Source: Anabaena azotica FACHB-119
GTDB taxonomy: Bacteria; Cyanobacteriota; Cyanobacteriia; Cyanobacteriales; Nostocaceae
DNA length: 19,281 nucleotides
Assembly (NCBI RefSeq): GCF_014697625.1
Contig: NZ_JACJSG010000078.1
Span: 1 to 19,281, forward strand
Reading direction: 5' to 3'
In this document: one piece after another, positions 1 to 19,281 of the stretch
Layout: every line of letters starts with the position of its first letter
How positions within the stretch are numbered: position 1 is the first letter of the stretch
Translations under genes and position numbers: made by a program
The notes under the pieces: generated by a model
What the model saw: only the letters and a program-made list of their open reading frames with translations
Database searches by the model: none
Told to the model about the DNA's origin: nothing

Positions 1-405
1 CAGTCACTCAGCACTGAGCAATTGGCGTTACTTGCTGCTATCCCTGCTATGCAAGAAGCCATTGCCCAGTTACAAGCCCAGGTGCAAACGCTGCTACCCC
101 CATCATCTGACTTTATGCCCCCCGGTTGGGATGCTGAGGTTTGGCGATCGCTACCTCCACAAGATAAACGCCACTTCCGGTTTATGTTCCGCCGTCGTGG
201 TTTCCGCCCCTCACCGCAAGGTCAAGCTGAACCAGTGGCACTACCCGCCATTAGTACCGAGCAGATGAAGCAAAACCAGAGGGATGAGGTAGCGCAGTTA
301 GTTGGTGAAGTATCGCCCGAACAGAAACGAGAAGTTCAGTTAGCCAAACAAGAGATTTTGAGGCAGTTCTGGTCACAAGCGCCAGATGAAGATGTGCCGT
401 TTTAG
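1..405 (+). CDS. hypothetical protein, probably 5'-partial (frame open to the left window edge)
   Basis: Frame 1 is open from base 1. QSLSTEQ precedes the TTG at 22, and the first in-frame ATG is at 49. Stop is TAG at 403-405. The next co-oriented gene starts 37 nt downstream. No recognisable domain. Confidence 0.5.
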   Translation, partial: QSLSTEQLALLAAIPAMQEAIAQLQAQVQTLLPPSSDFMPPGWDAEVWRSLPPQDKRHFRFMFRRRGFRPSPQGQAEPVALPAISTEQMKQNQRDEVAQLVGEVSPEQKREVQLAKQEILRQFWSQAPDEDVPF

Positions 406-442
406 ATTTACCAATTCTGCATATATATATGGAAGGTGAGAC

Positions 443-1492
443 ATGAGCAGTATTGCATCTACTGACAAATTTTCTGTCTTGGTCATTCTGCGCCGGGAAT
501 ACCTTGACATCACGAATAATTATTGTGCGGCCAAGCTGATTGAGTATTTCCGCCATTGGACAAAGTGGAAAATGAAAAATCACCGTACCCCTTGGGTGTA
601 TCAGCCCCTCAAGCGGATTTACGCTGATTTGATGGGAGAGCATAGCCTTCATGTAATTCGGGCCGCGATCGCACGGCTTGAAGAGATGGGGATTATCGAG
701 AAGCAGAAAAATCCCGGTAACGGACAGGATAGGACTTGGCAGTATAAATTAAACTTTAATGTACTGAATAAGCTAATTGAACTTGGGAGAGGCAAAACTG
801 AACATTGCACGTTCAATGCAGAACAATACCACAGTAACCAACCTCAAACTTCAAAACCACAACAACACACTGCTGTTGAGCCTTCTAAAAGTGAGGAACT
901 GGAAAACGAGAATTTGGAGTATAACCAGGAAGGGTTGAGCCAAGCCCCAGAGTTAGAGCTACCCCAAGATACTCACTACGTTGATGAACCAGAACAAGAT
1001 GACTCGACTAGCGGGATAGATCATCATGGGGGCAATTCTTCCGCCGCCGTGTCAGGTTTTCATAACGAAGACTCTGGTGATGATGATTACACTGAGTCAC
1101 AAGAAAAATCAGTACAGCCGAGTCAACAGGAGGTACAGGAAGTTTTGCAGCAGTTGAGGGAAATTCCTTGTACTCCGCAGTTTCGGCTCAACGGGGAGAT
1201 TCAGCGAACGGTCAAGCGGTACTGGGGCAATGTGCCGGGTGCGATCGCTTATCTCAAGGAGGCAGTACGGACTTGGAAAGGTATCAAGTCACCTGAAGCG
1301 GTATTTGTGGCTGCTTGTAGGGAGGGAAGGAAGCCGGAGGTGCAGCAGGCTAAGTCTGAGGCGATCGCTTGGTTTGAGTGGGCGCGGAAAAACAGGATTG
1401 TGATTGCTATGTCGGGTGAGGTTGTGTATACGCCGGAGGGTGAGGCTGTGGCGTTGGCGAAGATGATGCGGCGGTATCCTGTGGGAGAATAA
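443..1492 (+). CDS. hypothetical plasmid-type protein with an N-terminal winged-helix-like segment
   Basis: 349-aa ORF. ATG 443 is preceded by GGAAGGTGAG. The N-terminal ~110 aa resembles a wHTH DNA-binding module (HSLHVIRAAIARLEEMGIIEKQK). The middle is acidic and low-complexity, and the C-terminus is basic. HIP1 sites lie inside the ORF. Function not established. Confidence 0.7.
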   Translation: MSSIASTDKFSVLVILRREYLDITNNYCAAKLIEYFRHWTKWKMKNHRTPWVYQPLKRIYADLMGEHSLHVIRAAIARLEEMGIIEKQKNPGNGQDRTWQYKLNFNVLNKLIELGRGKTEHCTFNAEQYHSNQPQTSKPQQHTAVEPSKSEELENENLEYNQEGLSQAPELELPQDTHYVDEPEQDDSTSGIDHHGGNSSAAVSGFHNEDSGDDDYTESQEKSVQPSQQEVQEVLQQLREIPCTPQFRLNGEIQRTVKRYWGNVPGAIAYLKEAVRTWKGIKSPEAVFVAACREGRKPEVQQAKSEAIAWFEWARKNRIVIAMSGEVVYTPEGEAVALAKMMRRYPVGE

Positions 1493-1629
1493 CATCACAA
1501 GTAATACCATTTTACTGACAACAATGAAACGGATCTAATTCTTTTAGAATAAGTTTATTCTTAGTATTTAACCTCTTAAGAAACATATTCTATAGCTTGC
1601 TTAATAGGTAAAAGCTATAAAGCAAAAGC

Positions 1630-2112
1630 TTAAAATCCTCTTGTTTTACAAAGGGCATCTATATCTTGCCACTTTTTTCCTTTTGAAAATTTAGCGGCAT
1701 CTTCCGGTGTATAGTTTTCAAATAAAACTTGATAAGCTGCTAACAATTTAATCCTTTTACCAAGTTTTGTTGATTTCTTTTGTTCTTCTGCTATTAAACA
1801 GGCAGCATAAGCATCAAAAACGGTAGATTCTGATATTTTAATTTTTTCTGTAAGAACTAAAGGATTAATTTGAAGATTAACTATCGGAGTTTTAAAAGTT
1901 GATAAATCTTTGTTGTTTTTATTTATTTGACCACCAATTTGTAGTATTGCATTCCATACTAGTTTAGGTGAATTATAGCTCTTAAAAAACTCTAAAAACT
2001 GAACATCTAAAATTGGATAGTCATTTAAAGTGACCATATAATTATCAAAATTTCCGGGACTAAAACATAGTCTTAACCCTGCCGGGTACTCTCTTAAAAG
2101 TAAGTTACACAT
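1630..2112 (-). CDS. hypothetical protein (160 aa) in the AT-rich island
   Basis: Long ORF in a very AT-rich region where stop codons are frequent, which supports real coding. Lys/Asn/Ile-rich. I recognise no domain. Confidence 0.6.
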   Translation of the reverse strand: MCNLLLREYPAGLRLCFSPGNFDNYMVTLNDYPILDVQFLEFFKSYNSPKLVWNAILQIGGQINKNNKDLSTFKTPIVNLQINPLVLTEKIKISESTVFDAYAACLIAEEQKKSTKLGKRIKLLAAYQVLFENYTPEDAAKFSKGKKWQDIDALCKTRGF

Positions 2113-2449
2113 ATATTATTCTATTAACTTATTAATATAGTTTTTATAACAAAAATTTTATAAATACATTTAGTATTTCTGCTGAATTATACTTATTTTC
2201 TTTTCTATGAAAATATTTGATAATAAGTATATTTAACTAGCAATAATCTCGAACCAGTATTTAATGGAAATGTTGAAACTAGTGCAATTTTTCTTGCCAG
2301 AGATACGTGTATAAGTTTTTGTGTTGACACTGAAATTAAAGAAAGTCTTTTTTCTACCCTGTTGGGGCTGTAATTAAAATTAAATTTTTGCTTAAAAAAA
2401 ACTATTTTTCAAGTATGTATAGATAGTGAATATTTAGTAAAGCCTTAAG

Positions 2450-3370
2450 TCAAAGATAGGTATCTCTATATTTACTTGCTATCATTTCTTTAGCTTGTGA
2501 TTTAGTCCATCTTGGAATAGGCTCCAAATCAGGAATCTTAACAAGTGAATCTGGAATAGCTTGATAAGTTATATTAAAAATCACCTTTGCAATTTCTTTA
2601 CAACATTGTTCTGGGTAACGTATAACTTGCTCTTCAGCAAATCTAATAACAATCCAGTTTAAATCTATAAAAAACTGATTTCTTTGGCATTCCTTGTATG
2701 AATCATATTCATGATAAGGATAATAAAGTCCATTACTTTGTTTTTTAAAATATGGCTCATCAATTTCAATATCAATACATAATTTATCATCTATATAACA
2801 AAAATCTGGGGTATATGGATACGAAAAATCTTCAATAGTAAAAGACTTTTTTGTATAAATTTTACCCACGAAATACTTTTTTATATAAGGCTCAAATCGA
2901 GTCTCACCTACTCCCCTAGTAACATCATTCTTAATTTGATCAGGTTTGCCTGTATTAATCAGTGTAGGATTCTTCAATATTGATTCTCTATATTTTTTTA
3001 TATTTTCATCACTTCTAATTATTTTTATAGATTGATTATAATCAATCATTTCAATTTGATATTTTTTATCTTCTTGTTCGTAGTTTCTAATTTGATTAAA
3101 ATAATCATTTTTCCTTGTAGGATATGAATAATATTGAAACGCTCCTATTATAAATGCTAATGAAATTGTAAAAATCAATAACGATACAGATTGATTTAAT
3201 AAACTAATAAAAGTACCAATAATACTTATTGCTATAAGCCATCCAGTATTAAAAGGTTGAGGCTCTGGCATTGGTTTAACTGGCTTATTAGGAGGATTTG
3301 GGATAGGAGGAAGTATTTGTTGAACTTTCTCAAGAACTTCAGGCATATAAATGTCAGGATATGTTCTCAT
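2450..3370 (-). CDS. membrane-anchored protein with a C-terminal DUF559/Vsr-like (PD-(D/E)xK superfamily) endonuclease-fold domain
   Basis: 306-aa ORF in the AT-rich island. There is a Pro-rich N-terminus followed by two hydrophobic helices (WLIAISIIGTFISLL, SLLIFTISLAFIIGAF). The C-terminal pattern GETRF...YTPDFCY...IDIEIDEPY...H...RNQFFIDLNWIVIRFAEEQV matches the DUF559/Vsr layout (D ... ExD ... H ... R ... GW.V.RF) by eye. Confidence 0.6.
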   Translation of the reverse strand: MRTYPDIYMPEVLEKVQQILPPIPNPPNKPVKPMPEPQPFNTGWLIAISIIGTFISLLNQSVSLLIFTISLAFIIGAFQYYSYPTRKNDYFNQIRNYEQEDKKYQIEMIDYNQSIKIIRSDENIKKYRESILKNPTLINTGKPDQIKNDVTRGVGETRFEPYIKKYFVGKIYTKKSFTIEDFSYPYTPDFCYIDDKLCIDIEIDEPYFKKQSNGLYYPYHEYDSYKECQRNQFFIDLNWIVIRFAEEQVIRYPEQCCKEIAKVIFNITYQAIPDSLVKIPDLEPIPRWTKSQAKEMIASKYRDTYL

Positions 3371-3548
3371 GTTTTCATATATATCTGGAATCCTTAAAAA
3401 TTATACTACTAATAATTATTACTTGTTTATAAGTAAACACACTTAAAAATTTCTATTAAAAGTTACATGAATGATAGTAATCATTTTAAATAAATTTAGA
3501 ACTTATAAATTCTTCCCCTACTGCACCAATTCTCCTATCCCCTGCTTT

Positions 3549-4400
3549 TTACGCTACGACGAACAACTGCCCCCACTGGTCAGGCTTCAATTGTTCAAGC
3601 GGGTAATACTGCAAGTATTCATCCGCAAACGAAGGATTGGCAGTTGACAACCACCAGAAGGCATCTGTACCGCACTCGCACATTACTCGCTCTCGGTTGT
3701 CTGCGCGGACTGCCCACAAGATACCCTGGCTTAGTTCTACTTCACCCAGTTTGTTGCCGTCCCTGTAGATGCGATGCCTTCGGCGGGCTTTCCTGCGGAA
3801 CGCAGCGCGAACGCCAACGCCTATCAATTCCAAACCACGTTTCTCACATTCTGCGGCTACCTCGGTCATGATTTCATTACCAATGTTGTCTGTCTGGGTG
3901 GCGTTCTGTTCTTGCACAGGTAATGAGCCGTCTAGATACTTCCAATTGATGAAGCGATGCCTTCGGCAACGTCTTCGACAAACGCACTTCTCTAGTGTGT
4001 AGTCTCTGTGAATTTCTTGCCCGTTCACCATCACTACCCAGCGTAGAGTTACAAAGTCTTCGCTGTCATAGCTCACAGTGGCTATCAATTTGTCCCCGGC
4101 GTAATATTCAGTTTCGTAGAAGGATATCTCTCTTACCGTTAGGCTTTCGGGTGCAATTTCTTCGGCTTGCTGGGCGATGAAATTCTCTAGTTCGGCTTGG
4201 GCTTGCGCTTGTTGGTCGAGGGCAGCCGGGGCGATTTTGTAGAGGTGTCGGGTTTGGTGTTGAGCGATCGCGCTTATCCATGCGTTCTTGCGTCGTCTGT
4301 CCCGTACTACTGTAGTTCCGCCGATTTCGCTGTAGATTTGCTTGAGCCGCGCAATTGATTTGCGTTCCAGGGATTGATGAGAATACCGTGGGTGGGTCAT
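3549..4400 (-). CDS. hypothetical protein (283 aa) with two Arg-rich RRHR clusters
   Basis: Long ORF, ATG at 4400, divergent from the GIY-YIG/HTH gene. Contains CRRRCRRHRF and FRRKARRRHRIY. These are encoded by an identical 14-nt stretch (gcgatgccttcggc on the + strand) at 3771-3784 and 3954-3967. The + strand ORFs overlapping it look like shadows. Confidence 0.7.
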   Translation of the reverse strand: MTHPRYSHQSLERKSIARLKQIYSEIGGTTVVRDRRRKNAWISAIAQHQTRHLYKIAPAALDQQAQAQAELENFIAQQAEEIAPESLTVREISFYETEYYAGDKLIATVSYDSEDFVTLRWVVMVNGQEIHRDYTLEKCVCRRRCRRHRFINWKYLDGSLPVQEQNATQTDNIGNEIMTEVAAECEKRGLELIGVGVRAAFRRKARRRHRIYRDGNKLGEVELSQGILWAVRADNRERVMCECGTDAFWWLSTANPSFADEYLQYYPLEQLKPDQWGQLFVVA

Positions 4401-4424
4401 AATTAGTGAGTCTATAAAAGGACT

Positions 4425-4560
4425 AAGAAAGCGCTTCAGATTGCAAGTCGGGCGCTTTCTTTAATATCTATTATGCGCTAAAATTTTAGCGCAGTCAAGA
4501 AATTTTTAGCTGTTAGCGCTAATATATTAGCACGTATATTACAAAGGAAGCGCTAAAAAG
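4425..4560. promoter_or_regulatory. divergent promoter/operator region with an array of AGCGCTAA-type palindromes
   Basis: Four elements: (1) inverted repeat aagaaagcgc (4425-4434) / gcgctttctt (4452-4461); (2) perfect 18-bp palindrome gcgctaaaattttagcgc (4475-4492); (3) overlapping palindromes ttagcgctaa (4513-4522) and gctaatatattagc (4518-4531); (4) half-site gcgctaaaa (4550-4558) just before ATG 4563. Confidence 0.5.
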
Positions 4561-4562
4561 TT

Positions 4563-5057
4563 ATGGTTTATATGGAAGATGTAAATTTATGGGAGCTGCC
4601 ATTTGTGGCACTTGAAGACAGAAACTCATTGCCTGATGAACCCTGTGTTTACTTGGCAATCGATAAAGATAATTCGGTGCTGTACGTGGGTATGTCTGAG
4701 AATTTAAGGCTAAAGTGGAAAAACCATCCTAAGCTTGAAGCCTTAAGTCGTCTTGAAGGCGTAAAAATCTCGTACATTAGAACCGAAGCTGAATTACTCA
4801 GAAAGTTAGAGAATGCCTTAATCAAAGTGTTCAAACCGCCGTTGAACCAAACGGAAGCACCTAAAAGAGGTATTGCAGCTTTAAGAGAAAAAATGGGTTT
4901 AACTCAGAAACAATTAGGTGATTTAGTTGGAGTTGACACTTCAACAATTAGAAATTGGGAATATGGCAAAGGAGCAGAAACTTTTGCAAAAGTAGCAAGG
5001 CTGTGTAAAGTGCTTGAATGTGATGTAGAAGATTTGTTTGAGGAAGAAGCAGTTTGA
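4563..5057 (+). CDS. GIY-YIG nuclease-domain protein fused to a C-terminal XRE-family helix-turn-helix
   Basis: N-terminus CVYLAIDKDNSVLYVGMSENLRLKWKNH ... LENALIKVFKPPLN fits the GIY-(10)-YIG ... (R/K) ... H ... E ... N layout. C-terminus LREKMGLTQKQLGDLVGVDTSTIRNWEYGK is a typical XRE HTH. Confidence 0.8.
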   Translation: MVYMEDVNLWELPFVALEDRNSLPDEPCVYLAIDKDNSVLYVGMSENLRLKWKNHPKLEALSRLEGVKISYIRTEAELLRKLENALIKVFKPPLNQTEAPKRGIAALREKMGLTQKQLGDLVGVDTSTIRNWEYGKGAETFAKVARLCKVLECDVEDLFEEEAV

Positions 5058-5189
5058 TGATTAAACCTGCTATCTTCTTTCCTTTCCTGGGTTTAGCACT
5101 AAAGAAGCCATTGCAGTTCCTTATGATATCCAACATCTACGTTGCGATGGCTTCTGAGAAACCTTTATTTAACTAGAGGAGGTGGAATT

Positions 5190-6110
5190 ATGAACCAACC
5201 ACCTTCTAAACGTAAAAAAGCTACCTCCGGTACATTCAGCAATTCAATACCATCGGCTAATTCTCTTAACGATACGGTTGATCAAGAGAATCCTGCTAAC
5301 GCAACCATTACAGTAAGCGCTGTTGAAGTACCTGAACTAACCGAGCAAGAACAAAGCGATCGCCTGCACTTGGAACGCATCGTGGAACGGTCGTTTTTTG
5401 AAGCGGGGAAGGCGCTCATGGAACTACGCGATCGCCGTCTCTATCGTTCAACGCACCGGACATTTGAGCAATATTGTAAGGACAGGTTTGGTTTAAGTCG
5501 TGACACTGCCTACCTCAAGCTTTCGGCTACTGTTGTCTATGACAACATTGAGAAATTTTTGCCGACCATTGGTCGGCAAATTCCTATGCCGACCAACGAG
5601 CGACAATTGCGTGATTTGGCGAAAGCAGATTTTGAACCCCACGTCCAGGCGGATGTCTGGCAGCGAGCAGTAGAGCAGGCAAATGGGAAAGTTCCTAGTG
5701 GGCGTATCGTCAAGAGTATTGTCGAGCAACTTAAAGATAAACCTTTATTTTTCGCTCGTGATTTCTGCCAAATAGGCGATGTGTTCACCATCTGCAAGCT
5801 AGAAGGGACTGAGCGCAAATATAATAACTGTTGGGCGATTGCCGTCGCACTCAACGAGTTTACAGTAGAAGTTGATGTACATGATGCCACCCTTACTGTG
5901 AAACCTGAAAATCTCAACAAAATCGATTCACCCGAAGCACACCGTCAGCTGCCACAAATCAAAAAGCGAATTTTGAGATTGCGTGAGTGTGGAAACTTAG
6001 ATCGGTGCGCTTACACTGTGCTGGAATCCTTGGGTAAGCAGATTTACTTAACCGAAGTTGAAGACGGTTTGTTGCAGTGGTTGGAAAACCATTATGGAGT
6101 TATCCGTTGA
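5190..6110 (+). CDS. putative DNA-binding protein with a ParB/KorB-like HTH segment
   Basis: ATG 5190 is preceded by GAGGAGGTGG (5176-5185), a better start than the TTG at 5142. The segment EAGKALMELRDRRLYRSTHRTFEQYCKDRFGLSRDTAYLKLSATVV resembles the RLYR-type HTH seen in ParB/KorB-like plasmid and phage proteins (from memory). Confidence 0.65.
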   Translation: MNQPPSKRKKATSGTFSNSIPSANSLNDTVDQENPANATITVSAVEVPELTEQEQSDRLHLERIVERSFFEAGKALMELRDRRLYRSTHRTFEQYCKDRFGLSRDTAYLKLSATVVYDNIEKFLPTIGRQIPMPTNERQLRDLAKADFEPHVQADVWQRAVEQANGKVPSGRIVKSIVEQLKDKPLFFARDFCQIGDVFTICKLEGTERKYNNCWAIAVALNEFTVEVDVHDATLTVKPENLNKIDSPEAHRQLPQIKKRILRLRECGNLDRCAYTVLESLGKQIYLTEVEDGLLQWLENHYGVIR

Positions 6111-6288
6111 GCGATCGCTGCTATTGCGTTTGGGTTGTGGAGGGGGAGCGATGGCGTTCCGCCCAGCTTCCCTGCGGGACGCTCCGCGAACGCTGATCGC
6201 GCTTTTATGTCATTTAAAGGATAAAGTGGCCGCCCTAGAAACCTGGAATACTTATTTTTGCGTTCTCCTATTTTCGTTATACTTTACA

Positions 6289-6444
6289 AGCGATCGCATT
6301 TCACGGTTACGGGAATGTGAGAACTTGGAAGAGGCGGCCCGTGCTGTGTTGAAGCATCTGGGGGAGGTGAAGCGATCGTATTTAACAGTGTTTGAGTCAG
6401 AACTTTTGAGTTTTTTAGAGGCTAAATGTTCATTACAGGTATGA
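6289..6444 (+). pseudogene. relic second copy of the 3' end of the ParB-like gene family
   Basis: The translation SDRISRLRECENLEEAARAVLKHLGEVKRSYLTVFESELLSFLEAKCSLQV aligns by eye with the C-terminus of the upstream gene (KRILRLRECGNLDRCAYTVLESLGKQIYLTEVEDGLLQWLENHYGVIR). The upstream part of ORF 6058-6444 overlaps the real gene and has no such similarity. Confidence 0.4.
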
Positions 6445-6618
6445 CTTATGCCCACACCCAACTGTAACAAGAGATCCAAAAGATACCGCACAGTTTGATT
6501 AGTAAAGTAATCGCAAAATTTCTAGTAATTACTATAAGCTACTGCGTTCTTAAGTTGATAAATAGCTATCATTACGTAAGCCTGAGCAGATTTAATCAAT
6601 AGAACTAGGTCTAGCACG

Positions 6619-6644
6619 GAATGGCACTAAGAAAAGCTAAAAGC
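6619..6644. repeat. IS terminal inverted repeat (left)
   Basis: gaatggcactaagaaaagctaaaagc. Its reverse complement occurs at 8186-8211 with one mismatch. Confidence 0.8.
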
Positions 6645-6652
6645 CTTACCAA

Positions 6653-8019
6653 TTAAGCGGTTTGTAATTGTTTACGTAATTCATGCCGGGGCTTAGTCAT
6701 TAAGGGGTAAACCTTGGGGCGGCGTTTACGGACTCGTGGCTCAGTTCTAGCTGGGCGATCGCTCACAGGTTTGTGAACAATAACTTTGAGTAAACTACGA
6801 TAAAGTTTCTGGCGTTTTTTAGAGTGAGCGTCCTCGAATTTGGGAATAAAATTTAGTAAATGATGGCGAGTACCTTGTAAAGATAAGCGTAAGGGAGGAG
6901 TATTATAAGTATTCCCTGCCTCGAACATTAAGCTACGAAGTAAATTGTAAGCGAGTAAATAAACATGAATTTCCTTACGTACCATTGCTGGGGTTTTACA
7001 TCGTAAAACATCCATTCCTAAAGTAGTTTTTAAATGTCTTAAATCTAGTTCAACATCCCAACGTTTATAATAAAGTCCAACTATTTCTAGGGTAGGATAA
7101 ATAGTTTTATCCAATAAAGTAGTGATGAGACTGACCCGCTCTGAGCGAAAACCAGGAATCACAACATAGTAGTAAATTTCACGTACAGTTATGGAAGGAG
7201 GTAAAGCTAAAAATTCGTCCTTGCTTAATCCTTGTGGGCATCTTTTAGGTTTGTACCAAGTAACTAACTTGTCACAATCACCAACTATTTTACCTTTTCG
7301 CATGGTTGTTGTGCGAGATTGATGCTTACGAAAAACTGCATCACAGCCGAGTTGAGTAATAGAGAACATATCAGCGTAAGCACAAAAGGCTCTGTCCCCT
7401 AAAAGTACATCATTAGGTTTTAGAAAACTGTACAACTTCCTGGCTAATTTAATATCATGAGTATTCAGAACGTCGATACACAAAGCAATTGCGGCTCCAG
7501 TTACTAAACTAAATATCACCCCAATTTTGGCTATTGGAAAGCCACATCCCTCTTTTGGCTACTAGCTTGGGGATATTCTTTTTGATTTTCAACAGTATCA
7601 GGCATAGAAACAGTCGAGCCATCAATTACTTTGACATTTCGACCACACCAGAACTTTTCATGAGTTACTTTCTCTTCTAAATTTCGTGCCGAGTCATTAA
7701 AAAGTTTTGCCAGTAATTTCTCTGGTAGTCTTGACCGTGCTTGGCAGTATGCACTTGTATCTGTTGACGGAACTTCTACCTCTTTTTCTGCCAAATGTGC
7801 AATTATTTTACTCACAGCATTATGACAAGTTTTATCACTGTCTAGAACCTGAGTTAAAAACGCCCATAAAGTCACCACTGGGTCAAATAACCGCTTTTTA
7901 TATTTGATTTTTAGCTCAGATATTGCTTGGTTAATTGCTGATTCTGGCAGCAATTCTTTAAAAGGTAGCCCCAGACCCTGGCTAAATTTATCCTTGAGAA
8001 TTTGTACTCTTAATGTCAC
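6653..8019 (-). pseudogene. IS4-family DDE transposase split into two frames (162 aa + 288 aa)
   Basis: The N-terminal ORF carries DGSTVSMPDTVENQKEYPQ. The C-terminal ORF carries LLGDRAF and the YKRWDVELDLRHLK (Y-R-E-K) signature. The second frame is open from 7558 and reads PKEGCGFPIAKIGVIFSL, so the break is a single -1 shift at ccaaaagagg (~7550-7560). Confidence 0.75.
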
Positions 8020-8185
8020 AGTAGTGTTTATGGTGTTAGCTTATTCGTCTCAACAAAAGTATTTCACGGACGAGTAAGCTTTTTCTACTAACAAAATTTT
8101 TGGGCAACCTTACATAGTGCGATCGCTTGCATCATACCATTACTGCACTCTCTGGCATTAAAAGCTGTAGCCCTTGTTGTGCATT

Positions 8186-8211
8186 GCTTGTAGCTTTTCT
8201 TAGTGCCATTC
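8186..8211. repeat. IS terminal inverted repeat (right)
   Basis: gcttgtagcttttcttagtgccattc, the reverse complement of 6619-6644 except for one position. Confidence 0.8.
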
Positions 8212-8374
8212 ACCCCAGTGGAGAAGTCATCCAAGAAGTCGGAAGCGGACTCAACTTCCGAAGAAAAAAGTTACTGGCCATAAAGGTGCAGATGCGGTTC
8301 GCATTGAGACTTATATTCGGCGGTGGTGGCTGTGGGTGAATTGTGGGGTGTTTTTGGGTTGCTGGGGTGCGGAG

Positions 8375-8406
8375 GTTCGGTGCGTTAACGAAGTAATGCA
8401 CCGAAC
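8375..8406 (-). terminator. weak terminator-like hairpin after the toxin gene
   Basis: 9-bp stem gttcggtgc / gcaccgaac with a 14-nt loop, 18 nt beyond the stop at 8424. There is no U-tract, so support is low. Confidence 0.25.
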
Positions 8407-8423
8407 TTGATCAGGCGATCGCA

Positions 8424-10907
8424 CTAATTATTACTAAACTTCACTATCCAGTTGTTCATCATCCCGGTCATATTTACTTGCTGTTCTAGGTCAGTTACTA
8501 TTACATATCTGGGCGGATTTTTGGTTATCTGGACAGCCTCCCGACTTTTCACTGGAATTTCTTCCTCTCCGAACATCGGTGTCATCTCGAACTGCCCTCC
8601 GTCGTGGTCATCTGCTTCAGTTATGTTTCTCACTCTGTCACTTATGTCACGTGCTGTATTATAGCTGAATCTCTCGGTCAGCTTGTCCTCCTCCATTTGT
8701 GTTGATGCTTGATAGTCGGGAGCTGACTGATTGAAACTTATATCCCATTGGTCTCTCCATGCGGTCTGTTGCTCATTTAGCCTTTCCACGGTCGATAGTG
8801 TAAACAAATATGGCTCCAAGCTTCGTGCTTCTTGAATTGTTATCTTGAGGTCTTCCGCCCAGCTTTTTGCTGTCACAAGATGAGCTATTGCATCAACTAG
8901 TTTCGTTTCTTTTTCCCTCGCCATGTCCAACTCCTTTTTGATCAAATCTGTCGATAGTGGAGCCAAGACTGATGGATCTTTCATCTTTGTTATTTCCCCG
9001 GCAACGTCCAATAATTCCAGGGCAATTTCTCCCGCTGCTACTCTGAGCAGCCTTGCCAGTTCTTTATCTATGATCTCTTGATTCTCGGATAATAGCTTTT
9101 CTGCTATTTGTTTTGGTTCGCCAACATCTGGAAAAGTTTTGACCAGTAGGCTGATAATATCCTCTTTGCTTACACTACTACTTGGCGACCACTGCACACC
9201 AATTAGCTGGCGCTCATTAAAGTTTACTCTCATAGATGGACCCCCGACTTGCTGTACTTGTGTTACAGGTACAACCGCATCTTGAATCTCAACTCCAAAT
9301 GGTTGCCCTAATGTTGGTGACATGGTGCCATGCTGTCGTGTTGTCGGTGCCATCGTACCAGTTGTCCAAGCTGTCATATGCCATTTCGTTGGTATCCTTC
9401 TTGGTATGGTAATAGCTGTGTTCAGATATATCGCGTCGTATTTCGGTTTATTGGAGATAACTGGTCGTTTCACCAAATCGGCTATTGTTAGTTGATAATC
9501 AGACGGGTATGTCAGGTCAACTTTGACACATACCTCAGAACCGCTCCGTGCCGTCTCTTTGATCTGATTTTCTGTAGCTGAGTAAACTGGTGTATTAAAT
9601 TGAGAAACTTGAGGTGCCAGGTTATAATATTGAAAGCTATTTGTAGTACCCGCAATTAGTTGATCGCCAATTAAGTGACCAGCATCATAAAACTTTTGTA
9701 AATCAACTCCTTGGAGCAGGTATTGCTCTGCTCGTGCCATAGCCGTCACAACTGATAATTCAGTCGCCTTCTCCCGTTCACCCTCCCTGATGGAGCGAGC
9801 ATCTACTAAGGCTGTAATAGATTTTGGACGCTCATAATTACCTAATCGTCTTGCAGTGGTTCCAGGCAGAAGTTGTTCTTTTAGAGGAACATTCGTGGCC
9901 TTTCTTATTGCTTCTGCTGGAGTGGGTAACGGATCGGATTGAATATCAACAAATTTTCGCTGTATGGTTGACAGATTCTGCGCTTGTGATGCAGTTTTGG
10001 CTACCTTCACCTGTGGCTGATGCGATCGCTCTACTGTCTCCCCTTTCTGCTGCACAACATGAGTCAACTCATGAGCCAACAACTCCTGCCCCCCTCGACT
10101 CCCCGGCTGATACGCCCCCTGCCGAAAGAACACATCCTGCCCAGTGGTAAATGCCTTCGCCTGTATCGACTGATTCAACTGGTCAGCCTGAGAATCCGTA
10201 TGCACGCGCACGCCACTAAAGTCAGCCCCAAACGCCTGCTCCATCGGTTCTCTAATGCTGTCGGCTAAGGGCTGTCCACCACCTCTAGCCCGTTGTATCC
10301 CCGCTTCGACATCTGGGGATGCTGCCATGCCACCGTCAGCCACACGCTGCACTATCGGCTTCATCTGTAATTCTTCTTCTTCGGACGACTGGTGCTGAAT
10401 ATTATCTACTGGCTTGGTTTGCAATTCCTCTTCTTCAGTTACAGTCTCTCGTTGAACTGGCTGATTTGGTGGCTGATGAATCCGTTGCACTACTTGAGTT
10501 GCGGTTTCGTCTGCTTGTTGCTCATACTTATCCCCAGGTTGCCCGATGGTGAGCTTGGCTTGTATTGGGGGTGATGCGTTGGGTCTACTAAACGCAATTC
10601 TATTAATGTTATGCCCATACGTAGCAGCATTTTCTAACCGCGTCTGCAATAATCCGTCCATCTTGGCTTGCAGCAGGGTTAAACGTTCTTGTCCCTGTGG
10701 CGTAATCGTGCCAAACTTCGCCTGTAGCTCCAATCCTGTAGCTTCCATCTTTTGTTCGGCAAAGGCGGCATCTTCCTTTTGCTGCTGTGTGCTGATGCTT
10801 TGTGTTTGGATACCAAACGGTCTAGACGCAAACTGTGATGATGTTTGGGATATTTGAGAATTACTGAAGGTGGGGCTTGCTTGTTTTTGAGTTTTTTGTG
10901 GAGGCAT
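8424..10907 (-). CDS. DUF4157 (zincin-like HExxH) polymorphic-toxin-type protein with an internal Endonuclease_NS_2-like His-Me nuclease domain and an unknown C-terminal extension
   Basis: 827-aa ORF. DUF4157 hallmarks are present: LTIGQPGDKYEQQADETATQVVQRI, two EEEELQxKP repeats, GGGQPLADSIREPMEQAFGADFSGVRVHTDSQA...AFTTGQDVFFRQGAYQP...LLAHELTHVVQQ. HELTH is at 10059-10073. The central segment FYDAGHLIGDQL...YYNLAPQVSQFN...ATENQIKE...VCVKVDLTYP matches the (D/R)GHLI...NL.PQ...N...E pattern (GH at 9675-9680). Residues ~530-827 carry nothing I recognise. Confidence 0.85.
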   Translation of the reverse strand: MPPQKTQKQASPTFSNSQISQTSSQFASRPFGIQTQSISTQQQKEDAAFAEQKMEATGLELQAKFGTITPQGQERLTLLQAKMDGLLQTRLENAATYGHNINRIAFSRPNASPPIQAKLTIGQPGDKYEQQADETATQVVQRIHQPPNQPVQRETVTEEEELQTKPVDNIQHQSSEEEELQMKPIVQRVADGGMAASPDVEAGIQRARGGGQPLADSIREPMEQAFGADFSGVRVHTDSQADQLNQSIQAKAFTTGQDVFFRQGAYQPGSRGGQELLAHELTHVVQQKGETVERSHQPQVKVAKTASQAQNLSTIQRKFVDIQSDPLPTPAEAIRKATNVPLKEQLLPGTTARRLGNYERPKSITALVDARSIREGEREKATELSVVTAMARAEQYLLQGVDLQKFYDAGHLIGDQLIAGTTNSFQYYNLAPQVSQFNTPVYSATENQIKETARSGSEVCVKVDLTYPSDYQLTIADLVKRPVISNKPKYDAIYLNTAITIPRRIPTKWHMTAWTTGTMAPTTRQHGTMSPTLGQPFGVEIQDAVVPVTQVQQVGGPSMRVNFNERQLIGVQWSPSSSVSKEDIISLLVKTFPDVGEPKQIAEKLLSENQEIIDKELARLLRVAAGEIALELLDVAGEITKMKDPSVLAPLSTDLIKKELDMAREKETKLVDAIAHLVTAKSWAEDLKITIQEARSLEPYLFTLSTVERLNEQQTAWRDQWDISFNQSAPDYQASTQMEEDKLTERFSYNTARDISDRVRNITEADDHDGGQFEMTPMFGEEEIPVKSREAVQITKNPPRYVIVTDLEQQVNMTGMMNNWIVKFSNN

Positions 10908-11442
10908 ATTTCACCCTGTGTTTGTTACTGTTAGATTCCACTTAACCGCACACTTGTTAAATTCAGCATGAATACTTACTGTATCCAAACTCAAGAGTTG
11001 CTGGGGGCAAATGCCCAATGTACACTCAACCTCACTGATAATTGATAAAAGCTTACCCAAGTACAGCAATATCAATGTTTTCGATATCCAACACAGAAGG
11101 AAATCAATTAAAAATTTGTGACAGATTAGGACACACTATCGGTACAAAATGCTATCAAATCAATGATAAGAATAGTATCAATAACTTAGGGTAAAAGATA
11201 GCCTTTGAGTCAGGTGGTTAATAATCTGTAAATATACTGCTGTTAATTTGCTATCTACACCTCAGCAGCCTCCGTCATTTATTTGTACTTAGTTGCTCAA
11301 TTTATCTGGTGCAATGTGCGGTGGACTATGCCCTGGCTTGTTGCGATTGCCTTGACAATGACCCCTGGCGAGAAGAGGTTAGCCTAGCGATTGGAGGAGA
11401 AATTAAAGGATGATTATTTGCTGTAATATAACGTGCCAGTAG

Positions 11443-11929
11443 GGAAAAACGGTTGCCGGAAGACAAAGGACTGTGCCAGATTTAATCAAATTGCCCAGTT
11501 TTAAGCATGAGGTAGAATACTTACTTAGTCGAGCGGGTGCAACAATTGCATGAGCGAGATATAGCTTGGAACGAAATGGCAATTATCTACCGCTCGAAGT
11601 TCACGGGCAATCACATCTACCAGGATTTCCAGAAACTGAGAATACCTGTTGAATTAGTCAATGCCAACAATGACAGCCGCAACTATCACCCAGACGAACA
11701 AAGCATTAAACTCATAACCATGTTTTCATCCAAAGGGCTAGAGTTTCCAGTAGTGCTTATCCCCAGCATTGGCTTCATGCCCCATCAATACAATACACCC
11801 GAAGAGGAAGCGCGGCTGCTGTATGTGGGGATGACACGGGCAATTGATCAGCTAATTATGACCTGCGATCGCAAGAGTGGATTTACTGAGCGTTTGGAGG
11901 CGGTGTTGGGGAAGGTGGCAGTTAGATAA
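11443..11929 (+). pseudogene. 3' remnant of a UvrD/PcrA-type SF1 helicase
   Basis: ORF 11537-11929 carries the C-terminal helicase motifs (ITMFSSKGLEFPVVLIP, EEARLLYVGMTRAIDQLIMT) but is only 130 aa. Another frame upstream (11443-11538) reads GKTVAGRQRTVPDLIKLPSFKHEVEYLLSRAG. That plausibly continues the same protein across a frameshift near 11533-11538. No N-terminal ATPase domain is present. Confidence 0.65.
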
Positions 11930-12114
11930 TGAGGCTGAAGTGTGAGCGATCAGCGAGGCTGGGCGCTTTGCGCCATCGCGCAGCGTTTCCACCTGCTTTT
12001 GGCACAACAGTCTCTCGATATAATAGTGGTGAATTATATCAGCTTACTAAGCACCTTTTGACGTGAGGTCGGGCATTGGCGATCGCTATGTCGATGACTT
12101 GGCTTGCGCCTACG

Positions 12115-12169
12115 CTACCAAAACAAAACTAGACGGTATAGTTTGCCCCTGATGACAGCCTCGCCAGTT
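12115..12169. repeat. ~55-bp direct repeat, copy 1
   Basis: ctaccaaaacaaaactagacggtatagtttgcccctgatgacagcctcgccagtt. It recurs at 12273-12329 with a few substitutions and indels. Confidence 0.8.
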
Positions 12170-12272
12170 CTAAGTCTACTGCTTGAGCGTCTTGCTGTAG
12201 CTAATTAGCTATCTCTTTTATCAACAGGGCATACTCGTTGATTATTTTACTTTTATAGGAAATGTGCGATGT

Positions 12273-12329
12273 CTACCCAAAACAAAACTAGACGGTATAG
12301 TTTGCCCCTGGTGACAGCTCCCGCCAGTT
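12273..12329. repeat. ~55-bp direct repeat, copy 2
   Basis: ctacccaaaacaaaactagacggtatagtttgcccctggtgacagctcccgccagtt. Same orientation as copy 1, 158 bp downstream of it. Confidence 0.8.
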
Positions 12330-12336
12330 ATACCTC

Positions 12337-12382
12337 AAGGAGCGATCGCGTACTGCGCCCACGCCAAGAGCGATCGCTCCTT
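12337..12382. repeat. 13-bp inverted repeat built from two HIP1 sites
   Basis: aaggagcgatcgc (12337-12349) and gcgatcgctcctt (12370-12382) are perfect complements separated by 20 nt. Confidence 0.7.
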
Positions 12383-12682
12383 GCTGATGTATACCAGTGA
12401 GGGCGAATTAGTCGGTGCAGAGATTTTTGGAGTTGCCTGGAAGCTGAACCGAGCTTATTGACTGTGCTGGAGTCAGTGAAGAGCGGCTGTTGCAATCACG
12501 CTCTTCGTTCTGGAGCCAAGGCGATGTCGATAAAGAGGCTTGCACTATCGCACCTTCAAAAATGCTGCATGGATTATGAGCCTAAAAATATTTAACTAAA
12601 GTTTTCTTCCATTAATTGCGTAGTTTAGAATAAAAACCATGTAGTAACAGTAAAATATGATGCTGAATTGCAGGGGTAGTAG

Positions 12683-13123
12683 ATGGAGCCATTAACTGCG
12701 GGTGCGATCGCTATTGGTACTATAGTTGCTACCAAAGCTTTAGAGAAAACAACAGAAAAGGGAACAGAATTTTTATTGGATAAAGCTGGGAAGTTTTTAG
12801 TGACCTTGAAAAAACACTCCCCCAATACTGTAGTTGCGATTGAGAAAGCACCCCAAGAACCACTCGATTACGGTAAAGCTGTACTGGAAGTAGAATCTGC
12901 GGCTAAGGACAATCCTGAACTGGCTCAAGCTGCACAGGAATTGGCAACAGCAGCACAAACTAATCCACCATCAAACTTGGCGGAAATTTTGAGGGAGATA
13001 AAAGCATCTATAGAAAAATCGCAACAATCATACCCAACAAGTTTTATTCAAAACATTGAAAAAGCGATTAATGCAGCGCAGACACAAACCATTGATCAAA
13101 GAGGAAGTACCTTTAATATTTGA
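12683..13123 (+). CDS. 146-aa all-helical N-terminal (effector- or adaptor-like) module of the NLR locus, ending at an in-frame TGA
   Basis: ATG 12683 follows AGGGGTAG. The N-terminal Gly/Ala-rich hydrophobic helix is LTAGAIAIGTIVATKALEK, and the rest is predicted helical by composition. The stop TGA at 13121-13123 is in the same frame as the downstream NB-ARC ORF. Confidence 0.7.
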   Translation: MEPLTAGAIAIGTIVATKALEKTTEKGTEFLLDKAGKFLVTLKKHSPNTVVAIEKAPQEPLDYGKAVLEVESAAKDNPELAQAAQELATAAQTNPPSNLAEILREIKASIEKSQQSYPTSFIQNIEKAINAAQTQTIDQRGSTFNI

Positions 13124-13237
13124 CTACAGTCGCCCGAACGGGAACGGGTAAAGTCAAATCCCCCACAAAATATTCCTCCCAGCAATACAAATGAATTTGT
13201 TGGAAGAGAAACAGAATTAAAACGCCTCCACCAAGAG

Positions 13238-16200
13238 TTGCAACGCAATGATTCGGTGATAATTGCTGCTGTAGAAGGGATGGGGGGAGTTGGGAAAACA
13301 GAATTGGCAATCCGTTATTCACTGCTACATTGGCAGTTGAGCAATTACCCTGGCGGTATTTGCTGGTTAAGAGCAAGAGAAGAAGAAATTGGTTCACAAA
13401 TAATACAATTTGCGATAACAGACTTGGGCTTGCAACCGCCAGAAGATTTGGAATTACAACAACAAGTACGTTGGTGCTGGCAACGTTGGCGGCAGGGTGA
13501 CACGCTAATAGTTCTTGATGATGTTACAAATTACAGTCACATCGAACCGTATTTACCACCTCAAGCATCCCAATTCAAAGTACTAATTACTACACGCCTC
13601 AAACTAGATTTAGCTAGTTCTCTGCTTTTGTCAGTTTTGTCAGAAAAAGACGCACTCTTGTTACTAGCTCAATTGATTGGTGAAGAAAAGCGAAATCAAG
13701 AATTAGGACAAGCTGAAGAACTTTGTCAGAGGTTAGGCTATTTGCCCTTAGCTTTACAATTAGTTGGCTGTTATGTCAAGAAACGCAAGTTAACTTTAGC
13801 CGAAATGCTGCGACGGTTAGAAGAAAAAGGGTTAGGTCATCCTTCCTTAATCGTGAAGGAAAATGACTCAACTTGGACTAGAAACGTCAAACTTGGAGTA
13901 GCGGCGGCTTTTGAATTGAGTTGGTTAGACTTAAGTGATGATGCTCAACAGTTGGGTTGTTTGCTGAGTTTATTTGCTAATGCTCCCATTCCTTGGTCGT
14001 TGGTGGTAGGTGCTACATCTGAGCAAGACCCTGAAGAATTAGAAGATGCCAGAGTTGAACTAGAAAATTTGCACTTACTACAGGGTGAAGAAAATTATCA
14101 ATTACATCAACTAATTCGTGAGTTTTTGAGAGGCAAGCAAAACAACTTAGTTACAGCATCCGAGCAGAAGTATAATTTCTGTCGAGCAATGGTAGAAGTG
14201 GCAAAGACTATTCCTGATTCACTAACTCAAAAGTTTATTAATTCACTGAAAGAAGCTATTCCACATTTGGCAGAGGTCGCGCAAAATTTGACTGATGCAG
14301 TTAATGATGAAGATTTAATTTTGGTTTTTAATAGTTTAGATAGATTTTATTCGGAACAGGGTTTGTATGCGCTTGCTCAACCCTGGTGTGAGCAATGTGT
14401 ATCAGTAATAGAATCCCGTTTAGGACAACAGCATCCTCATGTTGCCGTCAGTTACAATAATCTTGCGAGACTCTACTGTTCTCTAGGACGGTATACCGAA
14501 GCTGAACCACTCTTTGTCAAGGCACTGGAACTAAGGCAGAACCTATTAGGGGAGTCACATCCTCATGTCGCCGCCAGTTATAACAACCTAGCAGGACTCT
14601 ACTGTTCTTTAGGACGGTATACCGAAGCTGAACTACTCTTTGTCAAGGCACTAGAACTAAGGCAAAGCCTGCTGGGAGAATTGCATCCTGATGTCGCCGC
14701 CAGTTACAACAATCTAGCCGAACTTTATCGCTCTCAAGGAAGGTATACGGAAGCTGAACCACTTTTTGTCAAGGCACTGGAAGTAGAACAAAGGTTGATA
14801 GGAAAATCACATCCTCATGTCGCCACCAATTACAACAACTTAGCTAATCTCTACTATTCTCAAGGACGGTACATGGAGTCCGAATCTTTGTACGTCATGG
14901 CATTAGAATTACGACAAAGCCTGCTGGGAGAGTCACATCCTGATGTCGCCGCCAGTTACAACAACTTAGCTAATCTCTACTATTCTCAAGGACGATATAC
15001 AGAAGCTGAACCACTGTTTGTCAAAGCCTTAGAACTAAGACAACGCTTGTTCGGAAAGTCACATCCTCATGTCGCCATTAATTACAACACCCTAGCGAAC
15101 CTTTATCGTTCCCAAGGACGATACTCGGAGGCTAAAACTTTGTACATCAAGGCATTGGAACTAAGGCAAAGCCTGCTGGGAGAATTGCATCCTCATGTTG
15201 CCACCAGTTATAACAGCCTTGGACAACTCTATTGTTCTCAAGGACGATACACAGAAGCTGAACCACTTACGGTCAAGGCACTGGAACTAAGGCAGAACCT
15301 ATTGGGGGAGTTACATCCTGATGTTGCCACCAGTTATAACGACCTTGGACAACTCTATTGTTCTCAAGGACGATACACAGAAGCTGAACCACTTACGGTC
15401 AAGGCACTGGAACTAAGGCAGAACCTATTAGGGAAGTTACATCCTGATGTTGCCACCAGTTATGACAACCTTGCAGCACTATACTATCGGCAAGGACGAT
15501 ACACAGAAGCTGAACCACTTACGGTCAAGGCACTGGAACTAAGGCAAAACCTATTGGGGGAATCGCATCCTCATGTTGCCACCAGTTATAACAGCCTTGG
15601 ACAACTCTATAGTTCTCAAGGACGGTATACAGAAGCTGAACCACTCTTTGTCAAGGCACTGGAACTAAGGCAAAACCTATTGGGGGAGTTACATCCTGAT
15701 GTTGCCACCAGTTATAACGGCCTTGCAGCACTATACTATTGGCAAGGACGGTACGCAGAAGCTGAACCACTCTTTGTCAAGGCACTGGAACTAAGGCAAA
15801 GCCTATTGGGGGAATTACATCCTGATGTTGCCACCAGTTATGACAACCTTGCAGGACTATACTATTCTCAAGGACGGTATACAGAAGCTGAACCACTTAC
15901 GGTCAAGGCGTTGGAACTAAGGCAGAACCTACTGGGGGAGTTGCACCCTGATATCGCTACCAGTTATAACAACCTTGCAGGACTATACTATTCTCAAGGA
16001 CGGTATACGGAAGCTGAACTACTTTTAATCAAGGCACTGGAACTAAGGCAAAGCCTGCTGGGAGAATTGCATCCTGATGTCGCAGCCATTTATAACGATC
16101 TTGCAGGATTATACTATTCTCAAGGACGGTATACGGAAGCTGAACCTTTGTTTCACCAAGCATTAAAAATTTATGAGCAAAAGTTAGGTGAGGGTCATCC

Positions 16201-16285
16201 AAAAACAATAATGCTTAGAAAAAATTATGCAGATAGTTTACGTAATTATGTATTTTTTTTAAGGAATAAACGAAGTAACTGTTAG
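13238..16285 (+). CDS. NB-ARC (STAND NTPase) - TPR repeat protein (bacterial NLR-like); true N-terminus uncertain
   Basis: NB-ARC motifs: Walker A GMGGVGKT (13277-13300), Walker B LIVLDDV, KVLITTR, GYLPLALQLVG, and the MHD-like LHQLIREF. About 15 TPR units of 42 aa follow. The frame is open back to 13124 and encodes NEFVGRETELKRLHQEL before the only candidate start, TTG at 13238. There is no in-frame ATG or GTG in 13124-13237. Confidence 0.85.
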   Translation: MQRNDSVIIAAVEGMGGVGKTELAIRYSLLHWQLSNYPGGICWLRAREEEIGSQIIQFAITDLGLQPPEDLELQQQVRWCWQRWRQGDTLIVLDDVTNYSHIEPYLPPQASQFKVLITTRLKLDLASSLLLSVLSEKDALLLLAQLIGEEKRNQELGQAEELCQRLGYLPLALQLVGCYVKKRKLTLAEMLRRLEEKGLGHPSLIVKENDSTWTRNVKLGVAAAFELSWLDLSDDAQQLGCLLSLFANAPIPWSLVVGATSEQDPEELEDARVELENLHLLQGEENYQLHQLIREFLRGKQNNLVTASEQKYNFCRAMVEVAKTIPDSLTQKFINSLKEAIPHLAEVAQNLTDAVNDEDLILVFNSLDRFYSEQGLYALAQPWCEQCVSVIESRLGQQHPHVAVSYNNLARLYCSLGRYTEAEPLFVKALELRQNLLGESHPHVAASYNNLAGLYCSLGRYTEAELLFVKALELRQSLLGELHPDVAASYNNLAELYRSQGRYTEAEPLFVKALEVEQRLIGKSHPHVATNYNNLANLYYSQGRYMESESLYVMALELRQSLLGESHPDVAASYNNLANLYYSQGRYTEAEPLFVKALELRQRLFGKSHPHVAINYNTLANLYRSQGRYSEAKTLYIKALELRQSLLGELHPHVATSYNSLGQLYCSQGRYTEAEPLTVKALELRQNLLGELHPDVATSYNDLGQLYCSQGRYTEAEPLTVKALELRQNLLGKLHPDVATSYDNLAALYYRQGRYTEAEPLTVKALELRQNLLGESHPHVATSYNSLGQLYSSQGRYTEAEPLFVKALELRQNLLGELHPDVATSYNGLAALYYWQGRYAEAEPLFVKALELRQSLLGELHPDVATSYDNLAGLYYSQGRYTEAEPLTVKALELRQNLLGELHPDIATSYNNLAGLYYSQGRYTEAELLLIKALELRQSLLGELHPDVAAIYNDLAGLYYSQGRYTEAEPLFHQALKIYEQKLGEGHPKTIMLRKNYADSLRNYVFFLRNKRSNC
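14432..16195 (+). repeat. 14 tandem, near-identical 126-bp (42-aa TPR) coding repeats
   Basis: Unit consensus is HP(H/D)VA.SYN.LA.LY.SQGRYTEAEPL.VKALELRQ.LLGE. The period is exactly 126 nt starting at 14432. Adjacent units, for example 15188-15313 and 15314-15439, differ at only about 5 positions. Confidence 0.9.
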
Positions 16286-16297
16286 ATATTACACCTT

Positions 16298-16343
16298 TGA
16301 TGCAGAACGTTTAATGTTTGCTGATGGCTTTACTTCTGCATCA
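16298..16343. terminator. hairpin between convergent genes (possible bidirectional terminator)
   Basis: 10-bp inverted repeat tgatgcagaa (16298-16307) / ttctgcatca (16334-16343) with a 26-nt loop. It lies between the stop of the NLR gene (16285) and the stop of the minus-strand gene (16382). Confidence 0.35.
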
Positions 16344-16375
16344 GTTTAAGTGACCTCGGCGCGATCGCCCCAAAC

Positions 16376-16586
16376 CCAAACTCACCCCATCCACGCCATC
16401 CAATCAGGAGACTTCGCAGTCAACTCCTCAAACATCTCCGGCTGTGCCTCATCAATTGCCATCATCACGCCCCAGCGCTCATCACTGCTGAGGGTACTGA
16501 GGAACTGTTTGACTGCATCAACCCCATGAGCTACCCGTTCCATAGCAAGCGTTGCATAATATTTCACCTGCCCCCACCATGAATCA
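16376..16586. repeat. ~210-bp dispersed direct repeat, copy A (3' ends of the paralogous genes)
   Basis: It aligns with 18148-18358 at high identity, including a ~55-nt identical run (tcgcagtcaactcctcaaacatctccggctgtgcctcatcaattgccatcatcac). Confidence 0.8.
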
Positions 16587-17404
16587 ACTGCATTGTCTTG
16601 TCCACCATCCCCCAAGCTATGACCTTCATCTTGATTAATGGGTAGGTTAGACAGTGATGATGTGTCACCAAGGGGTATTTTGATATCTATATTATTAGTG
16701 ACTGACACAGAACAATTCGCAATTCGCAATTCGCAATTCGCAATTTTTTCATCCGAGAGTTCGTCCCGGCTAAACCACTTCTTAAAAATTACATCCCGCC
16801 CATCATCAGGCGCAACAAACTTGTAGACACTCTCCCGCTTCCCCCTCGGCCCCAACCGACCAACATACGACAACCGCAAATCGATTTTGTTGAGTAACTT
16901 TTGTGCGATCGCCACAGGTGTCAACTTCTCGCTAACGGTCACATTCAGATAGTTCTTGATAACCACCCGATTCGCCACCGCAGCCCGTTTCAACTCTTGC
17001 ATAGCCTCGTCAGAACCCCTAACCTGCTTATCAGCCTGGAGTAACTGCAACAAGTTCAACTTTTCCAACAACCACACAGCACTCATTAGCTGACCCTTGT
17101 TGAAGTCGGGTTTCCAAATACAGTTTTCCCCAGCTTCAGCCTGTCCAAGCGCCCGTTTGCTGTCCCGCTTAGTCAAAAACTGCCGTCCCAGCGTGAGGTA
17201 ATAGTGCAGCCGCAGTTGGGGATACCAACCGTCATCATCCTTTTCCACCAAATCAGGCGTAACCTCAACCTCATATCGCCGGGACAACTCCGCTTTGCGC
17301 TGCTGATGCCGTTCGGCGGGAGTCTTCGCACGTTGATTTTGCAACTTCTTGAGTTGGGTATCAGTCAGGTCATTAGCGTTAGCGATCGCCCGACGCGGGA
17401 GCAA
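16382..17404 (-). CDS. 5'-truncated paralogue of the C-terminal region of a large plasmid-type protein (possibly CyRepA-like replication protein; tentative)
   Basis: 340-aa ORF starting at a TTG immediately after an in-frame stop. It aligns with the neighbouring copy from RRAIANANDL (vs RQVANAKDI), through TPDLVEKDDDG, to a nearly identical last ~65 aa (WWGQVKYYATLAMERVAHGVDAVKQFL...PDWMAWMG). The functional assignment is from memory only. Confidence 0.6.
   Translation of the reverse strand: MLPRRAIANANDLTDTQLKKLQNQRAKTPAERHQQRKAELSRRYEVEVTPDLVEKDDDGWYPQLRLHYYLTLGRQFLTKRDSKRALGQAEAGENCIWKPDFNKGQLMSAVWLLEKLNLLQLLQADKQVRGSDEAMQELKRAAVANRVVIKNYLNVTVSEKLTPVAIAQKLLNKIDLRLSYVGRLGPRGKRESVYKFVAPDDGRDVIFKKWFSRDELSDEKIANCELRIANCSVSVTNNIDIKIPLGDTSSLSNLPINQDEGHSLGDGGQDNAVDSWWGQVKYYATLAMERVAHGVDAVKQFLSTLSSDERWGVMMAIDEAQPEMFEELTAKSPDWMAWMG
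16713..16745. repeat. heptanucleotide tandem repeat (caattcg x ~4.7) inside a CDS
   Basis: caattcg repeats at 16713, 16720, 16727 and 16734, with a partial copy at 16741. It encodes IANCELRIANC on the minus strand. This resembles cyanobacterial STRR-type heptamer repeats. Confidence 0.85.
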
Positions 17405-17410
17405 CTACTT

Positions 17411-17887
17411 TCAGGCTTTTCTAAACAGTTTGGATACAACTGCTTTGAGAATATATGGTAGTAGCTTCGGAGCAGGAAAGAAAACAATCCCTAACTGCTG
17501 CATCAATCCGAGTGCATCGCCAAGCCCCCAATGCTCTACAATCTTTCCATCCTCGACTCGATCGATGTGCATGATCGACAAATTGATTTGTTTACCTGTT
17601 GGTGGAAGACCTTGAAATTCTCCAATATGTGTGGCGGTGAATCTTCCATGTGTTACAACCCTATCGCCGGAAACAATAACCTCATCAAAAATGTGTTGTC
17701 CCTGACCGAAGGCTAAATAAAATGACATCCCAAACTGCTTAAACCCTGCTCCGTCTAATGGCTGTGCTATACCCGCTAGATGAGCAACAAAGTTTGGAGC
17801 CAAAAGCTCTAAGGCTTGCTCGATTTTGCGCTCGTCAAAAGCTTTGTAGAACTGGAGAACAAGGTCTTTGTTTTGTTCAGTCAGCAT
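17411..17887 (-). CDS. SnoaL-like / ester cyclase family (NTF2-fold) protein
   Basis: 158 aa. NKDLVLQFYKAFDERKIEQALELLAPNFVAH...GDRVVTHGRFTATHIGEFQGLPPTGKQINLSIMHIDRVEDGKIVEHWGLGDALGLMQQLG matches the SnoaL-like polyketide/ester cyclase pattern. Confidence 0.75.
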   Translation of the reverse strand: MLTEQNKDLVLQFYKAFDERKIEQALELLAPNFVAHLAGIAQPLDGAGFKQFGMSFYLAFGQGQHIFDEVIVSGDRVVTHGRFTATHIGEFQGLPPTGKQINLSIMHIDRVEDGKIVEHWGLGDALGLMQQLGIVFFPAPKLLPYILKAVVSKLFRKA

Positions 17888-18147
17888 ACAGAATTTCGTT
17901 TTGAACTAGATTGTAACGCGGTAATTACGAGAACTTAACAGGTCTTTCTAGCCGACTTGAAAACACTACCTCAGCCATCACATTCAAAACACGCTGGCTT
18001 TATGCAGTATTACACATTAGAACCATTAGGTGTAAGATTTGCTCTGCGGTTTTAGTTTTGTATTATTTTAACTTACAAGAGTGCGTTCGTCTCTGACGTT
18101 GCCTTTGGCATCGCCTCTCTTGAAGCCGCATACATCGCCTTCAACCC

Positions 18148-18358
18148 CAAAACTCACCCCATCCAAGCCATCCAATCAGGAGCCGTCGCAGTCAACTCCT
18201 CAAACATCTCCGGCTGTGCCTCATCAATTGCCATCATCACCCCCCATCTTTCATCACTACTGAGGGTGAAGAGGAACTGTTTGACCGAATCTACCCCATG
18301 CGCTACCCGTTCCATTGCAAGCGTTGCATAAAATTTTACCTGCTGCCACCAAGAATCA
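18148..18358. repeat. ~210-bp dispersed direct repeat, copy B
   Basis: Counterpart of 16376-16586, in the same orientation. Confidence 0.8.
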
Positions 18359-19281
18359 CAGGGGTCAAGCTGTCCGTCCACACCCCCGCAATTATTATTC
18401 CCAATTATATTAGAGGGGGGGTTGGACGGAGCATTAACTCCATACATAGCCTGCATCCTAGCCGCATACGCCGCCTGCGCTTCTCGTTCCTCCTGTCGCC
18501 TCTTTTCTCGTTCATCCCTCAGTCGTTGCCGATACCCCAATACCTTCCGAACAAACGCTACATCCTCAGTGCTTAAGCGGTAATATCTCACCCGCTTACC
18601 ATCTTCCACAGGCCGCCGCGACTTCATAGACAAAGCAAACTGCGAAAGATACTGACTCAAAATCCACACAGGGGACTCATCAAGCGGAATAGTCAAATTC
18701 AGGATACCTTTAATATGGTTAGCATTGCGTTTGGAGAAATCAGCCAACGCCTCAATAGTTGCCTCATCCCCTTTAATCTCCAACCCATCCATTAAATCAG
18801 TCAATATCGCCCTTAGTCCCAATCGCTGACGCATCAACCAGGATGTGGAGTGATTGCCCCAGTCGGTACAGATAGATAAGCGATCGCGTTCCCCCTTATC
18901 GCGTTCCGCCACCACATCCGGCGGCGTAATAAACTCCCGCCCATGCTCATCAGTAATCATTTCCCCCGGCGCTGCTAAGATGGCTTCAAGCGCGACAATC
19001 TTTTTGATGAGCCGTCCCCCATCATCCTTCTCGACCAACTCAGGCGTGACAGTCATGCCGTAAGTATCACGAATACGAAACTTCTCGCACTCTAGGGCTT
19101 CTTCTGGTTTAAGATAATCCTGGTGTTGCCTTGCGTCGTAAGTTTTCCTATCGATGTCCTTGGCATTGGCAACCTGACGATAATGCTCAGAATCGATAGC
19201 ATTTCCCGCCGCCTTCATCAAATGCCGTGCGGCTTCATCCGTATTATCGCCGGCTGAGACAATGGTGTTGCCCATCTCAAC
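18154..19281 (-). CDS. C-terminal part of a large plasmid-type protein (possibly CyRepA-like), 5' end beyond the window
   Basis: The frame stays open to base 19281. It is a paralogue of 16382-17404 with a near-identical C-terminal ~65 aa. The middle region differs (ICTDWGNHSTSWLMRQRLGLRAIL...). Confidence 0.75.
   Translation of the reverse strand, partial: VEMGNTIVSAGDNTDEAARHLMKAAGNAIDSEHYRQVANAKDIDRKTYDARQHQDYLKPEEALECEKFRIRDTYGMTVTPELVEKDDGGRLIKKIVALEAILAAPGEMITDEHGREFITPPDVVAERDKGERDRLSICTDWGNHSTSWLMRQRLGLRAILTDLMDGLEIKGDEATIEALADFSKRNANHIKGILNLTIPLDESPVWILSQYLSQFALSMKSRRPVEDGKRVRYYRLSTEDVAFVRKVLGYRQRLRDEREKRRQEEREAQAAYAARMQAMYGVNAPSNPPSNIIGNNNCGGVDGQLDPCDSWWQQVKFYATLAMERVAHGVDSVKQFLFTLSSDERWGVMMAIDEAQPEMFEELTATAPDWMAWMG

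Follow-up and report, generated by a model that had tools for sequence, protein, structure and literature searches.

A predicted modular toxin encoded on a plasmid-like contig of Anabaena azotica joins a DNA/RNA-cutting enzyme to the N-terminal tag of injection-machine cargo

Introduction

DUF4157 is the eCIS core domain, located N-terminal to toxin domains, and the lack of an immunity gene beside many eCIS-associated toxins (EATs) has been described as typical (PMC8213781). Danov et al. (2024) treated DUF4157 alone as sufficient for EAT membership; 88% of the EATs in their training set were found within ten genes of the operon. A position in or close to a CIS operon is typical of the family without being required. 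In AlgoCIS, the cargo proteins Cgo1 and Cgo2 are loaded by a disordered N-terminal domain and not by DUF4157, which is dispensable for loading (bioRxiv 10.64898/2026.05.27.728243); therefore, the presence of DUF4157 is a marker and not a mechanism. Anabaena PCC 7120 possesses a thylakoid-anchored CIS (tCIS), whose putative DUF4157 effectors, Alr3311 and Alr3312, are presumed to be loaded into the tube lumen (PMC8894136).

The gene considered in this study lies on an entire 19,281-bp plasmid-like draft contig of Anabaena azotica, and this whole stretch of DNA is the window that was analyzed. Its product resembles the eCIS-associated toxins, namely Cgo1/Cgo2 of AlgoCIS and the EATs of Geller et al. 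(2021), in combining a predicted disordered N-terminal domain, a DUF4157 domain with HExxH and a variable C-terminal effector, and the adjacent immunity gene is often missing in that group as well. It differs from them in that the contig bears no CIS gene and that the cargo is a predicted His-Me nuclease followed by a tail of ~300 aa. The tCIS of Anabaena PCC 7120, compared by description, belongs to the same cyanobacterial order and also has putative DUF4157 effectors, and Nostocales CIS clusters with neighboring relatives of the A. azotica head were found; however, Alr3311 and Alr3312 adjoin the structural cluster, unlike the A. azotica gene.

The toxin EsaD is delivered by the T7SS and has a chaperone, EsaE, and an immunity protein, EsaG. 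The A. azotica protein shares with the EsaD/EssD-type toxins the Pfam family Endonuclea_NS_2 and an EssD-like annotation of its top BFVD fold match, but it has no Pfam T7SS-associated domain, no candidate immunity gene follows it, and a long conserved tail stands behind its nuclease. The Serratia nuclease, Anabaena NucA (with its inhibitor NuiA), EndA and EndoG have in common with it the predicted beta-beta-alpha-Me fold and the His/Asn/Glu set, whereas the sequence similarity to these sugar-non-specific nucleases is marginal and the A. azotica domain forms part of a larger protein that has several domains and a delivery tag. In contrast to the classical polymorphic toxin-immunity pairs, no immunity gene lies immediately downstream.

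Results and Discussion

The whole gene (8424–10907, minus strand; stop codon at 8424–8426), as defined by the ORF list and its translation, encodes a predicted DUF4157-nuclease modular toxin of 827 aa that is 100% identical to the NCBI entry 'eCIS core domain-containing protein' of Anabaena azotica; NCBIfam has no family for it. Three modules were distinguished, namely an N-terminal region (aa 1–212), the DUF4157 domain (aa 213–290) and, after a junction, a toxin module of 514 aa. From these modules, the product is predicted to be a modular toxin in which a DNA/RNA-cutting enzyme is joined to the standard N-terminal tag of the cargo of phage-tail-like injection machines.

The N-terminal region (10272–10907, minus strand) is rich in Q, S and E. 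The motif scan of the protein placed TIGQPGDKYEQQADE at aa 120 onward and EEEELQ at aa 158 and 176, forming two EEEELQxKP repeats, and disorder-promoting residues, as a rough proxy from composition, account for 63–70% of this region versus 49% of the cargo. Hundreds of cyanobacterial DUF4157 proteins with differing C-terminal toxins match the region at 47–73% identity. By analogy with AlgoCIS, in which the loading of Cgo1/Cgo2 requires the disordered N-terminal domain, aa 1–212 is most likely a loading or packaging sequence recognized by the CIS AAA+ ATPase.

The adjoining DUF4157/eCIS_core zincin-like domain (10038–10271, minus strand; codons checked) matched Pfam PF13699 with E=6.4e-35 (119.6 bits; cut-off 22), and its HExxH is intact as HELTH at aa 279–283 (10059–10073, minus strand). 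An earlier sequence-only reading of this stretch, which had recognized a DUF4157 protein and its motifs in the ORF at 8424–10907, was correct in this respect. More than 5,000 relatives have the N-terminal ~300 aa in common and carry varied C-terminal domains, which from their Pfam accessions we take to be EndoU, M91 peptidase, NucA_NucB, ADP-ribosyltransferases, ParB-like and calpain domains. The architecture consisting of a low-complexity N-terminal domain, DUF4157 and an exchangeable C-terminal effector is therefore present both in this protein and in its relatives.

The border between head and cargo is indicated by the cargo alignment at the motif TIQRKF (aa 314–319; 9951–9968, minus strand), whose residues Q316 and R317 do not vary among the nine cargo homologues (9/9), including those that have no DUF4157. 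From this junction the nuclease domain extends over aa 314–528 (9324–9968, minus strand), with a beta-beta-alpha-Me core at about aa 400–473. Endonuclea_NS_2 (PF13930) matched aa 405–473 with E=1.1e-9 (39.1 bits; cut-off 27), and Endonuclease_NS (PF01223) matched with E=2.4e-6 (27.8 bits; cut-off 23). Since every score exceeds its gathering score, the Pfam matches to the three families are far beyond chance, and the nuclease call made previously from the letters is confirmed by the latter two. YDAGH occupies aa 407–411, 128 residues past HELTH, with NLAPQ (aa 429) and QFN (aa 436) after it.

In a profile alignment with EndA (3OWV; spacings in EndA of +31 and +14), H411 (9675–9677), N438 (9594–9596) and E446 (9570–9572, all on the minus strand) align with the catalytic His, the Mg-ligand Asn and the Glu, and are the predicted catalytic residues. 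The corresponding positions of EndA are presumably H160, N191 and E205. Among 73 sequences, G410, H411, Q433 and N438 never vary, and E446 is retained in at least 90%. The EndA alignment, the best PDB profile at E=0.014, reflects marginal sequence similarity. The AlphaFold2 model built from the 73-sequence alignment reached a pLDDT of 89, with strands at model residues 94–98 and 117–121 and a helix at 122–141, and Foldseek returned a probability of 1.0 for EndoG, the Serratia nuclease, NucA-NuiA and EXOG, with TM-scores of 0.37–0.40. This model superseded a first one from 9 sequences (pLDDT 71), in which the catalytic loop was disordered and which gave no significant fold matches; searching PDB sequences with the profile built from those 9 sequences likewise returned nothing relevant. 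On the basis of the alignment and the model, the core is predicted to be that of a non-specific endonuclease with a His-Me finger (beta-beta-alpha-Me) that depends on Mg2+, cuts DNA and RNA, and uses H411 as the general base and N438 as the metal ligand alongside E446, in agreement with the proposal that H411 is the catalytic histidine.

The nuclease is internal, as had been stated before, because a conserved C-terminal extension follows it (aa 529–827; 8427–9323, minus strand), although this position is not unusual: the majority of the 126 representative clusters of the nuclease family with a whole domain have 130–400 residues beyond it. According to the alignment and the AlphaFold2 model, the extension comprises the end of a beta-sandwich (~aa 498–572) with the QW.P motif at aa 572–575, a bundle of long helices (~581–747) and a small beta domain (~759–825). 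About 12 clusters conserve this extension from one end to the other, it is folded confidently in the model, and searches of Pfam, PDB sequences and folds (Foldseek, BFVD) gave no match to it. A fused YbjN-like immunity protein or chaperone was ruled out by a profile-profile probability of 0.1%. Two candidates for the tail as a free-standing protein (P0146 and P0149) both look like fragments; P0146 begins with Leu on a 1.7-kb contig and is overlapped by an upstream ORF fragment. In short-tail homologues, a conserved YbjN-family gene follows the nuclease gene in two of the three examined, and no YbjN-like partner was found in the window. In the producer cell, the ~300-aa tail might be a built-in neutralizing or latching domain that would keep the nuclease silent and release it once the CIS ATPase unfolds the protein or the DUF4157 peptidase cuts it, but we regard this as a quite improbable idea.

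The full 514-aa module is rare, with about a dozen 50%-identity clusters among 1.8 billion representatives. Its homologues annotated as Saccharothrix and Massilia timonae and those from metagenomes align with it end to end at 35–39% identity, and the named full-module homologues, from Cyanobacteria, Saccharothrix and Massilia, all have the conserved tail. One homologue (P0002) carries a different DUF4157 head on the same cargo (59% identity), which begins at the junction motif, and its gene is located 0.9 kb from a Pvc16_N gene. Another cargo homologue (P0124) is encoded 1.4 kb from eCIS_core, AAA and CIS_TMP genes. In the wider nuclease family, eCIS_core fusion was observed in 22 of 59 diverse members, and P0199 and P0177 are encoded next to baseplate and WHD+AAA genes.

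The head is also linked to CIS genes. At least one CIS structural gene was found within 10 kb of head relatives at 43 of 76 cyanobacterial loci, and at least two at 32 of 76; at representative loci these genes were confirmed by Pfam (tube, CIS_tube, spike, gp25, PAAR, AAA+WHD, sheath, Pvc16_N and Baseplate_J). At one of these loci (L036), a 47%-identical relative directly follows a Cis15-type AAA gene, which is the canonical cargo position. These linkages elsewhere, together with the domains, the catalytic residues, the predicted fold and the shuffling of heads and cargos, argue that the gene probably encodes a plasmid-carried cargo (effector) of a cyanobacterial phage-tail-like CIS, encoded away from the structural operon. 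Recognition of aa 1–212 by the AAA+ ATPase of a CIS presumed in A. azotica would then lead to loading, the DUF4157 HExxH zincin-like domain may act as an accessory or processing domain, and the injected nuclease would degrade nucleic acids in the target cell.

The closest relatives of the protein are distributed differently. None of the 14 (L009–L022) is CIS-adjacent, all are dispersed and some are on plasmids; a 69%-identical relative is found on a closed 31.7-kb Nostoc plasmid with no CIS gene, and P0022, P0060 and the Massilia homologue P0125 are also far from CIS genes. Furthermore, the closest relatives share an extra N-terminal ~98 aa to which most CIS-adjacent relatives show no match, and therefore a different delivery route is possible for this subclass. 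The protein could accordingly be a polymorphic nuclease toxin that works without a CIS, bacteriocin-like and released by lysis or other export, with a DUF4157 head that serves the dispersed subclass solely as a self-processing or releasing peptidase. We consider this unlikely, since residues 99–295 of the head are 50–68% identical to proteins encoded within CIS clusters, fusions to eCIS_core or positions beside CIS genes recur both for the cargo module and in the wider nuclease family, and Pfam reported no known trafficking domain other than eCIS_core anywhere in the protein.

Separation from the CIS machine is thus usual for the closest cyanobacterial relatives and is no oddity. Although sheath, tube, baseplate, spike and AAA-Cis15 genes are indeed missing among the ORFs of the 19,281-bp contig, as the sequence-only reading had observed, its judgment that this is unusual did not hold, considering the dispersal of the closest relatives and the CIS linkage of both modules elsewhere; moreover, the missing machinery is uninformative because the window is one whole 19-kb contig. 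A sheath search matched many Nostocales, and A. azotica was absent among the 120 matches and the cluster members listed.

The plasmid-like character of the contig, suspected earlier, is supported by fragments of the CyRepA1 replication protein and by matches to Nostoc plasmids. The 3' side of the toxin gene is bounded by an IS4-family element (6619–8211, minus strand; Pfam Nterm_IS4 and DDE_Tnp_1) with 26-nt inverted repeats at 6619–6644 and 8186–8211 and a transposase split into the ORFs 7531–8019 and 6653–7519; Nostoc plasmids carry IS4 copies with ~80% identity to the element. As the inverted repeat ends at 8211 and the stop codon starts at 8424, the spacer measures 212 bp (8212–8423), exactly the distance given before, and it contains no credible ORF. 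Therefore, no immunity gene follows the toxin gene, but this too is typical of eCIS-associated toxins (PMC8213781) rather than unusual as had been thought. Joining the IS flanks in silico, with an IS-interrupted immunity gene in mind, revealed no target-site duplication and no ORF other than a low-complexity one. The six homologue contexts examined had no conserved gene downstream, and neither a gene nor a domain resembling the inhibitor NuiA was detected.

On the other side of the toxin gene, on the opposite strand, lie a truncated NERD+UvrD gene (11537–11929), which is a fragment of a candidate defence gene, and an NB-ARC+TPR (STAND) gene identified by Pfam (13238–16285). Because the IS element and the truncated gene flank it, the toxin gene is possibly unexpressed, and a promoter/terminator scan around it gave sites no more frequent than in shuffles. 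With the replication genes fragmentary as well, the gene might be an inactive relic, a passenger of mobile DNA on a decaying plasmid fragment that has lost its expression or use. However, the 827-codon frame is open throughout, the HExxH and all residues invariant in the nuclease family are intact and the full-length module aligns with its homologues from end to end, which makes such a loss very doubtful.

The presence of the NB-ARC+TPR gene and the NERD+UvrD fragment within 5.4 kb could also suggest an anti-phage abortive-infection effector working with the neighboring STAND and UvrD-like helicase genes. This is extremely unlikely: the PADLOC models gave no match to the 827-aa protein at E<=0.001, the neighbors are on the opposite strand and separated from the toxin gene, one of them is truncated, and the neighborhood is conserved at no homologue locus examined. 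The earlier suggestion of a stand-alone toxin or defence effector thus found no support, as no operon links the gene to the NB-ARC/TPR gene.

Conclusions

The gene product is a further case of a known kind, a predicted CIS cargo, and taken on its own it represents a routine annotation, adding one more DUF4157-tagged toxin to the hundreds of its lineage. Beyond this, the gene provides an example of a rare cargo module with a His-Me nuclease, and no characterization of a His-Me nuclease cargo with a ~300-aa tail was found in the literature examined. Its closest Nostocales relatives are systematically dispersed over chromosomal hot spots and plasmids outside the CIS operon, and operon-centered effector catalogues would therefore miss such cargo genes. 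If the built-in neutralizing tail were real, it would account for the lack of an immunity or chaperone gene in the long-tail subfamily and would be one answer to how immunity-less CIS toxins spare their producers. The long-tail nucleases without a partner gene and the short-tail nucleases with a YbjN-like partner provide a test pair for this immunity puzzle.

Domain architecture and exchange of head and cargo

This analysis identified the 827-aa product of the largest central ORF of the window (8424-10907, minus strand) as a predicted nuclease toxin, a new example of an already known kind, tagged with DUF4157, probably delivered by a contractile injection system (CIS) and encoded on a plasmid fragment. 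The NCBI entry "eCIS core domain-containing protein [Anabaena azotica]" is 100% identical to it. The domain calls of the sequence-only reading were right. All three Pfam matches exceeded their gathering scores: eCIS_core (DUF4157, PF13699; aa 213-290, E=6.4e-35), Endonuclea_NS_2 (PF13930; aa 405-473, E=1.1e-9), and Endonuclease_NS (PF01223; E=2.4e-6). The motifs that it had quoted were all located at the positions claimed, namely TIGQPGDKYEQQADE at aa 120, EEEELQ at aa 158 and aa 176, HELTH at aa 279-283, YDAGH with H411 as its last residue, and NLAPQ at aa 429.

Over 5,000 proteins, the majority of them from Nostoc and other cyanobacteria, have the first ~300 aa (the head) in common, with identity of up to 73%. 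The C-terminal domains of these relatives differ, and from their Pfam accessions we take them to be EndoU, M91 peptidase, NucA_NucB, ADP-ribosyltransferase, ParB-like, and calpain domains. The homologue P0002 joins a clearly different DUF4157 head to the same cargo (59% identity), and the shared part begins at (T/V)IQRKF, aa 314-319 of the window protein. As one head occurs with many C-termini and one cargo with another head, the two parts are therefore independently exchangeable, which is the hallmark of polymorphic toxins.

A short hydrophobic-Q-(R/K/A/T/M) motif is repeated across the N-terminal region (aa 115-118, 151-154, 162-165, 180-183, 186-189, and 204-207), and TIQRKF at the head/cargo junction (window 9951-9968) contains the same motif. 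Both Q316 and R317 are conserved without exception, also where a cargo homologue lacks DUF4157. A [VILMA]Q[RK] tripeptide occurs no more than 120 aa past HExxH in 94 of 100 relatives, most commonly at +4; a rough estimate of the chance expectation for such an occurrence is ~17%. This recurrent motif of head and junction may be a processing or recognition site.

The nuclease cargo

The 514-aa cargo was common to only 9 proteins in a word-indexed search of 5.8 billion. When 1.84 billion representatives were searched exhaustively with a profile, 204 clusters matched, about a dozen with the whole module. The named full-length homologues, from Saccharothrix and Massilia timonae, are 35-39% identical end to end, and conservation extends over the nuclease core as well as the last ~300 aa, with motifs including RRIP..W, QW.P, KTFPDLG, AAG.VAL.LLD, and HL.TAK.W. 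The internal position of the nuclease, regarded earlier as unusual, proved to be the family rule, because most of the 126 representatives whose nuclease domain is complete extend 130-400 residues beyond it. One cargo homologue (P0126; locus L008, 10001-11609; 426 aa) stops early, and a 112-aa ORF that overlaps its end continues in the same direction; it probably represents the long-tail module in frameshifted form.

EndA (PDB 3OWV) was matched at E=0.014 by a profile built from 59 diverse members of the nuclease family. In this alignment, GGHLIG lies opposite the mutated catalytic-His site of EndA, the FN asparagine opposite the EndA Asn 31 residues later, and the family Glu opposite the EndA Glu 14 residues past that Asn. 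We take the EndA positions with those spacings to be H160, N191, and E205, and the fit of +31 and +14 places H411, N438, and E446 as the predicted catalytic set of the window protein. G410, H411, Q433, and N438 are invariant across 73 sequences, with N429 and E446 nearly so; the alignment and this invariance bear out the earlier prediction of H411 as a key nuclease residue. That the gene is a decaying relic is improbable, because every conserved residue is intact.

The AlphaFold2 model built from the 73 sequences (pLDDT 89, pTM 0.73) has a beta-beta-alpha unit spanning the H411/N438/E446 region. Foldseek matched it to EndoG, Serratia nuclease, NucA-NuiA, EXOG, and the nuclease-like domain of autotaxin (probability 1.0, E about 1e-3, TM 0.37-0.40), and the best fold match in the viral library was an EssD-like protein. 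The tail is confidently folded as a beta-sandwich end, a long-helix bundle, and a small beta domain, and gave no sequence or fold match in Pfam, a PDB sequence search, or Foldseek.

Linkage to contractile injection systems

For relatives of aa 1-319, we retrieved the encoding loci from cyanobacteria, 76 in all, and clustered their ORFs. By Pfam, the recurrent neighbour families were CIS parts: Phage_T4_gp19 tube, CIS_tube, Phage_base_V/GPD spike, GPW_gp25, PAAR, AAA+WHD, sheath, Pvc16_N, and Baseplate_J. At least one CIS gene lay within 10 kb in 43 of the 76 loci, and at least two in 32. At locus L036, a 47%-identical relative directly follows a Cis15-type AAA gene, the canonical cargo position; the cargo homologue P0124 is 1.4 kb from eCIS_core, AAA, and CIS_TMP genes, P0002 is 0.9 kb from a Pvc16_N gene, and P0199 and P0177 adjoin baseplate and WHD+AAA genes. 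Fusion to eCIS_core was found in 22 of 59 diverse nuclease-family members, and another pre-toxin domain in only one.

Published work fits this linkage of head and cargo to CIS: DUF4157 is a core domain of extracellular CIS (eCIS), N-terminal to toxins (PMC8213781); a thylakoid-anchored CIS with DUF4157 putative effectors occurs in Anabaena PCC 7120 (PMC8894136); and in AlgoCIS the loading signal is the disordered N-terminal region, DUF4157 being dispensable for loading (bioRxiv 10.64898/2026.05.27.728243).

The claim that an immunity gene is missing stands as an observation, since no credible ORF lies 3' of the toxin gene and no recognisable ORF is interrupted by the IS4 element; no downstream gene was conserved in the six homologue contexts examined. 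It is not odd, however, as most antibacterial eCIS toxins have no identifiable immunity gene (PMC8213781), and the window gene without a downstream partner matches this pattern. Of three short-tail homologues of the nuclease that were examined, two are directly followed by a conserved YbjN-family (PF10722) gene of ~155 aa (L090, 5801-6262; L091, 7094-7567), the two copies being 51% identical to each other. YbjN-like genes also stand beside DUF4157 genes in several cyanobacterial CIS loci, and further family members are at L029 (~18698-19141), L078 (~19774-20217), L065 (18380-19212), and L021 (~9581-9886). The YbjN-family gene is a candidate immunity protein or chaperone. No YbjN-like gene was found in the window, and the tail of the window protein, considered as a YbjN relative, was unrelated on comparison.

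The plasmid-like contig

The window matches Nostoc plasmids piecewise, including its CyRepA1-family replication genes (16382-19275) and IS4 copies, which confirms its plasmid-like character. The other ORFs of the window include no CIS or secretion component, as had been stated for 8 kb on either side; the window is an entire draft contig, and this absence therefore weighs little. In a sheath search, A. azotica was not among the matches listed.

The IS4-family element (6619-8211) has 26-nt inverted repeats, from which the reported 212 bp between stop codon and IS end is exact; a target-site duplication was not seen. As the transposase is divided between two ORFs (7531-8019 and 6653-7519), the element is probably inactivated; in ~80% identical copies on several Nostoc plasmids, the annotation shows one undivided "IS4 family transposase" feature. 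The ORF at 11537-11929 (plus strand, 130 aa) corresponds to no more than the last ~118 aa of a candidate defence protein of the NERD+UvrD type (PADLOC C3a187, profile positions 442-557 of 559, E=6e-44). The ~440 aa that should precede them are lacking, and the upstream region of the toxin gene sits in their place, a truncation or rearrangement scar. The toxin itself has no PADLOC match and its neighbourhood is not conserved, and the earlier suggestion of a defence effector is thus very improbable.

The paralogous CyRepA1-family ORFs (16382-17404 and 18154-19275, both minus strand) have nearly identical C-termini (...ERWGVMMAIDEAQPEMFEELTA..PDWMAWMG); a SnoaL-like gene (17411-17887) lies between them, and the latter ORF reaches the contig end. 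A low-GC island at ~1500-3400 (27% GC versus about 45% elsewhere) looks to have been acquired recently; it encodes a DUF7004 protein (1630-2112) and, at 2450-3370, a 306-aa protein whose C-terminus weakly resembles DUF559. The STAND protein at 13238-16285 (plus strand) has an NB-ARC domain and 14 or more TPR_12 repeats, and it starts right at its P-loop, GMGGVGKT; a separate 146-aa ORF 115 bp upstream (12683-13123, plus strand), also present on other Nostocales plasmids, may form with it a split gene or a two-gene system. The small protein at 4563-5057 (plus strand) combines a GIY-YIG nuclease with a C-terminal Xre-type HTH, and its gene is ~90% DNA-identical to "helix-turn-helix domain-containing protein" genes on Nostoc plasmids.

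A dispersed subclass

In the 14 loci most similar to the window protein, the match begins at residue 1 (56-73% identity), and no CIS gene lies within 10 kb of any of them. Dispersal also applies to P0022 and P0060, which are encoded on Nostoc chromosomes. Relatives are present in 24 plasmid records; one of these, a closed 31.7-kb Nostoc plasmid, has no CIS gene and carries a copy of 69% identity. The extra N-terminal ~98 aa (window 10614-10907), which include the predicted helical stretch FAEQKMEATGLELQAKFGTITPQGQERLTLLQAKMDGLL, are common to the closest, dispersed relatives, and for most CIS-adjacent relatives the alignment does not begin until about aa 99. MPPQK, at the extreme N-terminus, is likewise the start of the distant homologue P0128.

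Several of the dispersed relatives share one syntenic hot spot on the chromosomes of Nostoc spp. (L012, L013, L014, and L088; locus ~6500-16000), which has two AAA_35 genes upstream of a DUF4157 toxin and a RecQ-like helicase and Uma2 downstream, and the C-terminal domain of the toxin varies between genomes. The hot spot is thus a place where cargo is swapped, and it lies far from any CIS cluster.

For the dispersed subclass, a toxin acting independently of CIS is a rather unlikely alternative to the predicted CIS-delivered nuclease toxin. The orphan state, which had appeared unusual, is shared by all 14 closest loci, by P0022 and P0060, and by the copy on the closed plasmid; dispersal away from CIS is therefore a property of the subclass.

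Follow-up and report, generated by a model that had tools for sequence, protein, structure and literature searches.

The closest described systems place a cell-death effector and its NLR sensor in two genes. In the antiphage system Bab/Agp of E. coli (Ibarlosa et al. 2024, bioRxiv 10.1101/2024.11.07.622273), as in HET-S/NWD2 of Podospora, sensor and effector have a motif of about 20 residues in common, through which the sensor templates an amyloid and thereby activates the effector, a small helical protein that targets membranes and begins with a MEPIS-type helix. There, two genes give two polypeptides, whereas for the locus analysed here we propose one gene with two products. More closely related are the published Bell-BASS5/NLR gene pairs of cyanobacteria (Dyrka et al. 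2020, bioRxiv 10.1101/2020.01.06.895854, Table S2), which include the closest paralogues of the N-terminal module of our locus. The two genes of such a pair are collinear and closely linked, the effector gene ends in a normal stop codon, mostly TAA, and the NLR, which starts at an ATG of its own in any of the three frames (0, 1 or 2) and at a distance of 24–389 nt, carries its own N-terminal copy of the amyloid motif. A third design comprises the 'all-in-one' Bell/HeLo-NLR fusions and antiphage NLRs that begin with a MEPIS motif, such as Avast2/Avs2 (cited in Ibarlosa et al.); their order, effector-NOD-repeats, is that of the read-through product proposed below. Such fusions have neither the amyloid tail nor the stop codon and therefore no free effector pool. 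True fusions also occur among modules of the type studied here (P0167, P0210, P0214 and P0142).

The window, a draft contig of 19,281 bp from Anabaena azotica, contains the same parts in another arrangement, all on the + strand. An ATG at 12683 opens a 146-codon ORF (12683–13120) that ends at a TGA (13121–13123), after which the frame continues for 1053 further codons without a stop, through an NB-ARC/TPR ORF, to the stop codon of the putative full-length product at 16283–16285. A preliminary description had already pointed out that both ORFs and the TGA share one frame up to 16285; its figure of 1201 codons for the fusion is correct if the final stop is counted (146 + 1 + 1053 = 1200 sense positions), and the read-through peptide it gave, ...QRGSTFNI*LQSPERERVKSNPPQNIPPSNTNEFVGRETELKRLHQELQRNDSVIIAAVEGMGGVGKT, is an exact match. 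Neither terminator nor promoter signals were found on the + strand between the two ORFs. Like the Bell-BASS5/NLR pairs, the locus and its relatives combine the same Bell domain and the same class of tail motif (KLADKIG…GTGNI and TIEKIVNFSQRDIN types) with the same NB-ARC/TPR or NACHT sensors, preceded by the same linker before FVGRE. Unlike the pairs, the locus belongs to a class in which the stop is always TGA, followed by a covarying hairpin, and in which the sensor lies in frame and has neither an ATG nor a motif copy of its own. A split two-component system, also considered in the preliminary description, is at odds with this locus, since its sensor lacks both a start codon and its own amyloid motif; it is the paralogues that show the two-gene design, as an ancestral or parallel solution. 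The in-frame TGA arrangement is mentioned neither by Dyrka et al. 2020 nor by Ibarlosa et al. 2024, and our literature search found no published description of it.

The Bell-BASS module and its NLR-like partner

Termination at the TGA would release the 146-residue module on its own. Judged by homology, this module consists of a Bell cell-death domain and a C-terminal tail of the BASS5 type, a putative amyloid motif. We found 440 homologues, the great majority 144–147 aa in length, and a profile search with the module returned 347 matches, mostly of 60–170 aa. The all-helical character recognised earlier agrees with the AF2 model, which has seven helices (pLDDT 77.5, pTM 0.69), one of them at residues 3–21, and a disordered stretch formed by the last 9 residues. 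The 'MEPIS' motif together with helix 1 constitutes the Bell signature (Ibarlosa et al. 2024, bioRxiv 10.1101/2024.11.07.622273). In the window, the module begins with MEPLTAGAIAIGTIVATKALEK, where a MEPIS-type motif, MEPLT, in a Gly/Ala-rich hydrophobic and putatively pore-lining helix 1 (residues 1–21; 12683–12745) can be matched by eye to the published description; residues M1, E2, L4, A8, I9 and A10 show little or no variation in the module alignment (A1). Moreover, loci L043–L073 are 70–78% identical to the module over residues 1–103, and their tail/NLR motif pairs are exactly those listed as bass_05 in Dyrka Table S2. The MEPLT start, the Gly-bearing helix and this identity to bass_05 Bell proteins bear out the initial guess of a Bell/HeLo-like domain. 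The N/Q/T/I-rich C-terminal tail (…FIQNIEKAINAAQTQTIDQRGSTFNI; 13037–13120) is of the same type as the bass_05 'all_07' sub-motif (TIEKIVNFSQRDIN / KIVNYAQGDIN) and corresponds to an effector-side BASS motif, which is a C-terminal stretch of some 25 aa with many N, Q, G, V and I residues. No model matching the module was found in Pfam, NCBIfam or PADLOC, a PDB sequence-profile search gave no real match, and the best Foldseek match among the solved structures of the PDB (E 0.65), like that to BAX (E 2.5), was not significant; conservation of the Bell fold is very low according to Ibarlosa et al. (2024, bioRxiv 10.1101/2024.11.07.622273).

The sensor part has the make-up of an NLR-like STAND NTPase, with a predicted NB-ARC domain containing Walker A and then a TPR repeat sensor. 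The FVGRE helix and NB-ARC domain occupy 13196–13810 (Pfam NB-ARC, E 2.4e-16, residues 28–229 post-TGA) and include Walker A, GMGGVGKT, at 13277–13300. The TPR array extends over 14432–16146, where TRF finds 13.6 copies of a 126-nt (42-aa) unit and the Pfam models TPR_12 and TPR_10 match 15 stretches each (TPR_12, E 1e-231). As previously stated, the first in-frame ATG/GTG/TTG past the TGA is the TTG at 13238–13240 (codon 39), and the NB-ARC domain begins upstream of it: the Pfam match, inside which this TTG lies, starts at residue 28 post-TGA (nt 13205) and that of NCBIfam FxSxx_TPR at residue 19. The next candidate is a GTG at codon 45, and an SD-like sequence is absent upstream of both.

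Between the TGA and the FVGRE helix lies a 24-codon linker (LQSPERERVKSNPPQNIPPSNTNE; 13124–13195) devoid of start codons, and a check of the post-TGA sequence (LQSPERERVKSNPP…FVGRE) for a BASS motif or a start codon detected neither. In classical NLRs (L119 and the bass_05 pairs), an own BASS motif directly precedes the same linker, whose counterpart (…TPTKSIPYRGSV…) sits within the translated NLR. At the present locus, a sensor-side BASS motif would exist only in the read-through product, which would put it at the position it has in a classical NLR. Past the hairpin described below, the linker is weakly constrained (pN/pS 0.72), and therefore dN/dS alone is no proof of translation.

A conserved TGA and a covarying hairpin

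The arrangement seen in the window recurs, mostly in Nostocales, at 47 of 80 related genome loci; of 45 independent metagenome junctions, 44 have it too. Such a recurrence is far beyond chance. In all 91 junctions that have both the element and a stop, 47/47 from genomes and 44/44 from metagenomes, the homologous module of about 146 aa ends in TGA; TAA and TAG never occur. In paralogues without the element, the stop is TAA in 23 cases, TAG in 3 and TGA in 2, with TAA or TAG accounting for 26/31. In the 47 loci, the frame offset is always 0 and the frame stays open for at least 100 codons past the TGA; across both sets it runs on for hundreds of codons. The base that follows is C in the window, as noted before, and in 38/47 genome and 39/45 metagenome junctions (77/92 together); U never follows a TGA, and most +1 codons are CUG or CUA. 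Sense codons seen in place of the stop are TGG (Trp) and AAC (Asn). The preliminary description had asked which codon replaces TGA in fused relatives, giving TGG as an example, and TGG is indeed what one Dolichospermum lineage has. The natural TGG fusions, P0267 and L036, of which P0267 is intact through the P-loop, show only that the fusion ORF is viable. In L018, the frame is shifted by compensated changes of +1 and +17 nt and is regained before the conserved QAPP segment.

Exactly 8 nt past the TGA begins a 5-bp hairpin (13132–13149). The spacer, CUACAGUC (13124–13131, with C as its first base), is constant in length throughout alignment A2 and is followed by the 5′ arm GCCCG (13132–13136), the loop AACGGGAA (13137–13144) and the 3′ arm CGGGU (13145–13149); RNAalifold predicts the same hairpin independently. 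This hairpin and the conservation of the stop codon are two features that the preliminary description had missed. Paired bases make up 98.2% of the alignment cells, and GGGAA in the loop is nearly invariant. Pair 22-38 alternates between UA and CG: it is UA in 23, CG in 18 and UG in 3 genome junctions, and CG in 23, UA in 20, UG in 2 and CA in none of the unbiased metagenome set, C·A being absent in about 90 junctions. At least 9–12 switches at this pair are required on the flank trees, although common ancestry and recombination among paralogues inflate such covariation counts. Further variants include a GC to CG change (L062) and U-A at pair 24-36 in the Nostoc PCC 7120 copy. A covariance model matches only TGA-class junctions and 0 of about 29 classical or stand-alone loci. 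The hairpin codons have a pN/pS of 1.3 and in L018 are read in another frame; the constraint therefore acts on the nucleotides, not on the peptide. With a consensus energy of about -7 kcal/mol, the hairpin itself is small. The columns of the 3′ flank, AAAGUCAAAUCCC (13150–13162), are nearly invariant, and this flank may form either a candidate outer stem with UGACU (83% paired, no covariation) or a candidate pseudoknot with the loop GGGA (90% paired, one compensatory change).

Proposed programmed UGA read-through and its alternatives

Leaky read-through was one of three readings offered in the preliminary description, and it is the one favoured by the invariant TGA, the covarying 3′ hairpin, the zero frame offset, the startless sensors, the compensated frameshift and the natural TGG variant. 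From these we infer that the locus probably uses programmed UGA read-through to make abundant Bell-BASS and rare Bell-BASS-NLR in place of a two-gene amyloid relay. One transcript would give two proteins through recoding of the UGA at 13121–13123. Termination would yield abundant free Bell-BASS, the executioner, while a minority of ribosomes would decode the UGA, most likely by near-cognate tRNA-Trp, favoured by the weak UGA-C context and by the hairpin, which, 8 nt further on, would stand at the mRNA entry channel. These ribosomes would enter the NB-ARC-TPR sensor and produce a 1200-aa Bell-BASS-NLR, the read-through rate setting a low sensor-to-effector ratio. Because the same codons encode both products, the motifs of sensor and effector would be identical automatically. 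Upon recognition of a trigger by the TPR array, the NB-ARC domains would oligomerise and bring the motifs together, seeding the amyloid fold. The abundant pool of free Bell-BASS would adopt this fold by templating and then turn its N-terminal helix against the membrane. The sequence features expected of recoding are present: one conserved stop identity, a same-frame ORF that depends on the upstream start, and a conserved 3′ context and structure at a fixed distance.

The nearest mechanistic parallels are, in outline, viral and eukaryotic: the UGA of Qbeta coat/A1, the UAG of MuLV gag-pol, which a pseudoknot follows after about 8 nt, and the UGA-CUA(G) contexts of eukaryotic read-through genes. 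Common to these and to our proposal are a leaky stop that fixes the ratio of a short to an extended product with the same N-terminus, a UGA followed by C, often as CUA or CUG, and a structure about 8 nt past the stop. The present case differs in being a bacterial gene family of chromosomes and plasmids, with a hairpin of only 5 bp. To our knowledge, structure-stimulated read-through has not been established for any bacterial chromosomal gene.

Pseudogenes are most often recognised by a single in-frame stop, and the contig is a draft. Still, it is hardly credible that the TGA is a fresh nonsense mutation or a sequencing error, or that the gene is dead in this strain. The TGA is not a lesion, because about 90 loci have it, among them loci on complete chromosomes and plasmids (AP018222.1, CP019637.1 and CP183817.1) and the copy in Nostoc PCC 7120 (BAB74487.1), which refutes the mutation or error suggested initially; the length of 146 aa is, moreover, common to hundreds of homologues. 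Another explanation would have translation always terminate at the TGA and the sensor made separately from an internal or non-canonical start, for example by reinitiation at the adjacent CUG/GUG or at TTG 13238, with the hairpin serving coupling, mRNA stability or processing. We consider this unlikely. It is true that CUG or GUG follows the stop directly in 24/47 genome and 22/45 metagenome junctions, that initiation without a strong SD is common in cyanobacteria and that about 30 of 41 NTPase loci, the window included (TTG 13238, GTG codon 45), have some in-frame NUG/ATG before Walker A, from which a truncated sensor could arise. On the other hand, 14/47 and 19/45 junctions have CUA, not a start codon, at the +1 position. 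A usable internal start, defined as an in-frame ATG/GTG/TTG at least 12 codons ahead of Walker A, is missing in 11 of the 41 NTPase partners, with L003, L004 and L038 lacking any; the candidates are not conserved in position, and an SD-like sequence accompanies them at only 3 loci. Separate initiation also leaves the TGA requirement and the constant 0 frame offset unexplained, and a sensor made in this way would miss the amyloid motif present in every classical homologue.

If the UGA is decoded, this might also occur by dedicated recoding, through selenocysteine (Sec) insertion with a SECIS-like hairpin or through a SelB-like factor or suppressor tRNA reading the GGGAA loop. Formally, our junction is laid out like a bacterial SECIS, in which a small hairpin with a conserved loop stands a short, fixed distance downstream of the in-frame UGA; GGGAA in our loop is nearly invariant. 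Yet the sense variants are Trp and Asn rather than Cys, the UGA site lies in a flexible linker rather than in a redox centre or active site, neither the window nor any of 50 related loci contained a tRNA gene, and the literature reports no Sec trait detected in Cyanobacteria, all of which makes dedicated recoding highly unlikely. Finally, the junction might chiefly act on the DNA level, as a recombination hotspot or a boundary of cassettes at which Bell-BASS modules are shuffled onto different sensors, the TGA just ending the effector gene and many sensors being non-functional remnants. Some 15 different tails are indeed linked by one junction of about 45 nt to partners of at least 8 architectures, with NB-ARC, NACHT, CHAT, CHASE2 and FGE-sulfatase among those downstream of the cassette; the states of pair 22-38 are scattered on both flank trees, as recombination would give; some copies are decayed (L013, L035 and L048); and an IS4 element and gene fragments flank the window locus. 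As the main explanation, recombination is nevertheless distinctly unlikely: it gives no account of the covariation, the invariant TGA, the 8-nt spacing, the zero frame offset or the compensated frameshift, nor does it explain sensor ORFs that are long and uninterrupted and keep Walker A intact. It can coexist with read-through rather than replace it.

Layout of the locus and identity of the effector module

A 146-codon ORF starts at ATG 12683 and is closed by the TGA at 13121-13123; in the window, the same frame then stays open for 1053 further codons, up to the stop at 16283-16285. These coordinates and the shared frame agree with the preliminary description, which was also right that TTG 13238 (codon 39) is the first in-frame ATG, GTG or TTG after the TGA and that SD-like sequence is absent before it. 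The Pfam NB-ARC domain (E 2.4e-16) begins at residue 28 after the TGA, i.e. upstream of TTG 13238. The sensor part further contains a Walker A motif (GMGGVGKT, 13277-13300) and a TPR array (14432-16146) of 13.6 near-identical units of 126 nt (82% matches); judged by these features, the part downstream of the TGA is a typical NLR-like STAND protein. The contig encodes protein MBD2505297.1. A scan of the window found no terminator-like or promoter-like sites on the + strand between the two ORFs, which supports translation across the TGA. In PCC 7120-like strains (loci L130-L133), the orthologous TPR sensor has 751, 798, 882 or 924 aa, so that the repeat number differs between close strains.

Next to the NLR locus, an 827-aa protein (8424-10907, - strand) combines an eCIS_core domain (E 6e-35) with a domain of non-specific DNA/RNA endonucleases; by these domains it resembles a toxin or a cargo protein from a contractile injection or polymorphic-toxin system. 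An IS4-family transposase (6653-8019, - strand) is divided into two ORFs in different frames (Nterm_IS4, 7531-8019; DDE domain, 6653-7519) and is a dead copy with a frameshift or else a case of programmed frameshifting. A 130-aa ORF (11537-11929, + strand) is a gene remnant whose similarity is limited to the C-terminal portion of UvrD-like helicases; along with the IS element, it suggests that the region is variable and island-like.

Scans of the 146-aa module against Pfam, NCBIfam and PADLOC returned only noise, a Foldseek search of its AF2 model against the PDB gave nothing significant, and a PDB sequence-profile search yielded only a spurious WD40 word match; its assignment therefore comes from the literature and from paralogues. 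Bell domains were defined as helical domains of about 100 aa, and the ten BASS amyloid motifs each recur at the C-terminal end of a Bell protein and at the N-terminal end of the adjacent NLR (Dyrka et al., bioRxiv 10.1101/2020.01.06.895854). Little is common to Bell domains except a 'MEPIS' motif at the N-terminus, located in a pore-lining helix that contains Gly, and Bab, one of the Bell proteins, acts in abortive infection as an effector triggered by amyloid (Ibarlosa et al., 10.1101/2024.11.07.622273). The window protein begins with MEPLTAGAIAIGT…. Over residues 1-103 it is 70-78% identical to loci that we call classical, namely two-gene Bell/NLR pairs, whose tails (…KLADKIGQVVMPGGTGNIENMSF) and downstream NLR N-termini (MPEDSGKFAEKIGAFAAPGAQVNIGTQIIEGQ…) are bass_05 pairs of Dyrka Table S2. 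The window tail (NIEKAINAAQTQTID…) belongs to the bass_05 'all_07' type, represented in Microcystis by TIEKIVNFSQRDIN on a Bell protein linked to KIVNYAQGDIN on a separate NLR (Dyrka Table S2). Thus, by homology and by a motif described in text rather than by a curated HMM or structural match, the module is a Bell domain with a BASS5-type tail, and the identity to bass_05 pair loci bears out the initial Bell/HeLo-like guess.

Conservation of the stop codon and of the hairpin behind it

Homologues of the module (n=440) come from heterocystous and other filamentous cyanobacteria and are nearly all 144-147 aa long; a module profile search of 1.84 billion representatives gave 347 matches, again almost all short. 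We fetched 80 genomic loci and in each read the frame through the module stop. At 47 of them TGA is the stop, and its frame remains open beyond it for 100 to more than 1200 codons (the TGA class). The loci at which the frame closes have TAA (23), TAG (3) or TGA (5), and three of these five TGA cases (L013, L035 and L048) are decayed copies of the TGA class. L013 and L035 have later in-frame stops within the NTPase and an intact hairpin; at L048, as at L110, the junction reads TGA CUG UAG, with a second stop one codon past the first, and all four look decayed. A metagenome scan with the downstream nucleotide motif as its only pattern, TGA not included, produced 45 more unique junctions, 44 of which have TGA exactly 10 nt before the pattern start. 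The codons that flank the TGA vary freely (8 different -1 codons, 11 different +1 codons), and the TGA itself is constant. The base after the stop is C in 77 of 92 junctions, and U was never seen there after TGA. A stop conserved in this way across relatives is not a lesion, which refutes the earlier suggestion of a nonsense mutation or sequencing error.

In an alignment of 45 junctions, a near-invariant block follows the module: TGA-[CG]U[AG]-NAG-UC-GYCYG-(8 nt, …GGGAA)-CGGRY-AAAGUUAA. RNAalifold, run unguided, placed within it a small 5-bp hairpin that starts 8 nt after the stop; its arms in the window are 13132-13136 and 13145-13149 (+ strand). Of the hairpin cells, 98.2% are paired; shifting the partner by 1-3 columns lowers this to 9-41%. 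For the second pair, the aligned junctions have U-A (23), C-G (18) or U-G (3); among the metagenome junctions it is CG 23, UA 20, UG 2 and CA 0, although the pattern permitted all four, and the unconstrained base facing G21 is C in 34 and U in 11, never a purine. Other variants also preserve pairing: L062 has C-G in place of G-C, and the PCC 7120 copy has U-A at pair 24-36. At least 9-12 switches of the pair state are needed on trees built from either flank, a rough count owing to recombination among paralogues; covariation statistics are likewise inflated by relatedness and recombination. Codons of the hairpin have a pN/pS of 1.3, their diversity being low at first, second and third positions alike, and at L018 an extra loop base moves the 3′ arm to another reading frame while the arm sequence is unchanged. 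Both observations argue that the constraint on the hairpin is on nucleotides, not on the peptide.

A covariance model of the junction found 51 sites in 678 kb, all at module junctions, and no match in about 29 loci of the classical or stand-alone kind even at E <= 1; an Rfam scan of window 12400-13500 gave no real match to any family. The only locus with the in-frame arrangement and without the element is L033 (Dapis sp., 5439-5981), where TGA-CUG is followed by an open 180-codon TM+TPR partner with no covariance-model match. Two further pairings fit the alignment with little or no covariation and are unproven candidates: a pseudoknot between loop GGGA and downstream UCCC (90% paired, almost invariant, one compensatory case) and an outer stem UGACU/AGUUA that pairs the UGA itself (83% paired, no compensatory change). 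The loop GGGAAC (13140-13145 in the window; near-invariant across the junctions) is complementary to GUUCCC, a sequence of the 16S rRNA 3′ domain around E. coli position 1380, and could hint at an mRNA-rRNA contact.

Two-gene paralogues and proposed translation across the TGA

The classical pairs serve as an internal control. Their Bell stop is mostly TAA and is followed by a gap of 24-389 nt and then by the NLR ATG in frame 0, 1 or 2, whereas in the TGA class the stop is TGA, the gap is zero and the frame is always 0. Classical NLRs start at an ATG of their own with a separate copy of the motif, and the linker TPTKSIPYRGSVHFVGRETEL comes next; sensors of the TGA class possess the same linker and the same NTPase, but neither a motif on the sensor side nor a conserved start. 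In 11 of 41 NTPase loci of the TGA class, no in-frame ATG, GTG or TTG lies 12 or more codons ahead of Walker A, and in three of these loci there is none whatsoever. One locus, L119 (2861-3400), belongs to the classical pairs, and its NLR has an ATG and a motif of its own (MTDENWQGINLKGGNPTIKDNVI). Behind that motif lies the sense codon AAC at the position of the others' TGA, and then a relic of the hairpin-linker (FISSERERVKSNPP). In this order the classical NLR motif occupies the exact place where read-through would put it, and L119 may represent an evolutionary step between one architecture and the other.

Translation across the TGA is supported by two kinds of variants. At L018, one extra nucleotide in the hairpin loop is compensated by 17 more a few codons on, and the frame is regained just before the conserved QAPP… segment. 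In two independent Dolichospermum assemblies, TGG (Trp) replaces TGA, and in one of them the protein (P0267) is intact through the P-loop; P0267 was recovered by a junction-peptide protein search (five candidates, limited by the word index). Since the pN/pS of the linker (0.72) is too weak to decide on translation, we relied on the absence of start codons, the frame statistics and the compensated frameshift. Comparative evidence throughout, including the TGG variants, makes programmed UGA read-through the best-supported reading, in line with the leaky read-through entertained in the preliminary description.

Independent initiation or reinitiation of the sensor does not work for junctions of the CUA class or for the loci that lack starts, and a sensor made in this way would have no motif. 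Decoding of the UGA as selenocysteine, or by some other dedicated factor, is disfavoured, as the Sec trait is reported in the literature to be absent in cyanobacteria and the sense variants are Trp and Asn, with no Cys; neither the window nor 50 related loci contain a tRNA gene, which speaks against a linked suppressor tRNA. The junction might instead be purely a recombination site. That would account for the shuffling of cassettes, but would leave base-pair covariation, TGA identity, spacing and frame unexplained, and recombination may well coexist with recoding.

Under programmed read-through, termination at the UGA would release a free Bell-BASS effector, and occasional decoding would yield Bell-BASS-NLR. 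With its start 8 nt past the A-site codon, a structure lies at the mRNA entrance, the position that known recoding signals also use; UGA leakage in bacteria usually goes through near-cognate tRNA-Trp. The hairpin position, together with the weak UGA-C context, would thus favour read-through, and Trp would probably be inserted by near-cognate tRNA-Trp, which the Dolichospermum TGG variants fit. The read-through product would carry the amyloid motif needed on the sensor side, for which classical NLRs have a coding sequence of their own; this motif would be guaranteed identical to that of the effector, and the sensor dose would be held low. By analogy with Bab/Agp and HET-S/NWD2, we infer that sensor oligomerisation would nucleate the amyloid, which would template the free effector and lead to membrane attack by helix 1. 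In Anabaena with a derepressed trn tRNA operon, stop-codon read-through goes up under translational stress (PMC10272220); the read-through rate of the present genes may be tunable, and infection or stress could raise the sensor dose. We consider it a serious possibility, just short of an even chance, that filamentous cyanobacteria evolved a dedicated UGA-recoding signal (UGA-CUN, 8-nt spacer, hairpin or possible pseudoknot, invariant GGGAA loop). It would be the first conserved read-through element dependent on RNA structure in a bacterial cellular gene family, turning a two-gene amyloid pair into a single 'Gag/Gag-Pol-like' gene in which the read-through rate sets the sensor-to-executioner ratio.

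Significance, the model-strain copy and modularity of the cassette

Programmed stop-codon read-through is a textbook viral strategy and is documented in eukaryotes; to our knowledge, conserved structure-associated read-through in bacterial cellular genes is essentially without precedent. The literature searched, which included full-text Bell/BASS papers and sparse coverage of subscription journals, has nothing on read-through, stop codons or recoding for the Bell/BASS systems, and searches on read-through in Bell/NLR or cyanobacterial systems brought up nothing relevant. Bell, BASS5, NLR and read-through as a principle are known already; the architecture and the RNA element appear new. Amyloid immunity poses a design problem, in that sensor and effector motifs must match and a suicidal sensor must stay scarce. 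Producing both proteins from the same codons, at a ratio set by read-through, suggests a simple answer to both demands. In annotation, these sensors are now called N-terminally truncated or started at arbitrary internal codons, and motif-pair screens like the one that defined BASS1-10 are blind to the TGA class. Some 90 naturally occurring versions of a single signal, compensatory mutants included, are available in this family, with a copy in a genetically tractable strain. This copy, BAB74487.1 of Nostoc/Anabaena PCC 7120, has the junction …GSSFNF UGA CUACAGUC GUCUG GCAGGGAA CAGAC AAAG and makes the hypothesis directly testable in a model strain; a search of the supplement did not find BAB74487 in the Dyrka tables.

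The cassette made up of Bell domain, tail, TGA and hairpin is followed by diverse partners: NB-ARC-TPR, a second NB-ARC subtype, NACHT-HEAT-NCC-H, NACHT/nSTAND3, CHAT-TPR, CHASE2 and FGE-sulfatase, as well as TM-TPR at L033, where the TGA is in frame and the hairpin absent. Upstream of the junction there are about 15 different tail sequences. The helical part also occurs in true fusions that lack both tail and stop, to a P-loop GTPase-like region (proteins P0167, P0210 and P0214) or to HEAT repeats (P0142). At L108 (1620-1646, + strand), the ORF before the TGA-hairpin is 301 aa long when called from its first Met and has no MEP motif at its start; the cassette may follow a different upstream module there, or the true start may lie further downstream. 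Two contigs, L082 (4014, 9658) and L127 (5196, 8123), each carry two Bell-TGA-hairpin-sensor systems in tandem with differing tails, which look like arrays of paralogous systems.
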